IMG/VR virus record: IMGVR_UViG_3300032295_003051 | Span: 1 to 43,468 of that record | DNA from: a virus | Taxonomy: Duplodnaviria > Caudoviricetes | Direction: 5' to 3' (one strand) | Length of the DNA stretch: 43,468 nucleotides | Part shown: piece after piece, positions 1-43,468 of the stretch | How positions within the stretch are numbered: position 1 is the stretch's first letter | How the letters are laid out: every line of letters starts with the position of its first letter | The notes under the pieces: generated by a model | Seen by the model: only the letters and a program-made list of their open reading frames with translations | What the model was told of the DNA's origin: nothing | Database searches by the model: none | Position numbers and translations under genes: made by a program

Positions 1-375
1 GCAAGGTCTGCTGATATGCTATTTCCTTTAGATCTCATCAAAGATAAGTCTCAGCTTATCTTGGTTGAAGGTTTATTTGACATGCTAAATATGTGGGATA
101 AAGGCTATGAAAACACTGTTTGTGTTTTTGGAGCTAACAATTTTAATAAACCTAAGTTAGATGTTCTGGATAAAATTGGTACTACTTATGTAGAAATACT
201 ATTTGACGGCGACGAAGCTGGTAAAAACGGAGCAAAAAGAATAGCAGAAATGTTAGATAAAAGGTTTATTCAATCAAAGATTATTAACCTACCTAAAGAT
301 ACAGATCCTGGAGATCTTTCTCAAGAACAACTAAATATGATTTTACCAAAGGATAGATATAATAATGGCAAATAA
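1..375 (+). CDS. DNA primase, C-terminal TOPRIM part (5'-truncated by window edge)
   Basis: TOPRIM motifs LVEGLFD and LFDGD, C-terminal DPGDL. Frame is open from base 1. Lies directly upstream of the DNA polymerase, as in T5. Confidence 0.9.
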   Translation, partial: ARSADMLFPLDLIKDKSQLILVEGLFDMLNMWDKGYENTVCVFGANNFNKPKLDVLDKIGTTYVEILFDGDEAGKNGAKRIAEMLDKRFIQSKIINLPKDTDPGDLSQEQLNMILPKDRYNNGK

Positions 376-2599
376 TGTAGCTTTCGTATTTGCATCAGCA
401 GCAGAAAAGAACCCTCAAATCATGAGTAAGTATTTTTCTGAAGAGTTTGATGTTCACTTTTTATGTTCAAAACCTAAAGACAAGATTTTGAAGAAAGATA
501 TTGACTTAGACATGTCAATTCTTGACTCGTACAAAGTTGTATGTCCTGTAGGAGCAGAACCACTAAAGTATGTAGCGGGGCTTACTGGTATTACTAAGTA
601 CAACGGCATGTTTATTGAAAAGAAGTACATTCCGTTTTTACACCCCAATATGACAGTCTTTAAGCCGCAGTATGAAGATGATATTGTCAAAGCTAGTAAT
701 ACATTGACTAAGGTTTTGTCAGGAGCTGTAGATTCAGAGATTAAGGATAAAGAGTACGCCTTTATTCAAACTAAGGAAGAATTTGAGAAACTAATAAAGA
801 AATTAAATAGCGCAAATCCTATAGTAGTAGACATTGAAACCTCTAGCTTGTCCCCTAGAACTGGTAATGTACTAGGCATTGCTTTATCAACTAGAGCGCA
901 CGAAGGCTACTATATTCACTCAGACGTAGTTGCTATATATAAAGACTACTTTCATAACCTATTTAAAACAAAAAAGTGTATTCTTCATAACGCAAAATTC
1001 GATATGAATTTTATGGTGTATGAATATGGTTTTGAATTTCCAGACTTTGAAGATACTATGTTGATGCATTACTGCTTAGAAGAAGCAGTAGGAACGCACG
1101 GACTAAAACCCTTAGCTTTAAGGTTCACCGATCTTGGAGATTATGAAAAAGAGCTAGACGAATATAAAAAAGCTTTTGCTCGTAAAAACAAGATTAAGCT
1201 AGAAGATTTTAATTATGGTATGTTACCTACTGAAATCTTAGCTCCTTATGCTTGTAAAGATGCTGATGCTACTTTTCAACTTTACCACAAGTTTTCAGAT
1301 AAAGTACTAGGCAATAAATACTTTTCAAAACTATATAATGAAATTCTCAAGCCAGCCACAACTGCTTTAATGAGGTTAGAGCAGAATGGTGGTCCTATTG
1401 ACTTCAAAAACTTAGCAAAGTTAGAAGAAGAATACACTATTGATATTGAAGAGTGCTTAGCAGAGATAGAAATGCACGAAGACGTAAAAACCTTCGAGCG
1501 TATTCATAATAAGACTTTTAATCCAAATAGCACTCAACAACTTCAAGAACTGTTTTTTAAGATAATTAAACTTAAGCCAACTAAGAAAACAGAAACAGGA
1601 GCATGGTCAGTAGATAAAGAAGTTCTTGGAGAATTAAATCATCCACTAGCTAAAGCTATCTTAGATCTTAGAGAAAAAACTAAGATGCTATCTACTTACA
1701 TCTCAAGTATTAGAGACGGTGTAGATTTTGATAATAGACTAAGAAGCGGTTTCAATATTCATGGAACTACGTCAGGTCGTTTATCTAGCTCTGGAGTACT
1801 TAATTATCAAAATATTCCAAGAGATAATAAAGATATTAAAAAGCTGTTCAAAGCTAGACCAGGCTATAAGATTGTACAAGGAGACTTAGGTACAGCAGAG
1901 GTTTATATCGCTGCAGCACTAAGTAACGATAAGTTTCTACAGAAAGCGTTTATTGAGAAACTAGATTTCCATTCTTATGTTGCAAAACAGATTTTTAATC
2001 TTCCTTGTGATGTAAACAGTGTAAAGAAAGAATTTCCTGATAAGCGTCAACATGCAAAGGCTATTACTTTCGGTATCATGTATCAAGCTGGGCCAGCAAA
2101 AATTGCAGAAACAGCTAGTGTTAGTACTAATGAGGCTAAACAATTTATTGCAAAATATTTTAGAGAAGCCTACGCGCTTAAAAGCTATATCGAAGATAGT
2201 AATAACCAGATTGAAAGTAACGCTTTCATCTATAGTTTCTTTGGTCGTAAACGCAGATTGCCTGAGTCAAGGTCTCCTAATCAGGGGGTAGCTAAACATG
2301 CTATTAGATCTGGAGTTAACTTTCTAGTTCAGAGCGTGGCCTCAGACATTAACGTTCTAGGATTAATTGATCTAGTTAAGTGGATAGACGAGGCCGGCTA
2401 TCAAAATGATATCTTGCCATTCACAGTGGTTCATGACTCAATTGTTGCAGAAGTTAGAGAAGATCTAGTTGACCTATATATTGAAATGACGAAAAAGTTT
2501 ATTCAAACAGATAGAGGCTGCTCCATTGATGGATGCCCTATTGGAATGGACTTTGAATTAGGTCCAAGCTGGGGTGAACTCGAAAATTATAAAAAATAG
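365..2599 (+). CDS. polA: Family A DNA polymerase with 3'-5' exonuclease, T5-like
   Basis: ExoI VDIETS, ExoII HNAKFD, ExoIII YACKDAD; TTSGRLSSS; motif A DLGTAEVY (T5-like variant), motif B RQHAKAITFGIMY, motif C VHDS. Confidence 0.97.
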   Translation: MANNVAFVFASAAEKNPQIMSKYFSEEFDVHFLCSKPKDKILKKDIDLDMSILDSYKVVCPVGAEPLKYVAGLTGITKYNGMFIEKKYIPFLHPNMTVFKPQYEDDIVKASNTLTKVLSGAVDSEIKDKEYAFIQTKEEFEKLIKKLNSANPIVVDIETSSLSPRTGNVLGIALSTRAHEGYYIHSDVVAIYKDYFHNLFKTKKCILHNAKFDMNFMVYEYGFEFPDFEDTMLMHYCLEEAVGTHGLKPLALRFTDLGDYEKELDEYKKAFARKNKIKLEDFNYGMLPTEILAPYACKDADATFQLYHKFSDKVLGNKYFSKLYNEILKPATTALMRLEQNGGPIDFKNLAKLEEEYTIDIEECLAEIEMHEDVKTFERIHNKTFNPNSTQQLQELFFKIIKLKPTKKTETGAWSVDKEVLGELNHPLAKAILDLREKTKMLSTYISSIRDGVDFDNRLRSGFNIHGTTSGRLSSSGVLNYQNIPRDNKDIKKLFKARPGYKIVQGDLGTAEVYIAAALSNDKFLQKAFIEKLDFHSYVAKQIFNLPCDVNSVKKEFPDKRQHAKAITFGIMYQAGPAKIAETASVSTNEAKQFIAKYFREAYALKSYIEDSNNQIESNAFIYSFFGRKRRLPESRSPNQGVAKHAIRSGVNFLVQSVASDINVLGLIDLVKWIDEAGYQNDILPFTVVHDSIVAEVREDLVDLYIEMTKKFIQTDRGCSIDGCPIGMDFELGPSWGELENYKK

Positions 2600-2686
2600 C
2601 ATCAGATACAGAAAAGAATGCAATGAGTTATAATGTGTATCACCTAATTGTCACTTATAGAATAAGCATTTATTCTCATTTAAGTG

Positions 2687-2715
2687 TTGACTAATAGACG
2701 ATAGTTTTATAAAAT
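2687..2715 (+). promoter_or_regulatory. Sigma70-type promoter
   Basis: TTGACT-N17-TAAAAT in the intergenic gap upstream of the 2805 gene. Confidence 0.7.
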
Positions 2716-2716
2716 T

Positions 2717-2748
2717 AAAATAGTACCTCTAAAAAAGGTACTATTTTT
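2717..2748. terminator. 12-bp inverted repeat (terminator or operator)
   Basis: AAAATAGTACCT-ctaaaaa-AGGTACTATTTT with A and T runs at the ends. Confidence 0.55.
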
Positions 2749-2804
2749 ATTGAGGAGGGAAAAGGTCTTGCCGACAAGCAAGGTTTTTTAAAAGGAGTAC
2801 GAGT

Positions 2805-3602
2805 ATGAAATCAACACTTATTAAGACAGTGTTATTAGCTATTATGATGTCTGGTTTTGTAATTACTAATCAAGCATTAGCAGTGCCAAGAAATAACTCT
2901 GATATAGGGGTGGGGATCCAAAATAATTCAACCACTGTAAAGAAACAAAAAAATAACAAGAAAAAAGTAACTACAAATAAAAAGAAAAAACCAGTAAAAG
3001 TACAACAAAATAATCCCCAAACTGTTCAACAAAACACACAAAACTTATACTTTTTTTCCGAGCAAGATGAGACTGCAGCTCAATATTGGGCTAGAGAACA
3101 AATGAGAGACAGACAGTTAGCAGTCTCTAGAGAAGGTTTACAGGCTAAACCAGTAGTACATAGAAATCCTACACCATCTGCAACAAAAAAACCAATAGCA
3201 AAGGCTAAAGACTGGGTAGGTTATCACGCAAAAAGAGATAGAAATGAGCTTAAAAGATTTTTAAGTGAGGGCAATCACATAAAAGTAGACCCAGTTTCTA
3301 TAGCGTGGTGCGCAGCTTTTATGAATGCAGTTCTTAAATCTTCTGGATACGAAGGAACTAATAGTTTACTAGCTAGAAGTTTTCTATCATATGGAACAGT
3401 AGTAAAAGAACCACAACAAGGTGACATAGTAGTATTTACAAGAGGAAGATCCTCTGGAACAGGTCACGTTGCATTCTTCGATGGTTATGAGTATATAAAT
3501 AACATTAGATATATTAGAGCCGTAGGCGGCAACCAAAACAAATCAGTAACAGTTGGGCTTTATCCAGCACATAGATTAATTGGGGTTAGAAGAATAGCAT
3601 GA
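2805..3602 (+). CDS. Signal-peptide-bearing TIGR02594-family (CHAP/NlpC-P60-like) putative peptidoglycan amidase
   Basis: N-terminal signal peptide ending ALA; AWCAAFMN (catalytic Cys), GDIVVF, GHVAFF (His), GGNQ; RBS AAGGAG. Confidence 0.85.
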   Translation: MKSTLIKTVLLAIMMSGFVITNQALAVPRNNSDIGVGIQNNSTTVKKQKNNKKKVTTNKKKKPVKVQQNNPQTVQQNTQNLYFFSEQDETAAQYWAREQMRDRQLAVSREGLQAKPVVHRNPTPSATKKPIAKAKDWVGYHAKRDRNELKRFLSEGNHIKVDPVSIAWCAAFMNAVLKSSGYEGTNSLLARSFLSYGTVVKEPQQGDIVVFTRGRSSGTGHVAFFDGYEYINNIRYIRAVGGNQNKSVTVGLYPAHRLIGVRRIA

Positions 3603-4045
3603 AACTTATAGATTCAACTGATGAGCGGTTATATAAATCAGCCGTTCGTGTTGATAACGCAAAGTCCCTAAGCATTAAATTGCTTAGGGATAAATTAATA
3701 AAAATTATGAAAAAATATAAGGGTATAGGGTTGGCTGCTAATCAAGTAGGCAAAGAAGAAGCAGTTTTTATAATGTACAAAGATGGTAAAATAATTACAT
3801 GTATAAACCCTAGTATTTCATGGCAATCTGATGACAAAGTAGAAATGGATGAATATTGTTTAAGTTTTCCTACCATTAAGATAAATCTTAAACGCTCTGC
3901 TAAAATAATAGCGGAATATACAGATATAAAAGGAAATAGAGTTATTCAAAAAATGTCTGGTATAGAAGCTAGATGTTTTCAACACGAGTTAGATCATTTA
4001 AGTGGTATAACTTTCATACACAGACAAAATGAGCAAATTCAGTAA
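3599..4045 (+). CDS. def: Peptide deformylase
   Basis: Motif I GIGLAANQ, motif II EYCLS (canonical EGCLS), motif III QHELDH. Confidence 0.93.
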   Translation: MKLIDSTDERLYKSAVRVDNAKSLSIKLLRDKLIKIMKKYKGIGLAANQVGKEEAVFIMYKDGKIITCINPSISWQSDDKVEMDEYCLSFPTIKINLKRSAKIIAEYTDIKGNRVIQKMSGIEARCFQHELDHLSGITFIHRQNEQIQ

Positions 4046-4538
4046 AATATCTTTTCCTATATTTGGAATAAAAAATGTAGTACAGTTTGAATTTACTATT
4101 GATAAAATTTTTACGACAATAAATAATCAAAAATATATAGTAGATGATAAAAACATAAAAAATCAAGAATATCTAAGTAGATTAATAGAATTAGACTCAA
4201 GAAAAGACTATCAAAGAATAAAATTCGACTATACCGTAAGAAATATAGAAGAATTGCTAAAATCAAACTGTAAACTAGGAATTGATAGCCTTGGAAATAT
4301 TCATAATTTTGAAATAAAAGAGCAATTTAAATATTCTGAGAGAGAAATAATAAAAACTAAACTTCCTTACTTCTGGTTTAAAAATATTAGCTACCCTTTT
4401 AAAATTAATGTAGAAAATATATCAGAGATAGAAGAAAATAAGTCTTTTTACTACGGAAAATTGACTTATATTAATAAAAATTGGTATTTTTTAGGTTTAA
4501 CAGACGAAAAAACTAATAAAAATACAATCTGGCTATAA
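4029..4538 (+). CDS. Hypothetical protein (position of the T5 pol-D10 intervening gene)
   Basis: 169-aa ORF coupled to its neighbours; synteny only. Confidence 0.7.
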   Translation: MSKFSKISFPIFGIKNVVQFEFTIDKIFTTINNQKYIVDDKNIKNQEYLSRLIELDSRKDYQRIKFDYTVRNIEELLKSNCKLGIDSLGNIHNFEIKEQFKYSEREIIKTKLPYFWFKNISYPFKINVENISEIEENKSFYYGKLTYINKNWYFLGLTDEKTNKNTIWL

Positions 4539-5834
4539 ATGATAAGTAAATTAAACATAAAATCTGCAACAATATCTGATAAAATATATATAAAAGAGGA
4601 GGATATTGAAGATATCTCATCTTTTGAAAACGCTTATACTTATCAAATAGTAGATGACTTTCACTATACTTATGAATATAACGATGTTAACGGTGTTTAT
4701 GCAGTTCCTAGTAATTCTTATCACAAATTAAAAATTGAAACTGTTGAAGATCTAAGAAATTTTGAAGATGCTACCCAAAAGTTTTCTTTTAATGGATCTC
4801 TGAGACCAGAACAACAGGTAATGGTTGATTCTTTTTTTCAAATAAATGACAGAATTAGAAGTGGGTTATTTCAAGCACCCTGTGGTTGGGGTAAAACTTA
4901 TGTAGGTTGTAATCTAATTGCTAGAGCTAATAAACCAACTCTTATTTTACTACATACTAAATTATTATTTAGACAATGGATTGAAGAATTAGAGAAACAA
5001 ATACCCGGAGTAAAGATTGGTAAGGTAGGAGACGGTCTTTTAGATATACAAGAAATTACCGTTGGTATTTATAAAAGTGTTTTAAATAATATAGATGATT
5101 TACATGATAGATTTGGGCTCTTGTTAGTAGACGAAGCTCATTTGTGTCCAGCAGATATGTTCTCTCAAGCAGTAAACTCTATTAATTGTAGAGCTAAAAT
5201 AGCTATCAGTGCCACTCCCAGAAGAAAAGATGGTAAGCATGTCGTATTAGACGACTATTTTACTACTTTTAAGTCTTATGCCGAAGACCCTCGTGTTTTA
5301 GCCATTCCTATGGTTGAGATTTATCAAACAGATATAAGATTTAATGTTTTAGATCCAAAAAGAGATTGGAGTAAGCAAACTAATAAACTTGCTTTGAATT
5401 CAGAGTTGCACCGGCTAATTGCTGAAAAAGCCATAGAAAAAGTAAGTCAAGATAGATGCATTCTCATTTTAGGAGAACGTCTAGATTGGTTGAGAGAATT
5501 AAATAAATTAATACCTAACTCAGTTCTTATGATTGGCGGCACACTAGAGGAACAAAGAAAAGAAGTCTTAGAGAACGTCGGTCCTAAGTATAAAGTAGTT
5601 CTAACAACTAAACTATTCGATGAGGGTATTTCCTGTCATAGACTAGATACTCTATTCTTAGTATTCCCCTCTAATAATCCTATTAAACTAGAACAAAGAA
5701 TAGGCAGAATAATTAGAGAACATCCAGACAAGCAAAGACCTTTAATATGCGACTTTTGGTTAGCAGGGGGAATAGTTCATAGACAACAAGTAAGTAGAAG
5801 AAATTGGTATATACAAAGAGGTTATACATTATAA
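4539..5834 (+). CDS. SF2 DEAH helicase, T5 D10-like
   Basis: APCGWGKT, VDEAH, SAT, QRIGRIIR motifs. Confidence 0.93.
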   Translation: MISKLNIKSATISDKIYIKEEDIEDISSFENAYTYQIVDDFHYTYEYNDVNGVYAVPSNSYHKLKIETVEDLRNFEDATQKFSFNGSLRPEQQVMVDSFFQINDRIRSGLFQAPCGWGKTYVGCNLIARANKPTLILLHTKLLFRQWIEELEKQIPGVKIGKVGDGLLDIQEITVGIYKSVLNNIDDLHDRFGLLLVDEAHLCPADMFSQAVNSINCRAKIAISATPRRKDGKHVVLDDYFTTFKSYAEDPRVLAIPMVEIYQTDIRFNVLDPKRDWSKQTNKLALNSELHRLIAEKAIEKVSQDRCILILGERLDWLRELNKLIPNSVLMIGGTLEEQRKEVLENVGPKYKVVLTTKLFDEGISCHRLDTLFLVFPSNNPIKLEQRIGRIIREHPDKQRPLICDFWLAGGIVHRQQVSRRNWYIQRGYTL

Positions 5835-6287
5835 ATGTATTACTTTAATTGGTATGAGTTGTTACATAAAGCCAAAAAAGATCAAGATTCAATAATTGTT
5901 TTGACTTATGCTTCAACTTTTAGCTATAATAAGAAAATAGCAAATAGTTCATTAGACTTAATAAAAAAATTAAATGTTTATAGAATACCAAACTGGCTAA
6001 ATAGTTATTTAGTAATTAATAAAAAGTTTGAGATATTTAATAACTATTTAATTGAAGAACCACAAAGTTATTTTAATAACCCATCATTTTTATTAGCTGT
6101 AACTCCTGTAGTATATAAGATTCAGTATCTATGGCTATTATCACACAGAAAAATTGAAGATAGAAATAACTACATAAATAAAGATTATTTTAAATTAAAA
6201 GAAATAGATGGCATTAAGAATAATCCATTTATTTGTATTGAAAAAGATAAAATTGTATTTATCTTAGAAAATACCTACACAAAATGA
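5835..6287 (+). CDS. Hypothetical protein
   Basis: 150-aa ORF abutting the helicase stop, between the D10- and D11-like genes. Confidence 0.7.
   Translation: MYYFNWYELLHKAKKDQDSIIVLTYASTFSYNKKIANSSLDLIKKLNVYRIPNWLNSYLVINKKFEIFNNYLIEEPQSYFNNPSFLLAVTPVVYKIQYLWLLSHRKIEDRNNYINKDYFKLKEIDGIKNNPFICIEKDKIVFILENTYTK
5901..5930 (+). promoter_or_regulatory. Intragenic sigma70-type promoter, probably driving the D11-like gene
   Basis: TTGACT-N18-TATAAT. Confidence 0.5.
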
Positions 6288-6318
6288 ACTTAGTTCAACA
6301 CGAAAGGAAACACTAAAT

Positions 6319-6975
6319 ATGGTATCTTGGGACAAAGCAAAAGGCAATACTGGATCTGGATCATCTAGTAGAAAAGAAATTGAAAGAATTAATATTGGTA
6401 TTGGAGACACTAAGCTAAGACTAATTGGGGAAGTGTTGCCTAGATATGTATATTGGGTTGTAACTACAGAAGGAAAGAAGATGCCTGTAGAGTGTCTTCG
6501 TTTTGATAGACAAAAAGAAACCTTTAATGATAGCATTAAAGACCCAATGAAAGAAATTGACGAAGAGATTTACGCAGAAAAGCCTCAGTTTGCTTATGTA
6601 TGTAACGTAATTGATAGAACTGATGGCAAGGTCAAGATTTTTGATCTAAGGTCTACTATTTATAAGCAGATTGTAGATTATGCTACAAATCCAGATTATG
6701 GCAATCCAGCTGATGATGGAGCAGGATATGACATTACAATTAAGAAAGAAAAGACAGGACCTCTTCCTCAGAACGTAAAGTATTCTGTAATCCCTGCCAG
6801 AAATAACTCAGCTCTTTCTGAAACTGAAAAGAAGCTAGAGCTATTCGAGCTTGATAAGATTTATAAGAGGCAGACTTATGAAGAGCAAAAAGAGTGGTTG
6901 CTAAAGAATACCGCTTACTTTACCGGAGACTCTTCTGACGAGTTTAGACCAGAAAAGCCAGAGGATCTTGATTAA
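6319..6975 (+). CDS. T5 D11-like putative ssDNA-binding protein
   Basis: LRLIGEVLPRYVYWV, GYDITIKKEKTGPLPQNVKY, acidic C-terminal tail; synteny; RBS AAGGA. Confidence 0.8.
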   Translation: MVSWDKAKGNTGSGSSSRKEIERINIGIGDTKLRLIGEVLPRYVYWVVTTEGKKMPVECLRFDRQKETFNDSIKDPMKEIDEEIYAEKPQFAYVCNVIDRTDGKVKIFDLRSTIYKQIVDYATNPDYGNPADDGAGYDITIKKEKTGPLPQNVKYSVIPARNNSALSETEKKLELFELDKIYKRQTYEEQKEWLLKNTAYFTGDSSDEFRPEKPEDLD

Positions 6976-7802
6976 TGGTAAAAAAGTCACTAGGAGATTT
7001 TGATACTTCTAAGGCACTATTAGATGAAAGTGCAGAAAAGAAAGCTCTAAGAATTGACGAACAAGGGCAGGCTCAAGTAGACCTAAATGTTCTTAGAGAA
7101 AAGTGTAGCGTATTTTTCGCTACTCCATGTTATGGTGGATTAGTTACTGATCAGTTCTTCTTAAGTATCTTTAAGGCTTCTCAAGAATTAGTAAGACATG
7201 GCATTACTTTTAGACTAACTACTCTAAGAAATGAGAGCTTAGTTACTAGAGCTAGAAATATTCTGTCTGCTATGTTCTTAGAATCTGGAGCTACCCATCT
7301 ATTCTTTATTGATGCAGATATTGAATTTGATCCTGATTCAGTAATTAGAATGCTTGCAATGGATAAAGATATTATTGCAGCGGCTTATCCTAAGAAAGCT
7401 CTACCAATTCAATATGCTATGAACTTTAAGTATATTGATCCTGTAAAAAAGCAGATCCGTGTAGAAAACGGAGCTGTTGAGGTTTGGGACGCTTCGACCG
7501 GGTTCTTCTGCATTAAGCGTGAAGTTTTTGAAAAGATGATGCTCGCTTATCCTGATCTACACTATAAGAATGATAGTAATATCGATCCTAAGTTACAAAA
7601 ATTCTGCTATGCGTTTTTTGATACAATGATTGATAAGGATGAGAATGGGGATAATAGATATCTATCAGAAGATTATACTTTCTGTAGACTGTGGCAGAGA
7701 TTAGGTGGTGAAATTTGGATGGATCCAAATACAAGACTAAACCATATAGGCTCTTACACATTCGAAGGCGATCTAAGTAAGATTATCGGTACAGGTAGAT
7801 AA
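6975..7802 (+). CDS. GT-A fold glycosyltransferase-like protein
   Basis: FATPCYGG, ESLVTRARN, DxD in FFIDADI, TGFFCIKR, LSEDYTFC, LNHIG. Confidence 0.82.
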   Translation: MVKKSLGDFDTSKALLDESAEKKALRIDEQGQAQVDLNVLREKCSVFFATPCYGGLVTDQFFLSIFKASQELVRHGITFRLTTLRNESLVTRARNILSAMFLESGATHLFFIDADIEFDPDSVIRMLAMDKDIIAAAYPKKALPIQYAMNFKYIDPVKKQIRVENGAVEVWDASTGFFCIKREVFEKMMLAYPDLHYKNDSNIDPKLQKFCYAFFDTMIDKDENGDNRYLSEDYTFCRLWQRLGGEIWMDPNTRLNHIGSYTFEGDLSKIIGTGR

Positions 7803-7805
7803 TTT

Positions 7806-7942
7806 TAGGCATAGCTCTGGCGACGCCACGCTTATGCACTCCGTGCAACGCAATATGTCTCTCCGAGACAACGTAATCGAACACCGTGGGGGGTCGCTCT
7901 TGAACAGCTGATCACCTGCGGTGTTTTCGTTATCACCTATAT
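7806..7942. ncRNA. Unidentified GC-rich structured non-coding element (ncRNA or ssDNA-structure element)
   Basis: 66 of 120 bases G+C (7811-7930) in an AT-rich genome; terminal stem, three short hairpins and one long stem; upstream promoter on the - strand. Confidence 0.6.
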
Positions 7943-7948
7943 GCAATA

Positions 7949-7977
7949 AGAATAGCATACTTTTTGATCTCCGTCAA
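7949..7977 (-). promoter_or_regulatory. Sigma70-type promoter, antisense to the operon
   Basis: On - strand: TTGACG-N17-TATTCT with extended -10 TGn; points into the structured element. Confidence 0.6.
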
Positions 7978-8005
7978 AATTAAAATTTTAAATTAGGATT
8001 ACTAC

Positions 8006-8974
8006 ATGAAAATTCTACATAGTGCTGATTGGCACATAAATTTACACAGAAAGAAAGTACCGTCAGACTGGAGTGCTAATCGTTTTAGACTCTTTTTTGA
8101 TGAGCTACACAAACTAGAAGATAACCATGATATTCATATTATCTCTGGTGATGTGTTTGATAGGAAACCAGAACCAGATGAAATCTGCTTATTTCTAAGA
8201 TATGCGAATGCAGTTCGCATACCAACATACATAATTCCAGGTAATCACGAAGCTACTAAAAAAGGGGAAAGCTTCCTTGAGCATTTTCACGAAGACTACG
8301 CAATTACAAATCCGAATTTGGTTCTTATTACTAAAAACAGACGTGAAGTTATTATGGATCAGAAGTTTTACTTTTTTCCGTATGGTGAACTTCAAAAGGA
8401 TAATTTATGGAGCGCTGAGGGAGATGAAGTTCTCATTGCTCATATTCGCGGAGAAGTTCCCCCGCATATTACGGAGGAATACAGTTTTGAGAAGCTTCGT
8501 GCCTGGAAACTCATACTTCTCGGTGACATACACTTTGCTCATAAGTACATGGATTATCCTGCTTGGTATAGTGGTTCTCCGATGAATACTAGCTTTGATC
8601 GTGATGATGGGAGAGACTATGGAGTTAATTCTATACAGTTTAATTCTAGCGACGATTATAGTGTTAATTTCTTACCACTAAAACTTCCAAAGCTTATTCG
8701 TAAAACACTAAAAGCTGGCGAGCAGATGAAGCAAGATAGCTTTAATCATACAATCTATGAAGTTACTGGTTCCGTAGATCAACTAGCTAGTATTAAAAAC
8801 TCTGAGCTACTTGATAAGAAGATTGCGATTAAGCCTACAGAAAACTCTAAGCTAGATCTTAAAAACCTAAGCCTTTCAGAGGAGTTAAAGGTTTATTTGA
8901 ACTATATAAAAGTATCTAACGTAGAAGAAATTGTAAAAGATTTTCAAGACTTAAATATCAATGCTAGAACTTAA
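8006..8974 (+). CDS. Mre11/SbcD-like metallophosphoesterase nuclease (T5 D12-like)
   Basis: HSADWH, SGDVFD, PGNHE, LGDIH, YSGSP. Confidence 0.93.
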   Translation: MKILHSADWHINLHRKKVPSDWSANRFRLFFDELHKLEDNHDIHIISGDVFDRKPEPDEICLFLRYANAVRIPTYIIPGNHEATKKGESFLEHFHEDYAITNPNLVLITKNRREVIMDQKFYFFPYGELQKDNLWSAEGDEVLIAHIRGEVPPHITEEYSFEKLRAWKLILLGDIHFAHKYMDYPAWYSGSPMNTSFDRDDGRDYGVNSIQFNSSDDYSVNFLPLKLPKLIRKTLKAGEQMKQDSFNHTIYEVTGSVDQLASIKNSELLDKKIAIKPTENSKLDLKNLSLSEELKVYLNYIKVSNVEEIVKDFQDLNINART

Positions 8975-9815
8975 TAGAGTATACTGGGAGTATGATAACG
9001 GAGATTGGTGGAGACCTGATCCAGTTAAAGATGCTTTTGTTAATGTTCCAAGATATAGAAGGCATGGACCTTCTATAAAGCATGATCTTTTTATCTTAGC
9101 TGAACAATTCGCTAGGCTATATAGTGATTATAAATTCTATATAGCACTTAGCGGAGGGATAGATTCTGAGATTACCGCGGAGACCTTCTATCAGCTAGGA
9201 ATTCCTTTTGAAGGTATTACTCTCAGACTTTTTGAAGGTAAAAACGACTTTGACTTACTATATGTAGAAGAGTTTTGTAAAACAAGAAATATTACTTCAA
9301 ATATTGTAAATCTAAGTTTAAAAACCTTTGAAAACGAAACTATACCAAAAGCTACAAAGTATGGACAGTTCACTCATTCTCTAAGTCAAATAGCTTTAAG
9401 TCATTTGTATGATCATATGACTGATAAAGATATATTAATATACTCAGGGCATAATCCTGATATATGTAAGTTTGGTGTAGGATGGTGGGAAGACTCTCCT
9501 AATATGGTAAAGTATGCAATAAATACGAATAAAAACTTCTTTACTTTTACTAGTTTAGAACCGATATTTATGCACTATCTTAAAAACTATGATCCTAATC
9601 AACCTGGTGATAAGGATAATACTTTTATATATAACTGCTATACTAATCTAAAACGTAGAACAAAAAGAACTGGATGGGAAACAATAGGATATTTAGTAAG
9701 TGATTATGATCACTTACTAGTTAGACCTCAAAAAGTAGATAATGTAAGAGAAATTAGAGACAAAAGAGTTCGGTATGGACCGAAAGATTGGCCGGTATTT
9801 TTAACATGGAAATAA
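8961..9815 (+). CDS. Adenine-nucleotide alpha-hydrolase-like (PP-loop) protein of unknown function
   Basis: IALSGGIDSE PP-loop motif followed by beta-alpha units. Confidence 0.65.
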   Translation: MLELNRVYWEYDNGDWWRPDPVKDAFVNVPRYRRHGPSIKHDLFILAEQFARLYSDYKFYIALSGGIDSEITAETFYQLGIPFEGITLRLFEGKNDFDLLYVEEFCKTRNITSNIVNLSLKTFENETIPKATKYGQFTHSLSQIALSHLYDHMTDKDILIYSGHNPDICKFGVGWWEDSPNMVKYAINTNKNFFTFTSLEPIFMHYLKNYDPNQPGDKDNTFIYNCYTNLKRRTKRTGWETIGYLVSDYDHLLVRPQKVDNVREIRDKRVRYGPKDWPVFLTWK

Positions 9816-11632
9816 CTTTAAAAAAACTCACATTTAATAATATGTTCAGTTATGGAAATAATAATGAGCTAGACATAAATAAAAATAAGATTACACAACT
9901 AACTGCTCCTAATGGTAGCGGTAAGTCAACAATAGCACTAATTATCCAAGAGCTTTTATTTTCAAAAAATATTAAGAATATCAAAAAAGGTGATATTGTT
10001 AATAGATACTCTAGCAGTAAAGACTGGGGAGGCTCTTTAGAGTTTCAAGTAAATGATAAAAGCTACAGTGTACAAGTAAAAAGAATTGGAGCTTCTAGTA
10101 AAGTAACATTACTAGAAAATGGTGTTGATATATCTGATCACAAAGTTCCAGACACTTATAAAAAGCTATCTAACATCTTAGGTATGGATTTTGAAGTATT
10201 TTCACAATTAACATATCAAAGCTCTACAGACTTACTAGATTTTATTAAAGCTACAGATACTAACAGAAAAAAGTTTCTAATCAATCTTTTTGGTTTAGAA
10301 AAGTATATTGCCATTGGAGATGTTCTTAAGATCAAACTATCTTCCCTAGAAAAAGAACTAGCTTCAAAGAATGGTGAGATTAAGAGTGTTAATTCATTTC
10401 TAGAAGAAAACCAAATAAAAGAAACTAAATCTTTAATTGAAGTACCAAACGTTGATGAATCTCTAAGACAAAAAATAGCTAGACTAAAGAATGAATTAGA
10501 AGATTATCAATCACAATGTAAAAAAATTGATAAGAATAATATGCTTGTCGAAGAGAGAGATAAGTTATTATTTGATATAGAACTAGCTGAACCGGCTTTA
10601 TCTTTAAGCTTTAAAGAAGACTTTGAACAAGCCAAGACTACTATTAGTACTTTAAATACAAAAATAGCAGATAATCAAAAAAAGATTAAAGGCTTAGACA
10701 CATCAGATAATTGTTATGCTTGTGGTCAACACATTGATAACTCTAGAACTAAGTTGATTAAAAATAGCTTAGAAACAGATATTATATCCTATCAAGAAGA
10801 ATTGGTAGAAGTAAAAATAACTTACGATAGCCTAAGTAAAGAGTATAGCAACTACGAAAAAGCTTTAACTAAATATGTTAATAATCAAAAAGCTATAGAA
10901 CGATTTGAACAATTAGCTCAATTAATAGACGATTCTATACCTAGAAAGTATCCTGACTATACAGAGATAGAAGAATCCTTAAGAAATTTTTCTAAGAATT
11001 TACGAGAGCAAGAAAAAGCTAAATCTGATGCACAAGATTATAATGAGCAAGTTAAGATCCATAATACAAAAGTAGAAGCCCTACAAGAACAAAAACGACA
11101 ATTTTTAGTTAGACAACACCTATTGAATGATGATATAATTTCTTTATCGTCAAAAATTAAAAATATCACAATTTTAAGAAAGGCGTTTAGTACTACAGGT
11201 ATTGTAGCGTTTAAATTAGAAAATCTAACAAAAGAGTTAGAAGACACAATTAATAAATATCTATCAGAACTATCTGATGGTAAATTTCAAGTAATATTTC
11301 GATTAGATGGTGAAAAACTAAATATAGTTGTAGTAAATGACGGTAAAGAAACTCCTGTAGAAACAGTATCTGGAGGAGAGTTTAGTAGAATACAAACAGC
11401 CATCCTTCTTTCTATAAGAAGCCTGTTATCTAAAATAGGCGGTAACTATATTAATCTGTTATTCTTAGATGAAATCACTGGCGTTCTAGACGATGCCGGT
11501 AAAGAAAAACTTATTGATATTTTACAGGAAGAAGATAATTTAAACGTATTCCTAATATCACACGATTTTACACACCCATTAATTGAAAAAATTTCAATAA
11601 TTAAAGAAAATAACATAAGTTATATTGAATAG
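9806..11632 (+). CDS. Rad50/SbcC-like ATPase (T5 D13-like)
   Basis: Walker A APNGSGKST, coiled coils with zinc hook CYAC, signature VSGGE, Walker B LFLDE, ISH. ATG at 9806 preferred over TTG at 9788. Confidence 0.94.
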   Translation: MEITLKKLTFNNMFSYGNNNELDINKNKITQLTAPNGSGKSTIALIIQELLFSKNIKNIKKGDIVNRYSSSKDWGGSLEFQVNDKSYSVQVKRIGASSKVTLLENGVDISDHKVPDTYKKLSNILGMDFEVFSQLTYQSSTDLLDFIKATDTNRKKFLINLFGLEKYIAIGDVLKIKLSSLEKELASKNGEIKSVNSFLEENQIKETKSLIEVPNVDESLRQKIARLKNELEDYQSQCKKIDKNNMLVEERDKLLFDIELAEPALSLSFKEDFEQAKTTISTLNTKIADNQKKIKGLDTSDNCYACGQHIDNSRTKLIKNSLETDIISYQEELVEVKITYDSLSKEYSNYEKALTKYVNNQKAIERFEQLAQLIDDSIPRKYPDYTEIEESLRNFSKNLREQEKAKSDAQDYNEQVKIHNTKVEALQEQKRQFLVRQHLLNDDIISLSSKIKNITILRKAFSTTGIVAFKLENLTKELEDTINKYLSELSDGKFQVIFRLDGEKLNIVVVNDGKETPVETVSGGEFSRIQTAILLSIRSLLSKIGGNYINLLFLDEITGVLDDAGKEKLIDILQEEDNLNVFLISHDFTHPLIEKISIIKENNISYIE

Positions 11633-11643
11633 GAGATATAGTA

Positions 11644-13932
11644 GTGGCAACAATTGAAGTTACAAAAAGAGATGGCTCTAAGGAGCCTCTTAATCTAGAA
11701 AAGCTGCATAAAATGACATTTGAAGCTTGTGAAGATTTGAGTGGTGTATCTGCTTCTCAAATAGAAATGAACTCAGGTATTCAAATATTTGATGGAATAT
11801 CTACAAAAGATATTCAAAGTATCTTAATTAGAAGTGCAGCAGATCTCATATCTCTTGAGACACCTAACTATCAATATGCTGCCGCTAGACTTCTTTTATT
11901 CTCTCTTAGAAAAGAGGTAATGGGACAATTTGACTATATATCTCTAGGTGAGCTAATCTCTAGAAATATAAAGAATGGTGTATATGATGAAGCTATTCTT
12001 AAGTGGTATTCAGCTAAAGAGCTAGAAAAGCTAGACTCTCATATTAAGCACACAAGAGATTTTGATTTTACCTATGCTGGCTTAAGACAGGTAGTAGATA
12101 AGTATTTAGTGCAAGATCGTTCTAATGGGCAGATATACGAAACTCCTCAGTTTATGTATATGATGATAGCTGCAACAATGTTTTATACTTATCCTAAAGA
12201 TGTAAGGTTATCATATGTTAAACGCTATTACGATGCTATTTCAACTTTTAAAATTAATATTCCTACTCCCGTTATGGCTGGTGTTCGTACTCCTATTCGT
12301 CAGTTTGCTAGCTGCGTTCTTGTTGATAGCGATGATACTCTTAACAGTATTTTTAGTTCTGATATGGCTATCGGATACTATACATCACAAAGGGCAGGTA
12401 TTGGTATCAACGCAGGCAGAATTAGAGCAATCAACTCAAGGATTAGAGGTGGAGAAGTTCAACACACAGGAGTCATCCCGTTTCTTAAGAAGTTTGAATC
12501 AACTGTACGATGCTGCACGCAAAACGGTGTCAGAGGTGGTTCAGCTACTGTACATTTTCCTATCTGGCATAAAGAGATAGAAGATATTCTTGTTCTTAAA
12601 AATAATAAAGGAACAGAGGATAACCGTGTTCGTAAGCTAGATTACAGTATTCAAATCTCTAAGCTATTTTATGAGAGATTTATTGAAGATAAAAATATTT
12701 CTTTATTTAGTCCAAACGATGTTCCAGGTTTATATGAAGCTTTTGGAACTCCTAAGTTTGATGAGCTTTATAAGAAATATGAACGCGCTCATTCTATACC
12801 TAAGAAAAAGGTCAGAGCACAAGAGATTTTTATGGCTCTTCTGAAAGAACGTGCAGAAACAGGTCGTATTTATATAATGAATATTGATCACTGTAACGAT
12901 CACTCATCTTTCCTAGATAAAGTATATATGAGTAATCTTTGCCAAGAAATCACTCTTCCAACAAAGCCTATTCAACATATTGATGATGAGAAGGGCGAAA
13001 TAGCACTCTGTATTCTTAGTGCCATCAATCTAGGAAAAATTAAAGATTTAGATGATTTAGAAGAGCTTTCTGATATTGCAGTACGCGCTCTTGATGAGCT
13101 TATTGATTTTCAGGGATATCCAGTACGTGCTGCTGAAAAATCTACAAAAGCACGTCGTTCTTTAGGTATTGGTTATATTGGTGTAGCTCATTATCTAGCT
13201 AAGAATAAAGTAAAGTACGATGACCCTCGTGCATGGCAACTTATGCATGACACCACAGAAGCTCTTCAATATTATTTGATTAAAGCGTCTGTAAATCTAG
13301 CTAAGGAAAAAGGTGCTTGCGAATATTTTAATCGCACTAAGTATTCTCAAGGAGTATTACCTGTTGATACGTATAAGAAAGAGGTAGATGCTATCTTATC
13401 TGATTCTTCTTTAAAATACGATTGGGAAACTCTAAGAGGGGAGATTAAGGCTCATGGAATGAGACATTCTACTCTTACAGCTCAGATGCCATCTGAGTCT
13501 AGTTCTGTAGTATCAAATGCTACTAACGGTATTGAACCTCCTAGAGGCTTTCTGTCTATTAAAAAATCAAAAAAAGGCCCGTTAAAACAAATTGTTCCGG
13601 GCTTCTATCATTTTAGAAATTATTATACTCTTCTATGGGATATGAAATCTAATGAAGGATATATTAATATAGTAGCCGTTATGCAAAAGTTTTTTGACCA
13701 GGCTATTTCAGGAAACTGGAGTTATAACCCAGAGAACTATAGCAATAACGAAGTACCATTATCTGTTATGGCTAAAGATTTATTAACTACTTATAAGCTA
13801 GGATGGAAAACATCTTATTATCAGAATACTTATGATGCTAAGAAAGACGATGATGAAATTGTAATTTCTGAGCTTCAAAAGATAGAAGATGGTGGAGACC
13901 CAGACGAAGCTTGCGAAAGTTGTACAATTTAA
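11644..13932 (+). CDS. nrdA: Ribonucleotide reductase class Ia alpha subunit
   Basis: ATP cone VTKRDG, QFASCVL, SNLCQEI, ALCILSA, PSESSS, C-terminal CESC. GTG start with AGGAG RBS. Confidence 0.98.
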   Translation: MATIEVTKRDGSKEPLNLEKLHKMTFEACEDLSGVSASQIEMNSGIQIFDGISTKDIQSILIRSAADLISLETPNYQYAAARLLLFSLRKEVMGQFDYISLGELISRNIKNGVYDEAILKWYSAKELEKLDSHIKHTRDFDFTYAGLRQVVDKYLVQDRSNGQIYETPQFMYMMIAATMFYTYPKDVRLSYVKRYYDAISTFKINIPTPVMAGVRTPIRQFASCVLVDSDDTLNSIFSSDMAIGYYTSQRAGIGINAGRIRAINSRIRGGEVQHTGVIPFLKKFESTVRCCTQNGVRGGSATVHFPIWHKEIEDILVLKNNKGTEDNRVRKLDYSIQISKLFYERFIEDKNISLFSPNDVPGLYEAFGTPKFDELYKKYERAHSIPKKKVRAQEIFMALLKERAETGRIYIMNIDHCNDHSSFLDKVYMSNLCQEITLPTKPIQHIDDEKGEIALCILSAINLGKIKDLDDLEELSDIAVRALDELIDFQGYPVRAAEKSTKARRSLGIGYIGVAHYLAKNKVKYDDPRAWQLMHDTTEALQYYLIKASVNLAKEKGACEYFNRTKYSQGVLPVDTYKKEVDAILSDSSLKYDWETLRGEIKAHGMRHSTLTAQMPSESSSVVSNATNGIEPPRGFLSIKKSKKGPLKQIVPGFYHFRNYYTLLWDMKSNEGYINIVAVMQKFFDQAISGNWSYNPENYSNNEVPLSVMAKDLLTTYKLGWKTSYYQNTYDAKKDDDEIVISELQKIEDGGDPDEACESCTI

Positions 13933-14573
13933 TGTCTTATTTAAATATAAATATACCTCCTATAGAATGTTTAGTACGAGGTGAGTTTTTAAGAAACCAC
14001 CAAGATAGCTTTGATAAAACTTTCCCTTGTACTATATTTGGTATGGTTTCAATCCCACATTTAACCCCTATGTTCCATTTTATGATGGAAGATGGGGGTA
14101 TATGGTGGAGAATGCCTATCCATGCTTTTTGTACTAAGCCTGATTCTCCAAAGCAAGAATTAGACGAGCTTGTACTATGGGATAGTTTTTCTTACTATGT
14201 GTCTGCTACTAAATTTGATATACTTGTAAATAAGAGTATGGAATTTACAAGCAGAAGAAAGAATAAATATAAAGGTAAGTATTTATTTACTCTAGACTGG
14301 GCTAATGAAGATATTAACACTTTACCCGTTGGTTATTCAGAAAATCCCGGACAACACAAGTGTGGTCACGTAATAGAGTTAGAAAATGGTAACTTTGCTA
14401 TTCAACCAAATAATAGACTAAGAGTATTCGATCCAAGCACTACTACTAAATATGGTGATATTGTAATAGAAAGAATATTAAATAACAAGCACTGGAGTGC
14501 AGAGACTAGTCCTAAATGGTTGCTAAGCGATGATGATAAGTATGATTATGATATAAGAGAGACAGATGAATAA
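13932..14573 (+). CDS. Phage hypothetical protein
   Basis: ATG overlaps the nrdA stop (TAATG); MSYLNINIPP, HKCGHV, QPNNR motifs resemble a family I recall from aquatic phages. Confidence 0.75.
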   Translation: MSYLNINIPPIECLVRGEFLRNHQDSFDKTFPCTIFGMVSIPHLTPMFHFMMEDGGIWWRMPIHAFCTKPDSPKQELDELVLWDSFSYYVSATKFDILVNKSMEFTSRRKNKYKGKYLFTLDWANEDINTLPVGYSENPGQHKCGHVIELENGNFAIQPNNRLRVFDPSTTTKYGDIVIERILNNKHWSAETSPKWLLSDDDKYDYDIRETDE

Positions 14574-15138
14574 AAAAATTATTTTTTTTAATGGACCACC
14601 AAGATCAGGTAAAGATACGATAGTAAACGAACTTTTAAAAAGATATAGTAGTTGTGAAAACATAAAGTTTTCTAACCCATTAAAAACTGCCTTACCTGTA
14701 TTTTTTGGTTTATCTCAACAACAAATCAATCTTCTAGAAATTGAAAAAGAAATACCTAAAGATTATTTATTAGGAAAATCTTGGAGAGAAGCTCAAATAT
14801 CCTTATCGGAAGAATGGGCTAAACCAGTGTTCGGATCTAGAGTATTTGGTGATATAACATTAAATATAATAAAAAATTCAACTAATCAATTATTTCTCGT
14901 AAGCGATAGTGGTTTTCAAGAAGAGGCAGGATCACTTATTGATTTTTTTGGTAATGATAATTGTTTGCTAATTAGGATTGCAAGAGACGGTACTAATTTT
15001 GATAACGATTCTAGGTCTTACTGGAAAAATATATATGATATTGACGATGTAACTTTACATAATAATAAAACTATACAGGCTGCCGTAGATAAAACAAATG
15101 AAATTATTAATTATTGGATTGCAAGGAAGTACAAATAA
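14566..15138 (+). CDS. Deoxynucleoside monophosphate kinase
   Basis: P-loop FNGPPRSGKDT, FSNPLK, REAQISLSE, VSDSGFQEE. Confidence 0.82.
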   Translation: MNKKIIFFNGPPRSGKDTIVNELLKRYSSCENIKFSNPLKTALPVFFGLSQQQINLLEIEKEIPKDYLLGKSWREAQISLSEEWAKPVFGSRVFGDITLNIIKNSTNQLFLVSDSGFQEEAGSLIDFFGNDNCLLIRIARDGTNFDNDSRSYWKNIYDIDDVTLHNNKTIQAAVDKTNEIINYWIARKYK

Positions 15139-16235
15139 TGACTGTATTTAATAGAAACAAAGTAGATTTCACTAAAGGATCAATGTTCTTTGGAGAAGAG
15201 CTAAACTCTCAAAGATATGATAATTTTAAATATCCTATTTTTGATAAACTTACTCAAAGTCAGTTAGGGTACTTCTGGAGACCAGAAGAGGTGTCATTAC
15301 AAAAAGATCGTAATGATTATAATGAGCTGCGTGAAGAACAAAAGTTTATTTTTACCTCTAACTTAAAATATCAAACTCTTTTAGATTCTGTACAAGGTAG
15401 AGGTCCAGCAATTGCTTTTGTACCTTTTTGTACTTTACCTGAGCTAGAGTCTTGTATGATTACGTGGGATTTTTTCGAGACAATCCATTCTAGATCATAT
15501 ACTTATATGATTAAAAATCTATATTCAAACCCTTCTGAAATATTCGATACTATCTTAGACGATCCAATGATTTTAGAGAGGGCTGAAAGCGTAACTAAAA
15601 CTTATGATGATTTTATTGAATATGGTAATAGATATAAATTAGGACTAGAAACAGATAAGAGAGAGCTTAAAAAGAGATTGTGGCTAGCGCTAGTTAATGT
15701 AAATATTTTAGAAGGTATTAGATTCTATGTAAGCTTTGCTTGTACCTTTGCTTTTGGTGAATTAAAACTAATGGAAGGTTCAGCCAAAATTATATCTCTT
15801 ATTGCAAGAGACGAATCTCAACACCTAGCTATTACTCAACATATAATTAAAAATTATAGAGCTGCTGAACGTGATGAAGAGATGAGAGAGATAATTAAAG
15901 AGTGTGAGCCTTTAGTTTATCAAATGTATAAGGATGCAGTAGAACAAGAGAAAAGATGGGCTAGTTATCTATTTGAAAAGGGGTCTATGGTAGGATTAAA
16001 CGCAAAACTACTAGGAGATTATGTAGAGTGGATAGCTAATAAAAGAATGAAAGCAATAGGTCTAGAACCTGTGTTTAATCAAAAGCTAAACTCAAATCCT
16101 CTGCCTTGGACTCAACACTGGCTAAACTCACGAGAGCTTCAAAACGCACCTCAAGAAACAGAGATAGAATCTTATGTGGTGGGTGGTATTAAGCAGGATA
16201 TCGGTAAAAATACTTTTGAAGGTTTTAAGCTGTAA
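15138..16235 (+). CDS. nrdB: Ribonucleotide reductase class Ia beta subunit
   Basis: FWRPEE, LLDSVQGR, ETIHSRSY (radical Tyr), LEGIRFY, RDESQH, APQETE. ATG overlaps the previous stop. Confidence 0.98.
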   Translation: MTVFNRNKVDFTKGSMFFGEELNSQRYDNFKYPIFDKLTQSQLGYFWRPEEVSLQKDRNDYNELREEQKFIFTSNLKYQTLLDSVQGRGPAIAFVPFCTLPELESCMITWDFFETIHSRSYTYMIKNLYSNPSEIFDTILDDPMILERAESVTKTYDDFIEYGNRYKLGLETDKRELKKRLWLALVNVNILEGIRFYVSFACTFAFGELKLMEGSAKIISLIARDESQHLAITQHIIKNYRAAERDEEMREIIKECEPLVYQMYKDAVEQEKRWASYLFEKGSMVGLNAKLLGDYVEWIANKRMKAIGLEPVFNQKLNSNPLPWTQHWLNSRELQNAPQETEIESYVVGGIKQDIGKNTFEGFKL

Positions 16236-16249
16236 AGAGAGATAAGTAT

Positions 16250-16495
16250 ATGACTAATATAGTATGGTCAAAAGATAATTGTAATTATTGTGTTAAAGCA
16301 AAAAATATATTGAATAGCAAAAATATTTCTTTTGAAGAAAGAAATATCTCTAATGAATGGACTAAGGAACAACTTTTAGAAGCAGTACCCAATGCTAAAA
16401 CTGTTCCTCAAATATTTCTATGGGGTAAATATATTGGAGGATATGATTCTTTAATGGAATATCTTGAGAATCACAATATGTATAACAATGGTTAA
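16250..16495 (+). CDS. Glutaredoxin
   Basis: CNYC, TVPQIF, IGGY. Confidence 0.95.
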   Translation: MTNIVWSKDNCNYCVKAKNILNSKNISFEERNISNEWTKEQLLEAVPNAKTVPQIFLWGKYIGGYDSLMEYLENHNMYNNG

Positions 16496-16934
16496 TAAAA
16501 GTAAGATTAAAGGATCTTCTTATGAAGCAAAAATAAGAGATTTATTAACAAAAGAGTTAGAGATAGAGTTTAAAAGAATGCCTTTAAGTGGTTCTTTAGA
16601 TTACTTAAAAGGTGATTTATGGACTCCCCATGATACAGCAGCATGGCCTTATTGTATTGAATGTAAACATTACGAAGAAGTTAATTGGAATGGTTTGCTA
16701 ACCGCAAAATCCTCTGATTTACTAAACTTCTGGAGGCAGGCAATAAGAGAAGCCGAGGTAATGAAAAAGAAACCATTACTAATATATAGATGGAATAGAT
16801 CTAAAGATTATGTTTGCTGGAGCGATGATATAGAACTAAAATTACAAATAAATTATAAAGGATTTGATTGTAATTTTAAAATGGGGCTACTGCAAGATTG
16901 GTTAGATGAGTACAAAAAGAAAAATAAGGTATAA
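16488..16934 (+). CDS. PD-(D/E)xK Holliday-junction resolvase-like protein (T5 D14-like)
   Basis: SKIKGSSYE, RMPLSG, KGD, IECK. ATG at 16488. Confidence 0.85.
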   Translation: MVNKSKIKGSSYEAKIRDLLTKELEIEFKRMPLSGSLDYLKGDLWTPHDTAAWPYCIECKHYEEVNWNGLLTAKSSDLLNFWRQAIREAEVMKKKPLLIYRWNRSKDYVCWSDDIELKLQINYKGFDCNFKMGLLQDWLDEYKKKNKV

Positions 16935-17036
16935 AAAAAGTATTGCTATTATGAGTTTCATAGTTAATAGTACTATAATTTTAAGTATTTTATTTATACT
17001 TATAAAGGTAGCGTAATTAATAATTTCACATATTAC

Positions 17037-17065
17037 TTGCCATAAAGATAATTATGATATATAAT
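17037..17065 (+). promoter_or_regulatory. Sigma70-type promoter
   Basis: TTGCCA-N17-TATAAT upstream of the flap endonuclease. Confidence 0.8.
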
Positions 17066-17098
17066 ACATTATAACTCATACATAGAAAGAACATAAAA

Positions 17099-17950
17099 AT
17101 GAATACTAAAAATTGGGATGACTTGGTTGATGTAGAAAACCAGAAAACTCAACCAAAATCTCTTTTATTGATTGACGGTAACAACTTAGCTTATAGGTGG
17201 TTACAGAGAAAAAATTATAATAACTTCCAAGATGATTATCTAAGAACAATCGAAAGCCTTGCTAAAAGTTATAACGCAGAAAGGACGATTGTATGCTTTG
17301 ATTTTGGTAAAAGCTACTATCGAATGGAGCTTCTTGAAACCTACAAAGGAAATAGACTAAAGCCCCAAGAAGAAGAAGAGCAAAAACACTACGAAGAGTT
17401 CTTCTCTTGCCTTAATGCAATCCCTGAAATTTTACCTTATCAGACTCTAAAGTTTAGAGGGCTAGAGGCCGACGATATCATTACGTTTTTGGTAAAAAAC
17501 ATAAGTCCTGATTATCAACATACTTGGATTGTAACAAGTGATAGAGACATGTATCAACTATTATCAGATAATGTAAGTATTTTTAATATCTTTTCAAGAA
17601 AAGAAATTGATATTGCTGCATTTTTTGAGACATATTCTCTCACTCCAGAAGAATATCTATTCTCTAGGATTCTTGAAGGAGATAAAAGCGATAACATTAT
17701 TGGTGTTGAGGGTGTAGGACCGAAACGTGCTCAACAACTAGCTAAAGAATATAAAACTCTTGACAGCTTATTAAAAGCTTTACCTTTAAAAGGTAAGTCA
17801 AAATATATCTCTAATTTAAACTCAAGTAAAGAGAAGTTACTAATTAATGAACAGCTTATCTCCTTAAAGAAGTATAATCAAAAAGTTATTGATTGTTCTA
17901 AGGATGGTAAAGAAGTTTGGAATATACTATGCGAGATAGTAAGCCACTAA
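17099..17950 (+). CDS. 5'-3' exonuclease / flap endonuclease (T5 D15-like)
   Basis: LIDGNNLAYR, YKGNR, GLEADD, SDRD, GDKSDNIIGVEGVGPKRA. Confidence 0.96.
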   Translation: MNTKNWDDLVDVENQKTQPKSLLLIDGNNLAYRWLQRKNYNNFQDDYLRTIESLAKSYNAERTIVCFDFGKSYYRMELLETYKGNRLKPQEEEEQKHYEEFFSCLNAIPEILPYQTLKFRGLEADDIITFLVKNISPDYQHTWIVTSDRDMYQLLSDNVSIFNIFSRKEIDIAAFFETYSLTPEEYLFSRILEGDKSDNIIGVEGVGPKRAQQLAKEYKTLDSLLKALPLKGKSKYISNLNSSKEKLLINEQLISLKKYNQKVIDCSKDGKEVWNILCEIVSH

Positions 17951-18747
17951 AAGTATTATATAAGCTAACAGAGGAAGCTATAGCTTTATCTAATAAACTA
18001 AATTTGCCTTTTGGTCTTCAATCAAAAGACTTATTTGATTCTAATTTTTATATTAGAGCAATAACAAACGATAAACTATCTATAAACCCAAAAGAAATTT
18101 GTCCTATAAATACTGGGTTGCACATATTAATAACTGACCCTCATTATGAAGTAGTGGTTAATTCTTATATAGATTTGCTTAAAAACAAGGGGATAGCAAT
18201 ATTCCCTTGTAGCTATTATAAGTATGGCAATGAGTTAATTGTGCTACTATACAACTACTCAGATAAGATACAAACTATAAATCCAGGAGATAAAATAGGA
18301 TTACTATCTTTTAAAGAAGTTATAATGGTAGATGCAGAAAATATTGATGAGGTATATAAAAGCGATAATAATTATATATTAGAAAGCTTACTTAAAAAAA
18401 GTGATTATCTTTTTAACTCTAAAGATCATACTTGGGTTCAAAAAGAAAAAGTAAACTTAAATAAAGTAACTCTGCCAATAAAACTAGCAGCTGAGATAAA
18501 TAGTAAACGAGTTATTAGAGAGGGTTGTTATCTATGTGAAGATGAAAATGATAACAATAAAACTAATATATATGTTAAAAAAGGTGATGTAGTTACTGTT
18601 AAAAAAATAAAAAATGAAAACTGGAGAAAAGTTATAACAATAAATAATGAGTCTGGGTGGCTTAGACATAACAAGTTAGAGTCTATGGAATTTAGTATAA
18701 CTCAAGGAGAAAGTATAGATTCCTTGATAGAAAAAAGATTAAAATAA
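17929..18747 (+). CDS. Degenerate dUTPase-like domain with a C-terminal SH3-like domain
   Basis: T5 dut position; INPKEICPINTGLHI and IQTINPGDKIGLL scaffold but catalytic motifs absent; C-terminal VKKGDVVTV..WRKV..ESGWL. Confidence 0.6.
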   Translation: MRDSKPLKVLYKLTEEAIALSNKLNLPFGLQSKDLFDSNFYIRAITNDKLSINPKEICPINTGLHILITDPHYEVVVNSYIDLLKNKGIAIFPCSYYKYGNELIVLLYNYSDKIQTINPGDKIGLLSFKEVIMVDAENIDEVYKSDNNYILESLLKKSDYLFNSKDHTWVQKEKVNLNKVTLPIKLAAEINSKRVIREGCYLCEDENDNNKTNIYVKKGDVVTVKKIKNENWRKVITINNESGWLRHNKLESMEFSITQGESIDSLIEKRLK

Positions 18748-18748
18748 T

Positions 18749-18946
18749 ATGCTTTATAAATCATTAATTCTTACACTAATAACATTAATACTTATAGTAA
18801 TTGGTTATCTAGATTATTCATACTACACATCTTTTTATCATTTTTTATTATCAGTAGGGATAGCTGTAATATCTTTTATAGGATATATAATCAATAATAA
18901 AGTAAGTAATATGTTAAAGATATATATAAGGTGGTTAGGTATATGA
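18749..18946 (+). CDS. Small membrane protein
   Basis: 65 aa with two hydrophobic segments; coupled to both neighbours. Confidence 0.6.
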   Translation: MLYKSLILTLITLILIVIGYLDYSYYTSFYHFLLSVGIAVISFIGYIINNKVSNMLKIYIRWLGI

Positions 18947-20064
18947 TTGCTTTTTTAACTCAGTATTATAGAGGCTTAGGCCATGCTATGAGGATAAAAT
19001 ACATATCAGACTGCCTACCTACTGATTCTTTTGTTATGATTAATCAGTTATATAATCCACCTATATCGTATAACACAAAACATTCTTACTACTTAGAAGA
19101 AGCTTCTGAGAAAACTAACAATGATTATAAATACTTAATGCACAGTGATAATGTTAGAAAAAGAGTATCAAAAGTTAGAGAGATACTAGATAATCATAAA
19201 GATATTAGTGTTTTAGTATGCGAAGGTTTTCCTTTTTGTAGACAGCAGTTTTCTTACGAGTATTTTTCTTTATTTGAAGAATGTAAGAAAAGAAATATAA
19301 AAATACTAATAAGTATTAGAGATTATCCATGGGATGAGCCTCATGAAAATTCTATTCAAGATTGGGTAGCAAAAACAATAAACCATGTAATTATAAACTA
19401 TGATTGTGATGTTTTAGTACATGGAGATGGAGATTATCTACCCTTGATGTCTGATGCTACTAGGAACTATTATTGGAGTGAGCTGATAGAAGATATAAGA
19501 GATAAAATCTTCTATACAGGGTATGTGTGTAATCCAGATATAAAAAACCATAATAGACAGAATAATAATGTTTATATAAGTTGTGGATTAAACAAAGAAG
19601 AAGGTTTTGAAATTTATAATACAATTTTAAAATCTGTAGTGCCTAATAATCCAGATCTAAAGTTCATAGTCGCTTTAGGGGATAAAAGCTTACATAATAA
19701 AATAGGGGATAGAGCAAGTGATAGGGTAGAGATAGTTAACTACATACCCAATCTATCTAAACATTTAGAAAATTGCTTTGCTTTTATTACGTATGGAGGT
19801 TATAATAGCACTACTGACATAATAAAAGCAAAAATACCAGCTATAATTATTCCTAGACAGTCAGGCAATAAAGTAGAACAACTAATTAGGTGTTATAAAC
19901 TTAAATATTTAAACTTATTTAAAATCTGTTCATATTTAAATTTAAAAAATATTGATACTATGCTCCAAGAGATAAAAAAAGAGTATGAATATTTTCCAAA
20001 AGATTCAAATATTAACTTAGATGGAGCTACGAACAGTGCGAGAATTATCAGCAAATTTACTTGA
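18943..20064 (+). CDS. GT-B fold glycosyltransferase (COG4671/MurG C-terminal-like)
   Basis: GLGH, EGFPFCR, SIRD, LVHGD, YTGYV, GGYNS, PAIIIPR..EQ. ATGA overlap at 18943. Confidence 0.85.
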   Translation: MIAFLTQYYRGLGHAMRIKYISDCLPTDSFVMINQLYNPPISYNTKHSYYLEEASEKTNNDYKYLMHSDNVRKRVSKVREILDNHKDISVLVCEGFPFCRQQFSYEYFSLFEECKKRNIKILISIRDYPWDEPHENSIQDWVAKTINHVIINYDCDVLVHGDGDYLPLMSDATRNYYWSELIEDIRDKIFYTGYVCNPDIKNHNRQNNNVYISCGLNKEEGFEIYNTILKSVVPNNPDLKFIVALGDKSLHNKIGDRASDRVEIVNYIPNLSKHLENCFAFITYGGYNSTTDIIKAKIPAIIIPRQSGNKVEQLIRCYKLKYLNLFKICSYLNLKNIDTMLQEIKKEYEYFPKDSNINLDGATNSARIISKFT

Positions 20065-20578
20065 GTTAGAAAAAACTTGGAAAGTATCTTTGAAACATAC
20101 AGAATTTGGGGTAGTAGAGCCTTTATTTAGACAAAATGATTTTGAAAAATTAAAGTATCTACCTATTGATAAAAACTGGATAAAAGAGACCTTAGTTTTA
20201 GAAAAGAAATATAATTTATTTAAAACTTGTGAAAAACTAATAATGATCGGTTGTGGTATGTATCCTTATAGTATGATAGATACATTCAAAAGATTTCCAG
20301 ATATTAAACAAATTGGTATTGATTATGACTTAAGATGTGCAAAAATAGCTTCACAAATAGTTGATAAATGTGAGTTTTCATCTATAGAAATAATTAATTG
20401 TGATGGAATAGATTTTGATTATTCTAATCTGAAAGATGAGGACTTAGTTTTTATAAGTTGTGATGTTAATAATATAGACGGTATATATAATAAAATTATA
20501 AATACAAGTAAAGCACAAGTTTTTATATGCGCTCCTAGTAGAACTGCTTGGTTAGATAATTATTTCTTAGGAGATTGA
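20021..20578 (+). CDS. Class I SAM-dependent fold protein, nicotianamine-synthase-like
   Basis: LIMIGCGMYPYSMI resembles NAS (FIGSGPLPLTSI); GIDYD, NCDG. Confidence 0.6.
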   Translation: MELRTVRELSANLLELEKTWKVSLKHTEFGVVEPLFRQNDFEKLKYLPIDKNWIKETLVLEKKYNLFKTCEKLIMIGCGMYPYSMIDTFKRFPDIKQIGIDYDLRCAKIASQIVDKCEFSSIEIINCDGIDFDYSNLKDEDLVFISCDVNNIDGIYNKIINTSKAQVFICAPSRTAWLDNYFLGD

Positions 20579-20697
20579 TATTTTTTATTCTTTTTAGAAA
20601 CAGATAAGCGCACAGCTTTAGAACTTTTTTTGTTCTTGCTGTGCGCTTTCTTTTTTACTTTTGTCATTGAAGACTGTAAAAATTCTGGTATTTGCAT
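20560..20697 (-). CDS. Small Lys-rich protein, 45 aa (below ORF-track cut-off)
   Basis: Hand translation MQIPEFLQSSMTKVKKKAHSKNKKSSKAVRLSVSKKNKKYQSPKK; ATG overlaps the upstream stop (TAATG). Confidence 0.6.
   Translation of the reverse strand: MQIPEFLQSSMTKVKKKAHSKNKKSSKAVRLSVSKKNKKYQSPKK
20606..20662 (+). terminator. Intrinsic terminator at the convergence of the two arms
   Basis: AAGCGCACAGC/GCTGTGCGCTT 11-bp stem plus inner AGAAC/GTTCT, followed by a T-rich tract. Confidence 0.7.
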
Positions 20698-20972
20698 TAA
20701 CGATTTTTCTTGTTAACTGGTGTTACAGATTTATCGCCAACGGTATCTTTTACTACTCTTTTACCATAATTAAACTGTCTTTGTGGATAAGTGCTTAGAT
20801 CTAATCCAGTCCCATTAAAAACTGCTTTTGCTTCACGAGTTATGGTATCACCTTCTCGATATTGCATAATAGTCTTTTGCTTACGAACAGGATCATATTC
20901 TTCAGGCATACCGTAACGGTTATCCCCTATCATGACAACTCTACGTTCGCCCTTACCTAATACTCCTGCCAT
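20697..20972 (-). CDS. Hypothetical protein
   Basis: 91 aa, RBS AGGAGG. Confidence 0.8.
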   Translation of the reverse strand: MAGVLGKGERRVVMIGDNRYGMPEEYDPVRKQKTIMQYREGDTITREAKAVFNGTGLDLSTYPQRQFNYGKRVVKDTVGDKSVTPVNKKNR

Positions 20973-20987
20973 ATTACTAGCCTCCTA

Positions 20988-21341
20988 TTACTTTACGCGG
21001 TTTGGCATAACAGGTCCAGAACCATTCTTTTCCTGATCCTTACCAGTAAAACGACCGGCTCCATTACCACCAAAAGTTGAACCCATTGGTCCTAATGAAG
21101 AATTCATTGGTCCTTTTGATAAATCACCTGCTGGTTGAGGTGCTGGAACTGGCATACCCTTAGCTAAACCAACTTCATCGAAATAACCCATACCACCATT
21201 TAATACTTTGTTACCCTTTGGTGCTCCACGTCCCTTTGTACTTGGTCCTCTATCGGTTCCACCCATTGGGGCTGCAGAGTTATTACCTGGGTTTGCGTAG
21301 TCACTGGCTTTACCAACAACATCTCTTCTAATCTCTCCCAT
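20988..21341 (-). CDS. Gly/Pro/Met-rich, probably disordered protein
   Basis: 117 aa, RBS AAGGAG, own promoter. Confidence 0.8.
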   Translation of the reverse strand: MGEIRRDVVGKASDYANPGNNSAAPMGGTDRGPSTKGRGAPKGNKVLNGGMGYFDEVGLAKGMPVPAPQPAGDLSKGPMNSSLGPMGSTFGGNGAGRFTGKDQEKNGSGPVMPNRVK

Positions 21342-21389
21342 GTTAATTCTCCTTTAATACTATCTGATTATTTTAATCAGTTATAGTAA

Positions 21390-21418
21390 ATTATAACTTT
21401 AAGATGCTAATTTAGCAA
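21390..21418 (-). promoter_or_regulatory. Sigma70-type promoter with overlapping palindromes
   Basis: TTGCTA-N17-TATAAT on - strand; TGCTAA-t-TTAGCA over the -35; CTGATTA-ttt-TAATCAG just downstream. Confidence 0.75.
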
Positions 21419-21435
21419 TACTTATTTTTTACTTT

Positions 21436-21705
21436 TTAGTCTCTTGAAGGGTAAATACCTGATATACAAACTATATAAGAAGGCTTACCTTGTTCATACC
21501 CTATGTATTTATTACCGTGATCATCGCTATATCTCAAATCAGGTAAAGCAAAGTTAGTAGTTCCATTACCTCCATAAGTTGTTCCTAAAATAGAAAACAG
21601 AGCTGCATAATTATTTATAGGCATAAGATAGCCATTACAAAATGACCAACCTTTAGGAACAAAATGCCCTGCAAATAATCTTATTTCCCCAATATAACCT
21701 TCCAT
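21436..21705 (-). CDS. Stand-alone phage tail collar domain protein (minimal MdpB-like)
   Basis: YIGEIRLFAG..PKGW..CNG..YAALFSILGTTYGGNGTTNFALPDLR and YIVCISGIYPSR. Confidence 0.9.
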   Translation of the reverse strand: MEGYIGEIRLFAGHFVPKGWSFCNGYLMPINNYAALFSILGTTYGGNGTTNFALPDLRYSDDHGNKYIGYEQGKPSYIVCISGIYPSRD

Positions 21706-21899
21706 TACATTTTTCTCGACTTTCCAGCAGAAGATAAAGCAATAGCAACTGCTTGTTTTCTTTGTGCTTCTTTTTTAGTTATTCCTTGTGACTTTGCTAA
21801 TGTTTTGACACCTTTTGATCTAGTTTTTCCAGGTTTCTTCATTAACTCACTTATATTAGAACTAATAGTTTTTTGAGATTTACCTTTTTTAAGCGGCAT
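21705..21899 (-). CDS. Small highly basic phage protein
   Basis: MPLKKGKSQKTISSNISELM...KQAVAIALSSAGK. Confidence 0.8.
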   Translation of the reverse strand: MPLKKGKSQKTISSNISELMKKPGKTRSKGVKTLAKSQGITKKEAQRKQAVAIALSSAGKSRKM

Positions 21900-21911
21900 A
21901 TTATTAACTCC

Positions 21912-22523
21912 TTATCTATTAGCTAGTGTAGAACGTAAAAACCAACGCCACTTCTTAAGCATACCATCTCTTCCTGCAAGGAAATCAGAAATACCGTGCT
22001 CATGATTAATCTCTGCTAATTCATAAGATCTCTCATTAGAAGCTATTAACTTCTCTAGATCGTCGTGTAACTCTTTAAACATAACCATCGCTGGTGGTAT
22101 AATTTTTGAAGCTTCTGTAATAGCAGTTAGTTCTTGGAATCTTCCAAATGATCCAGGAGCATAACCCCCTAACTTACGAATATTTTCGGCAATAGGATCT
22201 ATAGTTCCTTGTATATCGTCGTATATTTTTCCTAGTAACTCGTGATACTGAAAAAAGTCCGGTCCTTCTATATTCCAATGGAAATATGAGGCTTTTACAT
22301 ATACAGAAAAAGAATCTGCTAAATATGTTTTTAAAGATGCTATTAGAGTATCTACAGAAGGATCTTCTTGAGACATAGAAGACATTTGCTCTTCTTCGTC
22401 GTCATCATTTTCTTCAGGCTCTTCCATTTCTTGTTCAGAACCTGTTATCTCTTCCATAATATCTTCTACAGAATCATCTTCCATAACTTGCTTTTTTATA
22501 TTTTTAAGAGTTTTTGTGATCAT
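21912..22523 (-). CDS. dps: Dps-family mini-ferritin with acidic N-terminal extension
   Basis: FHWNIEGPDFFQYH, IDPIAENIRKLG ferroxidase signature; RBS AAGGAG. Confidence 0.93.
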   Translation of the reverse strand: MITKTLKNIKKQVMEDDSVEDIMEEITGSEQEMEEPEENDDDEEEQMSSMSQEDPSVDTLIASLKTYLADSFSVYVKASYFHWNIEGPDFFQYHELLGKIYDDIQGTIDPIAENIRKLGGYAPGSFGRFQELTAITEASKIIPPAMVMFKELHDDLEKLIASNERSYELAEINHEHGISDFLAGRDGMLKKWRWFLRSTLANR

Positions 22524-22545
22524 TATTAGTCTCCTTCATTAACTT

Positions 22546-22574
22546 AGTATACAATTGTTATAAAAAAATTTCAA
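22546..22574 (-). promoter_or_regulatory. Sigma70-type promoter for dps
   Basis: TTGAAA-N17-TATACT on - strand. Confidence 0.7.
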
Positions 22575-22585
22575 TTTAAATTTTT

Positions 22586-23572
22586 TTAAGTATATCTTCC
22601 TTGCCCAGCTTCAAATATAGTTTTTTCACCTGTAAATAGGTTTTCCTCTATTTTTTCTCTGCTACTGATTACTTTTCCACATTGACTTTTGCAAATAGGA
22701 AAACTTCTATCATAACCTTGAAGATAGCTTCTTAATTTTTCCCAATATTGAGAAGATATTATTTCTTCTATAGGAATACTATTAGCATTAAATATGTTCT
22801 CAAAGTTAGTAGGATAATAAAATCTAGTCACTTCCTTATCGTAGTAGTGAGCACCTGTCCAACAACATCTAAAAACTAATCCATCAGGAGATACATACCA
22901 TTTTTCCCAATCATCCCAACTACAATGTATTTTCTTGGGTAGTTTTGTTAAGTCTGCTGTTTTTTTGGTATGAACATAATCACCAGTAGTAGGAGCAGCA
23001 AAGAATCTGCCAGTCTTAATTAGATTAAAAGAAGTAAAACCTTCTTTTATTGCAAGCTCTTTAGCCTCTGCTATTTGATGCTGATTATAATCAAAAACAA
23101 TAAACTTCCAATGAACTTGGGATCTCTTAGTCTCTATAACAGATTTAGCATTTTCAAAAACTTTTTCAAAAGTAGTATTTATTCTATAAGTAGAATGAGT
23201 ATCTGATAAACCATCTAGAGCAAAATTTATAATATCTTTAGAATCAAGAATATTGCCTACATCATTCCAATAATCTTTATTATGAATTCCGCCATTTGTA
23301 TGAATATTTAATCTTACATTGTGTTGTTTTACATAAGCTATTATCTCTCTAAATTGCTTATTCATTATGGAATCACCAAAGTTTCCGTTAAAGACTAACC
23401 ACTCTAGATTACTTAAAAACTCAGGATAAAATACTTTTTGAAAAGACTCAAGTGTAAAAGTATATTTAGCATCATTTAAATCTATTCTTAAAGGCTTTTG
23501 TCTGTGACAAGCAGGACATTTAGCATTACATCTAAATGTTAATTCAGTTGTTATTTGTTTGTATTTTTTCAT
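22586..23572 (-). CDS. Radical SAM protein with C-terminal SPASM/twitch-like cysteines
   Basis: CNAKCPAC (CX3CX2C), GNFGD, HTNG, FALDG; C..YVSPDGLVFRCC..CKSQC. Confidence 0.92.
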   Translation of the reverse strand: MKKYKQITTELTFRCNAKCPACHRQKPLRIDLNDAKYTFTLESFQKVFYPEFLSNLEWLVFNGNFGDSIMNKQFREIIAYVKQHNVRLNIHTNGGIHNKDYWNDVGNILDSKDIINFALDGLSDTHSTYRINTTFEKVFENAKSVIETKRSQVHWKFIVFDYNQHQIAEAKELAIKEGFTSFNLIKTGRFFAAPTTGDYVHTKKTADLTKLPKKIHCSWDDWEKWYVSPDGLVFRCCWTGAHYYDKEVTRFYYPTNFENIFNANSIPIEEIISSQYWEKLRSYLQGYDRSFPICKSQCGKVISSREKIEENLFTGEKTIFEAGQGRYT

Positions 23573-26014
23573 TTATGCCCACGATTGAATTACTGTAGTC
23601 AGACCAGCTGGTAAAGTTGCGTCTGTGTATTGTATAGTGCTATTTGAAGCATTATATATAAAGTCCGTAGTTGGAGTTTGAATAACTCCAGATAGACTAA
23701 CTAATACTCTATCTATAGAGGAAGGAGAATTTAAAGTTATAGCTATAACATTAGAAGTACCACTTGAAACATTTGTAGTTCCTCTTGGGACAAGAGTAGT
23801 TCCAATAACACTTAAAACATAATTTCTAGTAGCTGCATCTTGTAGCTGTACAGGGTCTGCTAAGTTATTTATATTTTTAGCACCCATAGCTATATTACCA
23901 GACATAGTACCGCCGGATAAAGGTAGCTTAGCATCTGTATTAGAAGATACAGTATTTAAGTTAGAATTTAATCTAGTAAAAGTTATAAAGTCATTTGAAG
24001 TAGCTGCTAAATATGTTAAATATATATTAGCATTTGCTCCAGATAATCCGCCTTGTAAAGCAATAACATTACTTTCTGCCCCAGTTATTCTAGTATTAGA
24101 ACCTGTTAATCCGCTTTGTAAATTAGTAATATTGGTATTAGCCCCTACTAATCCTGTAGTTTGGTTAACGTCAATAGTGTTAGCACCAGCTAAGCCACCT
24201 TGAAGAGCTATTACATTACTTTCTGCTCCAGATATTCTAGTATTAGAACCTGTTAAACCGCCTTGAAGAGCTATTACGTTAGCCTCAGCGCCTGACAATC
24301 TTGCGTTAGAACCTGTTAATCCAGTTTGTAGATTGGTTATGTTTGTATTAGCACCTGTTAAACCGCCTAATGCTATTAAATAAGTAGCATAGTCATTAGC
24401 TCTAAGCTCTACGCCACTAGAGAAAACTCTTGTAGAAATAATAGAGTTACCAGAATAAACATCAGTAGTCGCGTTAGAACTAATATAATTTAAGTTACCT
24501 TTAGTATATAAAGTTCCTAGGTTTCTAACGCTAAATACAGCACTATCAACATTCTGACCCATATCATTAGTGTCATTATAAATAGCAAAGAAATCATCAT
24601 TTCCATTATTATTAGTATCTAAGAATAATGCAATGTTTGTTACAGACCCTAAAGAAATAGAGTTACTTAATCTAGTAGTTTCTAAATCTAAAAAGTTTTT
24701 GAGATCAAAGGAAGAGACATGCCCAGAAGTTAATATTAAATTACCCTCTGAAGTAACATTAGCTTGTATAACACCACCTGTTACTAAAGCAATAGTATCT
24801 GGTCTTGGAAAATGCACACCAGTATTTTGATCATTATACATACCAAAAGCAGGTTGAGTTTGAGAACTAGCATTTGCATGGTAAGCATTAGCAACAAGAT
24901 CAATATACTCTTTAATGGCTATAGAAGTATTAGATCCTGGACTATCAGTATACACAAACTCTAAGTGAGGATCTGTGGTCTCAGTACCTATAAATACGTT
25001 ATCTAGACTACCTCTATTAATTAGTATACCTGCGTCGGCAGGAGGAGGTGTAGAAGAGCTTAGATTAGCATTTAATGTTATGATAGCATCATAAATAGAG
25101 GTGCTTCCCACACCTAAATCTACTTGAGCACCCACTACTATCAAGTTACCTTGTATAGTTAGTGATCTTTGCATAGTAACATTACCAGTAAAAGGTGTAG
25201 CACCTGTTATAATATTAGTAACATTAGATCTTTCGCTAGTAGCAAAAGCTTGGAGGGTTATAATATTAGACTCTGCTCCAGATATTCTAGTATTAGATCC
25301 AGAAATACCTACTTGAAGGTTAGATATATTACTATTAGCAGCTATAAAAGCGCCAGTAACCATTAAATAAGTAGAATAATCGTTTGAGCTAGCTGCTAGA
25401 AAAGTAGACCAATCATTAGAACGGGCAGTTAAAAGGGTAGAGCCGTCATTAGAATAAGCTGATTGTAAAGTAGTAAAATCATTACTTCTAGCAGAAAGTA
25501 TTGTAGCTCCGTCATTAGAATACGCAGTTGTTAAAGTAGTAAAATCATTAGCTCTTGCAGTTAATAAAGTAGACCAATCATTAGAACGGGCAGTTAATAA
25601 AGTAGAAGCATCATTTGAGTAAGCCAGACCAAGAGTTGTACCATCATTAGAGTAGGCTACTGTTAAAGTAGTAAAGTCATTGCCTCTGGCAGTTAGTAAT
25701 GTAATAGCATCGTTTGAATAAGCACTTAAGAGAGTAACAAAGTCATTAGATCTAGCATTTGATTGTACTAAATCTATATTGGCGTTTGCTCTTGCTGCAT
25801 ACTGTATTAGGTTAGAGCTTACTACAGAAAGATTATCCTGTACTGAGTTAATAGAAGTTCCTACAACACCAGCAGTAGCAACATTAGCTGCTAACTTATC
25901 TGCACTAATTGTTCCGCTTAGAATATGTCTTTGCAAAACAACATTATTAGCTAATAATGTAGAATTAATAGCATTAGCTGATATTACTTGTCCTGTTATT
26001 TGAGTAAACGCCAT
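23573..26014 (-). CDS. Tail fibre-like protein with 11-residue and heptad repeats
   Basis: Coiled-coil repeats, LTIQGNLIVVG..IYDAIITLN beta segment, KLPLSGGTMSGNI..INNLADP..DAATRNYV fibre motif; tail operon context. Confidence 0.82.
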   Translation of the reverse strand: MAFTQITGQVISANAINSTLLANNVVLQRHILSGTISADKLAANVATAGVVGTSINSVQDNLSVVSSNLIQYAARANANIDLVQSNARSNDFVTLLSAYSNDAITLLTARGNDFTTLTVAYSNDGTTLGLAYSNDASTLLTARSNDWSTLLTARANDFTTLTTAYSNDGATILSARSNDFTTLQSAYSNDGSTLLTARSNDWSTFLAASSNDYSTYLMVTGAFIAANSNISNLQVGISGSNTRISGAESNIITLQAFATSERSNVTNIITGATPFTGNVTMQRSLTIQGNLIVVGAQVDLGVGSTSIYDAIITLNANLSSSTPPPADAGILINRGSLDNVFIGTETTDPHLEFVYTDSPGSNTSIAIKEYIDLVANAYHANASSQTQPAFGMYNDQNTGVHFPRPDTIALVTGGVIQANVTSEGNLILTSGHVSSFDLKNFLDLETTRLSNSISLGSVTNIALFLDTNNNGNDDFFAIYNDTNDMGQNVDSAVFSVRNLGTLYTKGNLNYISSNATTDVYSGNSIISTRVFSSGVELRANDYATYLIALGGLTGANTNITNLQTGLTGSNARLSGAEANVIALQGGLTGSNTRISGAESNVIALQGGLAGANTIDVNQTTGLVGANTNITNLQSGLTGSNTRITGAESNVIALQGGLSGANANIYLTYLAATSNDFITFTRLNSNLNTVSSNTDAKLPLSGGTMSGNIAMGAKNINNLADPVQLQDAATRNYVLSVIGTTLVPRGTTNVSSGTSNVIAITLNSPSSIDRVLVSLSGVIQTPTTDFIYNASNSTIQYTDATLPAGLTTVIQSWA
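24030..24368 (-). repeat. Imperfect heptad-based coding repeats
   Basis: GLTG(A/S)N(T/A)xI, GAE(S/A)NVIALQG and NTNITNLQ recur; near-identical DNA such as TATTCTAGTATTAGAACCTGTTAA. Confidence 0.85.
25361..25756 (-). repeat. 12 tandem 33-bp (11-aa) coding repeats
   Basis: A(R/Y)SNDxxTLxx x12; exact 32-nt direct repeat at 25401-25432 and 25566-25597 (165 nt apart, five units). Confidence 0.92.
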
Positions 26015-26035
26015 TTAACCTGCACTTCCTATAAT

Positions 26036-26497
26036 TTATATTTTTTTACTCTCAGACTGTTCTATATCCTTAAAGAACTCAGCTAAAAAGTCTTTTGGAG
26101 AAGCTTCTACAGCTTTTACTTGATCAACTGATTTTTCGTCAAAAAACTCTTTAATGAAACTATTAATTTGATCATCAATTGAGGACGATAATAACACATC
26201 AAATTCTAAATCTACACAAGCTCTTTTTACTAAACTTGTAATATAATCTGTCTCATCTTTTGTTAAAGAAACATAAGAACCGTCTAAAGATTTTTTCTCC
26301 GTATAGTTATCTTCTAAATAAATAGAGAAAATATCTCCTTCTAACATATCTTTTAATCTTGTTTCTTTTTCTACAAAGCTATCATAAGAAAATTGCTTCT
26401 CTACTCCAGGATTTTTTTTATTTTCTGAAGTATCTCTAAAGAAACAATAAACCATTTTTCCATCAATGTCAATAGCATTAAATTTAATTGTATACAT
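26036..26497 (-). CDS. Hypothetical acidic protein (possible fibre chaperone)
   Basis: 153 aa with GGAG RBS between two fibre genes; function from position only. Confidence 0.7.
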   Translation of the reverse strand: MYTIKFNAIDIDGKMVYCFFRDTSENKKNPGVEKQFSYDSFVEKETRLKDMLEGDIFSIYLEDNYTEKKSLDGSYVSLTKDETDYITSLVKRACVDLEFDVLLSSSIDDQINSFIKEFFDEKSVDQVKAVEASPKDFLAEFFKDIEQSESKKI

Positions 26498-26507
26498 TTG
26501 GTATCTC

Positions 26508-27758
26508 CTAAAGCTTGATAATATAATTCATACTAATTCCAGGATGTGTAATAGTATGCGTATGAGCAGAGTGAGCACCTACCCCAGTTACTAAAGAGTT
26601 AAAAGTTCCGTCTTTAGGTATAGCAGGTTGCTGGTAGTTAATCGTAGTTACTGTGTGTGTTGTAGGACCACCTGAAGAAGAAGTGCTTGAGAAACCTGAT
26701 CCAATAGCTGTTGAGGTAGCACCTCTTGTAATATCAGTTGATGTTCCGTAAATAGCTCTTCCTCTTATATCTGGAACATTAAATGTGGTAGAGTTATCTC
26801 CTACACCAAAAGTAGTACTGCATACCGCAAATAAAGCGGCATAGGTAGTTCTACTTAGTGCAGTTCCATCACATAGTTGCCAACCAGCAGGAGCTGATGC
26901 ACCTGCCCAGGCTGTTACAATACCTGCTGGAAGTAAAGGAGCTGTAGTCTCACCAGTACCACCTGTAATAGTAGACTGTAAAAATACGTTAGCTCTAATA
27001 GGAGCCATAATTCCGTTCGTAGACTGCACATAAAGACCAGCATTAGAAGACATTTGCTTAATAATGCTAGAGTTAGCACTTGTAGTAAATCCTATAGAGA
27101 CGTTAGCTACAGAGCTACCCTTAAGTTCTAAGGCAGAAGTAGTTGAACTATTTTGAGTATTTGCAAAAGAATCTATTATAACTCTAGGAGTTACTGTTAG
27201 ACCAGTAGCTCTGAATAAGCTATTAGCTAGATTTTCTCCAGAAATACTATAGTTAGTTAAAGAAGCAGCAGTAACCTGACCTGGAGCTGGTTGACCTACG
27301 TCTACGAAATCAACAGAAAATGTTCCAGTAGTAGCTACTCTCATATACATTCTATTATTAGATGAGCCAGCAGTGTCTTGAACTACAACAAATGCCTCAC
27401 CTACGTCAAAGGTAGAAATATTAGCTGCAGCAGCAGCTAAGCTTCCTTGTTGTCTCCAAGCAATACCAAATCTTGTAAAAGCCCCACCAACAGGTCTATT
27501 AGTTCTTCCAGAAGCAACAGTCACAGTAGTGTCAGAAACATAGAACATACCAGTAGTAGCACTTCTATAAAGCATTCCATCATAGTCAGCAGAAGCTATA
27601 GCTGCTCCACTATCTACTAAGTTATCTGTACCAGGAATACCTGTACTATAAAAATTTTGCAATAAAGATCGTAAACTACTATTAAATTGAGATCTTGAAA
27701 TTGCAATAGAAGACCCTTGTGAGGGTAATACAAAAGTATTTGAATTTCCTACTGGCAT
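26508..27758 (-). CDS. Tail fibre with C-terminal collar domain
   Basis: PAGIVTAWAG..APAGWQLCDG..SRTTYAALF..FNVPDIRGR; HSAHTH; terminal MNYIIKL. Confidence 0.9.
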   Translation of the reverse strand: MPVGNSNTFVLPSQGSSIAISRSQFNSSLRSLLQNFYSTGIPGTDNLVDSGAAIASADYDGMLYRSATTGMFYVSDTTVTVASGRTNRPVGGAFTRFGIAWRQQGSLAAAAANISTFDVGEAFVVVQDTAGSSNNRMYMRVATTGTFSVDFVDVGQPAPGQVTAASLTNYSISGENLANSLFRATGLTVTPRVIIDSFANTQNSSTTSALELKGSSVANVSIGFTTSANSSIIKQMSSNAGLYVQSTNGIMAPIRANVFLQSTITGGTGETTAPLLPAGIVTAWAGASAPAGWQLCDGTALSRTTYAALFAVCSTTFGVGDNSTTFNVPDIRGRAIYGTSTDITRGATSTAIGSGFSSTSSSGGPTTHTVTTINYQQPAIPKDGTFNSLVTGVGAHSAHTHTITHPGISMNYIIKL

Positions 27759-27765
27759 TTTATTT

Positions 27766-30700
27766 TTAAACTCCTGTTACTGAAAAGTCTACTGTTGTAA
27801 CACTAGAACCAACATTATGAGATGAGACTCCGTTAGAAAAATATACAGAAATGTTTGCTCCTGATAATCCTCTATCTACAATCACAACTTGCGGCCTTGC
27901 TAATTGATTTGAACTCGAAGACACTAAAGCTCCAGTTATTTTTGGTGTCTGTACAAAGGCCATTCTAGCATAATCTACATAAGTAGTAACGGATGCAGTA
28001 TTCATAGTTACTATTGACGTAAATGTTTTTTCATTTAAGCTTACTTTATATCTGAACTTATCTAGTATAAATTCAGCTTGTTGTGGGTCATAATTATTAA
28101 CTATATATCTAAACTGAAAATATCTAAAAGTTCTTGCTCCACTAACGAAGTTAGTAAACCCGTCAGAATTAGATATAGAAGTAAACACTGAGTTGTTTAC
28201 TCTACCATTAGCATAATAAGGATTAGAATCTGTAAATCTAAATTCAGTATTAGTAGTAACTAGTCCTGTAGTTCCGTAGAAAGTAGAACTACCACTTAAA
28301 TCTAACCACTGCCTTAAGTTTACCAGTTTATAGGAGGTGCCTGCAACTGTTAAATTAGAAAATCCATTACTTCCTATAGATTTTCCATTAGCATACCAAG
28401 ACTCTCCTAAAACTAAAGTGTTTGCGTTACTTACACCTGCTATTAAACTCATAACATTTGCGTTAGCAACATCTCCATTAAAGTTTCCTCTAGCTATAAT
28501 AGCATATACGTTTGCAGGGTGAGTTGCTTGAATTCCGCTAGTTAGTGTTTTATTCTCTGAGTCATAAGTAACAGTAGCTGCTGAAGCATTAGCAAAACCT
28601 AAAATATTACCGATACCTAACGACCCAGAAAAGTCAACATCTCTTAAGCTTCCAGAAGGGGCTGACTCAGTTACTTGATTTCCTCCTATCTGGTCGCTAT
28701 AATCTAACCAAGTAGATTTTAGAGCTTGATCTCCTACAATATCTACAGATAAAGATGCTGATATTACGTTACCTATATCTCTTATCTCTGTTTGATAAAT
28801 AGCGTTTGCCAAAGCTCTTAGATCAGAAGGAGAACTCCCGATTACACTCCAGCCTACTGAAGTTCCATTAGCATTATCTGTTCTACTTGCATTAAAAGAA
28901 TTACTTGGAAACCCATAGTTATTAGAATTATAGTAAGATAGGTAAGCATTAGAACCATAGTTCTCATTAATGACTCCTGGTACATATGCTCCACTAGGAT
29001 CGTCTTCTGACCATGCTTTGAACACATTAGTAAAGCTTTGAGGTGCCGAAGTAAACTCAGAGACCACAATAGTTTCACTAAAATTACCAGAAGTATCTTT
29101 AGTTCTTACTAAATAAGTATAGGTACCGTACTGATCAATATCAATAACTACTCTGTTAGTTCTAGCGTCTACTCTGGCTACTTCATCAGATCTAGGCCAT
29201 AAATCTAATAAGTTTGAGTCAGAAATATCGGAAAGAACTCCTTCAAGTCTTCTAATATTAACTTCTAGCAAGTCAATATCTATATTATCACCTGTTGCTG
29301 GATTGATTATGTACTGCCAAATAAATACTAAGCTATCTCCTGTTTGTCCTGCTGCAAAATTAACTACATTATTAGGCTTAGCTGACTTACCTATTAAATC
29401 AATAGTTTTTGTAGTAGTTGATCCCCTAATAGACCTATTTAAAGGAGTTACTCTAACTGTGATAGAGTTTTTAGTACCATTTATGCCTTTTTCTATATTA
29501 TCTATTCTAAATCTTATTTTACCGTCTGAATCTACACCATTAGCAGAAGCTTTTACAGTAATAAATGAACTATTTAAAGAAGTATTTAGAGATGTTATCT
29601 TATAAGATATTTCATAATCAGTGACATCTTGACCTGTTATATGATCAAAAACTATAATCACTCTCACAGCAATACCAAGAGTAGAATCTTTATATAACTC
29701 TTCTTCTACGTTTAAATTATTAACAGCTCTAATTGGTATATTATAAACAGTTGTGTTTTTTGTTACGAAAGCGCTTCTTCTTCCATATTTATTAACGGTT
29801 CTAGCTTTTACTGAATGTACTCCTACCTCCGCTCTTCTTATAATTCTAGAAGTTGAGTCACCGAAACTCATTGGCTCATATACAGAAGCCGGCGCATTAA
29901 TTAAATATACAGCATTATTACCTATATTTAATAAACCTGGGTATACATCTGATGGATAATTAAAAGTAAATGTTTTATTAGTAGAGTTTACGTTTCCTAT
30001 AACTCCTATTGGATTAGGTGTAATATTAGTAGCATATGAAACAGCTATATTTGATCTTATAGGCTCAGACAGAGTTACTCTATAAATATTATTGGCTGTC
30101 ATATAAGCATTATAAGTTGGAGATGCGATATCATAAGTTGTAGCTGTAATTCCATAAGTATTACCAGAATTCCAACTAATATTATCTCCTGCTTCTATTA
30201 AAGGAACAGTATATGTATTAGCGGTAACTCTAATATCTAAATTAGAAGTACTAGTAGGTAAGGTTGTTAAAGTAATAGATACTTGAGAATTAGCTAAGCC
30301 ATCTAACCCTCTTTCTAATACATAGTTAGTATCGTCAACCCCATTAATATAAACACTAACAAAATCAGAATGTCTTATTGACATGCTTAAAGGCTGTTTA
30401 AATCTATTTCCTTGAATGTTGCTCGTAGTAGCAACATTAGTTCTAGTAACTTCAACATAGTTTCCAGTAATATATAGAGTATTATTAGAGAAATATCTAT
30501 GATCTAGTACTTGTGGGATAGATATATAGAAAGGAGGATCTGGGATTATACCTTCCAAAGAAAAAGCGCCAGAGGTATCATTATCAATTTTAATTGTAGC
30601 TGTATTAGCATTAAAACCTACAACATTAGCGCTATAGTTAGTTAGTGTAGTATCAGATCCAACAAATCCTAAATAACCTAAAGCATCTCCTGTTCCAGAG

Positions 30701-33700
30701 AGAGTCTTTTGATTTATAGGAAGGGTAAGTTTATTCACACCCTTTAATTCATTAAAGTTATAAGTATTAAGTACGTCTAAAACGTGAGTATTATTTTCAA
30801 AATTCTGATCAATAAGACCTTTTAAACCTTGAACCGTAAAAGTTATGTTTCCGTTTGGTTTATACACAGGATCAACGTCAGTTATAGAGAATCCTGTAAC
30901 TAATAGTCTTGATACGCCTAACTCTGTTGTAAAACCATTCTTACCTTGAATAATTGCAGAAACTCCGTTAGATATAGAAGAAATATCGTCTACCTTACAT
31001 AAGAGAATATCTCTACTTGCAGAGTGATTGGTGTTAGATAACAAGAGATAAGATGATAAGGGTTTAGCATGATAAAACTCAGTTTTAATCTCATTAGAAT
31101 AACCAGTTAAATCAGTATATGCACTGATTACTATATCTGTATAAAGTGAACCATCAAAATCTCTTTTGGCAATTGGACTTAAAGTAAAATCAGGAGCTGG
31201 AGGAGCTCTAAGAGGGCTGAAAAAGTCAGCAAACTTTAAAGGGTTATAATTAATGATGGTATCAGAATCAATATATACATTATTTACATACTCTTTAGCT
31301 TCTATAAATACAGTCTCGTCTCTATCTCTTTTTATATTAATAACTCTAAATAGTTTATCAGTTAGAGAGGAATAGATATTTGTTGGATCTAGAATTTCTC
31401 CTAAACTCCAAACATCTTGTCTACTGGGAACATGATTATCTCCCCAAGTACCAGTAAACGATTGAAATGATTTAGTTGGATGATCATATTTTTTAATAGC
31501 TTGAACACCGATTACTTCAGCACCACTATTCACATTAGAAGTATTACTTAAAGAATATGTAGTATTACTAATTATATAGGTGTCTATTAAACCTGACTTT
31601 CCACTTGCTATTCTTAAAGCAAGAGGCTTTGTATTAGCAGTGAAAACTGAAGCAATAATAGGAGGATTACCAATATGCTCTAGGTAAATCATGGCCCCAG
31701 AAGCTGCTGAAGTATTAGATACAATTCCTCCATAGCCCCAAGCTACAGAAGTGGCTCTTTGAGATATAGATATAACAGAGCCTGGAGATATTTCAGAGGC
31801 TTCAATACCCGTTTTAAATCCAACTTTTCTTCTAGAATACTTTGTATCCGCGATCATATATTGAGCTAAACGTAGAGCCTGACTTTTCCTTGACACGCCT
31901 ACTAAGTCTATCTTTGCTACATTTTCTATATAATTTCTTTCAGTTAAGGCTTTTTGATCATCTACACGTAAAACTTCTCTTCTATAATGATTAGTCATAT
32001 CATTATATGTTACATCTACTCCAGTTAATAAAGCTTCCTCTCCTATGCCGGATATATTAAATGTACCAGCAAGTATATTAGTCTCATTAAATAAAGCAAC
32101 AGGCATATTGTCAGGCTTATCTTGGTATAAGCTTATTTTGCCTCCTGTATAAAACAACATTCCCCTGAAAGTTAAGGTCATAATATGAATAATATCCATA
32201 ACCTGTTTTTGATCAGATACTACAGTATCTAAAATAAATCTACGCTCTTTAATATCTACATCTGGGTCTAGACCTACTAACACGTCTGCAACCGATGTTT
32301 TAGTGGTTCTAGGCTTATATCTATAAGTTCCATCAGCTTGAGCGTCAACTCCGTAAAATCTACCATTTGTAACATCACAAGCATCATTATATATAGCTAC
32401 ATCATAAAAAGAGTATTTGTCAATATTATCTTCGGGTATACCTAAACCATATGTTTTATTAGTTAACATATCATAGATAATCCATGCTGGGTTCTGTGTC
32501 CAAGAATATACAAATTGACCATCCCATAATCCTTGATAAATTACAGGGTTTGCATTGTATAATATAGTGCTACCAGTTCTTTGTTGGCGATAACCGTATG
32601 TAGTTCTATCAGATTCTGATACTTCAATTTGTCTCCAATCAATATCACCGTTTTCTAATATAGGCTGATTATAGTTTGAAGGTACTTTTACTATCAATCC
32701 TTTGACCATATTGGTCATAGCAGGTAAACCGCCTTTGTGCTCAGCAAAAGCTTTTAGGGCGTATCCTATAGTAGCTGTTCTAGTATAAGCAATAGGCTCC
32801 TCTATTATTTCAGTCCATCCTTGAAAAGTTACACTGTTTTGTCTTTTAGCGGTGTCGGCATCATCGCTAGTTTTTTCAACAGTAAACTTATATCCATCGT
32901 CTGATTGTTTATCGGGCGGTATAGACATAAATAAATCAAAAGAGTAAGCTGTATTTGTTTTTCCTTTTATCACTCTTTCTTGGGTTGTAATTATATTAAC
33001 CCCAGATCTATCGTATAACGTAGCTTTAACAGATAACGAGTCTCCAACAATATCACCTTTATCTGTCTGTTTCTGTAACCCTTGTAGAATAAAATAAAGC
33101 TTAATAGCACTTAGAGCTGTAGGAGAAGTACTCTGCTTATCAACAGCGGCTCTAGGAACACTATCAAGATTGCCTTTTTTAAGATCTACAGATCCTTGTA
33201 ATCTTTGAGGTACAAAAGTATAATCTCCAAAAAGAGGTAGTCTTTGTTGAGAGATAGTTCCTGTGTTATTTATAGTAAAAAACTTTTCACTATTCACTGA
33301 TCCATCAGTTAATAGGTCATCTATGTTTCCTTCATTAAACTCAATATCTTGAGGGCCGTTAGGGTTAATTCTATATACAGGACCTTCTCCTAACCCTAAA
33401 GTTATAAATAAGACATCAGTAGAGAATAAAGAATTAGGATCTTCTTTCCCTCCTCCTCCTCCTTTACCTCCTCCGCCTCCATTATGGACTTTAATACCAT
33501 TAGCAATATAAGAGTGTAAATGTGAGACTTTGAAGTTATAAACTTCATCTTCTTTTAGAAAGTCTATTGAAATAATTCTCGAAAAAGAATTATTTTCAGT
33601 AATAAGCTTATCACCAATTTTAAAATCTCTTAATTCTTGATAAGTTCCATCATCTTTTAAAACCCAATGATTAGGTGTAATATCTAAATAACCTTCTTCA

Positions 33701-33927
33701 TGAGTTACTCTATAAATTAAGTCGTTTGTATGGTAAAAAGTCTCAGTTACTTCAGAGATAATTAATTGACCAATCTCATTAAAAGCCCATACTCTATCAC
33801 CTACTTCAATATCTGATATTGAAATAGTTCCTGACTCAGTTAATATCTGTGTATCACTAGAGAAACAACCGCCGCCACCACCTTCTATAAGAGGGACTGC
33901 AGCATCATCTATGTAAATAACTGTCAT
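27766..33927 (-). CDS. Central tail fibre / tip attachment protein (lambda J-like) with N-terminal Hint domain
   Basis: GGKGGG..EDPNSLFS, LGEGPV, VKVPSNY, WDGQF..WTQNPAWIIYD, FN3-like segments; Hint domain at aa 21-149. Confidence 0.93.
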   Translation of the reverse strand: MTVIYIDDAAVPLIEGGGGGCFSSDTQILTESGTISISDIEVGDRVWAFNEIGQLIISEVTETFYHTNDLIYRVTHEEGYLDITPNHWVLKDDGTYQELRDFKIGDKLITENNSFSRIISIDFLKEDEVYNFKVSHLHSYIANGIKVHNGGGGGKGGGGGKEDPNSLFSTDVLFITLGLGEGPVYRINPNGPQDIEFNEGNIDDLLTDGSVNSEKFFTINNTGTISQQRLPLFGDYTFVPQRLQGSVDLKKGNLDSVPRAAVDKQSTSPTALSAIKLYFILQGLQKQTDKGDIVGDSLSVKATLYDRSGVNIITTQERVIKGKTNTAYSFDLFMSIPPDKQSDDGYKFTVEKTSDDADTAKRQNSVTFQGWTEIIEEPIAYTRTATIGYALKAFAEHKGGLPAMTNMVKGLIVKVPSNYNQPILENGDIDWRQIEVSESDRTTYGYRQQRTGSTILYNANPVIYQGLWDGQFVYSWTQNPAWIIYDMLTNKTYGLGIPEDNIDKYSFYDVAIYNDACDVTNGRFYGVDAQADGTYRYKPRTTKTSVADVLVGLDPDVDIKERRFILDTVVSDQKQVMDIIHIMTLTFRGMLFYTGGKISLYQDKPDNMPVALFNETNILAGTFNISGIGEEALLTGVDVTYNDMTNHYRREVLRVDDQKALTERNYIENVAKIDLVGVSRKSQALRLAQYMIADTKYSRRKVGFKTGIEASEISPGSVISISQRATSVAWGYGGIVSNTSAASGAMIYLEHIGNPPIIASVFTANTKPLALRIASGKSGLIDTYIISNTTYSLSNTSNVNSGAEVIGVQAIKKYDHPTKSFQSFTGTWGDNHVPSRQDVWSLGEILDPTNIYSSLTDKLFRVINIKRDRDETVFIEAKEYVNNVYIDSDTIINYNPLKFADFFSPLRAPPAPDFTLSPIAKRDFDGSLYTDIVISAYTDLTGYSNEIKTEFYHAKPLSSYLLLSNTNHSASRDILLCKVDDISSISNGVSAIIQGKNGFTTELGVSRLLVTGFSITDVDPVYKPNGNITFTVQGLKGLIDQNFENNTHVLDVLNTYNFNELKGVNKLTLPINQKTLSGTGDALGYLGFVGSDTTLTNYSANVVGFNANTATIKIDNDTSGAFSLEGIIPDPPFYISIPQVLDHRYFSNNTLYITGNYVEVTRTNVATTSNIQGNRFKQPLSMSIRHSDFVSVYINGVDDTNYVLERGLDGLANSQVSITLTTLPTSTSNLDIRVTANTYTVPLIEAGDNISWNSGNTYGITATTYDIASPTYNAYMTANNIYRVTLSEPIRSNIAVSYATNITPNPIGVIGNVNSTNKTFTFNYPSDVYPGLLNIGNNAVYLINAPASVYEPMSFGDSTSRIIRRAEVGVHSVKARTVNKYGRRSAFVTKNTTVYNIPIRAVNNLNVEEELYKDSTLGIAVRVIIVFDHITGQDVTDYEISYKITSLNTSLNSSFITVKASANGVDSDGKIRFRIDNIEKGINGTKNSITVRVTPLNRSIRGSTTTKTIDLIGKSAKPNNVVNFAAGQTGDSLVFIWQYIINPATGDNIDIDLLEVNIRRLEGVLSDISDSNLLDLWPRSDEVARVDARTNRVVIDIDQYGTYTYLVRTKDTSGNFSETIVVSEFTSAPQSFTNVFKAWSEDDPSGAYVPGVINENYGSNAYLSYYNSNNYGFPSNSFNASRTDNANGTSVGWSVIGSSPSDLRALANAIYQTEIRDIGNVISASLSVDIVGDQALKSTWLDYSDQIGGNQVTESAPSGSLRDVDFSGSLGIGNILGFANASAATVTYDSENKTLTSGIQATHPANVYAIIARGNFNGDVANANVMSLIAGVSNANTLVLGESWYANGKSIGSNGFSNLTVAGTSYKLVNLRQWLDLSGSSTFYGTTGLVTTNTEFRFTDSNPYYANGRVNNSVFTSISNSDGFTNFVSGARTFRYFQFRYIVNNYDPQQAEFILDKFRYKVSLNEKTFTSIVTMNTASVTTYVDYARMAFVQTPKITGALVSSSSNQLARPQVVIVDRGLSGANISVYFSNGVSSHNVGSSVTTVDFSVTGV
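33481..33867 (-). other. Hint (intein-like, BIL-type) domain, 129 aa, no endonuclease
   Basis: Block A CFSSDTQI, block B ITPNHWV, block F VYNFKV, block G KVHN; residue +1 is Gly. Confidence 0.92.
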
Positions 33928-33945
33928 TTAAAAAATACCCCATTT

Positions 33946-34674
33946 TTAAGTTGAAGAATTACCGCCTTCAATTTTCTCAATCTCTGATCTGTTTTTATAT
34001 AATAAATCTACTACGTATATAGTTTCAGACTCTCCATGTGTTATAGTTTCAACATGGCCACTTAACATTTGACCCGCACATCTAGGCATACCATATATAA
34101 GAGGTACAGGAGTACTAGGATCTGTGCTATTTTCTAAAGCGTCAAACATATCATTATTTCTACGTTGCGCAGAATCTGATGGACCCTTCATATCAGGAGG
34201 TTTCATTAGCATTTGCATCAATCCAGATAAAACAAGTCCTAGACCCATTTTAAGCAACCCACCCGCACTAAATAAACCACCAAGAGCAGTAGTGGAACCT
34301 ACGAAACCAGCGCCAGTACCGCCTAAAGCTAGAGGAGCACCACCTAAGAATAAGGCAGCTCCTATTAAAAGTATACCTAGAATTATGCCTAGACCTCTTC
34401 CAGATCCTGCTATTATAGGAACAATAGTAAGTTCTCTATGTGTTACTCTATTAATAAAATAGTCTTCTCTTGTTAAAATCTTTCCATCTGTTGTAACTAA
34501 AGATAGATTCTCTCTAAGAGTACCAGCTGCGATTTGTCTAATATACTTTCTAATTTTAGGAAATAAAACACTTAGAGCATCTTTAATGTCTGATAGCTTT
34601 GCTACATCAAAAGTATGAGATTTTACTCCTGTCATAGGTTGAAGGACCGGATGAAAATGTAAAGTAAGTAACAT
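33946..34674 (-). CDS. Tail assembly protein I-like (ubiquitin-like N-domain)
   Basis: Beta-grasp-like N-domain ending VPIIAGSG, Gly-rich hydrophobic segment, PVPLIYG. Confidence 0.88.
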   Translation of the reverse strand: MLLTLHFHPVLQPMTGVKSHTFDVAKLSDIKDALSVLFPKIRKYIRQIAAGTLRENLSLVTTDGKILTREDYFINRVTHRELTIVPIIAGSGRGLGIILGILLIGAALFLGGAPLALGGTGAGFVGSTTALGGLFSAGGLLKMGLGLVLSGLMQMLMKPPDMKGPSDSAQRRNNDMFDALENSTDPSTPVPLIYGMPRCAGQMLSGHVETITHGESETIYVVDLLYKNRSEIEKIEGGNSST

Positions 34675-35043
34675 TTATACTAAACTCTCTTCTGTAAAAT
34701 CTTTGAATCTTAAATAGTTTAAATCATCTAACCAATATTGATAGAAAGTATTATTCATATTACCAACTATAAATTTATATTGAGAAAATATAGCGGAATC
34801 TTTATCCTTTTCACTAGGTAGTTCTTCATGGGAAGGAGTATGACTATGAAAAATACCCCAGCATTCTTCTCCGTGTTTAAGAAGAGCTACTGGGTCTAAT
34901 ATAAAAGTATCTTTTGGAGAAGGGCTTATATTTTTACAAGGAATATATTTAAAATCTTTTGTAATAATTCCACAACATTCAAATTCTGGATTCTCCTCCA
35001 TATGTGTTTTAAAAGACTTAATTAAGTCTTCATACCTACCCAT
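34675..35043 (-). CDS. JAB/MPN+ metallopeptidase (lambda K N-domain, stand-alone)
   Basis: ECCG, CKNIS, HSH..PSEKD JAMM motif. Confidence 0.9.
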   Translation of the reverse strand: MGRYEDLIKSFKTHMEENPEFECCGIITKDFKYIPCKNISPSPKDTFILDPVALLKHGEECWGIFHSHTPSHEELPSEKDKDSAIFSQYKFIVGNMNNTFYQYWLDDLNYLRFKDFTEESLV

Positions 35044-35456
35044 TTATATACCCCCATCGTATATTGTTTATAATATGAACCGTATACGGCTATATGTGAT
35101 TTGTGGTTCTGTATTGTATGAATTATTCTATTATTACCTATATATAAAGCACAGTGATTAGTTATGCTTGACGTACCCATTACCATAGTTATAACACTAT
35201 AAAGCTCTGGATTAGAAATTTTTTCCCAACCATATTCTGAATTATTACTGACATTATCAATTAATCTTTCATGAGTTCTGCCGTACCAGTTATCATCAAT
35301 AATATTACAAAAATTTCTTGTTGTATAAGGTAAGTCTATATTTAATTCATTTTTATAAATATATTTTATAAGGTTAAAACAATCAATACCAGTCTCAGGT
35401 GTAAGACCTAAATGCTTATATGGTATTCCTACGTATTTTTCCCAGTTTATCTCCAT
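35022..35456 (-). CDS. NlpC/P60 protein (lambda K C-domain-like), copy 1
   Basis: YVGIPY..G..GIDCFNL, NHCALYIG..IIH. Confidence 0.88.
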   Translation of the reverse strand: MEINWEKYVGIPYKHLGLTPETGIDCFNLIKYIYKNELNIDLPYTTRNFCNIIDDNWYGRTHERLIDNVSNNSEYGWEKISNPELYSVITMVMGTSSITNHCALYIGNNRIIHTIQNHKSHIAVYGSYYKQYTMGVYKWVGMKT

Positions 35457-35860
35457 ATACTAGCTATCATGTTTCTCCAATTGTCGTTTAAAACATCAAT
35501 TTTGGAAAAACGCCCCTCTTCTAAATGTATAAATTTGTTATATCCTACATACATACCGAAATGAATTGGTAATAATCTTTTTGACTTAAATAGTATTACA
35601 TCATATTCTTGTAAATCTGTCAAGTCAACTTTTTTAGCAACTAAAGAAGCCCCATATTCTATATCTTGTATAGAAAATCTCTTCATCCAAGCTTTCCCAT
35701 CTTGTGGTTTACCGTCAGGCATGTCTAAGTATACCCATAACTTATCAAAAGCGTTGGAGTTAAGTTCATTTTTATATATCTCATTTATTAAAGTAATACA
35801 ATTATTTTCTAAATAATCATGTTTTTTATTTAGATATTTAAGATATTTTGATTGATTCAT
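35447..35860 (-). CDS. NlpC/P60 protein, copy 2 (divergent)
   Basis: NNCITLI..IYKNEL, YDVILF, HFGMYVG..FIH. Confidence 0.82.
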   Translation of the reverse strand: MNQSKYLKYLNKKHDYLENNCITLINEIYKNELNSNAFDKLWVYLDMPDGKPQDGKAWMKRFSIQDIEYGASLVAKKVDLTDLQEYDVILFKSKRLLPIHFGMYVGYNKFIHLEEGRFSKIDVLNDNWRNMIASIWR

Positions 35861-37022
35861 ACCAATCTGCTAATTCAGGAACTGTATAGGTAAAATTTTC
35901 GTTCCTATTTCTATCTAAAGTAGACGTAACCTTTTTAAATTTAATTTCTAACTCTTCTCTATTATTAACTTCACCTTTTAAAAATCTCAACCAATCTAAT
36001 ATATTATTAATTTGATCAGTAGATAGATCTTCTCTATATGTATTTAAAAAATTTCTATAATGAATTAATATTTTATGCTTTTCTTCTTTTGGAAGAATTT
36101 GACAAGAGAGATAGTCAGGATTAACTAATGTTGTACCAAATACAGTAATTTTTCTAGAATTAGCCCACAATATTAAATCTGTCATAGAGTATATACTCAT
36201 TGTATATATCACAGAACTAATTGTTCTAATGTATGGTCTAACCTTATCAACATTAGTCTCAAACTGTTCCCATTCTAATTCTTTTCTTATATATTCAGCT
36301 ACCTGACCATATCCATCACAACTTACCCATAGATTTACAATTTTAAACTTCTCCCATAGAGAAGGTAAATCATAGTTTTTATATTTTAATATAGAAAGAT
36401 TAGTGTTGTAATTGATAGTTATATCTGTTTTGTTTTTAGATATTAAAAACTCTAATAACTTATAATGACCATCTAATACAAATGGTTCACCACCTGCAAA
36501 ATATATAGTATCAATTGTAGGATATATTTCTTCTAAAGCTTTCCATAACTCTTCATTATTAGTCCAGTTATCTAATAATCTTGCATATTTGTTTTTAAAT
36601 AGATTCTTACTTTCTTTAATCCAAGATGTGCTTGCCATAGGTCCGCAAGTTCTACATCTAAAATTACAAATATTACCGAATCTTATATCTATAAATACTG
36701 GTGGGGGTGGTGTTAAAGAATTTTGTAGATGGGAATAAGAAGCCCATTTATTATTAGCATTATGTCTAGGGTTTTGCTCAACCCCTAAACTTTCTTTATC
36801 ATAACAAGCTTTTTTACATTGTTCAGGTATTTTATCTTCTAAAAATTGTTTTCTTAGGTTTATATAAGCATCACCATTCCAAACTTCTAGTAATGGTTGT
36901 ACACTAGAGCCTAGAATATAAGGATCTTTATCAGCTTGATCAGAAAAACAGCAAGCTCTATATCTACCTTTTAAATCACCGTGTATGTGAACCCAAGGTA
37001 AAATGCAACCTTTAATAGCCAT
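35838..37022 (-). CDS. Radical SAM protein with N-terminal twitch/SPASM-like domain
   Basis: N-terminal CILPW..YRACC..CKKAC; CNFRCRTC (CX3CX2C); FAGGEP; YNTN; VSCDG. Confidence 0.92.
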   Translation of the reverse strand: MAIKGCILPWVHIHGDLKGRYRACCFSDQADKDPYILGSSVQPLLEVWNGDAYINLRKQFLEDKIPEQCKKACYDKESLGVEQNPRHNANNKWASYSHLQNSLTPPPPVFIDIRFGNICNFRCRTCGPMASTSWIKESKNLFKNKYARLLDNWTNNEELWKALEEIYPTIDTIYFAGGEPFVLDGHYKLLEFLISKNKTDITINYNTNLSILKYKNYDLPSLWEKFKIVNLWVSCDGYGQVAEYIRKELEWEQFETNVDKVRPYIRTISSVIYTMSIYSMTDLILWANSRKITVFGTTLVNPDYLSCQILPKEEKHKILIHYRNFLNTYREDLSTDQINNILDWLRFLKGEVNNREELEIKFKKVTSTLDRNRNENFTYTVPELADWYESIKIS

Positions 37023-38755
37023 TATTGTTTTGGAACCTGTCTTCCTGTGCCTGGGAAAGCTCCGAAATGAATAGTATTGTTTCGGATTTTGCAGGCTTCA
37101 TAAGATTTTGCACACTCATCTTCGTCTGCTGATATACCTACCTCATTACTAGTGGTTATAGGATTAGTATTGGCATTCAATACAGGAAAAGTTCCAGGTA
37201 TAGCGCCTCCATTGGGGCCAGGATATTGGCACTCTGAACCTCTATATTCCCACTGACAAGTATTTTTATAGAATTTACGCTTTGGAAGTTGAAGCTTAAA
37301 ATACTGTAACCAGCTTGTAAGAATGAACTCAGCAAAGTTTTCATTTAGAGCAGATAACTCTGTGACTTTAAAAACATCTTTAATATAAGCTTCTGGATCA
37401 TGCTCTTGGTTCAGAACAAATAAACTTTGATCTACAGAAGCGTTAGATAGAGGATTATCTAATAGCAAAAACTCTTCGTCAAGAATAGAAACTACTCTTA
37501 CTGTAGTGTTAGATGTAGGAGTTGTAACACTATCTCCTATTCTATAAGGAGCGCTATTGTAAACTTGAACTAGATTACTGCTATTTATATCTCTTATCTT
37601 AGAATACTCTGGCCAATACTGTAAATGACTAGCAAAAGTAGATTTTATTTCTACAACGCCTCCTAAGAAATCTCTACTATCATATTTTAAATTTTTCCAA
37701 GTTTTTCCTTGTGCAATAGCTCTATCGTAGCTCCAAGCGACGTTTGTTTTACCACCGTAATATGAATCTACTACAGATTGATCATAACTAGAACTTCCTA
37801 CAACAGTATTAGGGTCTAATCCTTGTACTAGCTCTCCATTAACATATCCTGATACAGAATGAGGAGCAGCAACATTACCCACTAAATATGGATTTTCTAC
37901 AAAGTTTGTAACTATATTATCATAGTTTGATACTCTAACAGTTACTCTATCAATAGTTCCATCTGAGGATGTGCCTATACCATCTGTTTCCATGGGATAT
38001 GGCATATAAGACTCAGTTCCAAAGGTAACATTATAGTTTAGATCCGAATGAATATCACCTATTACCTCTGCTATTCTCCATGGAATATCAGCAGGCCAAG
38101 ATAGCCCGGCACCGGAGCCGCTAGGATTTCCCTTTTCATTAGGAGGATACCATTCTCCTGGGTAATAAAAAGTTAGTAGTCTTACTACAGGAGGCTGTAT
38201 AAAAGCATTCTTACTTCTAATAAAAGGACTATTGTTTATAGCAGTTATTACAGTAGAACTAGAATTTTGAGCATTACCAAGAGACAAATTAGAAGCAGCA
38301 AAACTAGGGGCTTCTGTATTACCAGTATCTCTTCTGACAATTACTGTATTAGATCCTGGCTTAGCAAACTCAAAAAAGTGTATTGCAGTGTTAGACTCTT
38401 CATACTCCCAGTTAGCTCTAGACTGATATTGACCAGCTACATAAACACTTAGTTCTCCAGCAGAAGCCGGAACCGTATTACCAGTAAGAGTAAAGCGTAC
38501 TACATTTTCATTAGCAGGGGTAAAACTTTGAGAAGTTGATACGTTAGATATTTTATAGTGAGTACTTACAACAGACTCTCCGACTATAAACTCTTGATAT
38601 ACATTGTTAACTTTTACTTTTATATTATTAGTAAGGGTATTTACATTAGCAACATAACCAAAAGTATTAGAGCTTAAACCGATAAAATTATTACCGTTTT
38701 TAAAAGGAGCTGCATTTGATACTGTAATAATATAATCGTATAAACGAGTTGTCAT
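37022..38755 (-). CDS. Minor tail / tail tip protein L-like (Fe-S), enlarged
   Basis: YMPYPME, LPKRKFYKNTCQWEYRGSECQY..DECAKSYEAC..HFGAFPG (four C-terminal Cys). Confidence 0.9.
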   Translation of the reverse strand: MTTRLYDYIITVSNAAPFKNGNNFIGLSSNTFGYVANVNTLTNNIKVKVNNVYQEFIVGESVVSTHYKISNVSTSQSFTPANENVVRFTLTGNTVPASAGELSVYVAGQYQSRANWEYEESNTAIHFFEFAKPGSNTVIVRRDTGNTEAPSFAASNLSLGNAQNSSSTVITAINNSPFIRSKNAFIQPPVVRLLTFYYPGEWYPPNEKGNPSGSGAGLSWPADIPWRIAEVIGDIHSDLNYNVTFGTESYMPYPMETDGIGTSSDGTIDRVTVRVSNYDNIVTNFVENPYLVGNVAAPHSVSGYVNGELVQGLDPNTVVGSSSYDQSVVDSYYGGKTNVAWSYDRAIAQGKTWKNLKYDSRDFLGGVVEIKSTFASHLQYWPEYSKIRDINSSNLVQVYNSAPYRIGDSVTTPTSNTTVRVVSILDEEFLLLDNPLSNASVDQSLFVLNQEHDPEAYIKDVFKVTELSALNENFAEFILTSWLQYFKLQLPKRKFYKNTCQWEYRGSECQYPGPNGGAIPGTFPVLNANTNPITTSNEVGISADEDECAKSYEACKIRNNTIHFGAFPGTGRQVPKQ

Positions 38756-39738
38756 TAATTAAAATCTTCCTGAAGATTTAGTCTTATATTATAGAAATTT
38801 TCAGTTAACTTAGATCCAGCTGAAATTACTTGTTGAATCTCTAAAGGTCCATTAAATCTTGTTCTTACTGTACCAGTATCATTAATATGAGTCAAGTCAA
38901 AAGTAAAAGTTTCATACTCTCCGCTACGTGCATAGTAAAAGTTTTCAATAGCTTCTTTTTCTACTCCAGAAATGTTTGAGTATATTATAGAGAAGGTGCG
39001 CTTAGGTCTACGAGATAATAATCTTCTTTTTTCATAACCAGATTGAGTAAGATACTTAGACACATTAAATTGGTCTTGCATTGCGTAACCATTATTAGGT
39101 TTTCTATCTCTCATATCTGAAAAACGACTCACATAACTAGACTCAGTAACAAAAGTTCTAATTTCTAAAGTAGTATTAGCAAAGTTACCACTAGCTCCAA
39201 AAGCTGCAGGAGCTGTATCTAAATCAATTCCATTAATACCTAAAGTAGCGCTTGGATAGGTATAAGCATCATTATTCTGCACAACACCCGATAACATAAC
39301 AAATATTGAATTAGCGGTAGGCCCAGTTCCTAGTGCTGCGGTAGGTAGAGAAAAAGATGTTCGTACTCCATTTAAAATATAAGCATTACTATCAATTATA
39401 GTAAAAGCTGTGTTTGAATATTTAACATGGCTAACAACTAAATTAGGAGAGCTTCTAATCTTTCTATATCTAGCTGGAAGATCCACGCATTTAACTACCA
39501 TAGAATCTGCGTCAGGAGGGTTATAAAAAGATAGAGTAGCATTATTGTTTGATAAATAATAAGACGTAACGTCTTGTACTATACCACCTATAGTTACAAA
39601 GACTTCTGCTGGGTAAGATACACTAACAGGTAGATTAAAATCTATTGCAGCCCCTGTATTTGTAAAAGTAGCTTCTCCGCTAGTTATTGTTGCAAACGCT
39701 GTAGCAGAGACTACTGCGTCATCTGGATATATAGCCAT
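38755..39738 (-). CDS. Distal tail protein (lambda M-like C-domain) with two N-terminal adaptor domains
   Basis: Directly follows the tape measure gene; SGYEKRR..RTFSI..IENFYYARSGEYETFTF. Confidence 0.8.
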   Translation of the reverse strand: MAIYPDDAVVSATAFATITSGEATFTNTGAAIDFNLPVSVSYPAEVFVTIGGIVQDVTSYYLSNNNATLSFYNPPDADSMVVKCVDLPARYRKIRSSPNLVVSHVKYSNTAFTIIDSNAYILNGVRTSFSLPTAALGTGPTANSIFVMLSGVVQNNDAYTYPSATLGINGIDLDTAPAAFGASGNFANTTLEIRTFVTESSYVSRFSDMRDRKPNNGYAMQDQFNVSKYLTQSGYEKRRLLSRRPKRTFSIIYSNISGVEKEAIENFYYARSGEYETFTFDLTHINDTGTVRTRFNGPLEIQQVISAGSKLTENFYNIRLNLQEDFN

Positions 39739-42700
39739 TACATATTCCCTCTAATTGATCTTCTTATTGGACCATTTGAATTTAGGTCTTTTAGTATTAG
39801 TTTTACGATAGCTGTTTCACCATCCATTTGAGTCTCACCCTGCTGTGCTTCTTTTTCAGAGCCTTTATTCTCGATCTGTACCTTAATGTTAGTTGGACCA
39901 CCAGAAGACTTACCAGTAGCATTCATACGCTCAAGGTTACCCTTTCCGATTGCATCAACAGATGTTTTCTTCATTACGAATTCACCAGGCTCTAATAGAG
40001 AAGGAACACGGTCGCGCATCATTACTCCGCCGCCTGCGGCGAAACGTGATATAGCTCCATTATTCATTACTAAACCACCAGAAGCCTGACCAAAGCCAAA
40101 TAAGCTACCAATCCAGCTAAAGAATCCCCCACCACCTCCACCACTAGCGCCAGTGTTCGCATTTTCAGCTATGGTATTTTGTTGAGTAGCTATTGTATTA
40201 GTACCTATAGCAGTAGTTTGAGCTACAGTCGCCGCTTGACCTGCTGTCTGAGCGCTCGTCACCATGCCAGTAGCAGTACCAAACATATCTAATTGTGGTA
40301 TCATAGATTCTGTACTATTAGTTAAGCCATTAGCTGAATTAGATAATTGATCAAGGTTTCCAGTAGCTGCAGAAGTATTCTCTCCCCATTTTATCATAGA
40401 TGGGTTTAAATTATCAAAATTTCCACTAAAGTCACCTAGTTTAGGGTTTACTTCTTCTAGTTTAGAACTAAAGTCTTCTATTACTTTAGTATCTGTTAAC
40501 CCTTTATCAAATCCTGGAGCTACACTAGTATCTCCAAAAGCAACCCCTCGTGTTGGTGGTTGAAAACCTGTATTAATATTTGAAAGAGGTGAAGCAACTT
40601 CAGACATACCGTAAGTACCTGTAACAGTATTAAAATCTTTGTTAGTTATCATACCATTACCAGCATAAGAACCCGCAACTCCAAAGGTACTTTGGAAACC
40701 TGCAGGACCCATATTTGTATTAATTCCTGTAGATCCTAAAATAGCTGGGCTAGTTAACTGAGCTCCAGCAAGTGGCTGACTTAATAACGGTTGAGTAGCA
40801 CTTCTTGTGACATTTAAAGCACCATAATTAGCTGCTTCTGTTCCAATAGCTCCAGCAGCTCCAGTAGCTCCAGTAGCTCCAAGATTTCCAGCAGATGAAA
40901 GTATAGGAACACTTAAAGATTTAGTAAGGGCTTCAGGATTATCAATTACTACCGATGTAGGGTCGGTAGGTGTTCCTGTTGGTGCATCTGCAGGTCTTCC
41001 TCCTAATCCTCTAGATACTACATTTTGAGCACCTGCTTGTACAATAGCGCTAGACCCTGCTTGTGTAACAGTACCAGCTCCTCCTTGTGTAATAGTACCA
41101 GCAGTTCTTTGTGCAATAGTTGGTGGTTGCATAGGTCCGATAGGACGATCGTACATCAGTCTACCTGCACCGCCTTGTGCTAAAGTAGAAGCAGCTCCTG
41201 CCCCTCCTTGAGCAGCAGCGCCTCCAGAAGCACAGGCACAAAACTCAGCCATATTAGTAACATAAACGGGGGTTATTCCTATGTCTTTTAACCCTGTTAT
41301 AGATTTAGTTATATTTTCTCCTAAGCTTGAAGTTAAACTAGAAGATATAGCTGGGGTTATATTTTTGGCTAAAGTCTCAGAAATAGTAGAACCGCTTAGA
41401 CCGGATATTAAGTCTCTAGTAAAACCAAATACTAGTTCTTTAATAGGTTTAGTGATTAATTCATTTAGAATAGCTTTTGTGACGTCTGATAATATGCTTA
41501 TAATAAACTGCTTAAATCCTTGCTTAAAGTTGTTAAGCGTAAGAGTACCATTAGCTATAGCATCTACAAGAGAGTTTATACCTTTTTCAAGGTTAGAACT
41601 GACAGACTCTGCAAATCTTACGGCTACTATAATGAAAGAGTTACCGGCACGCTCCGCCTCTCTCTTGAGAATATCAAGAGATTGTTGGGCAGCTAATAGT
41701 CTGTTACCAGTCTCAAGTACAACAGCATTATATCTAGCTTGAGCTGCTGTGACAGCTTCATTAGTTCTAGTATCAGAAATTTGTTTTTCTAAAGATAGCT
41801 GTTGTCTCTGACCTTCTACTGTTCTACCTAAAGCCTTTTCTTGTTCTTGAAGAGCGATTAAATTATTTCTAGTAGCGTTAGTAACGGACTCTATGCCATT
41901 AGTCAAAGATCTATTAATATCTTCTATTTGTTTTTTAAGCTGCTCATTGATTAAGTTCTCTCTCTGAGTTATATTTTGTTCAACTCCGACTAAGGCACCG
42001 GCTCTTTCGGGATTATTAACTTTATAGACTTCTATTAGATCTCTTACATTTTGAGATAGTACTTTAGCTAGTTCTCTAGGATGATCAAGGAAAGCTTTAA
42101 TCTGTTCTTGAATTGCTTGAGACTGTTTAACAAAAATTTCTTGTTGTCTTTTAGTTTCTTCAATTCTAAAACCTATATCTGTAGCTTTTTGAGTAGCATC
42201 AAGTTCTAATATACTTCTTTGTATTGTTAGTCTCTGATCTTCTCTTGTTGAGTTTTCCCTAGCTAATCTAACCTCGGCGTCGAGAGTTTGCTTAGCAGAA
42301 GCTACTTGTGCACCTAAAGCACGTTTTAAATCGTTTAGTTCTTCTTCTTTAAATCTAATCTCTATTAAACGTTTTTGCTGATCGGTAAATAAAGGACCTA
42401 GTACTCCAGAAGTAATAGACTTAGCTTCTTCTTCGCGACCTTTTCTAAGTATATCAATGCGTTCAGCAGAAAGCTCATTCACTCTCTGTTGTCTGGCAAT
42501 GGCATTAATTTGATTTTGTATTATTAATGTATTTAATTCTTTTTGTTTTTCATTAATTTGTTGTTGAAGCTGAAGGTCTTCTTTTTGTATATTAATACGA
42601 GTAGTTAAAGCTTGTTTTTGAAGTTCTATAGTTTGTTTTTCATATTCTTTAGTAAGTTCAGCAGCTTTTTTAATACTCTCAAGAATAGAACCAGCTAGAG

Positions 42701-43468
42701 CTGATTTTGCTGAATCTGAAGCTTTTAATATTGTCTGTTCAACACCATTAAAAGTACTCTCTAAAGTTTCTCCTTCTGGAATAGGAATTGACTTTCTTAG
42801 CTGATCACCTGCTGCAGCTGTCTCTTTTAAAATATCTAGCTGATTTCTTTTTACTTCTAAATCATCAGTAGCTAATTTACCAGATGCATCTACTAACCCA
42901 GTTATATTATTTAATGCATTGATTTGTGAAGAAAAAGTTTTTCTTATAGAGTCTTGAACTCTTAAAATACTTTCTTGTACTTCTGCTTGTTTGTTAAACT
43001 CTGTTCTTTGTTGTTTAAATAAATCAAGCTGTTGTCTTAATAGTAGAAGTCTAGAGTCGTCAAATTTTACACCAGATTGTTGAAGATCTCTGATCTGTTT
43101 TAAGATCTCTTCTTCTGTAGCTAGAAGATCACTTCTAGCTTTTCCAATACCATTTAAATCTAACTGAGCTTTGTTAAGTTTTTCAGTATTTAAAATAGTA
43201 TTAACATTAAAAGCTACTAATCTTTGTTGAATATTAGTGAGTTCTTGAGCACCTTTTCTTCTACTCTCTTCTAAAGCGAGTATCTGCTCAGTAGTATAAA
43301 CTTGTCCCTGTACTTGCCCGTTTAAGGTTCTAATATTTAAAGCACCCTCTTTAGTAGCACTTACATACTTAAATAATTCTTTAGTTGATATACCTGTATC
43401 AGCGGAAATTAAACCAACTATTTGAAGTTGCTCTTTTCCTAAGTTAATAATTTGTTTTAAACCTTCTA
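39738..43468 (-). CDS. Tail tape measure protein (5' end lies beyond window)
   Basis: Frame read by hand is open from 42482 to the window end; long helical region; C-terminal ASGG..FAAGG..DRVPSLLEPGEFVM motif. Confidence 0.92.
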   Translation of the reverse strand, partial: EGLKQIINLGKEQLQIVGLISADTGISTKELFKYVSATKEGALNIRTLNGQVQGQVYTTEQILALEESRRKGAQELTNIQQRLVAFNVNTILNTEKLNKAQLDLNGIGKARSDLLATEEEILKQIRDLQQSGVKFDDSRLLLLRQQLDLFKQQRTEFNKQAEVQESILRVQDSIRKTFSSQINALNNITGLVDASGKLATDDLEVKRNQLDILKETAAAGDQLRKSIPIPEGETLESTFNGVEQTILKASDSAKSALAGSILESIKKAAELTKEYEKQTIELQKQALTTRINIQKEDLQLQQQINEKQKELNTLIIQNQINAIARQQRVNELSAERIDILRKGREEEAKSITSGVLGPLFTDQQKRLIEIRFKEEELNDLKRALGAQVASAKQTLDAEVRLARENSTREDQRLTIQRSILELDATQKATDIGFRIEETKRQQEIFVKQSQAIQEQIKAFLDHPRELAKVLSQNVRDLIEVYKVNNPERAGALVGVEQNITQRENLINEQLKKQIEDINRSLTNGIESVTNATRNNLIALQEQEKALGRTVEGQRQQLSLEKQISDTRTNEAVTAAQARYNAVVLETGNRLLAAQQSLDILKREAERAGNSFIIVAVRFAESVSSNLEKGINSLVDAIANGTLTLNNFKQGFKQFIISILSDVTKAILNELITKPIKELVFGFTRDLISGLSGSTISETLAKNITPAISSSLTSSLGENITKSITGLKDIGITPVYVTNMAEFCACASGGAAAQGGAGAASTLAQGGAGRLMYDRPIGPMQPPTIAQRTAGTITQGGAGTVTQAGSSAIVQAGAQNVVSRGLGGRPADAPTGTPTDPTSVVIDNPEALTKSLSVPILSSAGNLGATGATGAAGAIGTEAANYGALNVTRSATQPLLSQPLAGAQLTSPAILGSTGINTNMGPAGFQSTFGVAGSYAGNGMITNKDFNTVTGTYGMSEVASPLSNINTGFQPPTRGVAFGDTSVAPGFDKGLTDTKVIEDFSSKLEEVNPKLGDFSGNFDNLNPSMIKWGENTSAATGNLDQLSNSANGLTNSTESMIPQLDMFGTATGMVTSAQTAGQAATVAQTTAIGTNTIATQQNTIAENANTGASGGGGGGFFSWIGSLFGFGQASGGLVMNNGAISRFAAGGGVMMRDRVPSLLEPGEFVMKKTSVDAIGKGNLERMNATGKSSGGPTNIKVQIENKGSEKEAQQGETQMDGETAIVKLILKDLNSNGPIRRSIRGNM

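Follow-up and report, generated by a model that had tools for sequence, protein, structure and literature searches.

Phages lambda and T1 encode a gpK-gpI-gpJ tail module, in which gpK joins a JAB peptidase to an NlpC/P60 domain, gpI carries a ubiquitin-like (Ubl) domain and gpJ is the central tail fibre protein. Cleavage of the gpI Ubl domain by JAB has been predicted (PMC1779556), and a conference summary of a 2025 meeting states that gpK cuts this domain after tip assembly (PMC12908700). Three kinds of Hint domains are relevant for comparison. Type-A bacterial intein-like (BIL) domains, such as that of Clostridium thermocellum (2LWY; Pfam PT-HINT), are about 130 aa long, with a Cys1, a block-B His, a VYN block F and a terminal His-Asn, and lack both an endonuclease and a +1 nucleophile; they are reported to give mostly cleavage products (PMC4031507, PMC7664689) and have been described from bacterial proteins that are not conserved, within hypervariable regions (PMC7765530). 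BIL2 of Tetrahymena BUBL1 (6Y75, 6TMM) lies directly behind a ubiquitin-type tail ending in Gly-Gly, has folded ubiquitin-like domains as neighbors and produces isopeptides (PMC8616854). Class 1 phage mini-inteins (gp41-1, DnaB) occupy fixed sites within enzyme motifs and have empty alleles.

The window, that is, the whole 43,468-nucleotide stretch of phage DNA analyzed here, encodes a complete gpK-gpI-gpJ tail module, with a JAB gene containing an intact JAMM motif and NlpC/P60 genes located upstream of Ubl-gpI and gpJ (Table 1). The gene order and domains are identical to those of the lambda and T1 modules, except that gpK is split into two NlpC/P60 genes and a separate JAB gene, and that gpJ contains an optional Hint domain.

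Table 1. Coordinates of the tail module genes and of the segments at the gpJ N-terminus in the window
Feature	Position	Strand	Description
gpJ, central tail fibre/tip protein	27766-33927	(-)	2053 aa; PHROG 31, E 7e-94; Pfam FNIII-A_GpJ and Phage-tail_3; homologous to lambda gpJ 8iyk
C-flank of Hint, Gly5-Lys-Gly5-Lys, aa 150-161	33445-33480	(-)	predicted mature N-terminus of J
Hint, type-A BIL-like, aa 21-149	33481-33867	(-)	C21, T84/H87, VYN block F, H148-N149; no endonuclease
gpJ leader, aa 1-20, ends PLIEGG-GGG	33868-33927	(-)	N-flank of Hint; predicted JAB-cleaved propeptide
gpI	33946-34674	(-)	ubiquitin-like domain at the N-terminus, with VPIIAGS as its end (34402-34422); matches PHROG 32 (tail assembly protein), E 1.5e-27
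Stand-alone JAB/JAMM peptidase	34675-35043	(-)	JAB half of gpK; Prok-JAB, E 9e-10; metal ligands intact
NlpC/P60 gene, gpK-like	35022-35456	(-)	Cys and His motifs present
Second NlpC/P60-like gene	35447-35860	(-)	Cys and His motifs present; 23% identity to the first NlpC/P60 gene

A type-A BIL-like Hint domain in gpJ

The boundaries and residues that the earlier note had assigned to the Hint domain of gpJ were recovered unchanged: Cys1 is C21, the block-B motif is T84-P-N-H87, the C-terminal pair is H148-N149 and the +1 residue is G150; the length of 129 aa leaves no space for an endonuclease. Searched as an isolated domain, the Hint scores above the cut-offs of the Pfam families Intein_splicing, PT-HINT and Hint (E 3e-9 to 4e-8). 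Its best sequence match among solved structures is the type-A BIL 2LWY (E 3e-19; Foldseek E 1e-9), followed by Tetrahymena BIL2 (E 9e-17), and Foldseek also matched the Hint model to the phage mini-inteins gp41-1 and DnaB (E 5e-11 to 4e-10). The AlphaFold model reaches pLDDT of 72-95 across the Hint and stays below 50 in the flanks, including the 20-aa leader, so that it is uninformative on the latter. No further Hint was found within the 43-kb assembly.

Among the relatives, 194 were compared, with Hint lengths of 123-143 aa; the +1 residue is Gly in 99, Lys in 59, Ala in 28 and Thr in 8, the last confined to one 8-member clade of J family B. Neither Cys nor Ser occurs at +1 in any of the 194, and the canonical intein was therefore rejected, in line with the type-A BIL-like assignment of the earlier note. 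Cys1, Thr64, His67 and Asn129 (Hint numbering) are invariant in all 45 distinct Hints, whereas the penultimate His is replaced by Ser in 10 of the 45. Five J proteins contain tandem Hint copies.

The J Hint shares all the listed sequence features of type-A BILs, and its chemistry is most likely of this known kind. It differs in location: whereas BILs are described from hypervariable regions of non-conserved proteins, the J Hint is always at the same homologous position in a structural phage protein that is itself conserved, albeit within a variable linker, and empty alleles exist; furthermore, it has Gly or Lys-Gly flanks on both sides and is situated behind a leader that resembles a protease site. 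With BIL2, it shares the position directly behind a Gly-Gly-ending ubiquitin-type tail but is preceded by a 20-aa peptide only, not by a folded domain. The class 1 mini-inteins are similar in fold, in the fixed insertion site and in the existence of empty alleles (91 of 126 in the case of gpJ), but the J Hint lacks their Cys/Ser/Thr at +1, with the exception of the Thr in 8 of the 194 relatives, and is inserted in a Gly-rich linker rather than an enzyme motif.

A family-wide leader that copies the gpI tail

The likeness of the leader end to VPIIAGS (gpI aa 85-91), pointed out in the earlier note, was borne out by a scan with a scoring matrix derived from 92 tails of gpI proteins at other loci. 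Of the approximately 12,900 scored positions in the window's ORFs, gpI ranked first (21.3) and the J leader second (12.5), with the next site at 0.9; a chance resemblance was accordingly rejected. The earlier note had also left it to comparison with relatives whether alleles without the Hint keep the leader. They do: the motif PxIxG[GAS] is present in 60 of the 63 Hint-less clusters and in all 32 Hint-bearing ones. Upstream of the Hint, family A retains the leader in 78 of its 79 proteins and family B in 105 of 110, with lengths down to 8-11 aa in the latter; a Gly run of 2 to 8 residues separates the motif from Cys1. An IxG[SA]-type leader was also found in six of seven hand-picked named phages including T1; lambda gpJ, which starts with MGKG, lacks it. 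Thus, the possibility that the leader is a Hint-specific invention was rejected, as it is family-wide and present without the Hint; leader and Hint are separable and the leader is independent of the Hint, so that a single system of the two, as envisaged in the earlier note, is not supported.

In gpI, the N-terminal 95 aa were modeled with pLDDT 84.8, and nearly all top Foldseek matches were SAMP1, MoaD or ubiquitin folds, at weak E values (0.0045-0.02). ThiS/MoaD proteins were also the top sequence matches (E about 0.02), with PxIxG[GAS] of the gpI profile aligned with the terminal AVAGG of the ThiS/MoaD-family protein 4n6e (E 0.018); the sequence and fold evidence are consistent, each being weak singly. 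G90, the conserved Gly at the end of the beta-grasp, is invariant in 46 of 46 sequences. The intact JAMM protease that the earlier note had placed near gpJ is indeed encoded there, with the refinement that its gene is separate from the NlpC/P60 genes; E22, H66, H68, S77 and D80 are invariant in 11 of 11 aligned homologs, and the JAMM motif is kept in all 83 recovered JAB genes. From the identity of the leader motif with the gpI tail, JAB is predicted to cleave the J leader as well, which would likely make the leader a propeptide of gpJ in general, removed by gpK/JAB; a cut after G or after G-[GAS] would each fit the data.

Distribution and evolution of the Hint

Scans anchored on a J motif yielded 126 distinct alleles. 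A leader with no Hint behind it prevails in these motif scans, whether counted by locus (137 of 195), by distinct allele (91 of 126) or by cluster (62 of 84). Where present, the Hint always occupies the same site among the J alleles found, in both J families, which settles affirmatively another comparison proposed in the earlier note. Altogether, at least 189 gpJ clusters contain a small, endonuclease-free Hint at this site; no endonuclease-sized copy was seen there in searches that favor short Hints. No cultured phage with the same Hint-J fusion was found: none of the records reached 80% coverage of J aa 1-500, among the matches listed to this region (40 of 1394) the alignments begin at aa 140 or later, and a further 46 records are annotated mostly as helicases, terminases, other enzymes or hypothetical proteins; two of these were inspected and neither was gpJ. 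A scan of GTDB produced 19 loci; of these, L146, on a short MAG contig, is clearly a J lacking the Hint, and L163 is a weak match to the J region.

In family A, to which the window belongs, Hint presence is clustered (2 changes compared to 27 when shuffled), with no loss within the 27-row and 5-row Hint-bearing clades, and in the window's subclade, the Hint is present in 45 of 45 leader-anchored matches (many contigs being shared between the two collections). The Hint tree broadly parallels the J tree, with one cassette swap, and dN/dS is about 0.15 for the Hint and 0.14 for J, indicating purifying selection. The data do not reject a single origin within family A (p 0.50); the Hint is old in this family and likely entered it once or twice. 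In the lambda-like family B, Hint-bearing alleles with Thr at +1 and empty alleles interleave at 91-92% protein identity; the Hint is dispensable there and was lost or regained. The dN/dS of 0.16-0.18 between groups indicates purifying selection on the family-B Hints. The earlier note held that a canonical intein sporadically present in relatives would contradict its reading: the interleaving with Thr at +1 in family B partly goes against that reading, and Cys or Ser at +1 occurs in none of the 194 Hints. In the tree, family B is nested within family A; AU tests reject neither family A as one clade (p 0.37) nor A and B as one clade (p 0.16), and no direction of Hint transfer between the families is claimed.

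Related Hints were detected in Tim44-like proteins, where they follow a predicted signal peptide, and adjoining the bait region of alpha-2-macroglobulin; these Gly-rich sites are plausibly cut or terminal, which is in keeping with the self-cleavage scheme below.

How the Hint may leave gpJ

We consider it slightly better than an even bet that the Hint frees itself from J by cyclization of Asn149, at a Gly-rich site immediately after the leader, which is shared across the family and which JAB, encoded nearby, is predicted to trim in all these phages. Under this scheme, gpJ would generally be made with a short leader ending in (P)xIxG[GAS], a copy, as is apparent from the sequences, of the end of the gpI Ubl domain, and a JAB cut after this motif would expose a K/G-GG-K-GG N-terminus such as lambda J has right after Met. 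The Hint would be an optional layer, inserted into the Gly run just behind the leader. Cleavage at Asn149 would leave J with a Gly5-Lys N-terminus equivalent to the JAB-trimmed form, and any minor re-ligation of the leader thioester to the free amine of this N-terminus would restore the normal leader-J, so that both outcomes would be tolerated. The Hint would exit J probably before tip assembly. It would stay active because, like any intein, it must leave J, with no need to invoke a benefit to the phage. It would thus likely be a long-standing passenger, sitting where JAB is predicted to trim in any case.

The sequence after Asn149 resembles a full J N-terminus, so C-terminal self-cleavage likely suffices, and of the options raised in the earlier note, release of J with a Gly/Lys-rich N-terminus best fits the flanks. 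All 27 K-type empty clusters have two K-G motifs behind the leader, and so do 22 of 23 K-type C-flanks by themselves; splicing would produce three in 22 of 23 cases, a form seen in none of the 52 measured empty alleles. Self-cleavage is favored because the C-flank alone matches the empty allele and the spliced form does not. This argument is weakened because the Hint-bearing rows trace back to one or two origins and because the Hint may bring its own Lys-Gly, given that KG directly follows 69 of 69 Hints of the Tim44-like arrays. The median linker is 19.5 for C-flanks, 18 for empty alleles and 23.5 for spliced equivalents; that C-flanks are slightly longer than empty linkers was counted against cleavage. 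In family B, a fresh leader follows the Hint in 85 of 110 proteins, so that cleavage alone would yield a complete precursor.

Several observations sit uneasily with parts of this scheme. Pure C-terminal cleavage needs neither Cys1, Thr64 and His67 nor the upstream leader, yet all are conserved. The family-A Hint clades show no loss despite Gly repeats on both sides, and family-B Hints are under purifying selection though JAB, acting on the second leader, could dispose of a Hint that no longer works.

The main rival of C-terminal self-cleavage is efficient aminolytic splicing, in which the Cys21 leader thioester is resolved by the alpha-amine of Gly or Lys at +1 or by a Lys side chain, with JAB then trimming the leader-J. 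It would account for the joint retention in family A of Cys1, TxxH and the upstream leader, which is never accompanied there by a second leader (0 of 79). Gly at -1 in 191 of 194 junctions and Lys at +1 in 58 of 79 family-A proteins and all 69 Tim44-array Hints also fit, and aminolysis is the mechanism proposed for type-A BILs (PMC4031507). However, tested type-A BILs mainly cleave (PMC4031507, PMC7664689), the three-K-G linker is absent from the empty alleles, the second leader of family B would be needless if splicing were efficient, and in the clade to which the window belongs the +1 residue is Gly instead of Lys; we regard this mechanism as unlikely. Rather less probable is an elaboration in which these Hints form an amine-splicing intein clade, where the Lys+1 side chain or the poly-Gly alpha-amine re-attaches the leader and the phage JAB removes the transient self-conjugate as an assembly checkpoint. 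Lys-Gly-linked Hints of the same kind form tandem arrays in Tim44-like proteins.

The Hint might instead be a domesticated timer, its excision gated by the JAB cut or by tip assembly and the phage dependent on this ordered step. The absence of loss in the two family-A clades, the 45 of 45 matches in the window's subclade, the broad agreement of the Hint and J trees, their similar dN/dS and the reported role of gpK as an assembly checkpoint on gpI (PMC12908700) are all compatible with such a role, but most relatives, with an identical operon, assemble this tip in the absence of a Hint, family B loses or regains it, and purifying selection is expected for any element obliged to excise; we find this scenario doubtful. 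It appears very improbable that the Hint activates the leader, as a mimic of a ubiquitin tail, for conjugation to other proteins without E1 or E2, which might then act as a decoy for Bil-type defenses. Among solved structures BIL2 ranks second in sequence match, and it links a Ubl ending in Gly-Gly to Lys through isopeptide bonds (PMC8616854), and Bil systems attach Ubl to central tail fibres (PMC11601603); the leader of about 20 aa, however, lacks a beta-grasp domain, shrinks to 8-11 aa in family B and is separated from Cys1 by a spacer of variable length, and its motif exists without any Hint, implying a simpler job, while nothing in this analysis ties these phages to Ubl defenses. For neither conjugation nor the decoy, both suggested in the earlier note, did positive evidence emerge. 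The least probable alternative, an inactive Hint retained in J with a structural or decorative role, could draw on the Ser replacing the penultimate His and the non-nucleophilic +1 residue, but inteins lacking this His are known (reference list of PMC4031507), and the four invariant residues and the tandem copies speak for activity.

Implications

A search of the main texts of openly accessible papers found no description of a Hint in gpJ or of a JAB-cut gpJ leader. The leader predicts that, in tails of the T1-like and of many lambdoid phages, gpK/JAB has gpJ itself as a second substrate, which would extend the recently reported gpK-gpI checkpoint. The gpJ clusters with G, K, A or T at +1, at least 189 in number, represent a natural series on how Hints persist without canonical splicing, and, if Lys or Gly amines can replace the +1 nucleophile, such domains may be of use for cysteine-free protein ligation.

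Tail operon and anatomy of the J Hint domain

The tail genes of the window form a minus-strand siphophage operon encoding the tape measure protein, gpL, a radical SAM protein, two NlpC/P60 proteins, a JAB (JAMM) peptidase, gpI, and the central tail fiber protein gpJ (J). The features described in the earlier note, namely, a Hint domain in J with C21, T84-H87, H148-N149 and Gly at position +1, next to a ubiquitin-like gpI and a JAB protease, were all confirmed: amino acids 21–149 of J match the Hint domain in Pfam (E-value 3e-9), the N-terminus of gpI is modeled as a beta-grasp fold, with structure and sequence matches that are weak but consistent, and the JAB is intact. The radical SAM/SPASM gene between the gpL and NlpC genes was found in 14 of the 25 loci checked. 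In several loci (L017, L018, L030, L037, L104, L106, L129, and L136), gpI is present as a pair of genes, both with a PxxxG tail, and a 477-aa ORF in L217 may be a fusion of such a pair.

The AlphaFold model of the J N-terminal region (12-sequence input) is confident over the Hint domain only; structure comparison matched this domain to the DnaB and gp41-1 mini-inteins, to BIL2, and to 2LWY, a bacterial intein-like (BIL) domain of type A, and sequence profiles placed 2LWY (E-value 3e-19) and BIL2 (E-value 9e-17) closest. Among 45 distinct Hints, C1, T64, N66, H67, and N129 are invariant, and the penultimate His is replaced by Ser in 10.

Features located in the window and in other loci (L numbers)
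Feature	Sequence	Coordinates	Strand	Remark
Radical SAM/SPASM gene	window	35838-37022	-	between gpL and NlpC genes
Second radical SAM gene	window	22586-23572		
Dps-like ferritin gene	window	21912-22523		
Hint cassette swap in J	L005	1524-2432		
Alpha-2-macroglobulin Hint	L147	2638-3066		placement confirmed by Pfam
Alpha-2-macroglobulin Hint	L150	6001-6402		
Alpha-2-macroglobulin Hint	L154	6001-6396		
DUF2330 protein, N-terminal Hint	L149	5989-7671		Lys at +1

Distribution and history of the Hint domain

Protein searches, from which the best 120 of 137 and the best 120 of 478 matches were used, yielded, among the matches listed, at least 189 Hint-bearing gpJ clusters, 79 in the family of the window (family A) and 110 in a second, lambda-like family B (P0033-P0229; L437, L438, L447, L452), where the same Hint occupies the same site. 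The 194 Hints of the matches listed are all short, with Gly (99), Lys (59), Ala (28), or Thr (8) at +1 and none with Cys or Ser; the Thr variant is confined to one 8-member family B clade. Two Hints in tandem are present in five gpJ proteins among these matches (P0007, P0008, P0141, P0142, and P0158), and the repeat of P0158 takes in the leader motif.

In family A, the presence or absence of the Hint requires 2 changes on the J tree vs 27 with shuffled labels, and a single origin is not rejected. The nearest J core from a Hint-less (empty) allele is 56% identical to that of the window and at most 69% identical to any Hint-bearing J. Each of the 45 matches anchored on the leader in the window's subclade contains the Hint, whole in 41 and truncated at a contig end in 4; these matches come from two collections that share contigs. 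The Hint and J trees are broadly congruent, as judged by eye; in the single cassette swap seen, the Hint is 98% identical to the L382/L224 group and the J core 95% identical to L206. The median dN/dS is 0.15 for the Hint (94 non-independent pairs) vs 0.14 for J (88 pairs).

Of 80 family B loci retrieved around one member, only 4 contain the Hint. On a 10-row tree with full support throughout, empty alleles are interspersed with Hint-bearing ones, and the closest such pair shares 91-92% protein identity. Thus, the Hint is fixed in the lineage of the window and optional across gpJ.

The J leader is independent of the Hint domain

Because searches with the window protein retrieved almost exclusively Hint-bearing relatives, viral contigs were scanned with a J motif located downstream of the Hint site. 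In this sample (~310 stretches, among the matches listed), 137 of 195 J loci lack the Hint (91 of 126 alleles after deduplication; 62 of 84 clusters). For the tree, only J matches extending 330 aa or more downstream (235 of 328) were used; clustering at 95% identity gave 95 clusters, 32 Hint-bearing and 63 empty, a set that incorporates the Hint-biased searches. The earlier note had raised the question whether Hint-less alleles keep the leader: the PxIxG[GAS] motif is present in 60 of the 63 empty clusters as well as in all 32 Hint-bearing ones, so the leader is independent of the Hint. One Hint-less clade (the L146, L175, L176 group) has the leader without the following Gly run; L230 and L296 have no leader, and the JAB of L230 is nonetheless intact.

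A matrix derived from 92 other gpI tails and run over ~12,900 positions ranked the gpI tail of the window first and the J leader second, with a wide gap before the third hit. In alignment, the gpI motif falls on the Gly-Gly terminus of a ThiS/MoaD protein. An IxG[SA]-type leader ahead of a K/G-rich run occurs in six of seven named phages picked by hand (T1, Bcep176, Kintu, where the leader lies upstream of the annotated start, ChibiTotoro, phiV208, and Silvergun); the seventh, lambda, has a J starting with MGKG. Every one of the 83 recovered JAB genes retains the JAMM motif; 12 loci, being too short, showed no JAB. Cleavage of gpI by JAB has been predicted (PMC1779556) and reported in a meeting summary (PMC12908700); in the lambda structures, gpI is resolved at 134/135-222/223 only and gpK is absent (PMC10721106, PMC12617516). 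By sequence, the J leader is a predicted second substrate of JAB.

Related Hint domains in other proteins

In Tim44-like proteins (P0025, P0031, P0036, and 20 more), a predicted signal peptide precedes an array of 2-4 tandem Hints, and all 69 Hints in these arrays are followed by Lys-Gly. In bacterial alpha-2-macroglobulins, a Hint lies between the bait-region and A2M domains and is possibly a self-cleaving bait. Close kin of the J Hint in other non-J proteins (P0064, P0067, P0076, P0080, P0083, P0085, P0086; P0104, P0107) are followed by Gly-rich or Phe-Gly flanks, with weak tape-measure matches for some.

Proposed release of the Hint domain

Anatomy, distribution, and conservation are observed directly in the sequences; all chemical steps of the Hint as well as the JAB cut of the leader are inferred. 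In both families, the sequence past the terminal Asn resembles a complete J N-terminus. In family A, it corresponds to the start of trimmed J; in family B, a short spacer and a new leader follow the Hint in 85 of the 110 proteins listed, and in the remaining 25, a Gly-run-Lys begins most C-flanks. Type A BILs mainly cleave, with minor splicing via aminolysis (PMC4031507, PMC7664689, PMC7765530, and PMC5874633). The simplest reading, and on balance a probable one, is that the Hint would release itself C-terminally from J at a site where trimming would occur in any case and where occasional re-ligation of the leader would do no harm. Removal by splicing appears unlikely: the leader is followed by two K-G motifs in all 27 K-type empty clusters, a number also present in 22 of 23 C-flanks taken alone, vs three in 22 of 23 hypothetical spliced products (11 of the 63 empty clusters, without an anchor, were left out of this count).

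Several observations nevertheless argue against self-release and leave some probability for splicing and for a timer in which excision would be tied to JAB, a possibility we consider more doubtful still. The N-terminal catalytic residues and the upstream leader are both retained (the latter, among the matches listed, in 78 of 79 family A and 105 of 110 family B proteins). Family B Hints are still constrained despite the second leader. Furthermore, given the Tim44-like arrays, Lys-Gly may travel with the Hint. Conjugation of the leader, by analogy with BIL2 (PMC8616854), or a decoy role, suggested by the central tail fiber being the target of the Bil defense (PMC11601603), seems very improbable.

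Significance

In the literature searched, which largely excluded subscription papers, neither a Hint in gpJ nor a JAB-cut gpJ leader is described; fusions of this kind might appear in the supplements of PMC1779556 and PMC3482391, and precomputed Pfam labels already combine Hint and gpJ domains on these proteins. We conclude that the J Hint is a variant of the type A BIL sited at a predicted gpJ propeptide. The present analysis shows that empty alleles are in the majority, that family B has a design with a second leader, that the Hint was gained or lost within a Thr+1 clade, and that the leader is present in T1-like phages.
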